A DNA stretch of 64,000 nucleotides from a virus. The translations under genes and the position numbers were made by a program. Of the stretch, positions 1 through 64,000 are shown piece by piece. The stretch covers positions 1-64,000 of the IMG/VR virus record IMGVR_UViG_3300027747_003046, one strand, 5' to 3'. The notes beneath the pieces are model-generated. The model worked only from the letters and a program-made list of their open reading frames with translations, was not told the origin of the DNA and did no database searches. Each line of letters begins with the position of its first letter. Within the stretch, counting starts at the first letter, position 1.

Positions 1-23
1 GCCAGCCCGATCCGTGCTAAGAT
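1..23 (+). promoter_or_regulatory. sigma70-type early promoter (truncated; extended -10 TGcTAAGAT)
   Basis: cccGATCcgTGcTAAGAT matches the other early promoters; -35 lies outside the window. Confidence 0.6.
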
Positions 24-53
24 AAAGAACACCCGAGATCACAGGATAACTCT

Positions 54-761
54 ATGTCTTTCTATCAACGTCGTTTTTATAAGCCTGCTCCAACGGCTTC
101 GCAGTATTCGGGTATCAATAATCGCGTCAACGATCCGACGCTGAAAGAACGTCTTGAAAAACTTCTTACGAATACTGATCTTCAACAGTATCCTAAGACT
201 GTTGAGTTTATGCGGTCCCTTCTTGAACAGTTCAACGCAAAAGGATCGCTCTCTCACAACCAAGTCAAGTGTATCGAGGACAATGAAAAACGATACAGTG
301 AAAACAATTCCGCTGAAAAGCGTGCCGCTATCCAAGCATGGCAAGCATCGTATGATGCGGACAAGCGAACAAAGATGCGTCTTGTTGCCAAGTGGTACAA
401 AGATATGGCTGATGCAGGAAGCCAGCCCTATTATTATCGTGAAACCTGCGAAAAGGTATTGTCGGAAGAAAACTACATTCCTTCCCAAGTGACCTACGAA
501 AAGATTGTAAACAATAAGTTTGCTCAACGCTATCTTGAAGCTAATGTAACTCCCGCAAAGTTTAATAATGGTGATGTTGTTGTTTTGACTGCTACGGGCA
601 AGGTAAAGAACTATACTAAAAACAACGATAATTCTTTTATTGTTGTTGAAGTCACCGACAAGGTTCGTGCTGCTGCTGGTTCTCGTTCTTACGGTCTTTT
701 GCCTATTGGTGATGATAATATTGTCTTTATTGAAGAACGATACTTGAAGGCTTCACGATGA
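54..761 (+). CDS. early hypothetical protein with C-terminal SH3/KOW-like domain
   Basis: 235-aa ORF with AGGA RBS; C-terminal 'KFNNGDVVVL' resembles the neighbouring small paralogs. Confidence 0.8.
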   Translation: MSFYQRRFYKPAPTASQYSGINNRVNDPTLKERLEKLLTNTDLQQYPKTVEFMRSLLEQFNAKGSLSHNQVKCIEDNEKRYSENNSAEKRAAIQAWQASYDADKRTKMRLVAKWYKDMADAGSQPYYYRETCEKVLSEENYIPSQVTYEKIVNNKFAQRYLEANVTPAKFNNGDVVVLTATGKVKNYTKNNDNSFIVVEVTDKVRAAAGSRSYGLLPIGDDNIVFIEERYLKASR

Positions 762-1006
762 GCTCTTTGCAATATAGTAAAAGGAATCCCCCGCCAGTAA
801 AGGTGGGGGATCTTCTTTATTTGTGTTTCGATTCTCTTGAAGAAGAAATTGGTTTTGGTATTGTATGTCGTGTTTATGAAAAACACGAACGAAAAATGAT
901 GATCGTACACTGGTCAAACTCTAAAAATCGTGTCATTACACCGTTTATGGAACACGATATTGAACATATCTCTTGGGGAGAGGTTATGACTTATCATGGT
1001 CAATAA
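758..1006 (+). CDS. small SH3/KOW-like protein (K-V-G-D-L family)
   Basis: KVGDLLY..GFGIV; ATGA overlap with upstream gene. Confidence 0.7.
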   Translation: MSSLQYSKRNPPPVKVGDLLYLCFDSLEEEIGFGIVCRVYEKHERKMMIVHWSNSKNRVITPFMEHDIEHISWGEVMTYHGQ

Positions 1007-1211
1007 AATCTTTAAGATTGGCACACTCCTTTATGATGACGATGAAAAAGAATGGAATTTGATTGTTTCAGTAGAAAAAAAAGTAAATGGTTTTTTCTAT
1101 ACTATCTACGATTCTAGAACAGAAAAGGATCTTATAATGACAGGCTCTGGTTTAAATCGTATGGTAGAAAAAGAATACTGGAAAGTAGAATATGAGCCAG
1201 AAGAGGTTTAA
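996..1211 (+). CDS. small SH3/KOW-like paralog
   Basis: FKIGTLLYDDDEKEWNLIV; GAGG RBS. Confidence 0.75.
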   Translation: MVNKIFKIGTLLYDDDEKEWNLIVSVEKKVNGFFYTIYDSRTEKDLIMTGSGLNRMVEKEYWKVEYEPEEV

Positions 1212-1395
1212 GGTTGGTGATCTCGTGGAATACAATTTCCATAAACGAATTGGTGGTATTGGTATTATTATTGCCGTTCACGATGTGACAGATGCTATTT
1301 ATGACACAAAGCAGCGACTCTATTATGAGATTTTTTCTCAAACAGAAGAAAAGATGCCAATTATTGAAGGTTGTCACTTAAAAAAGATTAAGTAG
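1192..1395 (+). CDS. small SH3/KOW-like paralog
   Basis: FKVGDLVEY..GIGIII. Confidence 0.7.
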   Translation: MSQKRFKVGDLVEYNFHKRIGGIGIIIAVHDVTDAIYDTKQRLYYEIFSQTEEKMPIIEGCHLKKIK

Positions 1396-1397
1396 TT

Positions 1398-1601
1398 ATG
1401 CCAAAGTTTAAAATCTATTCAGCAGATACAGGAAGAACATTTTACTCGGAAGCATCTTTTGATCAACTGTTGAGGATTCTAGACATTCCAGAAATGGAAC
1501 ATTTAGCATTATATACCTCGGAGGTAGGAACAATCTGTGAGTTTTTGTTGAAACCGGCTCATACTGGTTTTAAGCTATTTGTAGAGAAGGTTTGCGATTA
1601 A
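1398..1601 (+). CDS. hypothetical protein
   Basis: 67-aa ORF tightly packed in the operon, followed by a terminator-like hairpin at 1613-1634. Confidence 0.65.
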   Translation: MPKFKIYSADTGRTFYSEASFDQLLRILDIPEMEHLALYTSEVGTICEFLLKPAHTGFKLFVEKVCD

Positions 1602-1638
1602 GTTTTACCATACAGGGAAAGAATCCTGTTCTTTGCTC

Positions 1639-1667
1639 TTGACGCGGGATCCGATCGGTGCTAGAAT
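1639..1667 (+). promoter_or_regulatory. sigma70 early promoter TTGACG-N17-TAGAAT
   Basis: 17-bp spacer, TGn extended -10, GATC in spacer. Confidence 0.8.
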
Positions 1668-1699
1668 CGGACTGTCCCCAAACGCACACGGAGATCACT

Positions 1700-2293
1700 A
1701 TGGTTTATCGTCGCACCGTTCGTTGTCGTTATTGCTATAAGACTGGCCACAATCAACGCGGTTGTCCAGAAATGAAAAGCGAAGCCGCAAAGAATCCTAC
1801 TGGATGGGCAGCACGAAAGGTTGCTTCGTATAATACTAATGCGGCAGAAGGTGGTTCTGCTCGTTCGTGTTCTTATTGTCGTGATTCTGGTCACAATCGT
1901 AAGACTTGTAATAAGCTTATTGTTGACTTTTCTGCTGACATGAAGAAGTGCGCAGAGTTTCGCAAGAGCCTTTTACAGAATATGATGAAGACTGGTTTTG
2001 GTGTTGGTGCTCTTGTTGAGTCTCGTTATTACAGGGAAAATTCTCTACAATTTGTTTCCAAGATTGATTGGATGAATATTACCCATCTTGGAAGCCATTC
2101 TGTTTACTTGGAAGATGATTATTCTTCCTATGATATCAAGATGGAAAAGTTTAATATCATCACCAATACTTACGAAGATTACTATTACAAGATTGCTTCT
2201 GGTATCTCGCCTGAACTTGTCCAAAGTCAGGTTCCGGATGAATGGTTTTCTGGTCGCTCTCCATATCTTAATGAAAAGTATGGTATCAAGTAA
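1700..2293 (+). CDS. double zinc-knuckle (CCHC) protein
   Basis: CRYCYKTGHNQRGC and CSYCRDSGHNRKTC; start moved to ATG 1700 behind GGAG. Confidence 0.8.
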   Translation: MVYRRTVRCRYCYKTGHNQRGCPEMKSEAAKNPTGWAARKVASYNTNAAEGGSARSCSYCRDSGHNRKTCNKLIVDFSADMKKCAEFRKSLLQNMMKTGFGVGALVESRYYRENSLQFVSKIDWMNITHLGSHSVYLEDDYSSYDIKMEKFNIITNTYEDYYYKIASGISPELVQSQVPDEWFSGRSPYLNEKYGIK

Positions 2294-2308
2294 ATAAAAT
2301 ATCACCTG

Positions 2309-2328
2309 CCCACCTTATGGTGGGTTTT
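2309..2328 (+). terminator. intrinsic terminator
   Basis: cccacc-ttat-ggtggg followed by TTTT. Confidence 0.6.
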
Positions 2329-2346
2329 GGTATTAGAGAATTAAAT

Positions 2347-2529
2347 ATGAACTTGAAGATTGGCGATATTGTTATTCATAATAAAGATATTGGTATTATT
2401 CTATCTTTTAGTAAAAATACTGTTCATATTTATTGGAATGATGGTGTGACTCGTAGTCTCTATACAGATGTTCTGCGAAATATCCTTTCTAACAAGAAGT
2501 GGGAACACCATGACATTTCAAGCAGGTAA
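2347..2529 (+). CDS. small SH3/KOW-like paralog
   Basis: LKIGDIVIHNKDIGIIL...HIYW. Confidence 0.7.
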   Translation: MNLKIGDIVIHNKDIGIILSFSKNTVHIYWNDGVTRSLYTDVLRNILSNKKWEHHDISSR

Positions 2530-2692
2530 TTTTATTGTCCAGAATAATGGTAGTAGATTTGCTCTTATTGTGGATGTAAAAGAAGATTCACTAACACTAC
2601 TTTGGATGGATATTCAAAACGAACTTTTGTTTCCCAAATATCGCGCTACAAGTTTGATTAACACCAACAAGTGGAAGTATGTCACGACTTAA
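2510..2692 (+). CDS. small SH3/KOW-like paralog
   Basis: FQAGNFIV..ALIVDV..LLW. Confidence 0.65.
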   Translation: MTFQAGNFIVQNNGSRFALIVDVKEDSLTLLWMDIQNELLFPKYRATSLINTNKWKYVTT

Positions 2693-2852
2693 AATTGGCA
2701 CACTTATTTTCGATGACGAAGATCAAGAATGGGGTATTATTATTGATATTGTAGATGAAAAGCATTATAATACTTCATGGGCTAAATCGACTGATCAAGT
2801 ATTGAATGATTTTGATTTCGAGTTAGACAGGTTTCATCTTTATGAAGTATAA
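2679..2852 (+). CDS. small SH3/KOW-like paralog (57 aa, absent from ORF track)
   Basis: hand translation MSRLKIGTLIFDDEDQEWGIII...; clearly similar to 996-1211. Confidence 0.75.
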   Translation: MSRLKIGTLIFDDEDQEWGIIIDIVDEKHYNTSWAKSTDQVLNDFDFELDRFHLYEV

Positions 2853-3054
2853 AGTCGGTGATTTACTTTATCTTAAATTCAATACAACAATCTGGGATTT
2901 GAGTAAAAATTCACAAGATTGTCAAGAGGGACAAATCTTTATTGTTTCCTCTCAACATAAAGATATTAACGTATTTGTTATTTATAATCAACAAGATTGT
3001 TCATTCTCCGAATGGCATCCAGATCAAGTTGAAAAGCTATTTATGAAACTTTAA
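2842..3054 (+). CDS. small SH3/KOW-like paralog
   Basis: YKVGDLLY. Confidence 0.7.
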   Translation: MKYKVGDLLYLKFNTTIWDLSKNSQDCQEGQIFIVSSQHKDINVFVIYNQQDCSFSEWHPDQVEKLFMKL

Positions 3055-3258
3055 ATGAAAAAGGAATCTAAATACAAAGCTGGTTCTCTGTTATTCGATG
3101 AAATAGCCAATGAATTTGGTATAATCCTTAAAATTAAATGGAATTATTACAGCAAGACAAATAATATTTATTGCCATTTCCCTAATGGAGAGTGTATCAT
3201 ACCAGAATATCAGCTAGATGATTGGATTGAAGAAGAAAGGTTTGAGGTTTGTGACTAG
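3055..3258 (+). CDS. small SH3/KOW-like paralog
   Basis: YKAGSLLFDEIANEFGIIL. Confidence 0.7.
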   Translation: MKKESKYKAGSLLFDEIANEFGIILKIKWNYYSKTNNIYCHFPNGECIIPEYQLDDWIEEERFEVCD

Positions 3259-3451
3259 AAAGAATAAGAAAACAAAGAACCCAAAGGTAGGTTCACTTGT
3301 ATATGATAAGGATCATAAAGATTGGGGAATTATTGTTAAAGTAGAAAAAGACAGTGATGTAATACAGTATACAATTCAGTTTGTTGGTGATCGTGAAGCT
3401 ATTGTCTTATCGGACATTCACGATAGCAAATATCAAGAGTGTTACGAATAA
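3251..3451 (+). CDS. small SH3/KOW-like paralog
   Basis: KVGSLVYDKDHKDWGIIV; GTG start behind GAGG. Confidence 0.7.
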   Translation: MTRKNKKTKNPKVGSLVYDKDHKDWGIIVKVEKDSDVIQYTIQFVGDREAIVLSDIHDSKYQECYE

Positions 3452-3466
3452 GTTATAGTGTATGAT

Positions 3467-3581
3467 GATCTGCGTAGTGATCTGTCTAGATCACACTACA
3501 ACAAAAGAATCCTGCGTAGTTTCGTGGGGTTAGCGCTGCAGATCGAAAGGCCTTGACGGTTCGTCGGGTCCGTGTTAAGAT
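3467..3581 (+). promoter_or_regulatory. composite early promoter 1 (phased GATC + IHF-like site + TTGACG-N17-TAAGAT)
   Basis: GATC at 3467/3479/3489, core TTTCGTGGGGTTA 3520-3532, -35 at 3553. Confidence 0.8.
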
Positions 3582-3644
3582 TGTTAGGCGCCGCGAGCAA
3601 TCCCGCTCGCGGGCCTCGGTGTCCGTTTTGTCCGGAGTGTTCCT

Positions 3645-4724
3645 ATGTCGTTCGGTATGTCTATTGACTTCGCTACTTTCAACCGTATTGTTTCGGCCGT
3701 TGTTGCTGAATCGAAACCTATTCTTATCCGTGGTCGTCACGGTATTGGTAAGTCCGAGCTTGTGTATCAGATCGCTCGTGATCTCGGGCTTCCCGTTGTT
3801 GAACGTCGTGCCTCGCAGATGACGGAAGGTGATCTTGTTGGTCTGCCTTCGATCAATGGCAATCGCACGTCTTTCAATCCTCCGGATTGGTTTAAGGAAG
3901 CTTGCGAACGTCCCGTTGCTCTGTTTCTCGACGAGGTTGATCGTGCGACCGTCGAGGTTCGTCAGGGTATCTTTGAACTTACCGATTCGCGTAAGTTGAA
4001 TGGTCACGTGCTTCATCCGGGCACTCGTATCTTTGCCGCTGTTAATGGTGGCAAGCATGGCCAGCAGTATCAGGTTGGTGAGATGGATCCTGCCGAGTTG
4101 GATCGTTGGTCTGTCTTTGACGTTGAACCCACGGTTGAAGATTGGCTTTCGTGGGCAAAGGACAATGTCCATGGTATGATCTGGGACTTTATCAATAATC
4201 ACCGCAATCATCTGGAACATACTGGCGAGTTTGAACCGAATAAGAAGTATCCTTCGCGTCGTTCGTGGAAGCGTTGTAATGATGTTCTCGTTCGTGCGGA
4301 TGCTCTGCGCGAAGATTTCAATAAGGATTCGATTCCGCTTGCTGCTGCTTTTGTCGGTTATGAAGCCGCAATCGAACTGGGTTCTTTCGTCCAGAACTAC
4401 AAGCGCGTCGTGACCCCCGATCAGATTATTGTTGAGGGCAAGGTTAACCTGACGGAGAAGTTTACTCTTAATGAGCATGTCCAGTTGATTGAAAAGATGG
4501 AAGCCAATAAGTGTTTCCATAATCTTCTGTCTCCGGAGCATATGAACAACGTTGCTACTTACTTCCTTACGCTTCCCAGCGAAGCCGCGATGAAGTTGTG
4601 GAAGATCATCGGTAAGCCACCCGCTCCCAAGGATAACACGATTGTCCTTCACAAGACGGTTATCAATGGTGTGAAGGTTGGTGATCACGTTACGAAGCTG
4701 CTGTCCGGTGAAAAGAAGAAGTGA
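3645..4724 (+). CDS. MoxR/dynein-related AAA+ ATPase
   Basis: Walker A GRHGIGKS, Walker B LFLDEVDR, DPAELDRW, PSRRSW. Confidence 0.92.
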   Translation: MSFGMSIDFATFNRIVSAVVAESKPILIRGRHGIGKSELVYQIARDLGLPVVERRASQMTEGDLVGLPSINGNRTSFNPPDWFKEACERPVALFLDEVDRATVEVRQGIFELTDSRKLNGHVLHPGTRIFAAVNGGKHGQQYQVGEMDPAELDRWSVFDVEPTVEDWLSWAKDNVHGMIWDFINNHRNHLEHTGEFEPNKKYPSRRSWKRCNDVLVRADALREDFNKDSIPLAAAFVGYEAAIELGSFVQNYKRVVTPDQIIVEGKVNLTEKFTLNEHVQLIEKMEANKCFHNLLSPEHMNNVATYFLTLPSEAAMKLWKIIGKPPAPKDNTIVLHKTVINGVKVGDHVTKLLSGEKKK

Positions 4725-4751
4725 GCAGCTTCCACAAATGAATAATGTATA

Positions 4752-4781
4752 GCCCCCGCAAGGGGGCTTCTCCCTTTCTTC
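4752..4781 (+). terminator. intrinsic terminator
   Basis: gccccc-gcaa-gggggc GNRA hairpin plus pyrimidine tail. Confidence 0.7.
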
Positions 4782-4785
4782 TAAC

Positions 4786-4814
4786 TTGACAACAACGAGA
4801 TCAGATGGTATAGT
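4786..4814 (+). promoter_or_regulatory. sigma70 promoter TTGACA-N17-TATAGT
   Basis: near-consensus, TGn extended -10. Confidence 0.8.
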
Positions 4815-4822
4815 TGTGAAAT

Positions 4823-5353
4823 ATGTCTAAAAAGAAACTACTTAACATTATGGCCCGTAAAACTTCCAATAAGCCAAAGGCTAAAAATGTTTGGCAATCA
4901 AACATTAATAAGATTGAGGAATGGCTTACTGGAAAAGGTTATCGTTTAATCAAGGGCAAAGAAAAGCACGTCGTGGATAGTGTAGACTTTGAGACTAAAA
5001 TTGTTTTCCTTGGCACCAGATCCACAGAGGAAAATCAGTTTTACAGTATCCTGCACGAGTGCGGACATATTGTTAACAGAACAAAAGATAGTTTCGCTAA
5101 AAAGTATAAAGTCCTAAAAGAATCCGAAACAGATCCAAAGAAGCAAAAGTCTATTCGATATCTTGTTGAAGAAATCGAAGAAGAAACAGAAGCTTGGAGA
5201 AACGGAGAAGTATTAGCAAATAAATTAAATATTCAGCTTGATACTGAAAAATATTACACATACGCTTCTAAATTTCTAATGGGATATATTGTAATGGCTG
5301 GTGAGGGCAAACAGTATGTTCTTGGAAGGCCAAGGGGCGAAAAGAATAAATAA
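4823..5353 (+). CDS. HExxH zinc metallopeptidase-like protein (ImmA/IrrE-like)
   Basis: ILHECGH followed by EEETEAW. Confidence 0.7.
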   Translation: MSKKKLLNIMARKTSNKPKAKNVWQSNINKIEEWLTGKGYRLIKGKEKHVVDSVDFETKIVFLGTRSTEENQFYSILHECGHIVNRTKDSFAKKYKVLKESETDPKKQKSIRYLVEEIEEETEAWRNGEVLANKLNIQLDTEKYYTYASKFLMGYIVMAGEGKQYVLGRPRGEKNK

Positions 5354-5373
5354 GCTAGTAATTCGTTTCTCTC

Positions 5374-5402
5374 TTGACGCCTCGCCCGATCCGTGTTAGG
5401 AT
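5374..5402 (+). promoter_or_regulatory. sigma70 early promoter TTGACG-N17-TAGGAT
   Basis: 17-bp spacer, GATC in spacer, inverted repeat around -10. Confidence 0.8.
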
Positions 5403-5455
5403 CGGGGTGTCCCGTTGTGTCCGCTGTCAGATCACCCTATAAAAAGGTCACGTCT

Positions 5456-6757
5456 ATGTCGTTCGATCTCAATATGGCTATGTTTCGTCTCTTGAAGAAG
5501 GAACCTTTCTTTGCAGCTATCTCGCGTTGCATTAGCAAGGTTGCAAGCAACGCCGTTCCCACGGCTGGTGTTCGTGTTAATCCTGACACGGGCTACTTTG
5601 AGATGATGTATAATCCAGACTTCTTTGACACTCTTGGAAATGGTGACGCTAATCGCCAAGAAGTCGAGATTCTTGGTGTATTGAAGCACGAGTTTTATCA
5701 TCTTCTTTTCGAGCATGTCACCGGACGTTTGCCCGAAGAAGGTATGAATCGAAACTGGAATATCGCCACCGATCTGGCTATCAATAGCCATATCGCTGAT
5801 GAACTTCCTGCTTTTGCGCTTGTTCCCGGCAAGTCGTATACTGACCCAAAGACGGGTCAGGTTCATGATATGTTCAAGGATATGGAATCCGGCTTGTCTG
5901 CCGAAGAATACTATATCCTCGTGAAGCAGAAGCAAGAGGAAAACAAGCAAAAGAATAAGGATAAGGGAGAAGGTCAAGGAGAAGGTGAAGGTGAAGGCGG
6001 TGGTGGTTCACCGTCTAATGGCGATGGTATGCCTGATTCCATGGATGATCATAGTGGATGGGCAACGGAAGGAACCGAAAACGTTGATAGTGTTACTCGG
6101 CAGATTGCGGCAGAACGTTTGAAAGAAGCGATGCAGGATGCCGTTGAAGAAGTTGTAAAGGAGGGTCGTGGTTGGGGTTCTGTTTCTCACCAGATGCAGA
6201 AGCAGATCATGGATTCTTTGAAGTCGCAGGTTGATTGGAAGTCTGTTCTGCGTTATTTCGTAAAGACTTCGCAAGCGGCGAACCGTTCTAACTCCATGAA
6301 GAAGATCAATCGCCGTTATCCGTATATCCATCCCGGTCGCAAGACTTCCCGCACGGCTCGTATTGCAATCTCGATTGATCAATCTGGCTCTGTTCACGAT
6401 GGTATGCTTGCTGCGTTCTTTGCTGAACTGAATAAGCTGGCAGAGATTGCTAGCTTTACTGTTGTTCCGTTCGATGATGCGGTGTTTGAAGATAAGGTCT
6501 ATGAATGGAAGAAGGGAACGAAGCACAAGCGTGAACGTGTTTTGTGTGGTGGCACTAACTTTGACGCCCCTACCAACTACGTGAACGACAATAACTTCGA
6601 TGGCCATATTATTTTGACTGATTTGTATGCTCCCAAGCCAAAGAACAGCAAGTGCCAACGTATGTGGATGACGACTGAATCTTGTGCTCGTTCACCATAC
6701 TTCCAAACGAATGAACGAATCATCGCGATTCCCGATAAGGATTGTGCCGATGAATGA
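5456..6757 (+). CDS. VWA-domain / putative metallopeptidase (DUF2201-like), partner of the MoxR ATPase
   Basis: HEFYH, NIATDLAIN, GE-rich linker, MIDAS DQSGS, GGTNF, ILTD; start moved to ATG 5456. Confidence 0.9.
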   Translation: MSFDLNMAMFRLLKKEPFFAAISRCISKVASNAVPTAGVRVNPDTGYFEMMYNPDFFDTLGNGDANRQEVEILGVLKHEFYHLLFEHVTGRLPEEGMNRNWNIATDLAINSHIADELPAFALVPGKSYTDPKTGQVHDMFKDMESGLSAEEYYILVKQKQEENKQKNKDKGEGQGEGEGEGGGGSPSNGDGMPDSMDDHSGWATEGTENVDSVTRQIAAERLKEAMQDAVEEVVKEGRGWGSVSHQMQKQIMDSLKSQVDWKSVLRYFVKTSQAANRSNSMKKINRRYPYIHPGRKTSRTARIAISIDQSGSVHDGMLAAFFAELNKLAEIASFTVVPFDDAVFEDKVYEWKKGTKHKRERVLCGGTNFDAPTNYVNDNNFDGHIILTDLYAPKPKNSKCQRMWMTTESCARSPYFQTNERIIAIPDKDCADE

Positions 6758-6769
6758 ATGAATAAATAA

Positions 6770-6803
6770 TAAGGTAGGGTGGTCGATTGACTACCCTGCC
6801 TTA
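6770..6803 (+). terminator. hairpin/terminator
   Basis: aaggtagggtggtc-gatt-gactaccctgcctt. Confidence 0.6.
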
Positions 6804-6812
6804 TACTTATTT

Positions 6813-7106
6813 ATGATGCCAAAAACTCATTCAAGACATATGAAAACCTCATTCCAAAGAGGCGATCTTGTTGAGTATATTGGTATTGATAAGTTGAATC
6901 GTGGTGTTGGAGTTGTTCTAGAAGAAGTGCCTTATGATGGATTCTATGACGAAGACTCGGAAGACAATATTCTTTCTTGTGTAAGAATTTATTGGCAGGG
7001 TCTTGGTAGAGAAGAAACTTTACACAAAGCAAGAGTTCGTCGTATTGCGGAAGTTACAAAATTAAGAACAAAGAAAATCAACAAAGATGGCGCGGGAACA
7101 GAATAG
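6813..7106 (+). CDS. SH3/KOW-like paralog
   Basis: FQRGDLVEY..GVGVVLE..RIYW. Confidence 0.7.
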   Translation: MMPKTHSRHMKTSFQRGDLVEYIGIDKLNRGVGVVLEEVPYDGFYDEDSEDNILSCVRIYWQGLGREETLHKARVRRIAEVTKLRTKKINKDGAGTE

Positions 7107-7353
7107 AAAGAATACTAAAAAGCCGCTTCGTCGTGGTAATGTTTTTTCTAAAAAAACTCAACCATTCTTTATTGGCGATCTTGTTGATCTAAACCATACA
7201 CACCACCACCATTCTTTGCGAGATAAGATGGGCGTTGTTCTCGACGTAGAAAACAAAGAAGGTGAATGGTTTTTAAAGATTCAGTTTCAAGACGGAACAG
7301 AAGTAATCACCTATTTTGCGTATGTTCGACTTTTGGTCGGCATCGACGATTAA
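7087..7353 (+). CDS. SH3/KOW-like paralog
   Basis: FFIGDLVD..KMGVVLDV..KIQF. Confidence 0.7.
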   Translation: MAREQNRKNTKKPLRRGNVFSKKTQPFFIGDLVDLNHTHHHHSLRDKMGVVLDVENKEGEWFLKIQFQDGTEVITYFAYVRLLVGIDD

Positions 7354-7398
7354 AGGGGTTAGAGATTTCGCGCCAAAATTTTTCCATTTCAGCTTTAT

Positions 7399-7671
7399 AT
7401 GACAACAAAAACATTCCTTATTTGTTATGAATTAGACCAGTTACCAACCGGTTTAAAAAAGTGGCACTATGTTCGCGAGAAACAGCGAATCATTTTACAT
7501 GTTTCAGCCAGAATTTATAAACAGATGAAGGCTATAAAAGAAGAAAGAAAAGGTGATTTAAAATATCGTGACCGTCTTGTTACAGATATTTTAAATGATG
7601 GTGCCCCAAGATGGTGGCCGGCAGAACTTGTATGGGAAATCGTTAATCGTGGTACAACTATGAACGATTAG
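7399..7671 (+). CDS. hypothetical protein (possible 'DLLxG' family member)
   Basis: 90-aa ORF, QRIILH..TDILND. Confidence 0.65.
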   Translation: MTTKTFLICYELDQLPTGLKKWHYVREKQRIILHVSARIYKQMKAIKEERKGDLKYRDRLVTDILNDGAPRWWPAELVWEIVNRGTTMND

Positions 7672-7683
7672 GTAGGAACAGGT

Positions 7684-7947
7684 ATGGATAAAACTTATAT
7701 TACAGGTCAGTATAAAGTGTTTATGACAGATGTTGTAGACAAATATGGTATGGCACGTCGTAGGGTATTGAAAATCCCAACTAATCTTTATGCTTACTTT
7801 GATAGTGTAAAGGCTTTTCCAGAAGGTAACGATGGCACCTTGACGGTTCATAAGATCGAGGATCTAGCTATCGAGGAATACATCGATCTAACATCGGCAG
7901 AACTCCTAAAACTAATCACGATCGGAACACCCGTTCAATATGAATGA
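7684..7947 (+). CDS. hypothetical protein
   Basis: 87-aa ORF, AGGA RBS. Confidence 0.65.
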   Translation: MDKTYITGQYKVFMTDVVDKYGMARRRVLKIPTNLYAYFDSVKAFPEGNDGTLTVHKIEDLAIEEYIDLTSAELLKLITIGTPVQYE

Positions 7948-8152
7948 TGAACCAAAAAACTATAAGATCATTTTGTATGATCACCTTGATACAAGATACC
8001 TTATTCGTATAAGTGATGTAGAGATCAATAGAACCGTTATGGGATCTTTTGATCGTATCCTTGTTTATGATATGTTGGACGGTAAAGAAAAGGCTTTGGC
8101 TCACGTTCTTGCCTATACAATCATCAGCAGAGGCGAAGTATTGGATGGCTAA
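7940..8152 (+). CDS. small 'DLLxG' family paralog
   Basis: IILYD..RYLIRI..YDMLDG. Confidence 0.7.
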   Translation: MNDEPKNYKIILYDHLDTRYLIRISDVEINRTVMGSFDRILVYDMLDGKEKALAHVLAYTIISRGEVLDG

Positions 8153-8354
8153 AAAGCAATCGTTCCATGTTTATTTGTGGGATAATGAAGAAGGTGCTCG
8201 CTTTATTGTCCAGATGAGCGAAGAAGTAAGAAAGTCCATCCTTGATGGTATGGTAGGACGTTACTTGTGTGCTAATCTGTTGGATGGTGTTGAGCATTAC
8301 TACGATCATCGCTTTATCCACAAAATAATCAAGCGAGGGTTTAAGATTATATGA
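8145..8354 (+). CDS. small 'DLLxG' family paralog
   Basis: VYLWD..RFIVQM..ANLLDG; start moved to ATG 8145. Confidence 0.7.
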   Translation: MAKKQSFHVYLWDNEEGARFIVQMSEEVRKSILDGMVGRYLCANLLDGVEHYYDHRFIHKIIKRGFKII

Positions 8355-8578
8355 TTCTTTTGGTTGACGGCACCGATGAACGCATTATGATCCTTATCAC
8401 GGATGAAGATAGGGAAAGAGTAGGTCGCGCAAAGGCAGGCGATAAGCCTTGGATTTATCTACCAAACATGATTCAAGGCAAGTCTCGTTTGTGTGCTTTG
8501 GATATGGTTTATCCAGGAATTTTTGAAGGTAAGAAAGAATACAGTTGGAATGAACTTACTGTAAACGTATTGGACTAA
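8351..8578 (+). CDS. small 'DLLxG' family paralog
   Basis: MILLVD..RIMILI..NMIQG. Confidence 0.65.
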   Translation: MILLVDGTDERIMILITDEDRERVGRAKAGDKPWIYLPNMIQGKSRLCALDMVYPGIFEGKKEYSWNELTVNVLD

Positions 8579-8603
8579 CACGATCTGCGGTAGAATAAAC
8601 TTT

Positions 8604-8849
8604 ATGTTAATCCTGTATGAGTTTCCAATTTTAAATAAAAATCGTGGTAGAGTCATTTTCCATATAACGAGTTCTCTCATTAACGAGCTCAACTATGAAA
8701 TATCTAGCATGTATACAAAGAGTGTTTTTTATGTTGAAGATTTGCTAACAGGTGAACTGCGAGGATTATATACTGCGGATTTATATGAATTGATGACAAC
8801 AGAAGAACAATACATCCAGCTTGATAAGCACCACTTCTATATACTATAA
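8604..8849 (+). CDS. small 'DLLxG' family paralog
   Basis: MLILYE..RVIFHI..EDLLTG. Confidence 0.7.
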   Translation: MLILYEFPILNKNRGRVIFHITSSLINELNYEISSMYTKSVFYVEDLLTGELRGLYTADLYELMTTEEQYIQLDKHHFYIL

Positions 8850-8906
8850 GACAAACTCTAATACTAGCTTCGCTATATAATCCTGCCGAGATATAAAGAA
8901 AACAAT

Positions 8907-9113
8907 ATGTATCTACTTTTGGAAGGCTATACTGCCACAGCAGGTGTGTTGCTAATGAGCAAAGGCAATAGGGTAATCCTATATAATCCAAACAAGAGGG
9001 AAAGACTCTTAAAGGATGTTGTAAGCCAATATACCGATCTGCTATCCGGTAAGATGGTTCATATTCGAAACATGGAACTGTTGGCTTTTATTCAAGATGG
9101 CTACGAGTTCTAA
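8907..9113 (+). CDS. small 'DLLxG' family paralog
   Basis: MYLLLEG..RVILYNP..TDLLSG. Confidence 0.75.
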   Translation: MYLLLEGYTATAGVLLMSKGNRVILYNPNKRERLLKDVVSQYTDLLSGKMVHIRNMELLAFIQDGYEF

Positions 9114-9145
9114 ACCGTATTCTATCGAGGACAAGAGAAAAGACT

Positions 9146-9361
9146 ATGCTATTGTTGGTAGAAGGATGCCGCATCACAATAGATGCCAGGTTAAGATATA
9201 CAAAAGACAGCAGAATGATTCTACATCTTCCAGAGACTCTTGAAGAGATCAAAAAGTATAAAAGTATCACCTACTTTGTTGTTGATCTATTGACAGATAG
9301 AGGTATATATATTAACAGGAATGATCTAAAAGACTTCCTTGCCAAAGGCATCCAACTATAA
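9146..9361 (+). CDS. small 'DLLxG' family paralog
   Basis: MLLLVEG..RMILHLP..VDLLTD. Confidence 0.75.
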   Translation: MLLLVEGCRITIDARLRYTKDSRMILHLPETLEEIKKYKSITYFVVDLLTDRGIYINRNDLKDFLAKGIQL

Positions 9362-9392
9362 GCCTTTCTCCCCGAGGTTATAAGAATATAAT

Positions 9393-9608
9393 ATGTATAT
9401 TATACTAGATGACTATGAAGTAACAGTCTGTCGCCTATGTCATACATACACACCAAACAAAAGAGTTATCCTATACAGTCCAGAGAAAGAGATAGACCCA
9501 GTAAATAGAAAACCCTATATCCAAATGATTGATCTACTATCAGGTAAGAACGTTATTATATCACAACCCGAAATAGATAATTTATTGGTGAATGGTGTCC
9601 TATTATAG
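9393..9608 (+). CDS. small 'DLLxG' family paralog
   Basis: MYIILDD..RVILYSP..IDLLSG. Confidence 0.75.
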   Translation: MYIILDDYEVTVCRLCHTYTPNKRVILYSPEKEIDPVNRKPYIQMIDLLSGKNVIISQPEIDNLLVNGVLL

Positions 9609-9611
9609 GTC

Positions 9612-9780
9612 TATAAAAAGAACCAGCAAAGAGTTCTTTTGTCCCAGTAAACTTGTGTATAGATTGAAGTAATTTAATTACCCTATACTAAACGTAGCAA
9701 GTGGTAAGTAACTAATAAGCTGTAGGGGAGCGACCATCGGGAGCGATTTAATACGCTACCACAAGATAGATCAAGTAAAA
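9612..9780 (-). ncRNA. candidate small RNA on the minus strand
   Basis: lies between a consensus minus-strand promoter and a bidirectional hairpin/U-tract; only a 19-codon ORF without RBS. Confidence 0.4.
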
Positions 9781-9785
9781 TAATT

Positions 9786-9814
9786 AGTATACCACTTTGA
9801 AAAAAGCTTGTCAA
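9786..9814 (-). promoter_or_regulatory. minus-strand sigma70 promoter TTGACA-N17-TATACT
   Basis: reverse complement reads TTGACAagcttttttcaaagTGgTATACT. Confidence 0.75.
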
Positions 9815-9907
9815 GTCTTAAAAAAAGTGAAAAAAAGTGATATAGGGCCTGGCAGATCAGTTACAGTTGGTGAACGGCTGTATACAAGCCCTATACCTTA
9901 CACGGAA

Positions 9908-10041
9908 TCATGCTGACATATGGCAAGATCGGTATAAACTGGCTGTTTAAAATGCGTTTCGCATTGTGAAGCCATTTTAACCGTTACAGCCATTTTTCTC
10001 TTTATAGAGTTCATGCTGACATATGGTGAGATCGGTATAAA
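9908..10041. repeat. 31-bp direct repeat pair flanking a long hairpin
   Basis: tcatgctgacatatggYRagatcggtataaa at 9908-9938 and 10011-10041 (2 mismatches). Confidence 0.85.
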
Positions 10042-10155
10042 TGATCTCTCCGGATCATAGCAGATCATATACAGAATAAGAAAACCGGCACAAGATCAAG
10101 GGGTTAGGGCCGCAGAAGAGAAGGGCTTGACGTTTGGCCGGACGTGTGGCATAAT
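10030..10155 (+). promoter_or_regulatory. composite early promoter 2
   Basis: GATC at 10030/10043/10053/10063, core GATCAAGGGGTTA 10094-10106, TTGACG 10127, CATAAT 10150. Confidence 0.8.
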
Positions 10156-10225
10156 GGGGGTGTGCCCGGTTCGGCACACGGTGCCTGTCCGCTGCGGGCT
10201 TGCTAGATAGTGAAAAGGTGATTCT

Positions 10226-10612
10226 ATGTCGCTTTCGATTGATACTGCGTCTACTTCGTCCCCCGTTGCTCCTGCGCTCCTTCGTACGGTTGGTGAGGGT
10301 GAGACGATCACGGTAAAGGATATTCTGGATCTTGCTGGTGTCAGCAAGGTTACACTGTTGAAGATGATTGAATCTGCGGGTATTGTGCCTGTTGGTAAGG
10401 TTGTCTCCGGTGGTCGTGGTCGTCCTGCTTTTCTCTTTGATCGTGCGGATGTTCAGCGTATGCTTGATGCACGTCAGGCTTCGAAGCTGGCAAAGGATAA
10501 CAAGCCTGTTGCGGTGGCACCGGTGAATGATACTGCGGATGCGGTCGCAGAGCCGGATGATGATAATGTTGATCCGGATCTGGCTGCTGCTCTTGCTGCA
10601 CAGCAGGAATGA
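10226..10612 (+). CDS. putative HTH DNA-binding protein with acidic tail
   Basis: TVKDILDLAGVSKVTLLKMI helix-turn-helix, wing motif GGRGRPAFLF. Confidence 0.7.
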   Translation: MSLSIDTASTSSPVAPALLRTVGEGETITVKDILDLAGVSKVTLLKMIESAGIVPVGKVVSGGRGRPAFLFDRADVQRMLDARQASKLAKDNKPVAVAPVNDTADAVAEPDDDNVDPDLAAALAAQQE

Positions 10613-10675
10613 ACTTGGCACACAAAACCGAATACTAAACAAAGGCTTATGGTTGTGCTATAAACAACCAAGTAT

Positions 10676-10749
10676 TGGGGAATCGTCTAACGGCAGGACT
10701 GTGGATTTTGATTCCACCTATTGGGGTTCGAATCCCTATTCCCCAACCA
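10676..10749 (+). tRNA. trnQ: tRNA-Gln(TTG)
   Basis: acceptor TGGGGAA/TTCCCCA, anticodon loop TT-TTG-AT, TTCGAAT, CCA. Confidence 0.93.
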
Positions 10750-10791
10750 TTAACAAGAATTGTATATTGTGATATACAATTCTTGTTCTCT

Positions 10792-10866
10792 GGCACTATC
10801 GTCTAGCGGTTAGGACAGAAGCCTTTCAAGTTTCTTGCAAGAGTTCGAATCTCTTTAGTGTCACCA
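10792..10866 (+). tRNA. trnE: tRNA-Glu(TTC)
   Basis: acceptor GGCACTA/TAGTGTC, loop CT-TTC-AA, CCA. Confidence 0.93.
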
Positions 10867-10904
10867 AAAGCACAGTTTCCGGAGCTGTTTAAAACCGGAT
10901 TTAT

Positions 10905-10981
10905 TGGCCAATAGCTCAGTTGGTAGTAGCGCATGACTGTTAATCATGAAGTCGTAGGTTCGACCCCTACTTGGCCAGCCA
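10905..10981 (+). tRNA. trnN: tRNA-Asn(GTT)
   Basis: acceptor TGGCCAA/TTGGCCA, loop CT-GTT-AA, CCA. Confidence 0.93.
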
Positions 10982-10986
10982 ATAAA

Positions 10987-11018
10987 AGCCGGACACCTTG
11001 TGTGTCCGGTTCTTTTTT
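10987..11018 (+). terminator. intrinsic terminator after tRNA trio
   Basis: gccggacac-cttgt-gtgtccggt plus T-tract. Confidence 0.75.
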
Positions 11019-11035
11019 AAAGGAAAGGGAATCTA

Positions 11036-11224
11036 TTGTTTAATACAAAGACCGACACTTTCAAGACTGCCCTTCACTATATTGAAATGTATGCGAATCC
11101 AATTCGCATGGCAATGATGGATCTTGAGAGTGGAGAAATTAAAGATGTAAATGTTGTTTCTCTTATCTCTCAGCTAATGGTTGATGAAGCCAGCCACAAA
11201 CTTGATCATGAGGTATCTTTCTGA
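11036..11224 (+). CDS. hypothetical protein
   Basis: 62-aa ORF with purine-rich RBS. Confidence 0.55.
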   Translation: MFNTKTDTFKTALHYIEMYANPIRMAMMDLESGEIKDVNVVSLISQLMVDEASHKLDHEVSF

Positions 11225-11511
11225 TGCGTATTATCACTCGTGATTGTATTCAGGCATTGATGGATGGTCGTGATATCACCGTTGACAATACAAGGGTTCG
11301 TGGTGATACCCTTTTCCTGCACGGTAATCCGATCATTCAAGTTCGTGATGATGGTGTATACATTCAAACTGGTGGATGGAATACACCTACCACAAAGGAA
11401 CGTTTGAATGGCTTGCCAAATGTAAGGGTTTATACCCACAAAAGGCAGCTTCATTTGAATAATACACCGTGGGATGGAAACTGGATTCGTGTTGATACGG
11501 ATCTTCGATGA
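11224..11511 (+). CDS. conserved phage hypothetical protein
   Basis: LHGNPI..GGWNTPTTKERLN motif typical of phage early proteins. Confidence 0.75.
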   Translation: MRIITRDCIQALMDGRDITVDNTRVRGDTLFLHGNPIIQVRDDGVYIQTGGWNTPTTKERLNGLPNVRVYTHKRQLHLNNTPWDGNWIRVDTDLR

Positions 11512-11596
11512 TTGTTTTCTTAATTATCACTTTTTGTCTCTCGGCTATGTTTCCACTGTTTCTTCAAAATGTGTTCCAAAATTGGGAGTGAGCTAT

Positions 11597-11800
11597 ATGG
11601 AAATGACTCTTGAACAGTTGACGATTCTTACACCTGCTCTTCGTTTGATCAGTGGGTTTGAAATGGCTGCATATCGTGAGGCATTGCTCCAATCTTTGGA
11701 AGGTGTTAATATGCTTACAGAAGAAAGCAAGATTATTGCCCATGAATACGACAAGACCCTTGAATTCTATTCTATGAGTTTCAAGCCAGAGATCCAGTAG
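11597..11800 (+). CDS. hypothetical protein
   Basis: start moved to ATG 11597 behind GGAG. Confidence 0.6.
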   Translation: MEMTLEQLTILTPALRLISGFEMAAYREALLQSLEGVNMLTEESKIIAHEYDKTLEFYSMSFKPEIQ

Positions 11801-11892
11801 AGATCACGTATAATTTAAAAAACCGATGACATTCTGCGGGGTTACGTGCCCCGCTCTTTGCCCTTGACGTTCCCGCAGATCGGTGCTACAAT
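11791..11892 (+). promoter_or_regulatory. composite early promoter 3
   Basis: GATC at 11791/11802, core TTCTGCGGGGTTA 11832-11844, TTGACG 11864, TACAAT 11887. Confidence 0.8.
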
Positions 11893-11898
11893 AGGCGC

Positions 11899-12120
11899 AT
11901 GCAAACCCGATCCGCTTCCGCTCGTGCCTTTTCGATCATTATGATGCGCGGTGTTAAAAAGGATAATGTTATTCGTTTTGCCCTTTCGTTGAATGATAAA
12001 GAAACCGAAGAAGCAACGGACACTTTTCACCGTCAAGGGCCGCGTTTGTGGGGTTTCTGGTGTAAAGCAATGGATGAACGAAAGAAGAACAATATGATTG
12101 TTCCTGCCGTTTTCCGCTGA
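11899..12120 (+). CDS. hypothetical protein (probably leaderless mRNA)
   Basis: ATG 6 nt after the -10 box. Confidence 0.65.
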   Translation: MQTRSASARAFSIIMMRGVKKDNVIRFALSLNDKETEEATDTFHRQGPRLWGFWCKAMDERKKNNMIVPAVFR

Positions 12121-12146
12121 ACTGCTATCATATAACAGAAAGGATT

Positions 12147-12464
12147 GTGAATATGGCTAAGGTTATCATTTCTCCCGGTTTTGGTGGTGGTTTCCGTGGT
12201 AACGTAAAGCACCGTTTTGATCCCGAGCTCATTCGTATCATTGAAGAAAAGGAAAACCTCGTTCCAGGAGAACGTGGAAACCCTGAAAAGCGCAAGGCAC
12301 TCGATGCACAGTTAAAGCTGCGCCTGCACGTGCTGGATATTCAATGTGATCCGTCAAAGCTTGCGGTTATTGAATTGGCTTCTGGTAAGCGTTTCAAGAT
12401 CGAAGAATATGATGGCTCAGAATATATCATCACGGAAGATGATCTGAATATGGTTGCACCCTGA
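12147..12464 (+). CDS. conserved phage hypothetical protein
   Basis: ISPGFGGGF..RFDPELI..FKIEEYDGSEYI. Confidence 0.75.
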   Translation: MNMAKVIISPGFGGGFRGNVKHRFDPELIRIIEEKENLVPGERGNPEKRKALDAQLKLRLHVLDIQCDPSKLAVIELASGKRFKIEEYDGSEYIITEDDLNMVAP

Positions 12465-12484
12465 ACTCTGCGAGGATTAAACAT

Positions 12485-12649
12485 ATGGAATATCTCTATC
12501 TGCAAGATGGTTTCTATGATGGTAAAGATCCAAAGGAGATTCAGCGTTTCCTGGATACAGTTGAAAACGGTGGATACAAGCCAACAAAGGGTGATAGTGT
12601 GACAGTGGTTGCCTTGTCACCTTTGAATGACGACGAGCTCCCTTGTTAG
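12485..12649 (+). CDS. small hypothetical protein (54 aa, absent from ORF track)
   Basis: GAGG RBS, MEYLYLQDGFYDGKDPKEIQRF... Confidence 0.6.
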   Translation: MEYLYLQDGFYDGKDPKEIQRFLDTVENGGYKPTKGDSVTVVALSPLNDDELPC

Positions 12650-12663
12650 GGAGCTTTCTTTTT
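12635..12663 (+). terminator. intrinsic terminator
   Basis: gagctccct-tgtt-agggagctt plus T-tract. Confidence 0.75.
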
Positions 12664-12669
12664 ATCTGT

Positions 12670-12782
12670 GATCTGTCCTAGAGATCACGAGAGATCACAT
12701 ACACCGAAAGAAAGCACCGTGTTTTCAAGGGGTTAGCGGCGCACGTTTCTCCTCTTGACATTCCCGCCCGATCCGGTATAAT
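12670..12782 (+). promoter_or_regulatory. composite early promoter 4
   Basis: GATC at 12670/12683/12693, core TTTCAAGGGGTTA 12723-12735, TTGACA 12755, TATAAT 12777. Confidence 0.85.
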
Positions 12783-12826
12783 GGGCGGGGATTCGCTTCC
12801 TGCTAACCCGTTCCACGGATCACTGT

Positions 12827-13234
12827 ATGATGAATGTCAATGATGCGATGACTGTCCTTGCTACCCTCACGCACGGTGAGATCGGCGCTCTTTCTGATAA
12901 CGATCTGCGCGCTTTGCAGGATGCTGCCAAGTATATCACGCAATCGACCGTGACGCACCTTGCCAAGCGTAAAGCGGAAGCGGAAGATCGCGAGCGTCAT
13001 AACCGTAACCTTGCAAAGCGTGCGGAACAAACCGCAAACAATACAAAGTGTGCGAGTGTGCAAGACATTCCAGAGTATAAACAGCTCGTCATGCTTGCCA
13101 ACCTTCTTGCATACAGCCGCAAGAAGAATGACGGCAATAGTGTCAAGCTGGAAAGCAAGATCGAAGCGATCTTGGAAGTGTACGGTATGAACGACAAGCG
13201 TGTTATGGCTCACCTTGTCAACCTTGCTAGCTGA
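12827..13234 (+). CDS. early helical hypothetical protein
   Basis: 135-aa ORF downstream of a consensus promoter. Confidence 0.75.
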   Translation: MMNVNDAMTVLATLTHGEIGALSDNDLRALQDAAKYITQSTVTHLAKRKAEAEDRERHNRNLAKRAEQTANNTKCASVQDIPEYKQLVMLANLLAYSRKKNDGNSVKLESKIEAILEVYGMNDKRVMAHLVNLAS

Positions 13235-13289
13235 TAACCTTTTCACCCTATACTGTAAACCTTCCCGAGAACAAGAGAGAAAAGATATA

Positions 13290-13532
13290 ATGAATACCGT
13301 GAACAAGCCCAAGCTTCCTAACTATTTCCTCAAGTCGCGCCCCCATCACCTTGACAATAAAGTTGTCACTTGGTTCAACCTTGATCGTGTAAAGGTTGGT
13401 CGTTCGGTTGACTTCAACCGTACACAACACCATGGCACCGTTGCCCTTGTTTCACCGTGTGGTGAGATTGCCTTGGTTCGTCAAGCTGATCGTATGGTTG
13501 AAGTGGAAGTGTGCGAGCTTACCACGCTTTGA
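13290..13532 (+). CDS. SH3-like hypothetical protein
   Basis: VKVGRSVDF..GTVALV; start moved to ATG 13290. Confidence 0.65.
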   Translation: MNTVNKPKLPNYFLKSRPHHLDNKVVTWFNLDRVKVGRSVDFNRTQHHGTVALVSPCGEIALVRQADRMVEVEVCELTTL

Positions 13533-13565
13533 AACGTTTCAGTTAGAACGTTCGAATCCTACACT

Positions 13566-13600
13566 AACCCACCTTCATGGTGGGTTTTTTGTTTTCTTTT
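13566..13600 (+). terminator. intrinsic terminator
   Basis: aacccacc-ttcat-ggtgggtt plus long T-tract. Confidence 0.8.
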
Positions 13601-13658
13601 TAAACCGTTCACCACGAGTTCATTTGGTGTATGGTAGAACATCGAAGAGTTCCAGGGA

Positions 13659-13785
13659 GATCACGTATATGATCTGGTAGAGATCAGGGGGAGATCACAG
13701 ATAAGAATAAAAAACCCTCACAGTTTCGCGGACTTGGCACGACACGCACAAAGGGCTTGCGCTTTTCTTAGGACCGTGCTACAAT
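13659..13785 (+). promoter_or_regulatory. composite early promoter 5
   Basis: GATC at 13659/13671/13682/13693, core TTTCGCGGACTTG 13724-13736, TTGCGC 13757, TACAAT 13780. Confidence 0.75.
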
Positions 13786-13862
13786 GTGCAGGCGCCGGAC
13801 GGGTTGCGGTTCCCACGGTGCGATTCACTAGCTAACCGCTTGTCTGCTGAGGGGTCAACAAT

Positions 13863-14261
13863 ATGTCGAACGTCAACAACACCGCCCGCAAGTCGATTGT
13901 CCGCGCTCAGGACGTTGCGCTTTCTTTCCTTATGGGTGGCATCGGTGCCGTGCAAAAGCTGCACACTGATAAGGGCTTCACGGCATCGACGCTTGATAGC
14001 GCAATCGACACGATGAACGAGGGTGGGCAGGACACTGCGTCGCTTGTTACGCTGCGCGATCAGCTGTTTGTTAAGTCGACGGGTTCGCGTGGTCGTAAGG
14101 CTGCGTCGATTGGCGATGCCCGTCATTACAGTGTGCAGGAAGTCGGCGAAACGGGTGCGTTTGTTCGTCTGCCCGTTGGCCTGCTCGGGCTTGTTAAGGG
14201 TGACGAAGTTCGCGTCACGTTCCTCGACGGTCGTATTGTTGTTGAGTCTGCTGCTAGCTGA
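13863..14261 (+). CDS. protein with C-terminal AbrB/MazE/SpoVT-like domain
   Basis: FVRLPVGLLGLVKGDEVRVTFLDGRIVV fits the swapped-hairpin pattern; GAGG RBS. Confidence 0.65.
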   Translation: MSNVNNTARKSIVRAQDVALSFLMGGIGAVQKLHTDKGFTASTLDSAIDTMNEGGQDTASLVTLRDQLFVKSTGSRGRKAASIGDARHYSVQEVGETGAFVRLPVGLLGLVKGDEVRVTFLDGRIVVESAAS

Positions 14262-14309
14262 ACCAGCAGACAACCAACATAGCCGGTACCGGCCAGCAAT
14301 AGCAAACCA

Positions 14310-14334
14310 GCCCCGCGACAAGCGGGGTTTTTTT
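14310..14334 (+). terminator. intrinsic terminator ending the early region
   Basis: ccccgc-gacaa-gcgggg plus T7. Confidence 0.8.
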
Positions 14335-14384
14335 ATATGCGAGAACATAAGAAGACATAAAGAATAAACATATAAAAAACACAT

Positions 14385-14550
14385 ACCCCTCCCCCCTCCC
14401 CCTGTATACCGGAATCTAACTACCATAGCCATATAGTGTATAGTTGGCGCCATAATACACGCTTGAAATACCGGCCAAATTTTTGGAATTTTTTTTAACA
14501 AGGTGCGTTAAGGGGGGTGGCAGAAAAATTCCCGGCCAAAATTTTCCCCA
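14385..14550. other. non-coding junction with C-tracts and repeated CCGGCCAAA(A)TTTT; candidate genome end/packaging site
   Basis: CCCCTCCCCCCTCCCCC, two CCGGCCAAA(A)TTTT copies, and a change in gene class/composition across it. Confidence 0.35.
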
Positions 14551-14599
14551 ATTGGCTTTTAAACAGGCAAAAGGCTAATTATAACATTAAAACATTAAT

Positions 14600-15988
14600 A
14601 TGAAAATAAAATTAAAAAAGAACCGCATAAAAGAAACACTAAACCGTTTGGCTGAAATAAGCGCAAAATCAGTTGGCTTAGATCCCAAACGTGACACAAC
14701 GTTAAGTGATGATGACCTATTGTCCATGATAAGCGATAAGGATATCAATGCCAATCCAGGTTACGGTTTTATGTTGCGTAATGGTTATATCCCGGTTGGT
14801 AGAGATACAGTAGATGAAGAAGGTGATAGAGTATTTTCAGCTAAATTAGGTGAAGGCGCATTTGGTGTTGTATACGAAGCAACAAAAGCCGGAACAGATA
14901 AGCGTTATGCGGTTAAAATCACCGGAGATACGAATGAGGTGCGAATCCGCAAGATGTTAGAGGATGCTCGCGAAAAGCTGCCAGAATCGATTATGGCTCA
15001 TTTCGTGAGGGTTGATGATATCATTGAGGTTGAGAGCACACCGGTAAGCACCTATGGAACAAAAAAGAAGTTCCTTATTGCCATGCAATTGGTAAGACCA
15101 ATGAATAAATTTGAAAGCACAGCACTATTCAAGGGTGTTAGCGAACTTACAAGAATGACAGCAGATTTTAATTCAAAATATATTATTAAAGATCCAAAGA
15201 TATTCAAAGAATTGTTTAATAATCGTATTATGAAGTTTTCATTTGCTGATGATTTAATTTTTAATTTTTCTTCCATAAGAGCATCGAAAGGTTCAAAACC
15301 AACAGATAGAGAAAAAGAATCATTTGCTGAAAAGGCACATCAACTTGATCAAAAATTAAGTGATGACCTTATGAAAGGCTTGGATGATTCCCTGTTGGGT
15401 TTCTGGAAAGAAACAATGACAAGATTATTGGCTAGCCAAAATACGGATGATCTTTCAAGTTATGGTTCGCTTTATGGCTATGCTGCCGTTGAAGTTGTTG
15501 TGGAACTTTGTAAAGAAATTGCCAAGAAGGATGGCAAGCGTTACGAACTCTTGTTAAAAGAAATGGGTCTTGGTGAGGCTTTGGAACGTGATGGTCCGTT
15601 AGAAGATTATTTATTTGATAGAATAGTAAATCTTTCTTCACAATTTGAACACGGTATGAGAAACGAATGGAAAGATTTTATTAAAAACCGTTACGGTAAA
15701 GAACAAGGCGAATTCAAAATGAAATATGCCTATGGTGATTTTGTAAATACACTTAAAGCCGGCGAAGACAAAGGGAAAATTAGGGAAAAATTTAACGAAA
15801 TTGCCGAAAAAATGCCCGAAAAAGTGAAAAATTTTATGGGTGCTTTGATGACGCTTGCCCTCGACGAAGGGATTTTGTGGCGCGATTTGCACGAAGGTAA
15901 TGTTATGATTGACCCGCAAACGCGTGAATATGTTGCGGTTGATGTTGGATTGTTTTCAACAGATAGTGTATTAAAACAGCGTTTTTGA
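14600..15988 (+). CDS. Ser/Thr protein kinase-like protein with a large insertion
   Basis: LGEGAFGVVY, YAVK, WRDLHEGNVM, VDVG. Confidence 0.85.
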   Translation: MKIKLKKNRIKETLNRLAEISAKSVGLDPKRDTTLSDDDLLSMISDKDINANPGYGFMLRNGYIPVGRDTVDEEGDRVFSAKLGEGAFGVVYEATKAGTDKRYAVKITGDTNEVRIRKMLEDAREKLPESIMAHFVRVDDIIEVESTPVSTYGTKKKFLIAMQLVRPMNKFESTALFKGVSELTRMTADFNSKYIIKDPKIFKELFNNRIMKFSFADDLIFNFSSIRASKGSKPTDREKESFAEKAHQLDQKLSDDLMKGLDDSLLGFWKETMTRLLASQNTDDLSSYGSLYGYAAVEVVVELCKEIAKKDGKRYELLLKEMGLGEALERDGPLEDYLFDRIVNLSSQFEHGMRNEWKDFIKNRYGKEQGEFKMKYAYGDFVNTLKAGEDKGKIREKFNEIAEKMPEKVKNFMGALMTLALDEGILWRDLHEGNVMIDPQTREYVAVDVGLFSTDSVLKQRF

Positions 15989-16073
15989 TAACGAAATACT
16001 ATTTATTTTTTATTATGGCCTAAATTTGCAAATTTATGTTGGGCCTGTTAACGTTAACAATGGAGATTAAGAA

Positions 16074-16811
16074 ATGAAAGTTAGTAAAGAACAATTAAAG
16101 GCACTAATCAAGGAAGAACTTGATGCCGTTATGAAAGAAGAAGAAAGTGATTTGGAAGAAGCTAAAAAAATAAAAGATACATATGGCAGAGAAGTAACTA
16201 AAGCCTTTAAAGACGATCTTGCCGCCCAAGATAAAAAGAATGCTCTTGCTTCAATTAAGAAGCAAACATTAAAAGGTAGAATAGAAGAAACTGAAGAATT
16301 GGAAGAAGCTGGTAAAAAGGGTCCAAGTATACCACAACTTGCCAATGTATCAAATCCAAGGAATAGACTCAAAGATATTCACTGGTCAAGTGAGGATGAA
16401 AATGTTCCCGGAGAAAAAGATGATTTCTTCGATGAATATTCAACATTAGCTCCAACAACTACAGCTACAGAAGAAATTCATGGTATGTTAAAAGTACTCA
16501 AGATTGATCCAGAAAGTCCAGAAGGTCAAGAGCTTACTGATAAAATAAAAGCAGCTGCTGCAGTAAGTGGTGAAAGATCTGATTCAAGATTGAAGAGCTG
16601 GAAACACGGTAATAATCGTGGAGATCCTTTGGCTTCAAGACAACCAATTGGTATGACAAAATCTGGTACACTTAAGAAAGCAGATATAAGATCTAGAAAA
16701 AATGATATTAAACGCAATTTGGGTTTGGATGAAAGCGAATTAGAAGAAGACAAGCAAATGGAACAAATTGCTGAATCATTCCGCAGATTTACAAAAATTT
16801 TGAAGGACTGA
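16074..16811 (+). CDS. acidic putative internal head/core protein
   Basis: MKVSKEQLKALIKEEL N-terminus, many LEE motifs; late motif upstream. Confidence 0.65.
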   Translation: MKVSKEQLKALIKEELDAVMKEEESDLEEAKKIKDTYGREVTKAFKDDLAAQDKKNALASIKKQTLKGRIEETEELEEAGKKGPSIPQLANVSNPRNRLKDIHWSSEDENVPGEKDDFFDEYSTLAPTTTATEEIHGMLKVLKIDPESPEGQELTDKIKAAAAVSGERSDSRLKSWKHGNNRGDPLASRQPIGMTKSGTLKKADIRSRKNDIKRNLGLDESELEEDKQMEQIAESFRRFTKILKD

Positions 16812-16833
16812 TTACAATTTAATTCGTTGATTT

Positions 16834-16864
16834 AAGGCACCCGAAAGGGTGCTTTACTTCTTTT
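16834..16864 (+). terminator. intrinsic terminator
   Basis: aggcaccc-gaaa-gggtgctt. Confidence 0.75.
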
Positions 16865-16905
16865 GTGGGTCGTGGTAAGCTAACGAACCTTTCGCGGAGC
16901 CTTCT

Positions 16906-17139
16906 GTGACAAAAATTTATGATGAGATTGATATTGACTTCCCTGCTATGGGAAGTGGTGAAGAAATTTACAAATTTTTAATTGAGAAAAGTTCAACTGG
17001 TAAACAACTTATCGAAGCAATTAAAAATAAAAATATGAAAGAAATGTGCTTTCTTTCTGCTCGCCTTGGAAAAATTGGCTATTCAGATTCGGAATTAGAA
17101 AAATTTTTTCAACACGTATTCCACACAAAAGGAATCTAG
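16906..17139 (+). CDS. hypothetical protein
   Basis: GGAG RBS, promoter TTTACT-N17-TAAGCT at 16853-16881. Confidence 0.65.
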   Translation: MTKIYDEIDIDFPAMGSGEEIYKFLIEKSSTGKQLIEAIKNKNMKEMCFLSARLGKIGYSDSELEKFFQHVFHTKGI

Positions 17140-17155
17140 GGTAAGAGATCAGCCC

Positions 17156-17184
17156 TTGACAAACTTAACGCCTCGTGTTAAGAT
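17156..17184 (+). promoter_or_regulatory. sigma70 promoter TTGACA-N17-TAAGAT
   Basis: consensus spacing, extended -10. Confidence 0.8.
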
Positions 17185-17231
17185 GACTCACCAAGCCGCT
17201 GCGCGGCTCTTTTCAGAAAAGGATTTAAATT

Positions 17232-17462
17232 ATGCGTTCACTACTAGTACTAACCGTTCTACTTGCTCTTTCAGCTTGCTCAAAGAAGGAAGAAGCTGCT
17301 GCTACTTCAACTGTTGAAACAGCTCCAGCTGTTGCTTCACAGTCAGCCGAAGTTACAGCCGGAACTCCAACTGTAACAGAAACTTCAGCTGTTACCGTTG
17401 CTCCAACTGCTGCCACACCAGCAACAGCTACCGAAACACCTGCTCCAGCCGTTTCAAAATGA
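17232..17462 (+). CDS. Ala/Thr/Pro-rich lipoprotein
   Basis: signal peptide with lipobox LSAC and low-complexity mature part. Confidence 0.8.
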   Translation: MRSLLVLTVLLALSACSKKEEAAATSTVETAPAVASQSAEVTAGTPTVTETSAVTVAPTAATPATATETPAPAVSK

Positions 17463-17558
17463 TTGATACTATTTAAACTATGCGAGGCATTCGAGCCTTG
17501 TAACAAAGTAGTTTAAATATATTAAAACATAAACGTATTTGAGCAAAACTAAATATAG

Positions 17559-17590
17559 GAAGCCACCGAGAGGTGGCTTTCTTCTTTTCT
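17559..17590 (+). terminator. intrinsic terminator
   Basis: aagccacc-gaga-ggtggctt plus T-rich tail. Confidence 0.75.
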
Positions 17591-17597
17591 GCCGTCG

Positions 17598-17626
17598 TTG
17601 ACAAACTTTTTTGCTTGTGCTAGACT
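17598..17626 (+). promoter_or_regulatory. sigma70 promoter TTGACA-N17-TAGACT
   Basis: consensus spacing. Confidence 0.75.
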
Positions 17627-17638
17627 AACCACAGGAGC

Positions 17639-18583
17639 GTGCATATGCTAGGCTTATGTTGCCAATTCCTTCAACCTTTTAAGAAAAGGAATGGCCTTGT
17701 AGAAAATAAAAATATTATTACGGAAAAGAGTCTGCAACTTGGTGCTTACAAGAGCAACAAGTATACAGTCAATCGTATTTCTGCAACATACCACAACAAT
17801 GTTGATGAACACTTAAAAATTGTTCCAAAGCTTGTTGAAAATAAAATTAAGTCATTCCGACTTTCAAGCAGTTTGTTTCCACTTTACGAATTCACCAAGG
17901 AAACAATTTGGAATGACGATATTCTACGTCGTAAACTAAAAAAACTTGGCGACGAATTTAAGAAGGCCGGTATTCGTGTAACAACACATCCGGGTCAATT
18001 CACTATTATCAATAGTGATGCAAGTCACGTAATCACCAATTCAATTGCTGAATTGGAATATCATGCTTGGATTTTTGATCAGATGGGTCTTGATCAAACG
18101 CCATTCAATGCCATCAACATTCACGGTGGCAAGCGTGGTAATTCTAAACAGTTGGTTGAGTCAATTGGTAAATTGCCAGATAATGTTCGCAACCGTCTTA
18201 CACTCGAAAACGATGAACGTTGTTTTTCTGTTAAGCAGTTGATGCATATCAATAAAGAAACTGGTATTCCAATTGTTTTTGATTCTCATCATCACCAGTT
18301 CAATCAGGATGGCTTCAATACAGAAGATGCCTCCACTCACTCGATTCTAACTTGGAAACGCAATGGCGAGTATTTTAAGCCGTTACAGCACCTATCCAAT
18401 ACAGAGCCGGGAATGGAGAATGGTTCATTTCCAGACCGAAGGAAACATAGCCAATATATTCACTATGTTCCAGACTGTCAATTAGAACTAGCAAAACAAA
18501 ATCTAATTGATCTAGATGTTGAAGCCAAGATGAAAAACTTGGCTATTATGAAAATGCGTAAAGACTTCAATATTGAACTATGA
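17639..18583 (+). CDS. uvsE: UV DNA damage endonuclease (UvsE/UVDE)
   Basis: FRLSSSLFP, THPGQF, NIHGG, LTLEND, DSHHH, DVEAKMK. Confidence 0.93.
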   Translation: MHMLGLCCQFLQPFKKRNGLVENKNIITEKSLQLGAYKSNKYTVNRISATYHNNVDEHLKIVPKLVENKIKSFRLSSSLFPLYEFTKETIWNDDILRRKLKKLGDEFKKAGIRVTTHPGQFTIINSDASHVITNSIAELEYHAWIFDQMGLDQTPFNAINIHGGKRGNSKQLVESIGKLPDNVRNRLTLENDERCFSVKQLMHINKETGIPIVFDSHHHQFNQDGFNTEDASTHSILTWKRNGEYFKPLQHLSNTEPGMENGSFPDRRKHSQYIHYVPDCQLELAKQNLIDLDVEAKMKNLAIMKMRKDFNIEL

Positions 18584-18858
18584 TTAGACAATTCAAAGAA
18601 TTAATTATTAGATATAAAAATGCTTATATCAAAAATAAAATTGATTCTCTGAATTATTCTACCTCGTTAGTTACCAGTTGTGCCATTCCGGTCCTTCGAA
18701 TGAAAAGGAAGATTTGGATGGTTGAATCAATTTGTTTTGATACGTTCCATATTGAACATAATTGGTTTGAAGATGAGACACATTTGGCAGAATATTTAAT
18801 AATTTTAAAAAGTTTAAATTGTTTGTATGATATTAAAGAATATGATATTGAACTGTGA
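18580..18858 (+). CDS. hypothetical protein
   Basis: ATGA-coupled 92-aa ORF. Confidence 0.55.
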   Translation: MIRQFKELIIRYKNAYIKNKIDSLNYSTSLVTSCAIPVLRMKRKIWMVESICFDTFHIEHNWFEDETHLAEYLIILKSLNCLYDIKEYDIEL

Positions 18859-18977
18859 TAATTAAATTATGTGACAACTGTTCAGATTGTTACATTATAT
18901 CTTCTTTTTATATTCTTTGGAATATATAATTTAACTCTTATTGTATTTTTATTTTTTATAATCTCGGATTTTGAAAT

Positions 18978-19559
18978 ATGGCAAACTTTAAAGAAGGCGA
19001 TTGGGTTCAAATAACAGGAACTCCTGATCTCAAATGGAGCAGATGGTCAAACAATCCAGCTTATTATAACAATTTTTTAAATAAAATTGGACAAATCAAA
19101 GAAATTGAAGAGGATTATGACGATCCATTACAATTTCAATACAGAGTTGGTGTCGAATTTGAATATGAAATTAACGATGGATATTCAAAACTATCTCCTG
19201 GCAAATATTATGAGTGGTTCAAAGGCGATCACTTAATAAAATCTTCAAAATATGAAGCAGATCGCAAAATGGCACAAGCAAAAGCTGCCAACGATTTACA
19301 AGAATGGGAAAAGTTTAAGAAAAAATCCACAGACGATGCCCTAAGAAAGGTTTTTTGTCCTGAACCTAAGACCGAAGAGGGCAAAGAAGGTACAACAAAA
19401 GAAGAGCCATACGATCCTTGTGAACCATATGACCCTTGGCACGTAAAAACTAATCCAGGAGATATACCAGATTACAATTCGATGCAAAAAGACGATGAGT
19501 ATGATGTGAATATGTTAGATTTTTTAAATCCAAATGATCCATATTTTAATCCGGATTGA
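18978..19559 (+). CDS. hypothetical protein with N-terminal SH3/KOW-like domain
   Basis: FKEGDWVQI..KIGQIKEI. Confidence 0.7.
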   Translation: MANFKEGDWVQITGTPDLKWSRWSNNPAYYNNFLNKIGQIKEIEEDYDDPLQFQYRVGVEFEYEINDGYSKLSPGKYYEWFKGDHLIKSSKYEADRKMAQAKAANDLQEWEKFKKKSTDDALRKVFCPEPKTEEGKEGTTKEEPYDPCEPYDPWHVKTNPGDIPDYNSMQKDDEYDVNMLDFLNPNDPYFNPD

Positions 19560-19822
19560 TTTTTTACCACATATTTATTTATGTGGAGATTATTGAGCAT
19601 TTATTAGTCGGTGATTTAGTATATTATAAAGGACCACCAATCTTAAATCCACAAGATTGGTTAAGAATTGCTAGTCATAACAACGGATTAATAAATCTCG
19701 ATGATTTGGCAATTGTTTTAGAATGTGATAATTTCTTAAAAATCGCAAATGTCTATTTTCAAGAGAGTGATATAGAAATTCCACGAATTTCTTATAAATA
19801 TCTAATTAAAGTCTCTTATTAA
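19556..19822 (+). CDS. SH3/KOW-like hypothetical protein
   Basis: LVGDLVYY..AIVLE; true start may be GTG near 19583. Confidence 0.55.
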   Translation: MIFYHIFIYVEIIEHLLVGDLVYYKGPPILNPQDWLRIASHNNGLINLDDLAIVLECDNFLKIANVYFQESDIEIPRISYKYLIKVSY

Positions 19823-19859
19823 AGAACTCCGCCTATTTATAAGGTGGGGTTTTTTATTT

Positions 19860-20573
19860 ATGACTATGAAACTTTTGCTTGAAAATTGGAAAAAATTTAT
19901 GAAAGAGAACGATGAACCAAATCCTGCCAATTTGGATCAACAGTATGATTCTGCTCACGTCGTGATCAAGAACAAAATAGGACAAGTTTTGCTCCTGAAA
20001 CGTTCCGAGGTGGATGAATGGATGCCGGGTAAATGGAGTCTTCCCGGTGGTGGCAAAAGAGAAGAAGAAGATCTCATTCAAGCTGCTGTTCGCGAGGTCA
20101 AAGAAGAAACTGGCCTAGAAGTTATGCCAGAAGATCTTCATTTTCTAGAAGATATCAGTAAAAAACAAAACCACGCATTCTTTATTGCTACAAAAGCAAT
20201 CGGCTCTGTTAGATTAGACAGTGAAAACAGTGAATATATCTGGGCAGATACAAGTAAATTGATTCCAAAAGACTGTGTTCCAGATTTAATACAAGTTTTA
20301 GGCTCAGTTTCATCTTTGGAAGAGAAAAGGGTTCCAAAAGGCTTTGAAAAAACACCTTTTACAAATAAATTGAAGGGTGGACAAGCAGATAAAGCAAAAC
20401 CAAGTCAATTTGAACCAAAAGAATTAAGAAAAGGCATAAAACATGAATTAGAACATTCATCTGATATGGATCAGGCAAAAGAAACCGCTGCTGACCATTT
20501 AGTTCAATATAAACACTACTATGATGAACTAGAAAAAATGGAAAAGAAGCTAGAAAAAGACGAAGATGAATAA
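19860..20573 (+). CDS. Nudix hydrolase fused to a C-terminal helical domain (DUF5661-like)
   Basis: Nudix box GGGKREEEDLIQAAVREVKEETGL; C-terminal GIKHELEH..AADHL..YY. Confidence 0.88.
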   Translation: MTMKLLLENWKKFMKENDEPNPANLDQQYDSAHVVIKNKIGQVLLLKRSEVDEWMPGKWSLPGGGKREEEDLIQAAVREVKEETGLEVMPEDLHFLEDISKKQNHAFFIATKAIGSVRLDSENSEYIWADTSKLIPKDCVPDLIQVLGSVSSLEEKRVPKGFEKTPFTNKLKGGQADKAKPSQFEPKELRKGIKHELEHSSDMDQAKETAADHLVQYKHYYDELEKMEKKLEKDEDE

Positions 20574-20602
20574 AAAACGGCACCAATTAAGGTGCCGTTC
20601 TT
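20574..20602. terminator. bidirectional terminator between convergent genes
   Basis: aacggcacc-aattaa-ggtgccgtt with A/T flanks. Confidence 0.75.
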
Positions 20603-20622
20603 ATTTAGACTAGTTAAACAGT

Positions 20623-21600
20623 TCAGGATTGAAGTAATACTTCGTTCCAGCTACCAGTTCCATTTACAGCATGGAAACCAACAGCTTCTGTGACTATTAT
20701 TTGCTTATTCAAATTTGCGCCGGCAGCTCCCGGAGAAGTTGCAACTGATATTGAATAAATTTTTTCATTAGGTGTAGCTGAAGATGTTATTGTTACTAAT
20801 GGATTTGTCATTAATCCCATCTTCATTCTTGGTAATGTTGGATAAACGCCTGGATCGTTACCGAAATACATTAGGTATTTTGTATTTGCAGAAACTGAAC
20901 CCGTATAAATTGAGTAACTTATACGACTATCAAACCAGAATGTGCCTGCTGCCATTTCAGCTGGTGTGGTGGCTCTTGTGCGCATTGTATAAACTGTCAA
21001 GAATGGACGCCAACTTGATGAAACAGCGGTATTGGCATTCATAGTTACAACAGCATATGCACCATCTAATTGTGAAACGGAAGCACTGTTTGTTTGAGAA
21101 GCATCATAGAAGTAATAACCCATCGATGAACTGACACCAGTTGCCGATGCGTTTTTATACATCCAGCCACTACTTCCGGTTGGGAAGGCGCCAACACCGG
21201 TTGGTGGTTTTAAGCCCGGTTCGGCGTTTGAGTATACAGCAGGAGCGAGGGCTGAATTATAGGCCATGGGAATATAATTTGTTGCTGAACCACTTACTAC
21301 TACTGTTTTTATACTGCCGCCAGCAGCACTAATTGTTACTGTGCCAGTTTTTAAAGCTGAAGCTGTTGGTCTAAAATTTGCTGTAACAACTTGGCTACCG
21401 CCACCTGTCAAACTAAATGTTGCTGGTGAGAAATCAAATTGATCTGAATTATCAGTTAATGTGATTGTTTCTGTTGCTTCACCAGTTGAATTGACTGTAA
21501 AAGTCAATGAACTGCTTGAATTAACAGCGATATTGCTGAATGATAATGATGACACACTTGTTGATAATACAACTGGTGTCTTTTCTACGTAGAAAAACAT
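20623..21600 (-). CDS. Ig-like domain virion/decoration protein
   Basis: Ser/Thr-rich beta-sandwich N-terminus (LSFSNIAV..FSLTGGGSQVVTANFRP..GTVTI); GGAG RBS and late motif on the minus strand. Confidence 0.7.
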   Translation of the reverse strand: MFFYVEKTPVVLSTSVSSLSFSNIAVNSSSSLTFTVNSTGEATETITLTDNSDQFDFSPATFSLTGGGSQVVTANFRPTASALKTGTVTISAAGGSIKTVVVSGSATNYIPMAYNSALAPAVYSNAEPGLKPPTGVGAFPTGSSGWMYKNASATGVSSSMGYYFYDASQTNSASVSQLDGAYAVVTMNANTAVSSSWRPFLTVYTMRTRATTPAEMAAGTFWFDSRISYSIYTGSVSANTKYLMYFGNDPGVYPTLPRMKMGLMTNPLVTITSSATPNEKIYSISVATSPGAAGANLNKQIIVTEAVGFHAVNGTGSWNEVLLQS

Positions 21601-21735
21601 TTTTTAAATCTCCTAAATAAGTTAATTGGTAATTGCCACGACGACAACCACCAAATACTATAATTAGTTTGTAAACTTTTTAAGTTTTTAATTAGCTTGC
21701 AGTATATTTATTTGTTATACAGTGCAGGTAAAAAT

Positions 21736-22164
21736 ATGAAAATCATTATTAAAAAAAGTAAAAATGAAGCAATTCTTCCAAAAGGTTCCGAAGGTGTTCA
21801 AACAATTCACTTTGAAGAAAGTGATTGTGGCATGTATGAAGGCATGTGTGATGAAGGTGAATCGCACCAAATCGAATTATATTATGAAGATTATGATTGT
21901 GGATGCCAACAACCACTAGAAGAAGCTGAATATCAAGGACGTTCAGTTCCATTAAATAAGCCAATGAAGGGCGATGTTAAAAAATTTAAAGTTTATGTTC
22001 GCGATCCAAGTACCGGAAACGTAAAAAAGGTTAACTTTGGTGATCCGAATATGAGAATTAAGAAGAGTAATCCAGCAAGAAGAAAATCTTTTAGAGCTCG
22101 TCATCACTGTTCAAGTCCCGGTCCAAAAACAAAAGCCAGGTACTGGAGTTGCCGTAAGTGGTGA
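21736..22164 (+). CDS. conserved phage protein with basic C-terminal domain
   Basis: KVNFGDP..RRKSFRARHHC..KARYWSCRKW; acidic N-terminal pro-region. Confidence 0.75.
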   Translation: MKIIIKKSKNEAILPKGSEGVQTIHFEESDCGMYEGMCDEGESHQIELYYEDYDCGCQQPLEEAEYQGRSVPLNKPMKGDVKKFKVYVRDPSTGNVKKVNFGDPNMRIKKSNPARRKSFRARHHCSSPGPKTKARYWSCRKW

Positions 22165-22177
22165 AAGGGACGATACA

Positions 22178-22468
22178 ATGATTAAAATTAAAATACTTGA
22201 TAATATAGATGCGAAACAAAGCAGCAAAGAAAACAAAAGCGCCGCTGATAAAAACGACAAAGAAACATTAGAACGAATCGCAGATGAGCACGTAGGCTAT
22301 ATGGAAATTAGCGAAAAAGCAAATGGTTTTTGTTGTAGAGACTGTAAAGGTCTAAACTCAAAAGGTTTTTGTGAAAATCCAGATGTTCAAGCTTATGTTT
22401 CAGCTGATTACGGATGTTGTAATTATTTTAATCCAAAAGAAGCTTTGATTGTTTTTCCAAAAAAATAA
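22178..22468 (+). CDS. Cys-rich (HiPIP-like/metal-binding) protein
   Basis: CCRDC..FC..GCCNYF. Confidence 0.6.
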   Translation: MIKIKILDNIDAKQSSKENKSAADKNDKETLERIADEHVGYMEISEKANGFCCRDCKGLNSKGFCENPDVQAYVSADYGCCNYFNPKEALIVFPKK

Positions 22469-22494
22469 TTTTTTAATTTAAATTGGTAAATAAA

Positions 22495-23391
22495 ATGAAC
22501 GATATTAAATGGCAACAATTCTTAACAGAGGCTGTTAAAGTTAAAGGCAAAAGTTATATTGGCAAAAAACCAGAAGAGGTTCTGGATATGCTCGATAATC
22601 TTGGTGACAAGATTTGGATTTTCTTTGATACCGAAACAACTGGTCTTAAAGCAAAAGATGAACAATTGTTAGAAATTGCTGCCATTGCTGTTGATCCTGC
22701 CAAATGGTTGGAAGACGCAGAAGTGATGGATACATTTCACGTCAAAATCAAATTAACCGACGATTTAAAAGCCCGTTTAAGCGACTTGGATTCGGATCAG
22801 CGTAAGGAATGGGAGAAGCGTAATACGAAGTCCAGCAAGCCTTTAAAGCAGCCACAGGATGTATTGGCTATGACCAAGTACGGTGAGAAAGGAATGAAGA
22901 CAATTGACCAAAATGAAGCATTGGAACAATTCCACGAATTCGTATCTGGTTTCAAGGATGCTGTTCTTGTAGCACAAAATGCTACCTTCGATATGGGTTT
23001 TATTAACACACTAAGTCCAAAGCCGCTACCAAAATTCAAAGTTGTCGATACATTACAGCTTTTAGATCATCAAGTTGTGCCTGTTTTACGGACCTTGGCT
23101 ACCGGCGATTTCGAGCCAGCAGATCCCAAAGTACAAAAGCGTGCAAATGAGATACTCAATGTTTTGAAGGGTTCTTCTTCTCTCGGTAAGGTAACCGTGG
23201 CTTACGGAATCAGTGCGGATAATTGGCATAGTGCTTTAGCTGATACAAAGATGCTTATGAAAGTGTATAAAAAAATAGTAGATACACTTAAATATGTTGA
23301 AAACTTACAAAACATCAATGTTAGACCTGCGCAACAAAAGGCAGTTAAAAAAGCCATTGATAGAGAAAAGTGGTTCGCAAGAAATAGATAA
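22495..23391 (+). CDS. DEDDh 3'-5' exonuclease (DnaQ-like)
   Basis: FDTETTG, AQNATFD, HSALAD. Confidence 0.9.
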   Translation: MNDIKWQQFLTEAVKVKGKSYIGKKPEEVLDMLDNLGDKIWIFFDTETTGLKAKDEQLLEIAAIAVDPAKWLEDAEVMDTFHVKIKLTDDLKARLSDLDSDQRKEWEKRNTKSSKPLKQPQDVLAMTKYGEKGMKTIDQNEALEQFHEFVSGFKDAVLVAQNATFDMGFINTLSPKPLPKFKVVDTLQLLDHQVVPVLRTLATGDFEPADPKVQKRANEILNVLKGSSSLGKVTVAYGISADNWHSALADTKMLMKVYKKIVDTLKYVENLQNINVRPAQQKAVKKAIDREKWFARNR

Positions 23392-23529
23392 ACTTTTACT
23401 ATTTTGACACTAATTATCTTAAAATGGTTCTAATTTTCTTCCTAGTGAAGTGGTTAAAACAGATAAGAGGACTTTATTATATAATTTGTTCTCACGGATT
23501 AAAAAACTGAATATGTTGAGGATTTTAAA

Positions 23530-24132
23530 TTGATGGAAGACAGAGTGGCTCTTGTTAAGGAATTGATAAGAGCCTTTTATCCTTTTGCCAAGAAGCACTT
23601 GGGCTTTAATAAGCCTGTTCGTTTATTTTTGCGCCATGATTCGCAAAATGCTGCCCAACCATTAGGTAAAACCGCATATTATGATCCAGAGCATATGTCT
23701 ATAACCCTATACGTATCGGATAGGCATCCAAAAGATGTTGTTCGCTCTATGGCGCATGAATTAGTTCACCATAAACAAAATTGTGATGGAAGATTAACTA
23801 ATATCAATACAGATAATATAACAGAAGATACAAATCTAGAAGAATTAGAAAAAGAAGCCTACGAAAAAGGCAATATTTGTTTTCGTTCTTGGGAAGATAT
23901 GTATAAAGTACATAAAGCAGATACAGAAAAAGTATTGGAGAATAAAATAATGAATGAAAAGAAAGAAGGCGAATATTCAGGCGATATCACCGAAAATGAT
24001 ACCGTAAAAGAATATTATGTTAAAAGAGCCGAAAAGGTTGCTGAACAAGTGGCCAATCGTATGGGAAACAAATTTGGTTTCAAGTTTGATTTAACTGAAA
24101 AAACAGAACAGAAAGGTGGTGATTCAAAATGA
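23530..24132 (+). CDS. HExxH metallopeptidase-like protein
   Basis: RSMAHELVHHKQ..LEKEAY. Confidence 0.75.
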   Translation: MMEDRVALVKELIRAFYPFAKKHLGFNKPVRLFLRHDSQNAAQPLGKTAYYDPEHMSITLYVSDRHPKDVVRSMAHELVHHKQNCDGRLTNINTDNITEDTNLEELEKEAYEKGNICFRSWEDMYKVHKADTEKVLENKIMNEKKEGEYSGDITENDTVKEYYVKRAEKVAEQVANRMGNKFGFKFDLTEKTEQKGGDSK

Positions 24133-24389
24133 GAAAATCAAAGAAGCTAGCTCTATTAAGACTACGTAAACAAAAACAAGAAGCTGCAGCGGCCGAAGAC
24201 GCCGCCAAATTGGCTGCTGAACAAGCTGCCAAAGAAGCAGAAGAACGTGCCGCAAAGGAAGCCGCAGAAAAGGTAGCAAAAGAAGCTGCTGCTAAAGCCG
24301 CGAAAGCCAAAGCAGAAAAAGAAGCCGCAGAAAAGGCTGCCAAAGAAGCTGCTGAAGCCGCAAAATCTGCTGCCGCAAAAGAGGAATGA
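24129..24389 (+). CDS. EAAAK-repeat single-alpha-helix protein
   Basis: repeated AAKEAAEK. Confidence 0.7.
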   Translation: MRKSKKLALLRLRKQKQEAAAAEDAAKLAAEQAAKEAEERAAKEAAEKVAKEAAAKAAKAKAEKEAAEKAAKEAAEAAKSAAAKEE

Positions 24390-24392
24390 TAA

Positions 24393-24686
24393 ATGTCAAA
24401 AACTTTAAATGATTTAACAAGAGACTTCCTTTTAAATGAAGGAACAATGAAAGAAGCTTCATTAAAAGCCTATATTCAGGCTCTTGAAGAAAATATTTTA
24501 AAGTTTGAGGCTCGTTCAAATACAGAAGCAAGAAGACTTGAAGTTATGAAAGAACAGCTACGTGGTATCAAAAGAAACACACGTAGATTAGAGGAACAAC
24601 TTCATCTTCTTGAAAGCAAGAATCTAGAATTACAAGAACAGTTAAGTTTGCTACAAGAGAAAAAGGATACAGCAGAAAATGTTTGA
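24393..24686 (+). CDS. coiled-coil protein
   Basis: heptad L/E-rich, GAGG RBS. Confidence 0.7.
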   Translation: MSKTLNDLTRDFLLNEGTMKEASLKAYIQALEENILKFEARSNTEARRLEVMKEQLRGIKRNTRRLEEQLHLLESKNLELQEQLSLLQEKKDTAENV

Positions 24687-27435
24687 TCTACTGTTAGAAG
24701 GTCGCCTTGGTGGTCACATGAGCCATATATATGAAAATGGCGATTTAACTTTTGGTGAATTAAAAGATGTTTTTAAGCAAGCATCAAAAGGCAAATTACA
24801 AGGCACCGAAAAAACAGACGGTCAAAATATTAAATTATCGTTCTCTGTCAAGAGACAGGTAGCTCTTGGAGCAAGAAATGCGACACAGATTAAGCAAGGC
24901 GGTCTTTCAACAGACGAAATGGTTGCTTTCTTCGCAGATCATCCAAATCCAAATTTGAAGTTGGCATTTGGTGACGCAGTTAAGATTTTCGAAAAAGCTG
25001 TCAAACTATTGGATGTTGAAACCCAAATTGAACTGTTTGGTTCAAATGCTGACATTTGGTATAATGCCGAAGTAATGGATGATAGAACTCGTAACGTAGT
25101 TAATTACGATACAAGAAATCTTCTTATTCATCGCACAGGTCACGCATTATATGATAAATCAACTGGTAAAATAGTAGAAGATACAACTGGCGAAACAGAT
25201 AAAAAATCAACCAAATTTATGAACTTTCTAGAAAAAGTTCAAAATAAGGTTTCCAACAAAAGACACGCCATTCTTATAAATCCAATCCAGAATCTACAAG
25301 CTTTAAGTAACAAGGAAGCATTACGTATAGCTATTTCCGGAGTCGAAAAAGTAATGTCAAAATATGGTTTGAGTGATAACAATACCATAAATGATTTACT
25401 TCGTAAGGATTTGAACGAAAGAATTAAAACAAGACTTCCAGAAGAAATTAAAGCAAAAATTATTTCTAACTTTTTGGATGTTGGACCAAAAGTTGGCAAG
25501 AAAGAATTGAAAAAAGACTTAACATCAGAATTGCGTGCCGAAGTTGATCAAATGATCGATAGTGGCACCACTTTGATGAAAGAAGCAATAAGACCAATTG
25601 AAATAATTGTTACAGACTTTGCGGCTGAAATGTTAAAAACACTTGAAAGTATTTTTATTTTAGATAACAAAACTGAAACAGAAAGATTATCAAAAGAAGT
25701 TCAAGCAGCAATTCAACAAATCCAGTCTTCTGGCAAAAAAGGTGATTTGGATTTCTTGAATCGCCAATTAGAAAAACTAAAAGGCGCTGATTCTATCTCT
25801 TCTGCTGTTGAAGGCTTTGCTTTCAGCTATAAAGGCCATCTTTACAAGTTTACAGGTAAATTTGCTCCTGTAAATCAGATCCTGGGTCTATCAAAGTATG
25901 GTAGAGGCAGTAAGTCAAGTCCAGAAGAACTTACAGAAGTTTCTAGTGGCTCAAAACGTTATGATATTGCTTTGTTGGGCGGTGGTTTCAAGCCACCACA
26001 TAAAGGTCATATTGAACTATTAAAACAACTAGCGGCAAAAGCAGATCATGTCATTGTTTTAACAAGCGATAAGTCATCAAAGGAAAGAGCATTTAGTAGC
26101 GGACAACTAAAAGGCCAAATAATTGATGGTGCCAAATCAAATCAAGTTTTAAAACAGATGATTTCTCAGGTTCCTGAATTGTCAAATGTTGAATTAAAGA
26201 TTACCTCAGCTCCACTTCGTTTTATATTTGAATATGTTGAAAAAGAAGCAGCATATGGCGAAACAATACTTCTTGGTGTTGGCGATAAAGAAGATGATGC
26301 CAAAAGATTTGCTAATATTGGTAAATACATTCCAAAAGATAGCAATATTAAAGTAGATATCGAAGTGCTCAAACCAACCACTTTTAACGGTGAAGCTTTA
26401 AGTGCCAGCAGAATGCGTGAAGTTATTTCAAATGGCAATTTGAGACAATTAATTAACTTTATTCCAGATGAAATTACTGATAAAACAAGATTTGCTCAAT
26501 TTATATTAGATACTTTTTTAGGAAAAACTGAAAAATCTCTTGAACAAGAAATAGAAGAAGAAGTATTAAATCTATTTAATAAAGATAATATAAATGAGAT
26601 GAGTGCGGTCGGTGCTGGTGCCATGGCATTTAGTCCGGCAGCAATTGGAGCGGAACCAGTAAAGAGGAACAAGAAAATGAAAGAAATCAAAAGAGAACAA
26701 TTTATGGAAGAACTACAATTAAGAAAGATGATCCGTAAGGCTCTTGTTCTTCGTGAAGAAAAAAAGAAAGCTGCTTTACAGCAAGAAGAGCTTTTAAGAA
26801 AAGAACTTCGTAAAATTATACGAGAAGCAAAACAAGATTTTAACTACGGTAACACCGGTTTAAATAAGCTTGGTGCTTTCTTACAGGTTAAGAAACCACT
26901 TATTTCCTCTGAATACAAACAGCTTCAAACTGATAAGAGTCAACGTGACGCTTTCAAGGCTCGCTTGCTTGACCGTTCCAAGGAATTGTTTGATGAATTA
27001 GAAGCAAAATTACAAGCTGGCAAGGGAGGTTCCGAAGATGAATCTGAACTTGAAGAAGAAATTAATGTTTCTATTGATGAGCCAGTCGATAACAAACTTT
27101 TGCCAGGTATTCTTGATCCAAAGAAAGAACCCAAAGCTAAAAAAGATAAAGAAAAAGAATTTAAAGTTGAACCAACTGGCGAAAGAGAAGCTTCTAACTT
27201 TTTTGAAAGTTATGAAGGTGAACTTACAGAAATTTATACTGGACTTGACAATCCAACCGATCGACAGATGTTCCGGGATTACTACATGAGTAATGTAGCC
27301 GCTATCATGGATCAGGCTGAAGCTGAAGCTGGTAATGTTGCTAAACCAGTTGACACAACACCACCAGAAGGTGCTCAAGCTCAACAAACAACTAGCGAAC
27401 CAGCACCAGATCAGCAAAATCAACCAACTGTTTGA
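24679..27435 (+). CDS. multidomain protein: ligase-like KxDG domain + HIGH-family nucleotidyltransferase + acidic coiled-coil
   Basis: TEKTDGQN and EGFAF..YKFTG; GGGFKPPHKGH and LSASRMRE. Confidence 0.8.
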   Translation: MFDLLLEGRLGGHMSHIYENGDLTFGELKDVFKQASKGKLQGTEKTDGQNIKLSFSVKRQVALGARNATQIKQGGLSTDEMVAFFADHPNPNLKLAFGDAVKIFEKAVKLLDVETQIELFGSNADIWYNAEVMDDRTRNVVNYDTRNLLIHRTGHALYDKSTGKIVEDTTGETDKKSTKFMNFLEKVQNKVSNKRHAILINPIQNLQALSNKEALRIAISGVEKVMSKYGLSDNNTINDLLRKDLNERIKTRLPEEIKAKIISNFLDVGPKVGKKELKKDLTSELRAEVDQMIDSGTTLMKEAIRPIEIIVTDFAAEMLKTLESIFILDNKTETERLSKEVQAAIQQIQSSGKKGDLDFLNRQLEKLKGADSISSAVEGFAFSYKGHLYKFTGKFAPVNQILGLSKYGRGSKSSPEELTEVSSGSKRYDIALLGGGFKPPHKGHIELLKQLAAKADHVIVLTSDKSSKERAFSSGQLKGQIIDGAKSNQVLKQMISQVPELSNVELKITSAPLRFIFEYVEKEAAYGETILLGVGDKEDDAKRFANIGKYIPKDSNIKVDIEVLKPTTFNGEALSASRMREVISNGNLRQLINFIPDEITDKTRFAQFILDTFLGKTEKSLEQEIEEEVLNLFNKDNINEMSAVGAGAMAFSPAAIGAEPVKRNKKMKEIKREQFMEELQLRKMIRKALVLREEKKKAALQQEELLRKELRKIIREAKQDFNYGNTGLNKLGAFLQVKKPLISSEYKQLQTDKSQRDAFKARLLDRSKELFDELEAKLQAGKGGSEDESELEEEINVSIDEPVDNKLLPGILDPKKEPKAKKDKEKEFKVEPTGEREASNFFESYEGELTEIYTGLDNPTDRQMFRDYYMSNVAAIMDQAEAEAGNVAKPVDTTPPEGAQAQQTTSEPAPDQQNQPTV

Positions 27436-27462
27436 ACTGAGCACGTTTTGTATGTAGCATAA

Positions 27463-27802
27463 GATCGGATCTTTGTTCAGAAGATCCGATCAGATCACAC
27501 ACTTGTCGTCACAGCCTCTTAACAGATCAAACTGGATCTGATTATAATCGATCTACCAGATCAGATCTTAATAAAAATAAATAAAATCAAATACAAATAA
27601 ATAAAGATCCTATAAAATACTAATATAAGATCTTATAAGAAAGAACTGAATACTATGAGTAGATCTTTTAAAGATATCGGAACAGATATTGGATCTTTGG
27701 TAGAACAGAAAAACAAAGCTTATGGATCTTCTTTTGAAAAAAGTGCTGAGATCATAAAAATTCTTTATCCAGATGGTGTAAAACCAGAACAATATACAGA
27801 TC
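27463..27802. other. GATC cluster plus AT-rich tract (candidate replication origin)
   Basis: 17 GATC in about 340 bp (12 intergenic) flanking an A-rich tract at about 27569-27650. Confidence 0.5.
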
Positions 27803-27930
27803 TTTTAGCTATTACTAGAGTTCTTGATAAATTATTCAGAATTGCTACCAAAAAAGATGCCTTTGGAGAAAGTCCTTGGCAAGACATAGCAGGTTATGCT
27901 ATTTTGGGTATCAGTAAGGATGAAAAATGA
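27655..27930 (+). CDS. DUF1599/nucleotide-modification-associated domain-like protein
   Basis: KNKAYGSSF..DKLFRI..ESPWQDIAGYAIL. Confidence 0.7.
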   Translation: MSRSFKDIGTDIGSLVEQKNKAYGSSFEKSAEIIKILYPDGVKPEQYTDLLAITRVLDKLFRIATKKDAFGESPWQDIAGYAILGISKDEK

Positions 27931-28304
27931 TTTCAGTTCCATATGAAAAGAAAAAGAAAATCTACGGAACAAGGAAACATTATTCAGTCATCTCTAAATT
28001 AGAGAATGACGGAAAAATAAATGAACAGTTCCAGCTTATGATGAATAAGTTATCATTTGAAGAAGTAATTGCTGCCAAGTTAGAATTAGCAGCAAAAGCT
28101 TCTGGTGGTTTTATTTATGGCATACCTATTTGGAACTCGTTATTACATATAGTTCGTGATGCTACATTAAAATTTGCTTTATCAGCGACACGCACAAAAG
28201 CAGAAGCAGCCAGATTTCTTGGTGTAAATATTGATAATTTTAACACCTATTTAGATCAATACGAAACAGAAAATTATTTTGAAGATTCAGAAAATAAAAA
28301 CTAG
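27927..28304 (+). CDS. Fis-like HTH protein
   Basis: ALSATRTKAEAARFLGV. Confidence 0.7.
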   Translation: MISVPYEKKKKIYGTRKHYSVISKLENDGKINEQFQLMMNKLSFEEVIAAKLELAAKASGGFIYGIPIWNSLLHIVRDATLKFALSATRTKAEAARFLGVNIDNFNTYLDQYETENYFEDSENKN

Positions 28305-28314
28305 TTAAGATTAC

Positions 28315-28387
28315 GGGCTTGTAGCTCAATTGGGAGAGCGCCAGATTTGCATTCTGGAGGTTGTGGGATCGTCCCCCATCAGGTCCA
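28315..28387 (+). tRNA. trnA: tRNA-Ala(TGC), no encoded CCA
   Basis: acceptor GGGCTTG/CAGGTCC with G3:U70, loop TT-TGC-AT; atypical T-loop. Confidence 0.85.
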
Positions 28388-28439
28388 TAAATTTCTTTGT
28401 GGTGTGTGGAGAATTTGAACTTCACACACTATTTATTTT

Positions 28440-28958
28440 ATGACTAAAAAAATACAAAAACAATGTTTGGCATGTAATAAAATATTTTTGGCACCTTCTT
28501 CAGAAGTCAATAGAGGTAATGGTAGATATTGTTCTATAGATTGTGGAAGAAAATCAAGAAGTCTGTTTAAAAAACAGAAACAGCATAATTGTCATTGTGC
28601 TTTTTGTAATAAAACATTTTATAGAAATAATACAAAACAAAAAGCATCAAGAAGTGGATTACAATTCTGCAATCGATTATGTAAAGAAAAAGCTCAAAAA
28701 TTAGGTGGTATAAAAGAAATACAACCAGAACACTATGGAAAGGGCGTTTTCGATTATCGTAAATTTGCTTTAGAACAAAAACCACACGTTTGTGAAAAAT
28801 GTGGTTATAATAAAATTCCACAAATTTTAGAAGTTCATCACAAAGATAGAAATAGAAAAAATAACGATATTTTAAATTTACAAATTTTATGTTCTAGATG
28901 CCACGATGAAGAACACTATTTAACAAATACTGGAAAATGGCTTAAAAAGTTTGAATAA
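28440..28958 (+). CDS. HNH homing endonuclease with zinc-ribbon repeats
   Basis: CEKCG..LEVHHKDRNRKNN..NLQILCSRCHDEEH; YCSxxC repeats. Confidence 0.9.
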   Translation: MTKKIQKQCLACNKIFLAPSSEVNRGNGRYCSIDCGRKSRSLFKKQKQHNCHCAFCNKTFYRNNTKQKASRSGLQFCNRLCKEKAQKLGGIKEIQPEHYGKGVFDYRKFALEQKPHVCEKCGYNKIPQILEVHHKDRNRKNNDILNLQILCSRCHDEEHYLTNTGKWLKKFE

Positions 28959-28975
28959 ACTAATTAATAAAAGTT

Positions 28976-29359
28976 ATGATCAAAAAATTAATTTCAGCAA
29001 TCAGAAAAAAGAAAGAAGACCCATCGGTTCGTCCGTGGGGCAATTATCAGATTCTTCACGAAGAAGATTCTCATAAAGTAAAAGTAATAACTGTTCTTCC
29101 TGGAAAAAGATTAAGTCTCCAGTCACACGAGAAGCGTGAAGAATTTTGGGTTGTTGTTGAAGGTGAAGGTTTAATGACATTAGGAATAATGAAGTTTACT
29201 ATGAAAGTAGGAGACAAAGTTAAAATACCACTCAGAACAAAGCACAGAATAGAAAATATAGGTTCAGTTCCACTTAAATTTATTGAAGTTCAGACTGGTA
29301 CCTATTTTGGTGAAGATGATATAATCAGATATGAAGATGATTTTGGGAGAGCACAATGA
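28976..29359 (+). CDS. mannose-6-phosphate isomerase type II C-terminal cupin
   Basis: RPWG, LSLQSH, HRIEN, IEVQTGTYFGEDDIIRYEDDFGR. Confidence 0.9.
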   Translation: MIKKLISAIRKKKEDPSVRPWGNYQILHEEDSHKVKVITVLPGKRLSLQSHEKREEFWVVVEGEGLMTLGIMKFTMKVGDKVKIPLRTKHRIENIGSVPLKFIEVQTGTYFGEDDIIRYEDDFGRAQ

Positions 29360-29562
29360 AACTAAGAGTTGATAATGTAAAAGAAAACGGTGATGGTTCA
29401 GTTACTGTTGACTTTGAAATAGACGATGAAATGGAAGAGTTTATAGCTAAACGATACGGTGTCACTGTTGAAGAACTAACTCCGGAACAAACCCAAGAAT
29501 TCGTCTTAGAGGCAATAAACGGTTTAGTAAAAGAAAAAGAAAAAGAATTACAACAACCTTGA
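29356..29562 (+). CDS. hypothetical protein
   Basis: 68-aa acidic ORF, coupled start. Confidence 0.65.
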   Translation: MKLRVDNVKENGDGSVTVDFEIDDEMEEFIAKRYGVTVEELTPEQTQEFVLEAINGLVKEKEKELQQP

Positions 29563-29618
29563 TTTCTTGATAGTGCGTAATGTGTGGTTAATACCCGTAT
29601 TACGCACTATTTATTTTT

Positions 29619-30503
29619 ATGAAAATTATATTTGAAAAAGAAAAGAAAGGTGATCGTTGTACACGTATTGCGAAGCGCAAATATGATGTATGGCCATCAG
29701 CATATGCTTCTGGAGCTGTTGTTAAATGCCGCCAAGGAAAGATTTGGAAAGGTATTAGTGAAGAAATAACAGAAGAAGAATTACAAGAAATGATAGCCGA
29801 AGAGCTAGCCGAAGAATTAAATAATTTAGAAGAAGAAAAAAAGAAGCCCGATTTCAAAAAAGAGAAAGAACAAGGACTACATGGTTGGTTTTCCAGAAAA
29901 GGCGGAAAAGATGGAAAAGGTTGGGTAGACTGTAATACTTGCCGCACAGACAAAGAAACTGGAAAAAAGACTTGTAAATCTTGTGGTAGACAAGAAGGCG
30001 AAAAAAGAGCTAAATATCCGGCTTGTAGACCAAAGCCAGGTGATTGTGGATCTACCGGTAAAGGAAGCGAGTGGGGCAAGAAATCAGAATCTGTTGAAAT
30101 AGAAAATTCTAATCTATTAGAACAGGAAGAAGATCCCAAGAAGCAAGCAGATGCTGCTATAAAGGATGCCGCCGCCGTTGCCAAAGCTGCCGAACAAGAG
30201 AAAAGAGCGCAGGTGATGGTCAACAAAGCAAGACCATCAGAGCAACAAGCATCAAAACAGGCTGATTTAAAAAGTAAGTTAGAACAAGAAAAGATAGCCA
30301 AAGATAATTTAAAGAAAGCCAAAGAAAGTGCTGAACAGATTTCGGAAGAAAAAAGCAATTTTCAAAAAGAAATGGAAAGAAAAGGTAAAGGCTGGAAAAT
30401 TCGTTTGTTAACAAAGGGCAAGCAATCAGCCGGTTCAGCTTATCCAAATAAGGCACCAGTAGAGAGAGCAAAAAGCGCACCTCCCGGTGCAGGTGGAGTT
30501 TGA
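29619..30503 (+). CDS. conserved phage protein (DUF5872-like), probable processed head protein
   Basis: YDVWPSAYASG, GLHGWF, WVDC, YPACRP separated by acidic LEE linkers. Confidence 0.7.
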   Translation: MKIIFEKEKKGDRCTRIAKRKYDVWPSAYASGAVVKCRQGKIWKGISEEITEEELQEMIAEELAEELNNLEEEKKKPDFKKEKEQGLHGWFSRKGGKDGKGWVDCNTCRTDKETGKKTCKSCGRQEGEKRAKYPACRPKPGDCGSTGKGSEWGKKSESVEIENSNLLEQEEDPKKQADAAIKDAAAVAKAAEQEKRAQVMVNKARPSEQQASKQADLKSKLEQEKIAKDNLKKAKESAEQISEEKSNFQKEMERKGKGWKIRLLTKGKQSAGSAYPNKAPVERAKSAPPGAGGV

Positions 30504-30504
30504 T

Positions 30505-31101
30505 ATGACACAAGAAATGAAAAAATTATTAAGAGAGTTTAAGACTTATCTTACAGAAGAATCAAAGATTACTGATGCTTATTCAGTTTTAAAATTATTT
30601 GTTAGTTTGGGTGCTGAGCCGGGAACACCAGAAGCACAAGTCATTTCAAATATCCAAAATATTGTTAATTTTTCTGATCGTTATAAAGAAGCACCAGAAT
30701 TATTAACCTCTTCACCAAGAGACGTTGTGGTAGCACAAGAAAAAATATCAGACAAATATGTTCAGAAATTTATTATTGACTTGCTGAATAAAAATGGTTT
30801 GCCACAAGAAAAAATTTCTCAATTCATGAATTATGTCTCTCAAACAACAAAGAGTCCAGAAGAAATTCAGCAAGCAGCAGCTGAATACAGCAAAGAAAAA
30901 GAAGAAAAAGAGAAAGATGCTTATGAATTGGGTGATGAAGATGTTACTCCACCCCCACCACAACAAAATAAAACTGTATCTCCTCCAACTCGCAGAAAGG
31001 CTGCTCCAAAGCCCGTTAGTGGAGTAAAGCCTGTCACACCAGAAGATAGCGCCTTGGCAGCTTACCGTAAAAAAGCAACAGGCAATACAACAAAGCCATA
31101 A
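30505..31101 (+). CDS. hypothetical protein
   Basis: MKKLLREFKTYLTEE N-terminal motif; start moved to ATG 30505. Confidence 0.7.
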   Translation: MTQEMKKLLREFKTYLTEESKITDAYSVLKLFVSLGAEPGTPEAQVISNIQNIVNFSDRYKEAPELLTSSPRDVVVAQEKISDKYVQKFIIDLLNKNGLPQEKISQFMNYVSQTTKSPEEIQQAAAEYSKEKEEKEKDAYELGDEDVTPPPPQQNKTVSPPTRRKAAPKPVSGVKPVTPEDSALAAYRKKATGNTTKP

Positions 31102-31143
31102 TACCCTTTACAAACTTTAAGAGTTCGTTTAGACTGTTCGTAT

Positions 31144-31233
31144 GGATCGATAGCCAAGTGGCTTACGGCACCGGATTACTAACCCGGCATAGCAGAAATG
31201 CTATCGAAAGTTCGAATCTTTCTCGATCCGCCA
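31144..31233 (+). tRNA. trnS: tRNA-Ser(ACT)
   Basis: acceptor GGATCGA/TCGATCC, G73, long variable arm, loop TT-ACT-AA, CCA; promoter TTTACA-N17-TAGACT at 31107-31135. Confidence 0.88.
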
Positions 31234-31249
31234 TTCTCAAGGAGAGAAT

Positions 31250-31501
31250 ATGAACGATATTAAAGAAGTGGTTGAGCAAAAACAGGGTCAACCATGGAAA
31301 ATCGAAAAAACCTGTGAAGATTTTGAAACAGCCGATACGGCAAGAAAGAATTTACTTGCTAATAGCAGTGATGGGCTACAAGCAAAAGTAAAATTTTTAC
31401 CATCAATTGGTAAGTTTGTGGTAAAAAGCCGAAGCCCACTAGAAGCCGTAGTTGAACAAAAAACTAATAAGAAAAACAAGAAGCAAACTCCCGCCGCTTG
31501 A
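31250..31501 (+). CDS. hypothetical protein
   Basis: AGGAG RBS, 83 aa. Confidence 0.7.
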   Translation: MNDIKEVVEQKQGQPWKIEKTCEDFETADTARKNLLANSSDGLQAKVKFLPSIGKFVVKSRSPLEAVVEQKTNKKNKKQTPAA

Positions 31502-31526
31502 CACCAGCCCCAGATCGTGTTAAGAT
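31498..31526 (+). promoter_or_regulatory. sigma70 promoter TTGACA-N17-TAAGAT
   Basis: consensus, GATC in spacer. Confidence 0.8.
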
Positions 31527-31564
31527 GGTTTCACCAGATCGGCCCCAGACGGTTTGGTGGTTCT

Positions 31565-31641
31565 GCTCCCGTAGCTCAGGTAGTTAGAGCGTTCGTCTTA
31601 TAAGCGAAATGTCGTTGGTGCAACTCCAACCGGGAGTACCA
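31565..31641 (+). tRNA. trnI: tRNA-Ile(TAT)
   Basis: acceptor GCTCCCG/CGGGAGT, loop CT-TAT-AA, CCA; atypical T-loop TGCAACT. Confidence 0.88.
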
Positions 31642-31647
31642 AATATT

Positions 31648-31971
31648 ATGAATTACGATTCTGATACACACCATTTTGATTGCGATTGTTCAAGTGCTCA
31701 ACACATTTTTAGATTAACTTCCGAAAATGGATGGGATTCTGATTATCCACCAGAACTTCATATATCAATTCAACTAAATAAATATAAAAATTTATATAGA
31801 CGTTTTGTAATAGCAGTTAGATACTTTTTTGGATATGAGTGTAAATTTGGACATTGGGATATAGTAACTCTTAAAGAAGACGATTTAAATCGTTTGATTG
31901 TTTTGCTACACCAGCACAGAATTAAGATCGAGAAACATAAGTTAGAGAAGGAAAAGAAAAATGCAACCTGA
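31648..31971 (+). CDS. hypothetical protein
   Basis: FDCDCSSAQH; start moved to ATG 31648 after the tRNA. Confidence 0.7.
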   Translation: MNYDSDTHHFDCDCSSAQHIFRLTSENGWDSDYPPELHISIQLNKYKNLYRRFVIAVRYFFGYECKFGHWDIVTLKEDDLNRLIVLLHQHRIKIEKHKLEKEKKNAT

Positions 31972-32098
31972 TACTTGGGCTGGTGCCTTTAAAGAGTTTT
32001 TTAAACAAGCAGGTGCTGTTGGTGCTTTGTTGATTATGTGTTTGACTGTTGGTCAGTGTAGTGGATTTGTAGATATTTATCGATTATTGGGCAAATGA
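31961..32098 (+). CDS. small membrane protein (45 aa, absent from ORF track)
   Basis: MQPDTWAGAFKEFFKQAGAVGALLIMCLTVG...; AAGGA RBS. Confidence 0.5.
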   Translation: MQPDTWAGAFKEFFKQAGAVGALLIMCLTVGQCSGFVDIYRLLGK

Positions 32099-32803
32099 TT
32101 ACATACGTTTTAAAATATTTTTTAAGTGTTCTTCAATTAAATTAAGATAAAAATTAGCTTTTGAAATTTTAAAATATTTATCTTTTGATACATCAATAAT
32201 AAGAAGTTCTATTCCGGCCTCGTAACAACGAATAATTTTCTGCTTATCATTATTTTGAATTTTTTCTAGTTTATTGTTTCCATAAATTGGTTCATAATGA
32301 AAAATTCCATTAAGTTCGATAGCAAATTTTAATGTTGGAAAATAAAAATCTAATTCTGAACCTATTACCTGTTTGTTATTACACAATATTTCTAAATCAG
32401 AAAAATTGGTTTTAATTTTATTTTCTAAATATATTTCAAGTTTTGAGCGTCTTATACCTTTTGCTTTATTTTTATTATTATATATAGCAGCGCAACTTGA
32501 AGAACAAAAAACGTGTTTCGAGTCCGATAACTGACTTATTCTTCTTTTTACTTGTTTTCCACACTGATTGTCGCATAACTTAGTTATATTGTGTTGTTGT
32601 CCTATATTCTCTTTAGAACATTTGTCGCTACAGTAGAAACCACTCCAGCCTCTTTTCAAAGATTGAAATATTAATCTTTTAACTCTTAAGAAAGGTTCTT
32701 TACAAAACGAGCATACAATGCTAACTTTCTCACGCGACTTATAGGAATTCAGAATATTGTTATTTTGTATTATTTCTTCTATTGTATAAGTTATTTTATT
32801 CAT
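32099..32803 (-). CDS. putative homing endonuclease (Vsr/DUF559-like PD-(D/E)XK) with zinc ribbons
   Basis: FCSSSC repeats; ELDFY..AIELNGIFHY..DKQK. Confidence 0.8.
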   Translation of the reverse strand: MNKITYTIEEIIQNNNILNSYKSREKVSIVCSFCKEPFLRVKRLIFQSLKRGWSGFYCSDKCSKENIGQQHNITKLCDNQCGKQVKRRISQLSDSKHVFCSSSCAAIYNNKNKAKGIRRSKLEIYLENKIKTNFSDLEILCNNKQVIGSELDFYFPTLKFAIELNGIFHYEPIYGNNKLEKIQNNDKQKIIRCYEAGIELLIIDVSKDKYFKISKANFYLNLIEEHLKNILKRM

Positions 32804-32813
32804 AAATTTATTT

Positions 32814-32885
32814 GCCCTGTCTGCCGGATGCAGCCACCGGTCTTCTAAACCAGTACGGAACGTTCGACTCGTTCACGGGGTGCCA
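32814..32885 (+). tRNA. trnR: tRNA-Arg(TCT), short atypical D-arm
   Basis: acceptor GCCCTGT/ACGGGGT, loop CT-TCT-AA, TTCGACT, CCA. Confidence 0.75.
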
Positions 32886-32950
32886 TATAATAAATAGTAG
32901 TTACAATTCGAATTTATAATTTTAAAACACGAATAAAGCGCCAAATTAAT

Positions 32951-33103
32951 ATGCCACATTTTATTTCTAAATTACTACGTAAACTGATTAAACTACCACA
33001 CCATATGTGTGATACCTGTTTAAACACTTTTGAACACACAACACTGAAAGGTGAATGTTTGTGTCATTTGTGTTATAAAAATAAGTATTTAAAAAACAAA
33101 TAG
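32951..33103 (+). CDS. small zinc-finger protein (50 aa, absent from ORF track)
   Basis: CDTC..CHLC. Confidence 0.45.
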   Translation: MPHFISKLLRKLIKLPHHMCDTCLNTFEHTTLKGECLCHLCYKNKYLKNK

Positions 33104-33127
33104 ATACTTAGTATTAGAGGGTTATTC

Positions 33128-33424
33128 TTGAAAGACGATGAAATTGATTATGACAAAGCTGTAAGACTCGCTGAAATGATTCAACGAGCTATTAGCGATA
33201 TTACAGATGCGGTTTCATACAACATCGACGAAGAAGACAACTATTCTAAACTAGCTACATACTCAGCATTGTTAACTGTCGCAGGTTATTTTGAATTTAA
33301 ATTAACACAAGACGGGTTTAAAACATCAGAATTAGATGTAACAAAAACAGGTGCTGAGAAATATGTGTTATCGATGATAACAGAAGAATTAGAAACAATA
33401 CCACAGAAAAAAGGCGATGCGTAA
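33128..33424 (+). CDS. hypothetical protein
   Basis: GAGG RBS, TTG start, 98 aa. Confidence 0.65.
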   Translation: MKDDEIDYDKAVRLAEMIQRAISDITDAVSYNIDEEDNYSKLATYSALLTVAGYFEFKLTQDGFKTSELDVTKTGAEKYVLSMITEELETIPQKKGDA

Positions 33425-33842
33425 TTACAAGTTATATTGGGATGATATCTGGATGGGCTTGGCAAATGATATCTCCACTAAATCAAGTGATCCACGATTA
33501 AAAGTTGGCGCTGTTATTGTCACCGAAGATAATGAAAGCGTTCTGGCTATTGGTTATAATGGTGATGAAAAAGGTGGAGATAACAAGCCAGATAGTTTAG
33601 AGCCAGGTTGTTCTAATTTCATTCACGCAGAAGTTAATGCTATTGCGAAAATGAATTATAATGATCCAAGACCAAGAAAAATGTATGTTACACATGCACC
33701 GTGTGCTGTTTGTGCTAGATTAATCATTAATTCAAATATCAAGAAAGTAATTTACTGCTATCCATATAGAAGTGAACAAGGCATCGATATTTTAAAGAAA
33801 AGAAACATCGAAGTCTTATCTTGCCATTCAGATTTTGAATGA
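33417..33842 (+). CDS. dCMP deaminase
   Basis: KVGAVIV, IGYNG, HAEVNAI, PCAVC. Confidence 0.92.
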   Translation: MRNYKLYWDDIWMGLANDISTKSSDPRLKVGAVIVTEDNESVLAIGYNGDEKGGDNKPDSLEPGCSNFIHAEVNAIAKMNYNDPRPRKMYVTHAPCAVCARLIINSNIKKVIYCYPYRSEQGIDILKKRNIEVLSCHSDFE

Positions 33843-34108
33843 TTACATTTTCTCTAACTTCCAACCAAGAACAAAAATTAAATCTTTGGTTGGAAGAACA
33901 AGAAAAAATTCTGATTCAAAAACAAAAGATTTCTATGTCAGAATCTGATTGGAAAGACTTAACATCTGATGGTGAATACCCTTATTATGGTGCCATCGGT
34001 GGCGGTATTCAATATATTTTTAATCCAACATCAATCGGAGTTGGCGTAAGGGTAAAATATTTACCAACCGGAGAAGAAATCGATTTAACGGATTACGATG
34101 AATGGTGA
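33839..34108 (+). CDS. conserved phage hypothetical protein
   Basis: GAIGGG..F.PTSIG..DLTDYDEW. Confidence 0.75.
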   Translation: MITFSLTSNQEQKLNLWLEEQEKILIQKQKISMSESDWKDLTSDGEYPYYGAIGGGIQYIFNPTSIGVGVRVKYLPTGEEIDLTDYDEW

Positions 34109-34428
34109 TAGAAATGTCAAACAAAACTCAACTAGAACTCAATTTAGAAATTCGTGTTGATGGACACGACAATAAAACAACAGTTAAAATGCGTAAATAC
34201 GTGGAAACTGGATTCATTCCACAACACGGTATGGAAATTATTGACAGTGGGATTGTTTTCCGAGTAAAATCCATAGCAATGGCTGGTCTTTTAGAATTAA
34301 AACACGTTGCAAATCCAGATTTTCGAAATCCGCAAGGTTTAGCACGTATGTCCAGAACAGCCGATGAAAAATGGTTGAATGACAAAGTGAATAGTTTTAA
34401 AAATCAAGGATGGTCAGTAGTTAAATGA
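34102..34428 (+). CDS. hypothetical protein
   Basis: coupled ORF. Confidence 0.6.
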   Translation: MVIEMSNKTQLELNLEIRVDGHDNKTTVKMRKYVETGFIPQHGMEIIDSGIVFRVKSIAMAGLLELKHVANPDFRNPQGLARMSRTADEKWLNDKVNSFKNQGWSVVK

Positions 34429-34628
34429 AAAAAATTGATGTAGAAACATTTATCGAAACGTTACAGGAAGACTTGGTAGAATTTGAAGAAAACGTACACT
34501 CAGGAACCTTTCAGAATCGTAATGCCCATGAATGGTTTAAGCTTTTAAATGATTGGGTTGAATATGGTTTTTCCCGAAGGGCAACAGAAGAGTGGGAAGA
34601 ATTTGGTGTAGACGAAGACGACAACTGA
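34425..34628 (+). CDS. acidic hypothetical protein
   Basis: ATGA overlap. Confidence 0.6.
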   Translation: MKKIDVETFIETLQEDLVEFEENVHSGTFQNRNAHEWFKLLNDWVEYGFSRRATEEWEEFGVDEDDN

Positions 34629-34635
34629 TCTCCCC

Positions 34636-34664
34636 TTGACAGATCAACCGCTCCATGCTAAGAT
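34636..34664 (+). promoter_or_regulatory. sigma70 promoter TTGACA-N17-TAAGAT for the tRNA cluster
   Basis: consensus; inverted repeat around -10. Confidence 0.8.
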
Positions 34665-34673
34665 GGAGCACAC

Positions 34674-34760
34674 GCCGGGATGGTGGAACTGGCAGACACG
34701 GCAGACTCAAAATCTGCTGCTGGCAACAGCGTGAGGGTTCGACCCCCTCTTCCGGCACCA
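34674..34760 (+). tRNA. trnL: tRNA-Leu(CAA)
   Basis: acceptor GCCGGGA/TTCCGGC, loop CT-CAA-AA, long variable arm, CCA. Confidence 0.93.
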
Positions 34761-34766
34761 TAAATT

Positions 34767-35009
34767 ATGATTACAAAAGAGAAAATTCATCAAATTGGTA
34801 GTTTCATCGGTTCACTACCTGATATTGAAGTTACGTTAAAGTATCTTGTGGTTAATTACTTAAAGCTGTTTACTGAAAACGATAAGTTAAAAAACGAAGT
34901 TCTGAACCTTAAGAAAGAAAACAGCGACCTCTTGACAGAAGCTGCGGATCATGCTAGAATGGTGCAGGAGCTTGAAGCGGAACTAGAAGCATTCAAGACG
35001 ATTCATTAA
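34767..35009 (+). CDS. coiled-coil hypothetical protein
   Basis: 80-aa ORF between tRNAs. Confidence 0.6.
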   Translation: MITKEKIHQIGSFIGSLPDIEVTLKYLVVNYLKLFTENDKLKNEVLNLKKENSDLLTEAADHARMVQELEAELEAFKTIH

Positions 35010-35015
35010 ACCTGT

Positions 35016-35102
35016 GCTCTGATGGTGGAATAGGTAGACACAGCAGACTTAAAATCTGCCGACCGAAAGGTCATGCCGGTTCGATTCCGGCTCGGAGCAC
35101 CA
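35016..35102 (+). tRNA. trnL: tRNA-Leu(TAA)
   Basis: acceptor GCTCTGA/TCGGAGC, loop CT-TAA-AA, CCA. Confidence 0.93.
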
Positions 35103-35105
35103 AAA

Positions 35106-35489
35106 ATGAAAAGTAAAGAAAAAGGCGATATCGCAGTAGCAAAAGCAATTAGCTATTATATGCAAACCGGTTACGAAGTTTTGCTTCCTATTGGGGATAA
35201 ACGACCATATGATTTAGTCCTTGAAGATACTCAAGGAATCTTAATAAAAGTTCAATGCAAATATACTTCTCATGAGAGTGACTATGGTATTTATCAAGTT
35301 CCATTAAGAGTGATGGGTGGTAATCGAAGCTATAATACTGCCAAATCATATGACAAGAAAGATTTCGATATTCTTTTTGTCTATACTTCCGATAGAAGTA
35401 TGTATGCAATACCATTTAAAGACATTACTGCAAAAAATTCTATAAGTCTTGGCGAATTATATTTAAAATATAAAATAATGGAGAATTAG
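35106..35489 (+). CDS. PD-(D/E)XK homing endonuclease (I-Ssp6803I-like)
   Basis: KGDIAVAKAI..GYEVLLPIGD..YDLV..KVQCK. Confidence 0.85.
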   Translation: MKSKEKGDIAVAKAISYYMQTGYEVLLPIGDKRPYDLVLEDTQGILIKVQCKYTSHESDYGIYQVPLRVMGGNRSYNTAKSYDKKDFDILFVYTSDRSMYAIPFKDITAKNSISLGELYLKYKIMEN

Positions 35490-35568
35490 CCCGTTAAAGT
35501 AGGCGGTTCGGTCTGTAAAACCGAAATCTCTTTGATCCAAGTGGGTGCGATTCCCTCATTCTCCACCA
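35480..35568 (+). tRNA. trnY: tRNA-Tyr(GTA)
   Basis: acceptor GGAGAAT/ATTCTCC, loop CT-GTA-AA, variable arm, CCA; atypical D/T loops. Confidence 0.82.
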
Positions 35569-35616
35569 GAGTTTAAACTTTCTCTAAAAAAGTCTTCGTT
35601 AATTAAGGAAATAAAT

Positions 35617-35862
35617 ATGTCATCAAATCGCGCACTAACCTACCTCAAGTCAGAAATTCGTTCACGTGTTCTCGAAAACGGAACAGTATCTGCCGCTGAT
35701 GTTGTTAATGTAATGCGCCTTCACCTTGAAGGATCAGAGCGTGGTGGTTTTGTAACCAAAGCCTTCCGTGACCTAGTAACAGAAGGACTCCTACGTCCAA
35801 CACGTCGTACAGAACTTAACCGTAATACACGTCACCAAGTTACTGTCTATCGCGTTCGCTGA
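35617..35862 (+). CDS. small basic winged-helix-like protein
   Basis: AAGGA RBS; AFRDLVTEGLL..VTVYRVR; terminator at 35900-35927. Confidence 0.7.
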   Translation: MSSNRALTYLKSEIRSRVLENGTVSAADVVNVMRLHLEGSERGGFVTKAFRDLVTEGLLRPTRRTELNRNTRHQVTVYRVR

Positions 35863-35927
35863 TTTAGGCTGATTTGTTAGAAAAATTTAATATCCTTCGA
35901 AACCCACTTAACCGTGGGTTTCTTTTT

Positions 35928-36004
35928 GGACCGGTAGTTCAGTTGGTTAGAATGTCGCTCTGATAAGGCGAAGGTCGATAGTTCAAATCTATCCCGGTCC
36001 ACCA
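35928..36004 (+). tRNA. trnI: tRNA-Ile(GAT)
   Basis: acceptor GGACCGG/CCGGTCC, loop CT-GAT-AA, CCA. Confidence 0.93.
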
Positions 36005-36016
36005 TTTAAGGAACAT

Positions 36017-36562
36017 ATGAATTTTCGTAATGAAACTCGTCGTGAACGATACAATAAAAAGAAAATTATTTCTTCCAAACTACCTATTGAAGTATGTACC
36101 GTAAATTTCAAAGAGGAAGTGAATGTAGCGTTCGTACTTCGTAGTGCTGCTTGTTTTGGAGCAAGTGCTGTAAACGTAATTGGTTCAGTACCAAAGCGTA
36201 AAACACTCGCAACACGTTCAGGAACACTACAAGATTACGTGCCGATTAATCAGTTCAGTAATCCACATGAGTTTCTCCAATACTGTAAACAAAATTCTAT
36301 TAAAATTGTTAGCGCAGAGTTGGACTCAGAAGCTGTATCAATTCATCGATATAATTTCTCGTCTGATCTAGAACAGTATAAAAAGATTTGTGTTGTTGTT
36401 GGTCACGAACAAGTTGGTATTCCCCCGGATATCTTGAAGAATAGTTCAAAGGTCTTTATTGATATGCCAGGAATTGGTTTTTGTTTGAATACAAGTCAGG
36501 CAGCAAACATTTTTCTTTATGAAGTGACTAAACAAATTCTTAATTTAGGTCTAAATAAGTAG
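36017..36562 (+). CDS. SpoU/TrmH-family RNA 2'-O-methyltransferase
   Basis: NVAFVLRSAACFG, VVGHEQVGI, IDMPG..LNTSQAA..LYE. Confidence 0.88.
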   Translation: MNFRNETRRERYNKKKIISSKLPIEVCTVNFKEEVNVAFVLRSAACFGASAVNVIGSVPKRKTLATRSGTLQDYVPINQFSNPHEFLQYCKQNSIKIVSAELDSEAVSIHRYNFSSDLEQYKKICVVVGHEQVGIPPDILKNSSKVFIDMPGIGFCLNTSQAANIFLYEVTKQILNLGLNK

Positions 36563-36571
36563 AAGCTATTG

Positions 36572-36647
36572 GCCACCATAGTTAAAATGGATATAACTCC
36601 TGTTTTGTAATCAGGAATTACAGGATCATACCCTGTTGGTGGCTCCA
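36572..36647 (+). tRNA. trnT: tRNA-Thr(TGT)
   Basis: acceptor GCCACCA/TGGTGGC, loop TT-TGT-AA, CCA; atypical T-loop. Confidence 0.8.
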
Positions 36648-36663
36648 ATTCAAAAATAGCGAC

Positions 36664-37449
36664 TTATTCTACTTCATCTGGTATCTGTTCATTGACTGTC
36701 AACAGGAAGTCAACCAAAGCATAGTATGGAACAGCCATACAAACGTTTTGGAAGTCACTTATACCAGCAAACGTGATACCAACTAACTCACCGTTTTCAT
36801 TTAAAATACCAGAACCAGAACTACCATGCTGTGTTGGTATTGAATATAATGAAGCGTCCGAGTGTACAACACTGGAAAAAGTCTCACCAGCATAATATCC
36901 TTCAAACAATAATACTGCTTTACCATCGGAGATCCCGAATGGAGCAGCAATATTAAAAACTTTTTCCCCTCTTAATGGAGCAACCGGCGAGATCTGAACT
37001 GCCGGTTGCTTTATTTTTGTTACTAGCATCAAACAAATATCGTAAGTGGAGTCCATTGCTATTGTAGAAATTGCGTGTTGAGTATTTTCTACATCTATCG
37101 CTGCTCCGGTGATTGTGATTGGTTTTGCTTCGTCTGGGAACATAGAATCAACTCCACTATCATTACAAACATGCTTGGCAGTTAATACTTTTGTTTCATC
37201 TTTTGTCTGGCCGACTATTATTCCAGAAGCGACAGACTCAGCAACAATATTTCCATCTTTATCATATACTTGTTTTACGATCTTAACAAAAGAATCGTAA
37301 GGAAGTAGTGTCTGATTATGTTTGTGCGTGATATTTATGATCGAGTCTTTAATATCATCTAAACCAACGCAATTAGTGTATGAAACACAGTTTAGTGAGA
37401 AAACAGACAAAGAAAGGATTGCTAGTTTTAGTAAACGATTTATGCTCAT
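36664..37449 (-). CDS. trypsin-like (S1) serine protease with signal peptide
   Basis: LTAKHVC, YDICL, HGSSGSG; hydrophobic N-terminus. Confidence 0.88.
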   Translation of the reverse strand: MSINRLLKLAILSLSVFSLNCVSYTNCVGLDDIKDSIINITHKHNQTLLPYDSFVKIVKQVYDKDGNIVAESVASGIIVGQTKDETKVLTAKHVCNDSGVDSMFPDEAKPITITGAAIDVENTQHAISTIAMDSTYDICLMLVTKIKQPAVQISPVAPLRGEKVFNIAAPFGISDGKAVLLFEGYYAGETFSSVVHSDASLYSIPTQHGSSGSGILNENGELVGITFAGISDFQNVCMAVPYYALVDFLLTVNEQIPDEVE

Positions 37450-37485
37450 AAAAGTAACTAGTGATCTAAAATACAAAGGTATAAT

Positions 37486-38805
37486 ATGAAAAAAATTTAT
37501 GTTCTCGATACAAGTGTTCTCTTAACAAGTGCTAACTCGCTTTTTGGATTTGGTAAGGATGATATTGTCATTCCATTAAAAGTTCTAGAAGAAGTCGACA
37601 AACACAAAAACAGACAAGATTCTGTTGGACAGAATGCCAGAAACGCAATTAAGATTCTCGATACTTTAAGAGAGTCTGGTTCACTACAAGAAGGCGTAAG
37701 AATTCAAAAGGGTAAGGGCATATTACGCTCGGCCGCTCTTGACTCTACACACTTTCCAAAAGATCTAGACCTCTCTGTCCCAGACCATGTTATTATGGCA
37801 ACTGCTTATGCTGTCGCTAAAACGCATCTAGACAAGAAAGTTGTCGTTGTCTCACGCGACGTTAACATGCGTGTTATCTGCGATGCTATTGGATTACAGA
37901 GCGAATCATACGAAGCTAGCCAAGTCATCGCCGATTCAAGCGAACTTTACAGCGGTGTTTGTGAACTAGTTGTTGATGATGAATTTATTGAAAGATTATA
38001 CAGTGGCGAAGGCTTAACGCTGGACGATAAGCAAGCAGATAAGCTATTTCCAAATCAGTTTATCACACTTATATCAAATAAGAACGCAAATAAGTCGGCT
38101 TTAGCCAGATTCCTGGGCAAAGAACTTCCATTAAAGAAAGTACCAGATTTCAAAGGCAGAAGCAAAGCGGTATTTGGTGTTGAATCAAGAAATCGTGAAC
38201 AGAGTTTTGCTTTCGACTTATTGATGGATCCAAATGTGCCAATTGTTACCTTGGTTGGCAAAGCCGGTTCCGGTAAGACCCTCTCCGCAATCGCAGCAGG
38301 AATGGCCCAGCTGCTCGAAAAGGGCACATACACCCGTTTGATCGTCTCCCGCCCCGTTCAGCCATTAGGACGCGATATAGGCTTCCTACCGGGCACATTA
38401 GAAGAGAAGATGATGCCTTGGTTGATTCCAATTCAGGATAATCTTCAATTCCTACTTGGAAACGATAAAGCAACACTTCAAGACTACATGACAAAGGGTA
38501 TGATTGAAATCGAAGCATTAACTTATATTCGTGGTCGTTCAATCGCAAAAGCCTTTATGGTAATCGACGAAGCACAAAACTTGACAGCACACGAACTAAA
38601 AACAATTGTAACTCGTGTTGGTGAAGGAACAAAGATTGTATTAACAGGTGATATTGAACAGATCGATAATATCTATGTTAATGACACCAGCAACGGTCTT
38701 GCTTATGCCGTAGAAAAATTCAAACACGCTACACTAGCTGGACACGTAAGTCTACAAAAGGGTGAACGCAGCTCGGTTGCTACGTTGGCATCAAAGATAT
38801 TGTGA
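37486..38805 (+). CDS. phoH: PIN-PhoH (PhoH2-like) protein
   Basis: VLDTSVL PIN, GKAGSGKT, GFLPG, IRGRS, IDEAQN, GDIEQID. Confidence 0.93.
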   Translation: MKKIYVLDTSVLLTSANSLFGFGKDDIVIPLKVLEEVDKHKNRQDSVGQNARNAIKILDTLRESGSLQEGVRIQKGKGILRSAALDSTHFPKDLDLSVPDHVIMATAYAVAKTHLDKKVVVVSRDVNMRVICDAIGLQSESYEASQVIADSSELYSGVCELVVDDEFIERLYSGEGLTLDDKQADKLFPNQFITLISNKNANKSALARFLGKELPLKKVPDFKGRSKAVFGVESRNREQSFAFDLLMDPNVPIVTLVGKAGSGKTLSAIAAGMAQLLEKGTYTRLIVSRPVQPLGRDIGFLPGTLEEKMMPWLIPIQDNLQFLLGNDKATLQDYMTKGMIEIEALTYIRGRSIAKAFMVIDEAQNLTAHELKTIVTRVGEGTKIVLTGDIEQIDNIYVNDTSNGLAYAVEKFKHATLAGHVSLQKGERSSVATLASKIL

Positions 38806-38971
38806 ATGTTGATAAAATTTGATAATGGTGAATATAAAATGAGTGAAGAATTGAAAAATTTTGTGTTAAAAGAACAAATTATTTCGCTTAATTTTGATAA
38901 TCTAGGAATACCAAATTGTTCCTGTCATGGAATTGCTAGACACAATAAATAAAGTTCTTTGAGGAGTTAAA

Positions 38972-39244
38972 ATGTCAGAAGTGAATCAAGAAGAAAATCC
39001 GCTAGTAAATAAGGTAGTTTTTAAAGAAGGCCCACTTAAAGATATGTTGGTATCTTATGTTGGCGAAAAACTAAAACCAGAAAACGATGAAGTAACAGTT
39101 CATATGATTGTTTCTGTTATTGCCGAAGAGTTTCCTGAATTTGTTTATTTATTGGCAGAAGAGAATTTTCTACGTGGATATCAACAAGCTTTGGACGACG
39201 TAGATAAGTTTAACTCTTCACAAGAAGCTAAACCACAAGGCTAG
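38972..39244 (+). CDS. hypothetical protein
   Basis: GAGGAG RBS, AEENFLRGYQQAL. Confidence 0.75.
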   Translation: MSEVNQEENPLVNKVVFKEGPLKDMLVSYVGEKLKPENDEVTVHMIVSVIAEEFPEFVYLLAEENFLRGYQQALDDVDKFNSSQEAKPQG

Positions 39245-39248
39245 TTCC

Positions 39249-39923
39249 GTGTTCGACAGAACAAGAAGATACATCCAGAAGAACCGTAATCCAATTCAAG
39301 AATATCGAGTTGGAGATACGATTCTTTTGGTTAAAAACCAATTAACAGGCGATATTGATATTAAAAGAGTTCTAGAAATTCTAAAAGGAATGCCTTATGT
39401 CATCATGCAGACAGTTGATGCCATATGTATTGGTGAATTTTTCTTTCTAAAAAAGCGTCAAGTAGATGCCCTGTTTGATGATAGAACAATATACATCACT
39501 AACGTCCAAGAAAGTGAAAGTGAATTCTTAAAGAATCTTGTTCATGAATTGGCTCACGGTTGTGAAGAAACTTATTACGCAGATATCTATGAAGACAGTG
39601 ATATCAAGCAAGAGTTTCTAAACAAGCGTAACCGTATGTATGAAATATTAAATGCATACGGTTATAAAGAAATGCCAAAAGAATCTTATTTAAATGCTGA
39701 ATATGACGAAAATTTCGACCTTTTTCTTTACAAGACTATCGGGTATGCTAAACTTGACAGTCTCATTAGCGGCCTATTTATTTCACCATATGCCGCCACG
39801 TCGTTACGAGAATACTTCGCTAACGGTTTTGAAAAGTTCTTCCTACAAGACAGTGAAGAAGTAAAAAAAATAAGCCCCGCTCTTTACAGAAAGATCTCCC
39901 TTTTCTCGGAAAAACCTGTTTAA
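39249..39923 (+). CDS. zincin-like HExxH protein
   Basis: VHELAH..SLREYFANGFE. Confidence 0.75.
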   Translation: MFDRTRRYIQKNRNPIQEYRVGDTILLVKNQLTGDIDIKRVLEILKGMPYVIMQTVDAICIGEFFFLKKRQVDALFDDRTIYITNVQESESEFLKNLVHELAHGCEETYYADIYEDSDIKQEFLNKRNRMYEILNAYGYKEMPKESYLNAEYDENFDLFLYKTIGYAKLDSLISGLFISPYAATSLREYFANGFEKFFLQDSEEVKKISPALYRKISLFSEKPV

Positions 39924-39996
39924 GTTCGCGACACCCTGTGTTAAGATGGTTGCGAAGGTTTCCGCAAGGATCAACCCTCGTTCACAAGAGGTTTAA

Positions 39997-40812
39997 ATGA
40001 GTTTAAATTATATTTCCTATTCTGCTTGGAAAGATTGGGTTTTTTGTCCAAATAAGTATAAAATTACCCGCGTCGATAAGGTTCGACTCTTCCAAGGTAA
40101 TGAATTTAGCACGTTCGGCACCGCTGTCCATGATACAGTTGAGCATTCCCTTCTTCTTGAAAAGAAAAGGTCCGAATTTGGTTCACTGAAAGATGACAGC
40201 GAAGAATTAGATAAGAAGAAACATTTCCTTAAAAGGTTTGATGAAGAAATCGTCAAGCTAAAAGAATCAAATGTTAAAGTTGATCAAAATCTCGTAGAAG
40301 AGATGAAGAAACAAGGCGAAGAACTTGTTGAATTGGTCATTCCAGAGATTAAGAATGTAATTGGAGAATATGAAATTGTTTCAGCTGAAGAAGAGATTAG
40401 ACAAAATATTGATGGAAATCCAAATTTTGATTTTTACGGTTTTATTGATTCTATCTTTAAGACCCCCGATGGAAAATATCACATCGTTGATTGGAAAACC
40501 TGTTCATGGGGATGGGACATTGAAAAAAAGACAGAAAAAGAAACAACCTATCAATTGACCTATTATAAGCACTTCTTTTGTCAAAAATACAAAATTGATC
40601 CAAAGAATGTTGAAACATATTTTGGTCTGTTAAAGCGTACAGCCAAAAAAGATAAAGTAGAGATCTTCCGCGTTACAAGTGGACCAAAAAAAGTGGATAA
40701 CGCACTTAAAATTCTTGACACTTGTGTTAAAAATGTTGAAAAAGGGAAATTCATTAAGAACAAACTCTCTTGTTCAAAGTGCGAATTTCATAAAACAATT
40801 TATTGTCCATAA
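39997..40812 (+). CDS. PD-(D/E)XK RecB/Cas4-like exonuclease
   Basis: CP, FGTAVH, GFID, IVDWKT, QLTYY, C-terminal CSKC..CP. Confidence 0.9.
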   Translation: MSLNYISYSAWKDWVFCPNKYKITRVDKVRLFQGNEFSTFGTAVHDTVEHSLLLEKKRSEFGSLKDDSEELDKKKHFLKRFDEEIVKLKESNVKVDQNLVEEMKKQGEELVELVIPEIKNVIGEYEIVSAEEEIRQNIDGNPNFDFYGFIDSIFKTPDGKYHIVDWKTCSWGWDIEKKTEKETTYQLTYYKHFFCQKYKIDPKNVETYFGLLKRTAKKDKVEIFRVTSGPKKVDNALKILDTCVKNVEKGKFIKNKLSCSKCEFHKTIYCP

Positions 40813-40843
40813 TGTGTTTATGATCCCACCCTACTATTTATAG

Positions 40844-41731
40844 GTGTTGGAGATCAAACAAGCAATGAAATGTATAATTTGTAGTAGCGAATTCGAAATA
40901 TCAAGAGGACAGGGAAGAAAGATTACTTGTTCTGATAAGTGTAGAAAAATACACAATAATTCTAGAAGAAAAATAACAAACCAAGATCATTTAGAAACAT
41001 TTAATTGTGTCTATTGTGATAAGTTAGTAGTTCGTTACAGAAAGAGAAATGGGTTTTGCTCACGCTCTTGTGCTTCGAAGAAACATATTGAAGATGGAAC
41101 ATATGATAGATGGAAATTAAGAATCCAAGAAAAAATTGGTATCAATAAAAATTGTATAAAATGTGGAACACAGTTTTATTGTGAACCGGCAGATTCAGAA
41201 AGAAAAAAACTTTGTGGTTCAAGAGAATGTCGTAAATCATATATGTCAGAATATATGACATATAACAATCCTTCTTATGGCAAAAAAGAAAAAGAAGGCG
41301 TTAGAGAAAAAGTTAAAAAAACTTTATTAGAAAAATATGGTGTTAAAAATGCTTTTGCCCTTGCTAAACACACATCTCTTTCAAAGCCTCAAAAAGAACT
41401 AATAGAATATTTAAAAAACAATACAAAATACACAATATTTTATGATTTTCCAATTTATACCAAAGAAGATAAGTTATATAAAGCCGATATATACATCAAA
41501 GAACTTAATCAAATAATTGAATTCAATGGAACATATTGGCACGCAGATCCAAGATTTTATAAAGAAGATTTTCTTGTAAAAAAGAAACAAAAATTTTCTA
41601 AACAAATATGGGAAGATGATGAAAAAAGACTTAAAGATCTTGTAGAAATGGGCTATAAAGTGAAAATTATATGGGAATATGATTATAAAATAAATAAAGA
41701 GAATATTCTCACGGAGTTAATTAATGAGTAA
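40844..41731 (+). CDS. free-standing homing endonuclease (Vsr/DUF559-like) with zinc-ribbon repeats
   Basis: TCSDKC/FCSRSC repeats; ADIY..IEFNGTYWH..GYKVKIIWE; start may be ATG 40865. Confidence 0.85.
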   Translation: MLEIKQAMKCIICSSEFEISRGQGRKITCSDKCRKIHNNSRRKITNQDHLETFNCVYCDKLVVRYRKRNGFCSRSCASKKHIEDGTYDRWKLRIQEKIGINKNCIKCGTQFYCEPADSERKKLCGSRECRKSYMSEYMTYNNPSYGKKEKEGVREKVKKTLLEKYGVKNAFALAKHTSLSKPQKELIEYLKNNTKYTIFYDFPIYTKEDKLYKADIYIKELNQIIEFNGTYWHADPRFYKEDFLVKKKQKFSKQIWEDDEKRLKDLVEMGYKVKIIWEYDYKINKENILTELINE

Positions 41732-43244
41732 GAAAACCAAGCTATTAGTAATAAGTGATCATCCGTTGACCTGAAGGTTATTTAGCGGATGTAAAATCGG
41801 GTGAATTGCTGGAAACTCTTGAAGATTTATATACTACAGCATAGTTGGAAACGACAAGTGCGAAAGTCAAAAAATACAAATCATAAGACAATCAGCAGCC
41901 AAGCATCTGTCCGGAAACGGTGATGAAGGTTCAGAGACTACGGTTAGCCTAACATATCTTTTTGATATTATGGTGATGATCCGACAGCGCCCGACTCGTT
42001 TAAACGATGATGATATAGTCCAAAATACTACTATGTGGTATAATGTAAGTCCTTCTGGTGTCGGCACTCAGACGAAATATATGATTGATCATCTCCATAA
42101 GACAGGTAAATACCAATTTGTTTGTTTGGGTGGTGCTGTAAAGCATCATGATTACCGTCCACAGAAATTTGATGTATACGGTGACGATTTGCTCGTTATT
42201 CCAGTCGATGGATATGGAACACCCGATATAATTCGTGCTGTATTGCGAGATCATAAACCAGACGCACTTTGGTTTATGACAGATCCACGCTTCTATGATT
42301 GGCTTTGGGATATGGAAGATGAAATACGTAATAAGATTCCATTAATCTATTATCACGTATGGGACAACTATCCATATCCAAAATTTAATAAACCATTCTA
42401 TGATTCAAATGACGTAATTGCTACAATTTCTAAACTAACTGACGACATTGTTAAAACAGTAGCTCCTACTGTTAAGTCAGTTTATCTTCCACACAGTGTG
42501 GACATGAAAGCGTTTAGCAAATTACCACAGCTAGATATTGATCGTATTCGTAAACAGCACTTTGGCGATAAGTTCCTTGTATTCTGGAATTCAAGAAACG
42601 CTAGACGTAAAATGTCCGGTTCAGTTGTTTGGTGGTTCAAAGACTTTCTGGATATTGTTGGTAAAGACAAAGCTTGCCTCCTAATGCACACTGATCCAAA
42701 AGATGGTCACGGACAAGATCTGGAAGCAATTATCGTAGAGCTTGGATTGACAAATGGTGAAGTTAAATTCTCAAAGAATCGTTCACCAATCCAAGAAATG
42801 GTTGCGATGTATAATGCTGCTGATGTTACAGTTTGTATCTCAGACGCAGAAGGTTTCGGTCTAAGTTGTCTTGAATCACTTGCCTGCGAAACACCTGTAA
42901 TTGCTAATATGACAGGCGGCTTACAAGAGCAAGTATTCAACGGGCAGGAGTATTTCGGGGTTGGCATCAAACCAGCGTCAAAAGCCGTTATAGGCTCTCA
43001 GCAGGTGCCTTATATCTATGAAGATCGCGTCTCAAAAGAAGACTTCGTTGGTGCTCTTGTAAAGATGTATCAAATGAGTAAAGAAGAACGCGCAGAACTT
43101 GGTAGAAAAGGCCGTCAACACCTTGTAGAAAATTATAATCCAGATATACTATTGCCAAAGTGGGATGAGCTAATTCAAGAAGCCGTTCAGCCCGGTGTTT
43201 GGGAAAATAGAAAATATAATCGTTGGGCTTTGAAAACACTTTGA
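41724..43244 (+). CDS. GT4 glycosyltransferase, intron-split (exons 41724-41766 and 42046-43244; 413 aa)
   Basis: spliced N-terminus MSKKTKLLVISDHPLSPSGVGTQ; RNARRK, EGFGL..LE. Confidence 0.9.
41767..42045 (+). ncRNA. group I self-splicing intron (279 nt, no ORF)
   Basis: P1 CATCCGT/GCGGATG with U-G, P AATTGCTGGAAA, Q AATCAGCAG, R GTTCAGAGACTA, S GATATAGTCC, P3, terminal G, P10. Confidence 0.93.
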
Positions 43245-43255
43245 TTGGAGATAAG

Positions 43256-45265
43256 ATGAAAAAGAAAGTTATCGTAAGAGGACCAGCTTTAAGTCGTAGT
43301 GGTTATGGAGAAATGGCTCGTTTAGCCCTCCAATCATTAAGAAAGTATCCAGAACATTTTGATGTTGTCTTGCTCTGTACAAATTGGGGCAGAACAGGAA
43401 ATCTTTTGGATAATTCGGAGGAAGTCCAATCAATCAACAAATTGATTGTTGATTCACAACAAAGAATTCAAGCAAAAGAGCAGTTTGACATTTCTATTCA
43501 AATCAGTATTCCAAATGAGTTTGAAAGAATGGCGCCAATAAATATTGGCTATACAGCTGGTATTGAAACAACGAAAGTATCTCCTCAATGGATCGACAAA
43601 GCTCAATTGATGGACAAGATTATTGTTATTTCAGAACACTCAAAGCAAGTATTTAATGATACTGTTTATCAGGCTGTTAATCAGGCAACAAAACAGCAGT
43701 TTGAGTTTAAGAACACAAAACCAATCGATGTAGTCGGTTTCCCTGTAAAGAAATTGATTCCAGCGGTATTGGATTTGGATTTGCCTTGTGACTTTAACTT
43801 CTTGACCGTAGCACAATGGGGACCACGTAAGAATCTAGAAGCAACAGTTGCTGCATTCGTTGAAGAATTCAAGAACGAAGAAATTGGTCTTGTTATAAAA
43901 ACAAATACAGTAAAAAACTGTGTTATGGATAGAACACTAACAGAAATGAGATTAACAAATTTGTTGAATACTCTACCAAAAGATAGAAAGTGTAAGGTTC
44001 ATCTACTTCACGGTAATATGACCGATGAAGAAATGGCAGCTCTTTATGTTCATCCTAAAATCAAAGCCTTCGTAAGCACAACACACGGTGAAGGCTTTGG
44101 CATTCCGCTGTTTGAGGCAGCCTCTGCTGGATTGCCGGTTGCCGCTCCATTCTGGAGTGGCCAGACGGACTTCTTGAAGGCCCCAAAGAAAGATAAGGAT
44201 AGCGGAAAGATTCGTCTGCGCTCACACTGTGTTAAGATTGATTTTGAATTAAAACAGGTTCAAAAAGAAGCAGTATGGAATGGTGTTATTCAGGAAGATT
44301 CAAAATGGGCTTTTGTGAAGCCACATTCTGTTCGTATTGCTATGCGAGAAATGGTTAAGAATCTTCCACCACAAGTATCCGTCGCAAGGAAGTTACAAGA
44401 ACATGTTCTTAAAACATTCACAGAAGAAGCTGTATTAAAACAATTTGCTGAAAGTGTTTGGGGTGGTCAAATACAGACTTTAAAAAAGATCGAGATTAGT
44501 GATCTACCTAAGATAAGCATTATAACATCGGTATTCAAAGGAGACGAATTCATTCGTCCATTTTTGGAAGACATTACACGTCAAACCATCTTTAAGAATA
44601 AGTGCGAATTAATTCTTATTAATCCAAACTCTCCAGGAAACGAAGAAGAAGTTATCAAGGAATACTTAGAAAAGTTCCCACAAAACATTGTCTATAAGAA
44701 GCTAGAAAATGACCCTGGAATTTATGCTTGCTGGAATATTGCTGCCAAATTAGCAACTGGCGAGTTATTGACTAATGCCAATTTAGATGATCGAAAAGCA
44801 CCTGATGCGCTGGAAATCTTAGCAAAAGAGTTAACAGGCAGAGAAGATATAGATGTAGCATATGCTGATAACTTGATAACAAATCAGCCAAATGAAACGT
44901 TTGAAAACAATACTGCTAACTCGCTGTATCCAAGTGAAAATTTCAGTGCCGAAGCAATGTTAAGAGGAAATCCACCACATTGTATGCCAATGTGGCGTAA
45001 ATCACTTCATGATAAATTGGGATATTTTGAAGAGAAGTATCGTAGCGCCAGTGATTGGGAGTTTTGGCTACGTTGCACTGTAGCAAATATTAAAATGAGC
45101 AAAATCAACAAAACACTTGGTCTGTATTACTTTAATCCAAAAGGAATGAGCACAAACGAAGAGCATAATTCTTGGAAACACGAAGAAGAGAGAGAAATCT
45201 TTAAAAATTACGTAAAAAATATTAAAAACAAAAATTTAAACTCTGATATGGGCATTATTCTATGA
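43256..45265 (+). CDS. GT4 + GT2 fusion glycosyltransferase
   Basis: SRSGYG, PRKN, GEGFGIPLFEA; then ISIITSVF, ANLDD, SDWEFWLR. Confidence 0.9.
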   Translation: MKKKVIVRGPALSRSGYGEMARLALQSLRKYPEHFDVVLLCTNWGRTGNLLDNSEEVQSINKLIVDSQQRIQAKEQFDISIQISIPNEFERMAPINIGYTAGIETTKVSPQWIDKAQLMDKIIVISEHSKQVFNDTVYQAVNQATKQQFEFKNTKPIDVVGFPVKKLIPAVLDLDLPCDFNFLTVAQWGPRKNLEATVAAFVEEFKNEEIGLVIKTNTVKNCVMDRTLTEMRLTNLLNTLPKDRKCKVHLLHGNMTDEEMAALYVHPKIKAFVSTTHGEGFGIPLFEAASAGLPVAAPFWSGQTDFLKAPKKDKDSGKIRLRSHCVKIDFELKQVQKEAVWNGVIQEDSKWAFVKPHSVRIAMREMVKNLPPQVSVARKLQEHVLKTFTEEAVLKQFAESVWGGQIQTLKKIEISDLPKISIITSVFKGDEFIRPFLEDITRQTIFKNKCELILINPNSPGNEEEVIKEYLEKFPQNIVYKKLENDPGIYACWNIAAKLATGELLTNANLDDRKAPDALEILAKELTGREDIDVAYADNLITNQPNETFENNTANSLYPSENFSAEAMLRGNPPHCMPMWRKSLHDKLGYFEEKYRSASDWEFWLRCTVANIKMSKINKTLGLYYFNPKGMSTNEEHNSWKHEEEREIFKNYVKNIKNKNLNSDMGIIL

Positions 45266-46077
45266 AAAATTTACCAGTTTGTTCTGTTGTCACAGAAAAA
45301 ACGATTGATGAATTTGAATTATTAAAAACTAGTATTGAGCAGTATCATGATTGCATCTGGTTTTTATCTTGTGATGATGTAACATATAAAAAGTATAATA
45401 ATACTAAAAACATAGTATTATTGAAACTTATTGAAACAGATGATTGCGACCATAACACTGGATCACCACAACAAAAAGATGTTTGGATGCGAGTAATGAT
45501 GACAAAATTTGATGCAGTAAATGAAGCAATAAAGAATTTTGGTCATGCACTTTTCTTGGATTCTGATATGATATTTGTTAATGAGATAGAAAAAAGTGTT
45601 TTAAATTTATTTGAAAATAAGGATGTTGATGCCCTTATTTGCCAACATATGACCAATAATTGGCCAGTAGAAGCACAACATGGGCTTTACAATGCTGGCA
45701 TGTTTCATATAAAAAATGTTGAATTTTTGAATCAATGGGCCGCTCTTTCAAGAGACTATAAAAAGCATAACTTTTATTTTGAACAGCAACCACTTGAGTA
45801 TGTTCAAAGAAATTTTCTATCTCTGAATTTGCCGATTAATTACAATATTGGTTGGTGGAGATTTAATAATCCATCAACACGCTCAAGATTGGACTTGCTT
45901 GATGTTTTGGAAGATAAAATAACTTTTGGAAAATTACCAGCAATTAATTTTCACGTCCATACGTTTAAAAAAAATAATTATGAAAATTTTGGAAAGTTTC
46001 TAGTAGATAAAATGATTGAGCTGTTTAAGCAGACAAATAATGATAACTATAAAAAACTTGTAAATTTAATGACTTGA
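45262..46077 (+). CDS. GT-A fold nucleotide-diphospho-sugar transferase
   Basis: LFLDSD, YNAG, FEQQPL. Confidence 0.75.
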   Translation: MKNLPVCSVVTEKTIDEFELLKTSIEQYHDCIWFLSCDDVTYKKYNNTKNIVLLKLIETDDCDHNTGSPQQKDVWMRVMMTKFDAVNEAIKNFGHALFLDSDMIFVNEIEKSVLNLFENKDVDALICQHMTNNWPVEAQHGLYNAGMFHIKNVEFLNQWAALSRDYKKHNFYFEQQPLEYVQRNFLSLNLPINYNIGWWRFNNPSTRSRLDLLDVLEDKITFGKLPAINFHVHTFKKNNYENFGKFLVDKMIELFKQTNNDNYKKLVNLMT

Positions 46078-46104
46078 TGAATTAGAAAAATTCCGGAGCG
46101 TATA

Positions 46105-46983
46105 ATGATAAAGAGTTTTTTTGAAGAAATATTTCCATATGAAAAGTTTCCCGTGGAATATCTCAGTTATAGGCAGCTAGTTGAATCACAGCCTCAAATT
46201 AATTATTTGGCTATACCATGGGCTCAGATACTTAACAGTACATGGTTAGATTTTCCAAACAAGAAAAATATTAATTTTTATTTTTCTGAATTATTAAAAA
46301 TCAACATAGAACAACAAAATAATACAACAGTTTGTCAACATGATGATTATATGAAACTGCTTCCTTTTTTTAGGCATCTAAAAATAAATACAGTTTTTTC
46401 TCCACTGCATGATATCAATAATAAAATAGATGATATTAGAATTATTCCCATATCATTGACAAATAATTTTCATTTCAACAAAAACACCAATAAAGATATT
46501 TTATTTTCTTTTGTAGGTACACATATAACACACGATGTTAGACTTAAGATGTTTAATATGGTAAAAGGACCATATATGATTTATAGAAATACTTATCATG
46601 TCGATAGTGGTGTTTTAAAAGACAAAAATCATAAATTAAAAGAAGAAACAGAGTATAAAGACATATTAGAAAGAAGCAGATTTTCTCTATGTCCAAGAGG
46701 AAGTTCGCCATCATCTGTTAGATTTTGGGAATGTCTTGCTGCTGGCTCTATTCCAATAGTAATATCAGATAACTGGGTATTGCCAGATTGGGATTGGAAA
46801 AAAACTATTATTCAAATACCAGAGCAAGAATTTCAAAAAATGGATTATAACGATATTAAGTCTTTTCTACTAGATATTGATTATGACAAGCAAATAGAAA
46901 TGAGAACGAATTGTCTCAAGGCTAATGAGAAATTTAAAAAAGAAAATTACGGCTCATACATAGTAGAAAGCCTTAATATATGA
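46105..46983 (+). CDS. exostosin-family (GT47) glycosyltransferase
   Basis: FSFVG, SRFSLCPRG, RFWECLAAGSIPIVISD. Confidence 0.85.
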   Translation: MIKSFFEEIFPYEKFPVEYLSYRQLVESQPQINYLAIPWAQILNSTWLDFPNKKNINFYFSELLKINIEQQNNTTVCQHDDYMKLLPFFRHLKINTVFSPLHDINNKIDDIRIIPISLTNNFHFNKNTNKDILFSFVGTHITHDVRLKMFNMVKGPYMIYRNTYHVDSGVLKDKNHKLKEETEYKDILERSRFSLCPRGSSPSSVRFWECLAAGSIPIVISDNWVLPDWDWKKTIIQIPEQEFQKMDYNDIKSFLLDIDYDKQIEMRTNCLKANEKFKKENYGSYIVESLNI

Positions 46984-47780
46984 AAAATTATTGCACAATT
47001 CAAAGTTGGTACGGCCGATTTGGTAACAATATTCAGCAAATATCAAATGGTATTTTTTTTGCATTGCAAAATAGAATTGGTTTTGTTTCACCACAGCATC
47101 CACTAATAAACGGCTTTCAATTAAATGTCACAGAGCCAGAAAATTGCGTATTTAGATCAAATTTTTTTAATTTTATTTCATGTTCCAATAACGATTGGAC
47201 TCTAGACTTTAAGTGTGATGTTAAAACATTAAATGAAATAAGACACAAAATAGTAAAAAATATTATACAGCCAAATTTAAAAATAAATGTTGCTGATATA
47301 AAAAGTCTTGATGATGATGTTTTAGTTATACATATAAGAACTGGTGATATATTTTCCCCAAATCCACACAGATTGTATGTGCAAAACCCAGTAGATTTTT
47401 ACAAAAAATTAATTAACAAATTTTCACAAACTGTTATAGTTTGTGAAAATACGAATTTCATAATAGAAGAACTTTGTAAGAACGATACAGTAACAGTATC
47501 TAGTGGAAATTTGGAGCAAGACTTAGTTACACTTTTATCAGCAAAAAACTTAGCTAGTAGTGGTGTTGGTACATTTGTTATTGCTGCTGGTATGTTGTCA
47601 AATAATTTAAAAAATTTTTATTGTACAAACATTTATTTGGAAGACCACTTAAACCCGAATATGTTAGATCCACAAATAAACATCAATATATCGCAAATTA
47701 CAGATTATATTAATATTGGAGATTGGCGTAATACACAAGAACAGCAATCATTGATGCTAAATTATAAATTGGAGAATTAA
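46980..47780 (+). CDS. alpha-1,2-fucosyltransferase-like (GT11-like)
   Basis: GRFGNNIQQ, IHIRTGD, GTF. Confidence 0.75.
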   Translation: MKNYCTIQSWYGRFGNNIQQISNGIFFALQNRIGFVSPQHPLINGFQLNVTEPENCVFRSNFFNFISCSNNDWTLDFKCDVKTLNEIRHKIVKNIIQPNLKINVADIKSLDDDVLVIHIRTGDIFSPNPHRLYVQNPVDFYKKLINKFSQTVIVCENTNFIIEELCKNDTVTVSSGNLEQDLVTLLSAKNLASSGVGTFVIAAGMLSNNLKNFYCTNIYLEDHLNPNMLDPQININISQITDYINIGDWRNTQEQQSLMLNYKLEN

Positions 47781-48412
47781 TGTTAATTAACTATAGCGAT
47801 ATTATTGAAAAATATAATTTAAACATTAAAACAGTATTACACGTCGGCGCCCACATGGCAGAAGAGCATGATATATATTTTAGTAATTCTTGCCAAAAAG
47901 TTATTTGGGTTGAAGGAAATCCAGAACTATATGAATCTTTAAAACAAAATCTAGACAATAGAAACAATATTGTTTTACATGCTGTTATTTCTAATCTAGA
48001 TGATGAAGAAGCTGATTTTATAATAACAAACAACAAGCAATCATCTTCTATTTTAAATTTAGGTGTACATAGGAAACTGTTTCCCGATATTGTACTAGAA
48101 TCATTTACAACAGTAAAAACTAAAACATTAAAAACCTTATTTTTAGAAAATAATCTAAGTTTTAAAGAAGTTGATTTTCTAAATTTAGATATTCAAGGTG
48201 CCGAGCTTTTAGCACTAAAGGGAATTGGCGAAGAACTCAGTAATTTAAAAGCTATTTTTACAGAAGTAAATACTGATTACGTATATGAAGATTGTGCTTT
48301 AATCACGGAAATCGATGAGTATTTATCAAATTTTGGTTTCAAAAGAACTGAAACGGTAATGTGGCAAGATCATCCATGGGGCGATGCTTTGTATATAAAA
48401 GAGGAAACTTAA
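47780..48412 (+). CDS. FkbM-family methyltransferase
   Basis: LHVGAH, LNLDIQGAEL, TEVN, WGDALY. Confidence 0.9.
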   Translation: MLINYSDIIEKYNLNIKTVLHVGAHMAEEHDIYFSNSCQKVIWVEGNPELYESLKQNLDNRNNIVLHAVISNLDDEEADFIITNNKQSSSILNLGVHRKLFPDIVLESFTTVKTKTLKTLFLENNLSFKEVDFLNLDIQGAELLALKGIGEELSNLKAIFTEVNTDYVYEDCALITEIDEYLSNFGFKRTETVMWQDHPWGDALYIKEET

Positions 48413-48415
48413 TCT

Positions 48416-49342
48416 ATGATTATAGTCACTGGTGGTTCTGGCCTTTTAGGAAACGCTTTCAGAAAGATTCGGTCTGACGCATTATATCCTTCAAGTAAAG
48501 AACTTGATTTAAAAAATGAAAAAGATGTTGCGGAGTATCTGGGAACTTCAAATATAGAAACCGTTGTTCATTTGGCTGGTAAAGTCGGCGGCGTGAAAGC
48601 AAACACAGAATTCGTCTCTGATTTTTATCAAGTTAATTCACAGATTAATAATAACGTTATTTCTTCTTGTGTTTCTAGCGGTGTACCAAAACTGGTTTGC
48701 TGTTTATCAACTTGCATATATCCAGATGAAAAATACATTGAGTATCCATTAACAGAAGATCAGTTGCATAATGGTCCTCCACACAGTTCTAACTTTGGAT
48801 ACGCATATGCCAAACGAATGGTTGATGTGCAGCTAAAAGCTGCTAGACAGCAATACGGACGTGAATATATCTCTGTTATTCCAAATAATATGTATGGAGA
48901 ACACGATAATTTTGATTTAGAAAATGGGCATGTAATTCCTGCACTCATTCGAAAGATTTGGGAAGCAAAAATAAATAATAAGCCAAATTTTACTGTTTGG
49001 GGAGACGGAGAGATTTTTAGAGAATTTACATATGCCGAAGATATTGCAAAAGCAATATTATTTTGCTTAGAAAATTACAATGATCCAGAGCCAATTAATA
49101 TTGGAAATACACAAGAATATAGTTTAAAAGAAGCGATAGAAATAATCAAAAAAGAACTTGACTACAAAGGAGACATAATATGTGATACTTCAAAGCCAAA
49201 AGGTCAAGTGCGAAAACCATCATCAAATCAGAAATTGCTGAATTTGGGATGGAAAAATGAGTGGTATACGCCATTAGAAATTGGCTTAAAAAAGACCTGT
49301 GAATGGTTTATAAACAACTATCCAAATGTACGAGGAATGTGA
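48416..49342 (+). CDS. fcl: GDP-L-fucose synthase
   Basis: TGGSGLLG, HLAGKVGG, STCIYP, YAYAK, NMYG.HDNF, HVIPALI. Confidence 0.93.
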   Translation: MIIVTGGSGLLGNAFRKIRSDALYPSSKELDLKNEKDVAEYLGTSNIETVVHLAGKVGGVKANTEFVSDFYQVNSQINNNVISSCVSSGVPKLVCCLSTCIYPDEKYIEYPLTEDQLHNGPPHSSNFGYAYAKRMVDVQLKAARQQYGREYISVIPNNMYGEHDNFDLENGHVIPALIRKIWEAKINNKPNFTVWGDGEIFREFTYAEDIAKAILFCLENYNDPEPINIGNTQEYSLKEAIEIIKKELDYKGDIICDTSKPKGQVRKPSSNQKLLNLGWKNEWYTPLEIGLKKTCEWFINNYPNVRGM

Positions 49343-50320
49343 ATGAAAACTGCTTTAATTACTGGAGTTAATGGACAGGACGGCTCCTATCTTGCGGATC
49401 TTCTTTTATCAAAGAAGTATAAAGTTATTGGACTTTTAAGATATACTGCATCGAATGATGATGGTAAATTGGCCAATATACGTCATAACTTAGATAATCC
49501 TAATTTTATATTAGAAACTGGCGATGTAACAGATATGTCTGCAATTTGGAGGCTTATTGAAAAATATCATCCAAATGAAATCTATAATCTAGCAGCACAA
49601 TCACATGTAGGCGAATCTTACCGTTCACCTATTAGTACAGCACAGATTGATGCATTTGGTCCACTGAACATCTTAGAAGCAATTCGTTGCACCGATAAAA
49701 GTATTCGTTTTTATCAGGCATCAACATCAGAAATGTATGGAGATACACCAGGACCACAGAATGAAGAAACACTATTTTCTCCTATTTCTCCATATGCTTG
49801 TGCAAAAGTATTTGCACACAATCTAACAGCAACATACCGTAAATCATATGATATGTTTGCTTGTTCTGGTATTCTTTTCAATCATGAATCACCACGCCGT
49901 GGTGAACATTTCGTAACTCGCAAGATTACCAAAGCAGCAGCAAATATTCTAGCCGGTAAACAAGATAGGCTTGAATTGGGACGTATTGATACCAAACGTG
50001 ATTGGGGTTTTGCCGGTGATTATGTAGAAGCAATGTGGTTAATGCTTCAGAATAACGAACCAAGAGATTATGTAATTGGTACAGGACAGACAAACACTGT
50101 TAAAGATTTTGTTAATGAAGTATTTTCATTGGCCGGATTAGATCCAGAGAAACAAATGCTTTCAACTGAGGCACTATATCGTCCACACGATGTTGCTTTT
50201 CTGTTGGCAGATCCAACCAAAGCCGAAAGCGAGCTAGGCTGGAAAAGAAAAGTTGATTTTAAACAATTAGCTAAAATGATGTTTGAGCACGATTTAAAAG
50301 TATTTGGTGATAAAAAATGA
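49343..50320 (+). CDS. gmd: GDP-mannose 4,6-dehydratase
   Basis: TGVNGQDGSYLA, NLAAQSHV, YQASTSE, SPYACAK, ILFNHESPRRG. Confidence 0.96.
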   Translation: MKTALITGVNGQDGSYLADLLLSKKYKVIGLLRYTASNDDGKLANIRHNLDNPNFILETGDVTDMSAIWRLIEKYHPNEIYNLAAQSHVGESYRSPISTAQIDAFGPLNILEAIRCTDKSIRFYQASTSEMYGDTPGPQNEETLFSPISPYACAKVFAHNLTATYRKSYDMFACSGILFNHESPRRGEHFVTRKITKAAANILAGKQDRLELGRIDTKRDWGFAGDYVEAMWLMLQNNEPRDYVIGTGQTNTVKDFVNEVFSLAGLDPEKQMLSTEALYRPHDVAFLLADPTKAESELGWKRKVDFKQLAKMMFEHDLKVFGDKK

Positions 50321-50904
50321 AATATTTTATTGATTGTGGAACACATCTATTTCAAGGTTTAAAACAATTTAATCAAAAATATCAATTTGATGACAGTTGG
50401 AAGATATACACTTTTGAGGCAAATCCAAGAACTTTTGAAAAATCTAAAAACTTTTTAAATGATGGGCTTGAAAAATTAGATATTACTCACCAAAATTTGG
50501 CTGTTTCAGATCATGACGGAGAAATTGTTGTCAACTGTGATTCGAACAACGACGGCGGTACTGGTCAAGGATCTAATATTCTTTTAACACCACCAGAAAA
50601 AGATATTGTCCATATTCACACTTTTACTTGGGAAAAAGAAAAGACAAATTGTTTCGATCTATCTGCTTTTATAAAACAGTTACCAGATATTGAAAAACTG
50701 GTTATTAAAATGGACATTGAAGGCTCAGAATTCGATGTTTTAAAAAAAATTATAGCAGATAACACATACGAAGAGATCGATGAGATGTATGTAGAATTTC
50801 ATGAAAGATTCTTTTTAAATAATCTAAAAGAATATGCAGATTTAAAGCAAGAATTGATTAACTTTTTTCTTAATAATGAAGTAAGAATGGTTGAATGGTT
50901 TTAA
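50317..50904 (+). CDS. FkbM-family methyltransferase
   Basis: FIDCGTH, FEANP, KMDIEGSE, VEFH. Confidence 0.88.
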   Translation: MKYFIDCGTHLFQGLKQFNQKYQFDDSWKIYTFEANPRTFEKSKNFLNDGLEKLDITHQNLAVSDHDGEIVVNCDSNNDGGTGQGSNILLTPPEKDIVHIHTFTWEKEKTNCFDLSAFIKQLPDIEKLVIKMDIEGSEFDVLKKIIADNTYEEIDEMYVEFHERFFLNNLKEYADLKQELINFFLNNEVRMVEWF

Positions 50905-50919
50905 GATTGAGGAGATAAA

Positions 50920-51102
50920 ATGAAACTATCAAAACAAGCACTTGGTTCACTTATGATGGCTCTACAAAAGAGTCTATTAGAACAGACAGATATTGTTCCA
51001 GTATTGGAAGAAATGGATTGGGAAAGCTTTAACGATGAACTGTTTGTTAAAAACCCACCATCATTCGAAATGTCACAACAAAGTGAACACGAAGTAGACT
51101 GA
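50920..51102 (+). CDS. hypothetical protein
   Basis: GAGGAG RBS. Confidence 0.7.
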   Translation: MKLSKQALGSLMMALQKSLLEQTDIVPVLEEMDWESFNDELFVKNPPSFEMSQQSEHEVD

Positions 51103-51350
51103 TGCCAATATACACGTACAAATGTGGAGAGTGTGGAAACACTTTTGATACATTTCACGATATGAGCACACGCTTAACAGATTGCCAGAAATGTGAGAAA
51201 ATGGCAACACTTAAGCGTGTTCTCCATTCTTCAATTTCTGTATCAGAAAAAGACAATTCTGGTCAGCTAGTTAAAAAACATATTGAAGAAACAAAAGAAG
51301 CTCTTAAGGAAGAAGCTAGAAGCATAAAAAGGCAGGACTATAAAGGATGA
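51102..51350 (+). CDS. FmdB-like zinc-ribbon protein
   Basis: MPIYTYKCGECG..CQKC. Confidence 0.85.
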   Translation: MPIYTYKCGECGNTFDTFHDMSTRLTDCQKCEKMATLKRVLHSSISVSEKDNSGQLVKKHIEETKEALKEEARSIKRQDYKG

Positions 51351-51700
51351 TTATTTTATTATCGATTTTGCTAGTTGTATCTGTTGCTTTGACTGTAATA
51401 ACAACTTGGTACTGTTACAAGCTAGTAAAACGTTTTGCCGAAGTTGAAGACACATTTGAAATATATGATATGCAAATGGAAGAATTTACAGAGCACTTAA
51501 AACAAGTCTATGAACTAGAAATGTTTTATGGTGATACAACGCTTGAAGCTTTGATCAAACACACAAAATTTATTACCGAAGCATATTCAGATTTGAAACA
51601 GGATTATATGCTTTTAAGCGGAGAAGAAACTGATGCCACGTCCGAAGAAGAACAGCGGGAACCCAAACGATTCCAATTCGTCCCCACTCCACGTAATTAG
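51347..51700 (+). CDS. N-terminally membrane-anchored protein
   Basis: hydrophobic N-terminal helix, EMFYGDTTL. Confidence 0.7.
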   Translation: MIILLSILLVVSVALTVITTWYCYKLVKRFAEVEDTFEIYDMQMEEFTEHLKQVYELEMFYGDTTLEALIKHTKFITEAYSDLKQDYMLLSGEETDATSEEEQREPKRFQFVPTPRN

Positions 51701-52394
51701 AAGACAAACACAGGTCAGGACAACACAGGGAAAAATATACTTTTCCAAGGTTCACGAAGATGCTATTGTTCAATATGCGCAAACTCGTGACCCAAAAGTA
51801 AGACAAGACCTGTATGTCAAATTAATTGGACCAGTATTTAATGAAATGGTTGATAAAATCGTATTTACATACAAGTTTACAACTTTGCCAAATATAGACG
51901 ATTTAAAGAACGATTGTAAGATTTGGCTAACAACTATTCTAGATAAATTCGACCCAAGCAAGGGCTCAAAGGCATTTAGCTACTTCTCAGTTATCACTAA
52001 AAATTGGTTTATTCACAAGGTTAAGCGTAATTCTAACCAAACAAAACGTGAAGTTTATTTCGAAGATATCAAAAAAGAAAGCTCCGACGATCATCTTCTA
52101 ATACACAACTCATATGACGCAGATAGAAATAGCGAAGAGTTTTGGGATGCTCTTTGGGTTGAAATAAACGATTGGGAAGATGAAGATCTAAAACAAAATG
52201 ATGACAGAGTTCTACAAGCTGTCAAGATTTTACTAGAAAACCCTGATCGTATTGAGATATTCAATAAAAAAGCTATTTATCTTTATATACGCGAGATTAC
52301 AAACTTAAATACAAAACAGATCGCATCTAGTTTAAACCGTTTAAGAGATAGATACAAGGATTTCAAGCTCGGTTGGGAGAATGATATTGTATGA
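51633..52394 (+). CDS. phage sigma factor (T4 gp55-like late sigma)
   Basis: YFSKVHEDAI..LDKFDPSKGSKAFSYFSVITKN region-2-like motif. Confidence 0.75.
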   Translation: MPRPKKNSGNPNDSNSSPLHVIRRQTQVRTTQGKIYFSKVHEDAIVQYAQTRDPKVRQDLYVKLIGPVFNEMVDKIVFTYKFTTLPNIDDLKNDCKIWLTTILDKFDPSKGSKAFSYFSVITKNWFIHKVKRNSNQTKREVYFEDIKKESSDDHLLIHNSYDADRNSEEFWDALWVEINDWEDEDLKQNDDRVLQAVKILLENPDRIEIFNKKAIYLYIREITNLNTKQIASSLNRLRDRYKDFKLGWENDIV

Positions 52395-52687
52395 GCGATA
52401 AGAAGATTCAAAAATATCTAGAAGAAGCTATCGATAATATTCGTGAAGACAGAAAAAAGGCCGACAGCTTATTGAAAGATATAGCTTCATATATTGGTGG
52501 TAGCCAAGAGCGTCATAGAGAAGTTGGCCTAACAGCGGCCAAATATCTAGAAACACTTCAAAGATCAAATGAGCAACTTGTCAAAATAACCGATATTCTC
52601 AAGAAATCGCTCAAGAGCGAATACGGTGATTTAGATGACAAAGAAAAAGATTCTATTTACGACGAAATAGAAAAGCCAAAAGATTGA
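52391..52687 (+). CDS. coiled-coil hypothetical protein
   Basis: KYLETLQRSNEQLVK. Confidence 0.7.
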   Translation: MSDKKIQKYLEEAIDNIREDRKKADSLLKDIASYIGGSQERHREVGLTAAKYLETLQRSNEQLVKITDILKKSLKSEYGDLDDKEKDSIYDEIEKPKD

Positions 52688-52736
52688 GTAAAAAATCCTT
52701 TATTGAATTAATTACTGTAAGTCGATAGAGGATTTT

Positions 52737-53987
52737 ATGTCACAAAATAAAACAGATTTACCTCCCCAAGATATTCCTTTTGGTCAAAACAATGCTTGGA
52801 TCAGAACAAAAAGACCGACTGTAACAGATTCTGAATTAGAAAGAAAAAGAAGAGAAGAACATACTAATCCTGACGTCTCTAAAGAAGTTCCAGGTCCACT
52901 ATTAGGAATAGCTTTAGAAAATAGCTTTGATATAAAAAAGGGAGAATTTCCAATAGAGTTTGCGGGCTCGAATTACGAAAATGCCGATAAACTGATCGCT
53001 GTAAAGGCCCAGATAATAGAACAAGATAGAGTACCACATCCAGCAGACAAAGATCTTAAATATGAAGATGGAACGCCAATTTCAGAAGAGGCGATGCTCT
53101 TCTTTTTTGATACTTTTATAGCTGTCAGCACAGATGTAAAAGAGCACGTAAATAAAGGCGATTATATTCTAGTAGATTATGAAAACCGTTTAACAAGAAG
53201 TGGTCCCAAATATTATGGTTTGAAATATAAAGGTTCAAAAGACGCAGGCAAGAAAGAAGATAAAAGCTTCACTCAACAAAAAAAAGAGCAAGCGAATTTA
53301 CAAAACACAACTTCGCCGCCAAATGTGGCATCACCAGTTCCTGCTGCTACTCAGACTCCACCTGCTAACACTACAGCTGCTAAGCCCGGTGATCAATTTC
53401 AGTGTGGTAAGTTGGCAGCCCTCGAAAAAACTCCTGGTAATTATCCGGTTGTACCAGCACCGTATGAAATGGTTGAGATGGCAGTTATACCAAATACCGC
53501 TTTTCTTATTTTTCCAAAAAAATACATAAATGCTCTACAAACAATGCGCGCAGCATATGAAAAAGAAACAGGTCAAAAGATGGGTTTAACTAGTGCGTAT
53601 AGAAGTGTCACATTACAACAATGTATGTATGATAGATATATTGCCACGGGTCGTCCTTGGCCACCGGTCGGAGATCCAAGTAAGATCAAGAGCAAATTCG
53701 TCAGTGCTCATGTCACCGGCCGTGCAGTAGACTTAGCAACTCTTAAGCCGTATAATGGACAATTCAAAACTCTCTCTGAAACAAAAGAATATAATAGTCT
53801 TAAGAAGCCAGATAAAAGAGATTTGGCTCTAGAAAAAACAAAAAATGGAGATTTTGGTCCCATTGCTCAATGGCTAGTTAAAAACTCAGAAAGATTCGGA
53901 TTTGTATGGAGTGGTTGGAATTTTCAAGAATTGTGGCACTATGACTTTGTTGAAGAAATAGCTAGAAAAGCAGGATTAATAGAGTAA
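52737..53987 (+). CDS. baseplate-associated protein with M15 (VanY-like) peptidoglycan peptidase domain
   Basis: SAYRS..Q, SAHVTGRAVD, ELWHY. Confidence 0.82.
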   Translation: MSQNKTDLPPQDIPFGQNNAWIRTKRPTVTDSELERKRREEHTNPDVSKEVPGPLLGIALENSFDIKKGEFPIEFAGSNYENADKLIAVKAQIIEQDRVPHPADKDLKYEDGTPISEEAMLFFFDTFIAVSTDVKEHVNKGDYILVDYENRLTRSGPKYYGLKYKGSKDAGKKEDKSFTQQKKEQANLQNTTSPPNVASPVPAATQTPPANTTAAKPGDQFQCGKLAALEKTPGNYPVVPAPYEMVEMAVIPNTAFLIFPKKYINALQTMRAAYEKETGQKMGLTSAYRSVTLQQCMYDRYIATGRPWPPVGDPSKIKSKFVSAHVTGRAVDLATLKPYNGQFKTLSETKEYNSLKKPDKRDLALEKTKNGDFGPIAQWLVKNSERFGFVWSGWNFQELWHYDFVEEIARKAGLIE

Positions 53988-53989
53988 AT

Positions 53990-54991
53990 ATGTCAAATAC
54001 ACCAATTGGTAATTCAAAGCCAAAATTAGATTTACAGAAACTTACTACCGATCTCGCACAGGGTTTTGATAATCCTTCGAATGTTGTCGGATCATCAGGA
54101 GTCAGTGGTGACGACATTGCCGAATTATCTCCCCGATTTGCGCAAACTCGATATGAAACAATTTATCATGGTAAACATGATTCTTCTATCGTTTTAGGAA
54201 GAGATAGAATTGGAGTGTTTGACGGATATGGTATTAATGGAAACACATCCTGCGCAGCAGTTGATATTGTGGTCGGAAGAAAAAGTTCCGATGATAAATT
54301 TGATATAAAACAACAAATAGCATATCCAGATTTCACAACAGACGCAGCAAGAATTTATGTAAGTCAAAAGTCAGATATTGATAAGGCTTTTGGTTTACCG
54401 GCTGGCAAGGGAGGTTTATCCGTAGCACGTTCGGCTATTGCTCTAAAAGCTGACGGACTAAGATTGATTGGCCGTGAAAATCTTAAACTAGTTGTTGGTA
54501 CAGATCAAAAAAATTCACAAGGCGGCAATATCAACACAAGAGTTGGTGTTGAATTACTGGCCGGCAAGATAGAAGATGGCGACCGTCTAATGATAATAGA
54601 AGACGATGCCGAGTCACAGATATCCGAAATAGAATCAGGTGGTATGCAGCCAATTCCATTAGGAATAAATACTGCTTTTGCGATAGACCAGCTAACAGAA
54701 AAGGTTGATAAATTGAGTGGTGTTGTTAGTACTGCTGCCATGATTATAATAGATTATATGAATGAAATGGCATACCATAGCCACAGAAACTTACTTAATG
54801 AATATTTTGGGATACCCGTGCTTCCTTCTGAACAAGCTATCTATGCTAGCACGTCAGCAGCCGCACAATTATTACAATATACAATTGCTGATATAAAATT
54901 ATTCCGTATGGAACTAATTTCTTATAAGAACAATCACTTAAAACCAGCCGGCGCATATTATATAAACAGTAAATATCACAGTTTAAATTAG
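53990..54991 (+). CDS. putative baseplate hub/spike protein
   Basis: SSIVLGRD, IDIVVGR, IALKADGLRLIGR, C-terminal HSH; gene position. Confidence 0.6.
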   Translation: MSNTPIGNSKPKLDLQKLTTDLAQGFDNPSNVVGSSGVSGDDIAELSPRFAQTRYETIYHGKHDSSIVLGRDRIGVFDGYGINGNTSCAAVDIVVGRKSSDDKFDIKQQIAYPDFTTDAARIYVSQKSDIDKAFGLPAGKGGLSVARSAIALKADGLRLIGRENLKLVVGTDQKNSQGGNINTRVGVELLAGKIEDGDRLMIIEDDAESQISEIESGGMQPIPLGINTAFAIDQLTEKVDKLSGVVSTAAMIIIDYMNEMAYHSHRNLLNEYFGIPVLPSEQAIYASTSAAAQLLQYTIADIKLFRMELISYKNNHLKPAGAYYINSKYHSLN

Positions 54992-54999
54992 GATCTATA

Positions 55000-57900
55000 A
55001 TGGCAGAAGAAGTAACAAAGTCAATGTTAAATCCGAGCTCAGTTGAGCTGGTTTTTCCATTACAAACAGAAGTAACAATTGAAATTTCAAAAATACAAGA
55101 ATATATTGCTCAATTGAGCAAATTATTTGCTTTTTATAAAAAGCAACTTCAATTGAATGGCAATGAAATTAAGAACTATGATCTTAGTTCAGAGATTGGC
55201 CCATTAATGACGTTTTTGGTTCAATTAGATATTGCTATAAAAAGCTCAAATATCGCTAAGCCAATAATCACATCAGATCCAAATAAAACTTCCGTATTTG
55301 ATTACGAATTCTTAACTTTAAGAATAATTCCAACACCAGTTGACAATTCTGCTTCTTCGACGGGAATTCAGTTAAATGGTCCTCGAATGTTTGAGGAAAG
55401 AGAATATTCCGATGGTTCCAAAAGACAGACTCTTATATATAATAAAATTGATTATCTGTTTCTCGAAAACAAAACTACCCCCAGAACAATGGCGGTGTTA
55501 TCGACACTACAATTTCCAGCTTTAACTGTTTCCCCATCAACTCTTGCCTTGGTTTTTAATAGTAAGGAAATATTAAAACAAATAAATGCTCCAATTCCAA
55601 GCAGCTTGCTATTGTGTCAAGGAAGACAAACTACTCTTTCTAAGTTGGAAGATGGTTTTTCGTTTTTAGGTTTTGATGTTGGAGGAGTTACTAGCAAAGT
55701 ACTATTAAAAGATTTCTTAAATGCTTATATTCAGCCAATTCAGGAAGTAGTAGCTGCTCCGAAGCCACCAATTCCAAAAGCCTGCACACCAGAAGTAAGA
55801 GACAGACTATCTGTTGTTAGAGCTAGCCTAAATATGGCAGAAATACAGATAGCTTTTGCTGGTGGTATAAATTCTATAGAATTGGATACCAAAAAGAAAT
55901 ATGAAGAAGATAAACAAGAGTTTATTGAATTAACAAAACTTTGTCCTGATTTGATCAGCGAAATAAGTCTCTTTGAAAGCATAAAAGATATTGATAAATT
56001 GGGTAAATTATTTACCGATTTCTTAGAAAAATATAATCTTGCCTGTATTGTTGACGAGGCCATTAAATGTGTAATGCCTCAGATTCCGTGTGATCAAATT
56101 TTAAGAGATTTGACTGTAGATAATTTTGAACAAAGATTACAAACAGCCTTTCCCCATCAGAAAAATATTATTCACGCAATAACCCTCAACATAAACGAGG
56201 CTTTGGAAAAAGAAAATAGAAGACGTGCCGACGCTGGTGAACAGCCATTAGAGCCTGCCGCCCAAACACAGATTGTTCTAGATAATATCAATAAAGTTAT
56301 CGATCTAGAAGCATTGTGTAAAATCGATATTGAGGCCATCGTTGAACTAATAAAGAATCTTTTTAATATCAAATTGCCCTCTTTTAATTTGTTTGATTGG
56401 CAATTTAATTTTAAAATAGATCTTAATCTAGCAATCATAGAAGCACTTCTGAAAATGCTTTTATCGATGATTGAACAAGTCTTGAATGAATTGGTTGGCT
56501 GCGATGCTTTGGATGGTCTTATAGCAGGAATCATAAATTCAAATGTAGACGCTCCAACAGGTTTGTATGGAGATGTAGCAGCAATGTTCGGCGGAGATTT
56601 TGATTTTTCTAATTTTCAAGGAACTGCTGCTAATGGTATTCAAAATTTCTTGACACAGAGCGGCGACCAACTATCTAAAATTCTTGTATTTGAATCAAAA
56701 TTAGGTAACAATCTTTTGGGCAGTTTTGGCGTTTCTGGAACTCTTGGATTTGGCAAAAACGCCGATAATATTTTAGCCGGTAATGTTGGTACCGAATTGA
56801 ATACATTCGGTGGCCTCGTTAGAGCGTCGACTCATACAACCGGTGGAGTCGGTATCGCTGGTTTTCAGATATCACCAACTTCTTTTACCGGCATAATTGA
56901 TGTTAATACTCTAGCATCAACAGAAAAACAGGCAGACTTTTTAAAAGAAATTGGACAATTCCAGTTAACTACTGACGGTACAACCACGAATGCCGTTAGA
57001 ATATCTGATGACTCTTTAGTTCAATTGTTGAGTTCTTCTAATAATATAGAAATAGCCAGAACTGTTCCGGCTACAAGGGAGCAACAACTTGAGCAAGATG
57101 TTTATACTCCTCTTAAGACTAGAAATAAGAATCGTCATATTTTAAAGGCTTTAGTCAATATAAATCAAACGGAAAATGTTGCGCAATTAGTGGTTCCTCA
57201 AGCATCACTAGCAGATCAACTAAAAGAATATGTTAAAACATGTTTTGCGTTATTGTCACCATCTGAGGTTATTGATTTAATAACAGCCAATCCAAGCTTG
57301 GAAGTCAAATTAACAATTACAGAAATAGCAAGAATACGATTTCCATTACTTAACGCAATTCTGAAATATCCAGAACGTCATGCCTTGTTGTTTGCTTCAT
57401 TTGGCAAACTAACCAAACTTGATAGTATTGGTCCGAGATTACAAATTCTTTCATCAGATCCAACCGTAAAAGAAAAAATGGTTGATCCAAATATTTGTGC
57501 TCCTTTCTCAAATCTTCGTGATTTTAGAGAAAACTTAATGACACAAGTGTTATCGCAAGAACTAGCCAATAGATTAATGGACGATCTTGTGGAAGATGAT
57601 CGTAATCGTGCCAATAAATTATTAAATAATCTAGCAAAGAAGCCGCCAATTGTGGACTTGATGACAAACCCATCAGCACTGGCTCCAAACAAGACTCCCG
57701 ATGGAAAGCAGATTGAAGAAATTGATAGAGCGATAGCAAATACTTTGTCTAATCTTTTCGATCAAATCAAGCTATCATTCGACAAAGAGATAGAGGCATA
57801 TCCAAACGCTTCTGCCGCAACAATAGAAGTAGAAGAAAAAATTACCAAATATACCGATGTTAAGCCAAAAGAGGTAACAGGATTTACAAAACCTGATGAT

Positions 57901-60900
57901 GTGACTGGTAATGATAGACCAATAAATCAAGAATATACAAATATTAAAAATATTACAAATACAGAGGGAGTTAAGGATTCAAACGGCAACTACAGAACAA
58001 TTAACGGAGAACGGGGAAATTATTATTTTACAAGGAAGATACACAAAAGAAAACATGGTCAATTAATACACAGTGTTTTTGGTGGTATAAAAAATAAATT
58101 TAATATTAATAATATTATTTTTGATATTAATTCTTCTGGAATTCTTCCATTAGAGATCGATCAAACTCTTTCGAGCATTAAACAAGAAGGAAGTCTTTCT
58201 TCTGGAAGTTATGAATTTGTACCAAGATGGAATCTTAAATACGTCGAAACAACAGGCTCTTATTTATTTGATATTAGGACAGCAGGACAGATACCAGTAA
58301 CATCTGGTAATACTATAAAATATGCCGAAAAACTAAAGTTTACAGGAAGCATATCCGATGAAAATCCATTAATAATAGAGGAGATAAGACTAACTGGTCT
58401 ATCTAATGAATTACAAAATATATCGCGAAATAATATATTTTATAAATTATTAAATCCGGCATTTAAGAATATGGCACCGGTTCTAAAAAAAGCAAATGGA
58501 AGTCGATTGGATACGATTTCTTATGATGAAGGATTATCCGAGTATATATTGGAAATATACCAGAGCTTTTTAAATAGAAATTTGTTAGATGCGCCTTATG
58601 ATGCTCCGCTACTACAAAATTCAAAAGCATCGCAGATGTTGGATGATATCAAGAATATCTTGTTGAGTCTTGTTGATTTTACTCCGTTGCCAACAGAACA
58701 GGAGAAAGCTTGCGGAATAGATACTCACTTGCTACAGCTGGAAGCTGTTAAAAAGCGCGTAATAAAAGAATTTAATTCATCGGTTCCAGATAACCTTGTG
58801 AGTAAAAATTCACAAATAAACACAAGATATTCCGACTCAAAACCTGGACATTTATCAGAAAAGATAATGACCGGTCTTGCCGAGACTCTAATAAGAACAT
58901 CTGTAATACACAATATTTTCAAAGGTTTGTTTTTGTTTGATAAGTACAATTACAGGTTTGATGTATTCTCTGTGCCAGAAATTATTTATATATTCTTTGA
59001 GCACACTGTAAAAAATGACATTAAGAACGCAAAACTTGAAAATGATTTCCAAAAAGAAATAGAAAAAATTTATAATTTATACAAAAAAGACGAAAAACAT
59101 CTAATACCGGAAGATGATACTGGCTCTAATAAGTTGAGAAGTATTGTAAAATATCATATTGATTCTGTTCTTAAGATTTTAAAAACAATTGTTCAATCTT
59201 ATAAAAATCCGCAATCTATAAATGCGCCAAATACAACACCGGATTCATCCACTCAGATACAACTAGCACCTGCACAATTACAACAAAAATTCGATCTTTT
59301 TACACAAGGATTTGGACTTGGTTCAAGTTTTTTAAATAATAATGCTAATTCTGATTTACAGATGCAAACAATGATATCATTAGTGGCAACTAGTACTAGT
59401 CCCGGTATTGCTGATGCGATTACTAGAATGTATAACGAGACTTTAGGTATACCAATAAATAATGATATTATTGCTACAAAAAATAGAAATATTTTCCTAC
59501 AATCTTTGGCAAGAGCAGAACCATATTCAAATTTTTATGAAAAATATAACTATTTTACACCACCTGAAGATATGCCACCACCAAGTGATAGCGAAAATGA
59601 CGAAGTATCAGAACCACTACATTCTACTGTTCCCACGACGGGCGATATATATAATTTATATAAGCCGGAATCGACGTTTGCTAAATTTACTAGCAACTTA
59701 AGTCACCATATCTATAATAGTAATAATCCTACTGGATACCAATTCATTCTAGAAAGATATGTAAAATTTGACTTCAAAAGTCCCTCTACAATAGACGAGC
59801 CACAGATATTTAAAGATACAAAAAAATTCTTTTCTGAACATCTACAACTAAATGGAGTTGTTAATTTAAAGAATTTTGAAGAAATAATGTTTGTAATTCT
59901 TTATATAATAACAAATTCTACACACAGAACAACACTTTATAAGAAAAACGCCACCAACTATGAAACTAATGGTTTCTGGTTCAATAGTCCGCCAAAATTT
60001 GGTTACAGAATTTGTTTAGTAAAAGATTATGCTGGTGTTGGTAATTTATCGAAAATCGACAATGGTTTTTACAATGGAATGGTAATTGGTATGCAAAATC
60101 CGGCTACATTCTATTTTGCTGACGATTCAACATCAACGAATACTGGCGAAGATTATACAACGCTAGATAATCATAAGAGATTTAAAACAGGCTTAATTCA
60201 AACATATACAAGTCAAAATATTGATGATTCTGTTAGCAGAGATATGGCAGCTGCCCACAGACAGCAGCCAGATGCTTTAATATTAAAAAATCTTAGAAAG
60301 AATTTAGTTGTACCAGTTATAGAAAAAGAAATAGAATTCCCAGAAGAATTATATAATTTTGATAACACCAACCTTCCACCAAATTTTTATAATAATTATA
60401 TTGCCGCTTTCCTTCCACATTTACAAGAGGCAGTAGAAAGAAAAATGTTAGCAGATCCAACATACGATATTTTAGTAAATTTGTGTTTAATAGAGGGAAT
60501 GTCAAAAACTTTTTCTCTAATCAATAGCATGGTCGGTATGGCTAGTGAGCCAATGTTCAAGCTGCTCGATGGTACAAAAGAATTAATTCGTAAAAATTAC
60601 GAAATTCAAAAAAATAGCGGTAATTTTAAGAGCAGAGACAATAGAGGAGCTTACGAAAAACAGAAGAAAGCTAGTCAAGAAGCGCCACCTGCCGTTGATT
60701 TTCTAAAAGCTTCCGCTACGATTCCGATTAATATGTTAAAAGGTTTGGCTACTGCTGTAGATCCAAACATATTCTTGGCCGATAAGATTGTTTTGGCAGG
60801 TAAAACAGGATTTGTACAGCCAAAATTCAGGAGAGTTGAAGCCGGTGAAGTAGTGAAGATAGAAGGCTCAAATCAGACAAAAACAATAACATCAGATGAA

Positions 60901-61431
60901 GCCGGCGTAGCATATGATGGTTATTACAATTATCTAGAAACCGGAGAGATGGAAATTAAAATAAATCCAGCCGGTCAAGGTAATCCATACACCGAGTTTA
61001 CCGTAATGGCACAAGTCGATCCACAAACCAACAAAGTCAAGAAAGTAAGTGGAAAAGTTGTAACAAAACAGGGAACTAATGTGAGTGGGGTGCCTTATGA
61101 TCTTAGAACCAAGGCTTATGTTGATTCTAGCTTTAATGACGAACAAGAAGTCGATTCTTTCGATATAAGAAACAGTACGCCAATTTTCCCCGGCGAAAAA
61201 ATAAATATTCCTTATTCTGTTGCTTCATTGTTGTTAGCACCGTTCCCAATATTTGGTCCTTCATCGTTAACAACTTACAATGTTGCTATGCCATTTGGAC
61301 CATTATTCTTGGCGCTAGAACCATTGATATTTGAAACACCAGAATTTAAGGCATCGATTCCCAAGAAAGAGAAGCAGATAGCAAAAGATGAAAATGGGAA
61401 TACAATTTGTGACGATAAAAAAGAAGGATGA
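55000..61431 (+). CDS. very large (2143 aa) putative tail/baseplate structural protein
   Basis: uninterrupted ORF between hub and wedge genes; no recognised motif. Confidence 0.7.
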   Translation: MAEEVTKSMLNPSSVELVFPLQTEVTIEISKIQEYIAQLSKLFAFYKKQLQLNGNEIKNYDLSSEIGPLMTFLVQLDIAIKSSNIAKPIITSDPNKTSVFDYEFLTLRIIPTPVDNSASSTGIQLNGPRMFEEREYSDGSKRQTLIYNKIDYLFLENKTTPRTMAVLSTLQFPALTVSPSTLALVFNSKEILKQINAPIPSSLLLCQGRQTTLSKLEDGFSFLGFDVGGVTSKVLLKDFLNAYIQPIQEVVAAPKPPIPKACTPEVRDRLSVVRASLNMAEIQIAFAGGINSIELDTKKKYEEDKQEFIELTKLCPDLISEISLFESIKDIDKLGKLFTDFLEKYNLACIVDEAIKCVMPQIPCDQILRDLTVDNFEQRLQTAFPHQKNIIHAITLNINEALEKENRRRADAGEQPLEPAAQTQIVLDNINKVIDLEALCKIDIEAIVELIKNLFNIKLPSFNLFDWQFNFKIDLNLAIIEALLKMLLSMIEQVLNELVGCDALDGLIAGIINSNVDAPTGLYGDVAAMFGGDFDFSNFQGTAANGIQNFLTQSGDQLSKILVFESKLGNNLLGSFGVSGTLGFGKNADNILAGNVGTELNTFGGLVRASTHTTGGVGIAGFQISPTSFTGIIDVNTLASTEKQADFLKEIGQFQLTTDGTTTNAVRISDDSLVQLLSSSNNIEIARTVPATREQQLEQDVYTPLKTRNKNRHILKALVNINQTENVAQLVVPQASLADQLKEYVKTCFALLSPSEVIDLITANPSLEVKLTITEIARIRFPLLNAILKYPERHALLFASFGKLTKLDSIGPRLQILSSDPTVKEKMVDPNICAPFSNLRDFRENLMTQVLSQELANRLMDDLVEDDRNRANKLLNNLAKKPPIVDLMTNPSALAPNKTPDGKQIEEIDRAIANTLSNLFDQIKLSFDKEIEAYPNASAATIEVEEKITKYTDVKPKEVTGFTKPDDVTGNDRPINQEYTNIKNITNTEGVKDSNGNYRTINGERGNYYFTRKIHKRKHGQLIHSVFGGIKNKFNINNIIFDINSSGILPLEIDQTLSSIKQEGSLSSGSYEFVPRWNLKYVETTGSYLFDIRTAGQIPVTSGNTIKYAEKLKFTGSISDENPLIIEEIRLTGLSNELQNISRNNIFYKLLNPAFKNMAPVLKKANGSRLDTISYDEGLSEYILEIYQSFLNRNLLDAPYDAPLLQNSKASQMLDDIKNILLSLVDFTPLPTEQEKACGIDTHLLQLEAVKKRVIKEFNSSVPDNLVSKNSQINTRYSDSKPGHLSEKIMTGLAETLIRTSVIHNIFKGLFLFDKYNYRFDVFSVPEIIYIFFEHTVKNDIKNAKLENDFQKEIEKIYNLYKKDEKHLIPEDDTGSNKLRSIVKYHIDSVLKILKTIVQSYKNPQSINAPNTTPDSSTQIQLAPAQLQQKFDLFTQGFGLGSSFLNNNANSDLQMQTMISLVATSTSPGIADAITRMYNETLGIPINNDIIATKNRNIFLQSLARAEPYSNFYEKYNYFTPPEDMPPPSDSENDEVSEPLHSTVPTTGDIYNLYKPESTFAKFTSNLSHHIYNSNNPTGYQFILERYVKFDFKSPSTIDEPQIFKDTKKFFSEHLQLNGVVNLKNFEEIMFVILYIITNSTHRTTLYKKNATNYETNGFWFNSPPKFGYRICLVKDYAGVGNLSKIDNGFYNGMVIGMQNPATFYFADDSTSTNTGEDYTTLDNHKRFKTGLIQTYTSQNIDDSVSRDMAAAHRQQPDALILKNLRKNLVVPVIEKEIEFPEELYNFDNTNLPPNFYNNYIAAFLPHLQEAVERKMLADPTYDILVNLCLIEGMSKTFSLINSMVGMASEPMFKLLDGTKELIRKNYEIQKNSGNFKSRDNRGAYEKQKKASQEAPPAVDFLKASATIPINMLKGLATAVDPNIFLADKIVLAGKTGFVQPKFRRVEAGEVVKIEGSNQTKTITSDEAGVAYDGYYNYLETGEMEIKINPAGQGNPYTEFTVMAQVDPQTNKVKKVSGKVVTKQGTNVSGVPYDLRTKAYVDSSFNDEQEVDSFDIRNSTPIFPGEKINIPYSVASLLLAPFPIFGPSSLTTYNVAMPFGPLFLALEPLIFETPEFKASIPKKEKQIAKDENGNTICDDKKEG

Positions 61432-61464
61432 TTAAAAACCTTTTATTAATATAATTATTGTATT

Positions 61465-61866
61465 ATGCGTAACGGCCTTACACCATCCTTCCCATTTCAA
61501 ATAGATACTCAAGATAGCGATTATATTCTTATTAATAAAACTAATGATCTAGTTAGACAGAATTTAACAAATCTGATTTTAACAAATCCTGGCGAAAGAA
61601 TAATGAATCCACAATTTGGTGTTGGAATAAAAAAATATTTGTTTGAAAATAAAACTTATTCATTAACAAATACAATAAAAAATTCAATAAATAACCAAAC
61701 AAAAAAATATATGCCATTTGTTTCTATTGATGGTATAGATTTTTACTCAGACGAGCAAAATCCAAATTTTTTGGGAATTACAATATCATATACAGTAATT
61801 CCAACATCAACAAGCGATATTCTTCGTTTAAATTTTGACTTGTTAACGCAAACTTTATTAAGATAG
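61465..61866 (+). CDS. baseplate wedge gp25-like protein
   Basis: QNLTNLILTNPGERIMNPQFGVG. Confidence 0.92.
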   Translation: MRNGLTPSFPFQIDTQDSDYILINKTNDLVRQNLTNLILTNPGERIMNPQFGVGIKKYLFENKTYSLTNTIKNSINNQTKKYMPFVSIDGIDFYSDEQNPNFLGITISYTVIPTSTSDILRLNFDLLTQTLLR

Positions 61867-61899
61867 CAGAAAATAAACTAGTTATAACGAGGTTAAAAA

Positions 61900-63702
61900 A
61901 TGCCAAAAAAGAATGTACCAATAAATTATTCTGCTAGAGATTTCGCGTCAATAAAAGAGTCACTAGTTCAGCACGCTAAGAGATATTATCCAGAGTCTTT
62001 TAGAGACTTTAATGAGGCCGGCTTCGGTTCATTGATGTTGGATACTGTTTCTTATGTTGGTGATATTCTTTCTTTTTATCTCGACTATCAGGCCAATGAA
62101 AGCTTTTTAGATACAGCTATTGAGTTCAATAATGTTGAAAAAATGGCAAGGCAGATGGGTTTCAAAGATACTGAAACTCCAACATCTCATGGTATAGCGA
62201 CATTCTTTATTTTAATACCAGCATCTCAAACCGGTTTGGGACCAGATTATACATATATCCCTATTCTTAAGAAAAATTCTACACTGGCAACCTCAAACGG
62301 TAATCAATTCATATTAAACGAAGATGTTTTCTTTAATTCAGTTGATAATGAGACAGTAGTAGCTAGAGTCAATTCTACAACTGGCTTGCCAACTTCTTAT
62401 GCTATAAAAGCCTATGGCAGAGTAATTTCAGGGGTATATGAGCAAGTTGTAATCGAAACTGGCGATTTTGAAAGATTTAAAAAATTAAGATTACCGATTG
62501 GTAATTTGGCAGAAATCATAAAAGTAGAAGACGAAGAAGGTAATGAATACTTTCAGGTAGACTATCTAACTCAGGATGTAATATATCGTCCGATAGTCAA
62601 CAGGGCCGGTTCAAACAGCACAAGTAACACTAGTGCCTTTTTAAGACCAATTACTGTTCCAAGAAGATTCGTTTTAGAAAAACTAAATGGTAGTTACTAC
62701 CTTCAATTCGGTCAGGGTCAGGATAAAACAAATAAAAACCAAGAAAGCGTTGCCGATCCTTCTACTGTGGCATTAAAAGTTTATGGAAAAAATTATATTT
62801 CTGGAGATTCTTTTGATCCAACTAATCTCATAGAAACAGATAAGTTTGGAATTGTGCCTGTTAACACAAAATTGACAATCACGGTTCGAACAAATAGTGC
62901 TTCAAATGTCAATGCGAGCGCCGGCAGTCTCAAAAAAGTAACAAGAGCTATTTTTGAATTTCCCGATCCGATGGCAATCAGTGCTGATGTAAAAAGTCAA
63001 ATTAAAAAATCTCTTGAAGCAACAAACGAAGAACCAATAGTTGGTGATACAAGACTAGTTACTTCAAAAGAGTTGAAAGTAATAGCTGGTTCTGCTTATG
63101 CTACCCAGAGCAGAGCAGTAACAAAAGAAGACTACAAGGCTTTGTTGTATAAAATGCCAGCCGAATTTGGTAGAGTTAAGAGAGTCAATATAGTAAGAGA
63201 TCAGGATTCTTTTAAAAGAAATCTAAATCTTTACGTTGTCTCAGCCGATGAAAGTGGCTATCTGGTTCCAACAAATATTGTTGTAAAACAAAATCTTAAA
63301 ATCTGGCTGAATAAAAATAGAATGATTAATGATACTATTGATATTTTAGATGCCAAAATAATTAATTTTGGTATCGATTTTAGTGTTATAGCAGATTTGG
63401 AAGCCAATAAATTTGATGTAATGACCGACTGTAAAAATGCTATAATGACAGAATTTTTGAGAGTTCGCGAATTAGGAGAACCTCTGTTTTATTCAGATGT
63501 TATTAAAATTTTAAAAGATATAAAAGGCGTATTAGACGTCGTTAGAGTAAAGATTTATAATAAAACCGGAGATCTGTATTCTAACGTCTTTTATGACATG
63601 GATAAATATTTATCATCAGATGGTAGATATATAAATTGTCCAGATAACGTTGTTTTTGAACTTAAATTTCCAAACACAGATATTAAGGGAGTTGTGCTCT
63701 AA
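61900..63702 (+). CDS. baseplate wedge gp6/J-like protein
   Basis: RDFASIK..DFNEA..SFYLD..NESFLDTA; QSRAVTKEDY. Confidence 0.9.
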   Translation: MPKKNVPINYSARDFASIKESLVQHAKRYYPESFRDFNEAGFGSLMLDTVSYVGDILSFYLDYQANESFLDTAIEFNNVEKMARQMGFKDTETPTSHGIATFFILIPASQTGLGPDYTYIPILKKNSTLATSNGNQFILNEDVFFNSVDNETVVARVNSTTGLPTSYAIKAYGRVISGVYEQVVIETGDFERFKKLRLPIGNLAEIIKVEDEEGNEYFQVDYLTQDVIYRPIVNRAGSNSTSNTSAFLRPITVPRRFVLEKLNGSYYLQFGQGQDKTNKNQESVADPSTVALKVYGKNYISGDSFDPTNLIETDKFGIVPVNTKLTITVRTNSASNVNASAGSLKKVTRAIFEFPDPMAISADVKSQIKKSLEATNEEPIVGDTRLVTSKELKVIAGSAYATQSRAVTKEDYKALLYKMPAEFGRVKRVNIVRDQDSFKRNLNLYVVSADESGYLVPTNIVVKQNLKIWLNKNRMINDTIDILDAKIINFGIDFSVIADLEANKFDVMTDCKNAIMTEFLRVRELGEPLFYSDVIKILKDIKGVLDVVRVKIYNKTGDLYSNVFYDMDKYLSSDGRYINCPDNVVFELKFPNTDIKGVVL

Positions 63703-64000
63703 TGAGTATTAAAAGATACGTTGCGAACAAAGATACAACAATAACAAATGCTTACATGGCAAATCTCAAAACAAGAGCCGAACATTCAAATATGGGCGAA
63801 TCTGATATATTAGAGATTTTCTCACTATATGGACAAGCAAATACCTCTTCATCAGAACTTAGCAGAGTTTTATTAGATTTCCCAGTTTCTAAAATTCTTG
63901 AAGATAGAAATAATTTATTGTTACCAGTCAGCGGTAATGTTCAGTTTATGCTGAAGTTGAGCAATGCCGAGCATGGCAATACAACACCAAGAAAATTTAA
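63702..64000 (+). CDS. structural protein (partial, runs off the window)
   Basis: TAATG coupling; MSIKRYVANKDTTITNAY...SRVLLDF open to the end. Confidence 0.75.
   Translation, partial: MSIKRYVANKDTTITNAYMANLKTRAEHSNMGESDILEIFSLYGQANTSSSELSRVLLDFPVSKILEDRNNLLLPVSGNVQFMLKLSNAEHGNTTPRKF

Follow-up and report, generated by a model that had tools for sequence, protein, structure and literature searches.

A conserved promoter module with a phased AGATCA array and an IHF-like site in an uncultured phage

Five composite promoters and their genes

Five units of about 140 bp, U1 to U5, are found on the plus strand of the window, which is the whole 64,000-nucleotide stretch of viral DNA that was analyzed. 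Each unit comprises a fixed upstream module and a sigma70-type promoter (Table 1). The module consists of an array of GATC-containing hexamers, an A-tract and a 13-nucleotide core that resembles binding sites of IHF. The ATG of the ORF behind U3 coincides with the predicted transcription start, so its mRNA would be leaderless. A search of positions 3300-14500 against Rfam found only tRNAs.

Table 1. Positions of the units and of adjacent features in the window
Feature	Position	Strand	Details
U1 array	3466..3494	+	three AGATCA/TGATCT hexamers (inverted, inverted, forward); GATC at 3467, 3479, 3489; ends in AGATCAC
U1 A-rich tract and IHF-like core	3498..3532	+	tract 3498-3509; core TTTCGTGGGGTTA, 3520-3532
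U1 promoter	3553..3581	+	TTGACG-17-TAAGAT; TG present; predicted start about 3588
MoxR-like AAA ATPase gene	3645-4724		downstream of U1
U2 array	10029..10068	+	four GATC sites (10030, 10043, 10053, 10063); ends in AGATCAT
U2 A-tract and IHF-like core	10075..10106	+	core GATCAAGGGGTTA, 10094-10106
U2 promoter	10127..10155	+	TTGACG-17-CATAAT; TG present
U2 gene	10226..10612	+	128-aa winged-helix protein (HTH_17, MerR/Xis/BldC-like); candidate array reader
Three tRNAs	10676-10981		U2 transcription unit, with the U2 gene
Kyanoviridae Gp96 homologue	11224-11511
U3 array	11790..11807	+	two forward hexamers, the first overlapping the end of the upstream ORF; GATC at 11791, 11802; ends in AGATCAC
U3 A-tract and IHF-like core	11812..11844	+	core TTCTGCGGGGTTA, 11832-11844; weakest core
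U3 promoter	11864..11892	+	TTGACG-17-TACAAT; TG present
ORF behind U3	11899-12120		ATG at 11899
Terminator	12635-12656		directly before U4 array
U4 array	12669..12698	+	three hexamers (inverted, forward, forward); GATC at 12670, 12683, 12693; ends in AGATCAC
U4 A-tract and IHF-like core	12705..12735	+	core TTTCAAGGGGTTA, 12723-12735; exact match to WWTCARSnnnTTA
U4 promoter	12755..12782	+	TTGACA-16-TATAAT; 12 of 12 consensus matches
ORF driven by U4	12827-13234
Terminator	13566-13586		upstream of U5 array
U5 array	13658..13698	+	four hexamers (forward, inverted, forward, forward); GATC at 13659, 13671, 13682, 13693; ends in AGATCAC
U5 A-tract and IHF-like core	13706..13736	+	core TTTCGCGGACTTG, 13724-13736
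U5 promoter	13757..13785	+	TTGCGC-17-TACAAT; TG present
U5 gene	13863..14261	+	132-aa protein

The -35 and -10 hexamers are 16 or 17 bp apart in all five promoters, and a TG precedes the -10 in four. A promoter scan lists four units, with 9 to 12 of 12 consensus matches. The fifth, U5, has 8 of 12 and the -35 TTGCGC, which is replaced by TTGACG in its orthologue on metagenome contig L048. These near-consensus hexamers and extended -10 elements agree with the sigma70 promoters originally predicted, and the units head separate transcription units, with terminators before U4 and U5. Strong promoters elsewhere in the genome lack an array, which implies that the array marks a subset of promoters.

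Within the arrays, successive GATCs are 10-13 bp apart. From U1 to U5, the last GATC lies 41, 41, 40, 40 and 41 bp before the TTR of the core, and this TTR lies 23, 23, 22, 22 and 23 bp before the -35. The unit positions, core sequences and distances given in the original prediction were all reproduced. A pattern that fixes little more than spacing, GATCA-N35-36-TTR-N19-20-TTGMS, has five matches in the window, all on the plus strand, versus 0.15 +/- 0.39 expected from 100 shuffles, none of which reached five, although such module statistics overcount independent events because the units are related to one another by paralogy and orthology. Contrary to the original claim, the intervening sequences are not entirely unrelated: the A-tract, a C-rich step that follows it and a G ahead of the -35 are conserved as well. 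In an alignment of the units, AGATCAC, the A-tract, TTC..G..TTA, CTTGAC and GTGnTAnAAT are the only peaks of information content.

Conservation and distribution of the module

The viral sequence is found only in freshwater metagenome runs, none of them an RNA run, and searching named phages by DNA gave no relative. A complete 188-kb relative, G001, carries five matches to the pattern, all on one strand, and no control matches. Four of its units precede orthologues of the U1, U2, U4 and U5 genes, whose products are 79, 48, 42 and 58% identical, respectively, to those of the window phage. An eleventh unit lies before an orthologue of the U5 gene (74%) on contig L048. Because these four units of G001 occur at orthologous genes, the design is ancestral and under selection. 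The motif alignment and scan of relatives that had been proposed thus recover the spacing in the window (five units), G001 (five) and L048 (one), and the module is a real, conserved regulatory design. Four strain SNPs lie within U1, all outside the motifs.

The units might also reflect the common descent of one duplicated promoter cassette, in which the GATC repeats have no function of their own. They are indeed paralogous, and two units of G001, Gd and Ge, are almost identical for about 70 bp, a similarity that suggests gene conversion. Yet in orthologous units whose gene products are 42-58% identical, the motifs and their spacing persist, whereas the bases between them have diverged. Moreover, the number of repeats varies from two to five and differs between orthologues, whereas the proximal copy keeps its position, and the array its phasing, to within 2 bp. 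We consider a cassette with functionless repeats very unlikely.

Beyond these sequences, the strict module pattern yields only chance matches in IMG/VR, apart from G001. Among 27 matching metagenome stretches, the real instances are pieces of G001 and L048, and among 22 matching stretches in 185,579 reference genomes, none is real. By these scans, the module is therefore not a general type of host promoter. More distant relatives, whose ATPases are 55-63% identical, have A-rich, UP-like promoters without an array. Homologues of the products of U5 and U2 are encoded on about 30 further contigs, and a scan of viral contigs with the U5 protein alignment returned G001 only.

The hexamer array and the IHF-like site

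The repeat unit of the arrays is not the bare GATC originally proposed, but an asymmetric hexamer, AGATCA, in either orientation. AGATCA or TGATCT is present at 32 of the 36 array GATCs, compared with 21% genome-wide. The promoter-proximal hexamer is forward in every unit, and the other copies are in mixed orientation. The proposed phasing holds: the distances of the other copies from the proximal one cluster at 10-11, 20-23, 33-35, 44 and 56 bp, and the best period is 11.2 bp, which none of 5000 random sets equaled. The asymmetric repeat favors a sequence-specific protein over the alpha-CTD of RNA polymerase, one reader envisaged in the original prediction, and over a protein that recognizes GATC alone.

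Several motifs that could have accounted for the repeats were rejected. The sequence AGATCACA resembles a CRP half-site. However, paired copies are at least 10 bp apart, rather than the 6 bp of a CRP site (TGTGA-N6-TCACA), and many are direct repeats. Similarly, the Gbn motif of Streptomyces, GATCWT (PMC9239103), fits only about 7 of 36 hexamers by hand count. A second, upstream promoter at the TATAAT that follows AGATCAC was rejected too, being present in only 3 of the 11 units and lacking a -35.

A host protein of the SeqA type might read the arrays, with hemimethylated, phased GATCs causing early promoters to be sequestered or stimulated according to the replication and methylation state of the phage DNA, in which case no phage-encoded reader would be needed. 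SeqA requires at least two GATCs that share a helical face and are separated by one to three turns (PMC5145175). The arrays have this arrangement, with spacings of 10-13 and 21-22 bp and a period of 11.2 bp. The clade includes a Dam-family methyltransferase, and GATC also occurs in the spacer of many promoters of the window phage. Nonetheless, a GATC-only reader would not be expected to give the AGATCA preference or the constant orientation of the proximal copy. The gene for SeqA, a protein that to our knowledge is confined to a few gammaproteobacterial orders, is encoded by neither phage, and the module is not found outside the clade in public genome, metagenome and viral collections. These points make reading by SeqA improbable.

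The left half of oriC in E. coli likewise has GATC-rich repeats by an IHF site. In contrast, the units lack DnaA boxes and comprise five promoter-linked copies, and sequestration by SeqA leaves their AGATCA flank bias unexplained. In oriC, low-affinity DnaA sites recur every 11 bp next to the IHF site, and some of them contain GATC. The arrays, whose period is similar, might therefore be low-affinity ATP-DnaA sites at which DnaA oligomers, beside an IHF site, tune early transcription. One description of oriC covers its IHF-binding sequence and low-affinity ATP-DnaA sites, and gives neither period nor GATC content (PMC8407004). However, the DnaA box TTWTNCACA is absent in or near all units, and the window contains 8 examples versus 11.6 expected, the nearest at 8314. 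Because the mixed orientation of the hexamers also counts against DnaA, we regard this explanation as extremely unlikely.

The second element of the module is the putative IHF site. In all 11 units, an A-tract of 8-12 nucleotides ends 6-10 nucleotides before the core, as in lambda H', where A6 ends 8 nucleotides before TATCAATTTGTTG. The 13-mer consensus used for IHF was WATCARnnnnTTR, and the in-vivo logo is WWTCARSnnnTTA (PMC8407004). Four of the 11 cores match this logo exactly and six have at most one mismatch. The weak matches are U3, with four mismatches, and U1, U5 and a G001 unit, Gc, with two or three. In G001, the GGGG of the core is replaced by GCAC, CCGG or GGGT, whereas TTTCAR and TTA are retained. 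This is the pattern of variation that the IHF consensus predicts and, together with the position of the A-tract, it strengthens the original assignment of the core as IHF-like. Across the whole window, the logo is not enriched (4 matches versus 5.75 expected), so the argument for IHF rests on position and not on abundance.

No HU or IHF gene is present in the window phage or G001, and IHF may not exist in the host. If the host, for example an actinobacterium or a cyanobacterium, has no IHF, the A-tract and TTTCAR..TTA could instead be bound by a different protein or be intrinsically bent, with the array still serving as a protein-binding operator or activating site. The nearest cultured relatives by baseplate protein (about 30% identity) infect Microcystis and Flavobacterium, and the Kyanoviridae Gp96 homologue in the window is compatible with such a host. 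Also, TTGACG with -10 elements of the TAGRRT type and leaderless mRNAs are common in actinobacteria too. The G at position 7 of the core is conserved more strongly than would be needed for the classical IHF consensus; however, the in-vivo logo, to which four cores conform exactly, has S (G or C) at this position. The A-tract at the distance seen in lambda H' also favors IHF, and Shine-Dalgarno sites at the genes argue against a Bacteroidota host. Overall, a site unrelated to IHF is unlikely.

Proposed mechanism and candidate proteins

Our preferred reading, to which we give about an even chance, is that the units are strong promoters of the sigma70 type whose upstream array, bent by IHF, is bound by a sequence-specific, probably methylation-sensitive protein. 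Each composite early promoter would be read by host RNA polymerase with its primary sigma factor, through a core of TTGAC, a 16-17-bp spacer, TG and TAnAAT. About 20 GC-rich bp upstream, the presumed IHF-type site (an A-tract, 6-10 nucleotides and TTTCARnnnnTTA) would be centered near -68, and 2-5 AGATCA hexamers, about one helical turn apart, would lie just beyond it. IHF or an equivalent host bending protein would make a sharp bend and thereby fold the array (about -97 to -135) back alongside the region from -35 to +1. There, a protein that binds cooperatively to the hexamers would touch or trap RNA polymerase. The constant distances and helical phasing are compatible with the looped upstream element originally proposed. 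However, because the core promoters are already near consensus, the array could equally mediate repression.

An IHF site between a sigma70 promoter and a remote upstream element is known from narG of E. coli (NarL-IHF-Fnr), Mu Pe and lambda pL. The units share with these promoters an IHF-type site between the -35/-10 promoter and an upstream element. They differ in that phased GATC hexamers make up the upstream element, the distances are constant within 2 bp, the core promoters are already near consensus, and five promoters of one phage share the module. In phage P1 pac, clusters of TGATCA/G hexamers by an IHF site are bound by phage proteins in a manner dependent on Dam methylation, on DNA bent by IHF or HU (PMC10028697). 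A cluster of GATC-containing hexamers adjoining an IHF-type site is thus common to both. However, pac occurs once, as a packaging-cleavage site within pacA, and its IHF site is flanked by hexamer clusters left and right, whereas the units have one cluster, on one side, of AGATCA, in five intergenic, promoter-linked copies. A pac-type site, with two clusters flanking an IHF site and a cleavage site inside the terminase gene, therefore does not describe the units. In OxyR/Dam switches (Mu mom, agn43 and opvAB), several GATCs lie upstream of a promoter and their methylation controls binding of the regulator (PMC4856963). In those switches, the GATCs belong to OxyR half-sites near the promoter and an IHF site is absent, and no OxyR-like motif was seen in the units.

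The module, seen in three sequences only, is a new form of a known kind of upstream regulation assisted by IHF. The earlier statement that no such phage promoter class is described stands in part: IHF-assisted upstream sites of sigma70 promoters and GATC arrays like those of P1 pac are known kinds, but their combination at host-polymerase early promoters is undescribed. The module would join IHF looping to methylation-dependent reading of GATC hexamers in this setting. Little is known about the timing of early genes in large uncultured phages, and here a complete cis-regulatory design (core promoter, bending site and phased array) emerges from sequence alone, with comparative support and a candidate trans-acting factor.

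The reader is most likely phage-encoded, and the best candidate is the winged-helix protein encoded behind U2. In this protein, the GGRGRP wing is invariant and the tail is acidic. HTH_17 is matched in 13 of 19 homologues, below the Pfam cut-off, and the best Foldseek matches of its structural model (pLDDT 63) are DNA complexes of RacA, BldC, CvkR and GlnR (E 0.02-0.12, below threshold). Small proteins of the MerR/Xis fold, such as BldC and lambda Xis, form cooperative multimers on repeats that vary in number and are spaced by about one helical turn, and Xis binds beside sites of bending proteins. The resemblance of the modeled U2 product to the RacA and BldC complexes would fit such binding. 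Unlike the head-to-tail repeats of Xis or BldC, the hexamers occur in both orientations, which is at odds with a strictly Xis- or BldC-like reading. If the U2 protein reads the arrays, it would place the promoter subset under feedback control.

Methylation-sensitive binding is probable because every hexamer contains GATC and the clade includes a Dam-family methyltransferase. The enzyme (PF05869, 96.9 bits) is encoded by G001; its gene was found only there, and not on the 78-kb contig that carries the window. An extension of the preferred reading, which we consider unlikely, is that the arrays are a methylation clock by which part of early transcription is confined to the infecting genome. On arrival, virion DNA would carry methylation from the phage's own Dam-family enzyme at every AGATCA. 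The IHF bend would hold the reader against RNA polymerase, and the reader would discriminate fully methylated parental DNA from hemimethylated or unmethylated progeny DNA, such that the five promoters switch state once the genome replicates. A link to methylation would allow the phage to distinguish between parental and progeny genomes in transcription, and a clock would constitute a class of promoters in which the timing of phage genes is coupled to the replication history of the individual DNA molecule.

A fold search with the U5 product gave no significant match, only hints of MazE and S1 below threshold. The protein, possibly a second DNA binder, contains a conserved RGRK/RGRP motif, and its beta-rich C-terminus is nearly invariant.

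The units and their conservation

The five early-promoter units of the window (U1 to U5) each span about 140 bp and comprise a phased array of AGATCA hexamers, an A-tract, an IHF-like 13-mer core and a sigma70-type promoter. Re-examination found the originally reported coordinates, motifs and distances to be correct throughout. A pattern that fixes only spacing (GATCA, 35-36 nt, TTR, 19-20 nt, TTGMS) matches the window five times, always on the + strand, while dinucleotide-shuffled sequences average 0.15 matches and 0 of 100 reach five, so the proposed conservation of spacing holds. The units are real, conserved and well defined.

A sigma70 scan lists four of the five unit promoters (9-12 of 12 hexamer positions, 16-17 bp spacers, a TG extension in three of the four). 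The U5 promoter (TTGCGC) is weaker and lies under the scan threshold; its spacer is 17 bp long, a TG extension is present, and an orthologue carries TTGACG in place of TTGCGC. The units lie among small early genes, all on the + strand, and Rho-independent terminators end 12 bp (U4) and 71 bp (U5) ahead of the first array hexamer. These promoter matches and terminators indicate that the units open separate transcription units. An ATG 6 nt past the -10 hexamer, the predicted transcription start, is found at U3 and at two units of the related phage G001 (Gb and Gc, in stretches L012 and L014), so three module-driven genes would have leaderless mRNAs.

Features of the window
Feature	Coordinates	Remark
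U1, first GATC	3467	drives MoxR-like ATPase gene
U2, first GATC	10030	
U3, first GATC	11791	
U4, first GATC	12670	
U5, first GATC	13659	
U2-driven gene	10226-10612	128 aa
U5-driven gene	13863-14261	132 aa
ORF matching Gp96 family	11224-11511	95 aa
U3 -10 region and ATG	11887-11901	predicted leaderless start
DNA upstream of U3 core	11703-11835	replaced in a related strain
Promoter	1639-1667	strong, no array; spacer GATC
Promoter	4786	strong, no array
Promoter	5374-5402	strong, no array; spacer GATC
Promoter	11864-11892	spacer GATC
Promoter	12755-12782	spacer GATC
Promoter	17156	strong, no array
Promoter	31498	strong, no array; spacer GATC
Promoter	34636	strong, no array; spacer GATC
Promoter (tRNA-Leu)	34932 (34880-34960)	strong, no array; spacer GATC
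Promoter cut by contig start	1-23	spacer GATC
GAGATCAC, 5' leader	35-42	
GAGATCAC, 5' leader	1691-1698	
AGATC/GATCT cluster	27463-27640	
ORF entered by cluster	27655-27930	

The window covers the initial 64 kb of a viral contig of 78.4 kb from IMG/VR (completeness rating 39%). The phage is large and tailed, has a GC content of about 36%, and encodes a T4-like baseplate wedge protein and 12 tRNAs. Comparison with named phages at the DNA level gave no match, and the nearest cultured relatives by the baseplate protein (about 30% identity) infect Microcystis and Flavobacterium. The sequence is found in freshwater metagenome runs only, none of which is an RNA run. The Gp96 match of the 95-aa ORF (Kyanoviridae family PF23790, E 5e-12) ties the phage to cyanophage-type T4-like phages.

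Nine related viral contigs were reached through the U1-driven ATPase. Only in the closest, the complete 187,750-bp G001 (ATPase 79% identical), does the module lie upstream of this gene; relatives with ATPases 55-63% identical have plain promoters and A-rich upstream regions. Applied to G001, the spacing pattern locates five units and no more, all of them on one strand, and gives zero control matches. The proteins encoded downstream identify four of them as orthologues of U1, U2, U4 and U5 (79, 48, 42 and 58% identity), and the fifth precedes a short leaderless ORF resembling that of U3. Except for a 1.3-kb metagenome contig on which the U5 unit occurs for a third time, a strict pattern gave only chance matches in IMG/VR, JGI/NCBI metagenomes and 185,579 reference genomes. 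The module, known from three sequences only, is thus no general bacterial promoter type. It is ancestral to a small phage clade and is retained at each locus despite divergence of the downstream proteins to 42-79% identity.

Two of the G001 units (Gd and Ge, in L018 and L020) are nearly identical between the core's end and roughly +10, with about three differences, and their arrays and downstream genes are unlike; this suggests that the promoter-proximal half underwent gene conversion or was copied recently. Another study yielded a strain, about 96% identical, that has four substitutions within U1, none of them in motifs, a pattern lending weak support to constraint on this unit. In this same strain (run X2), the 133 bp ahead of the U3 core give way to 134 letters with less than 80% likeness, a hint that U3, the unit with the poorest core, may be more labile.

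The hexamer array and the putative bending site

In an alignment of all eleven units that tolerates one-base gaps, information content is highest at AGATCAC, the A-tract followed by CC, TtTC..Gg..TTA, CTTGAC and GTGnTAnAATG, and is approximately zero elsewhere. The array repeat exceeds GATC, as AGATCA in either orientation occupies 32 of 36 sites versus 21% of the other 295 GATCs of the genome. Units contain 2 to 5 hexamers, a number that differs between orthologues, at offsets of 10-11, 20-23, 33-35, 44 and 56 bp from the proximal copy (single outlier, 48). A period of 11.2 bp fits best, and 0 of 5000 random sets is equally well phased, figures that overstate independence because the units are related; the stronger argument is that phase is kept through copy turnover.

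The promoter-proximal hexamer is forward in every unit, and distal copies occur in either orientation. Its distance to the -35 is fixed at 62-64 bp, which fits a face-of-helix requirement. If transcription starts 7 nt past the -10, the putative IHF-like site would be centred near -68 and the array would cover about -97 to -135, so that a U-turn at -68 would bring the array next to the region from -35 to +1.

The IHF consensus is WATCARnnnnTTR, with the in-vivo form WWTCARSnnnTTA (PMC8407004). The earlier reading of the cores as IHF-like is strengthened by G001, in which the GGGG dominant in the window becomes GCAC, CCGG or GGGT and TTTCAR and TTA are retained, as this consensus predicts. An exact fit to the in-vivo logo is seen in four of the eleven cores, and at most one mismatch in six; U3 is poor. 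The A-tract ends 6-10 nt ahead of the core in the eleven units; in the lambda attP H' site, according to its record, A6 ends 8 nt ahead of TATCAATTTGTTG. Because the logo is not enriched across the window (4 found, 5.75 expected), the evidence for an IHF site is positional. No HU or IHF gene was found in the window's contig or G001, so a bending protein would have to come from the host. At the tRNA-Leu promoter, an A-tract and TTCTGAACCTTA lie 23 bp ahead of the -35, an arrangement identical to that of the units except that the array is missing, and the bending-site part can therefore occur alone.

Candidate readers and direction of regulation

Both phages lack a seqA gene, and SeqA, although it requires phased GATCs (PMC5145175) such as these, would leave the flank bias and the fixed proximal orientation unexplained. 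The alpha-CTD, suggested in the original prediction, is an unlikely reader, since the hexamer is asymmetric and contains GC. DnaA is also unlikely, as no DnaA box lies near any unit.

Two module-driven genes, those of U2 and U5, code for conserved proteins that are candidates for binding DNA; homologues of these genes are encoded on roughly 30 further metagenome contigs, some of them 114-201 kb long. In the 128-aa product the GGRGRP wing is invariant and the tail is acidic, and 13 of 19 homologues match HTH_17 with scores under the usual thresholds. Its model aligns best, at sub-threshold scores, with DNA complexes of the MerR-like proteins RacA, BldC, CvkR and GlnR. BldC and lambda Xis bind as cooperative multimers to repeats that vary in number and recur at intervals of about one helical turn. 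The array matches this form of binding but differs in its mixed hexamer orientation. In the 132-aa product, an RGRK/RGRP motif is conserved and the C-terminal beta region is almost invariant; a fold search identified no fold.

A 164-aa protein of G001 belongs to the phage Dam family (PF05869, 96.9 bits); its gene is located some 21 kb past the position that corresponds to the start of the window's contig. The genome shows no avoidance of GATC (327 versus 256 expected), and the tetramer also occurs within the -35/-10 spacer of many promoters of the window phage. Together, these observations make a methylation-sensitive reader plausible, by analogy with P1 pac, where TGATCA/G hexamers adjoin an IHF site and phage proteins bind according to Dam state (PMC10028697).

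The core promoters of the units come close to the consensus and have extended -10 elements as well as GC-rich discriminators, so that the module is at least as likely to repress them, or to impose a timed shut-off, as to activate them in the way originally proposed. Other strong promoters lack the array, so the module marks out only some of the early genes. It is best classed with IHF-assisted upstream regulation at sigma70 promoters, with binding, transcription and methylation as putative steps. The original prediction knew of no such class; the variant itself is new, but it is not categorically so, because IHF-assisted regulation is established and a GATC-hexamer-plus-IHF arrangement is already known from P1 pac and oriC.

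Other GATC-containing sequences

The form TTGAC-GC-rich spacer-GTGnTAnnAT, in which the spacer has a GATC beside the extended -10, recurs at many sigma70-type promoters. The contig start cuts through the middle of one, and two G001 promoters have the same feature.

Single copies of GAGATCAC occur directly ahead of start codons in two 5' leaders; their GGAG/GAG portion may be a ribosome-binding site, and they are probably unconnected with the arrays.

A dense AGATC/GATCT cluster, with the half-flank in 15 of 16 sites, runs into an ORF and is followed by a very AT-rich tract. Its sequence and position are kept in G001, with 20 GATCs within the matching 480 bp, and it may serve as an origin or as a sink for a GATC-binding protein.
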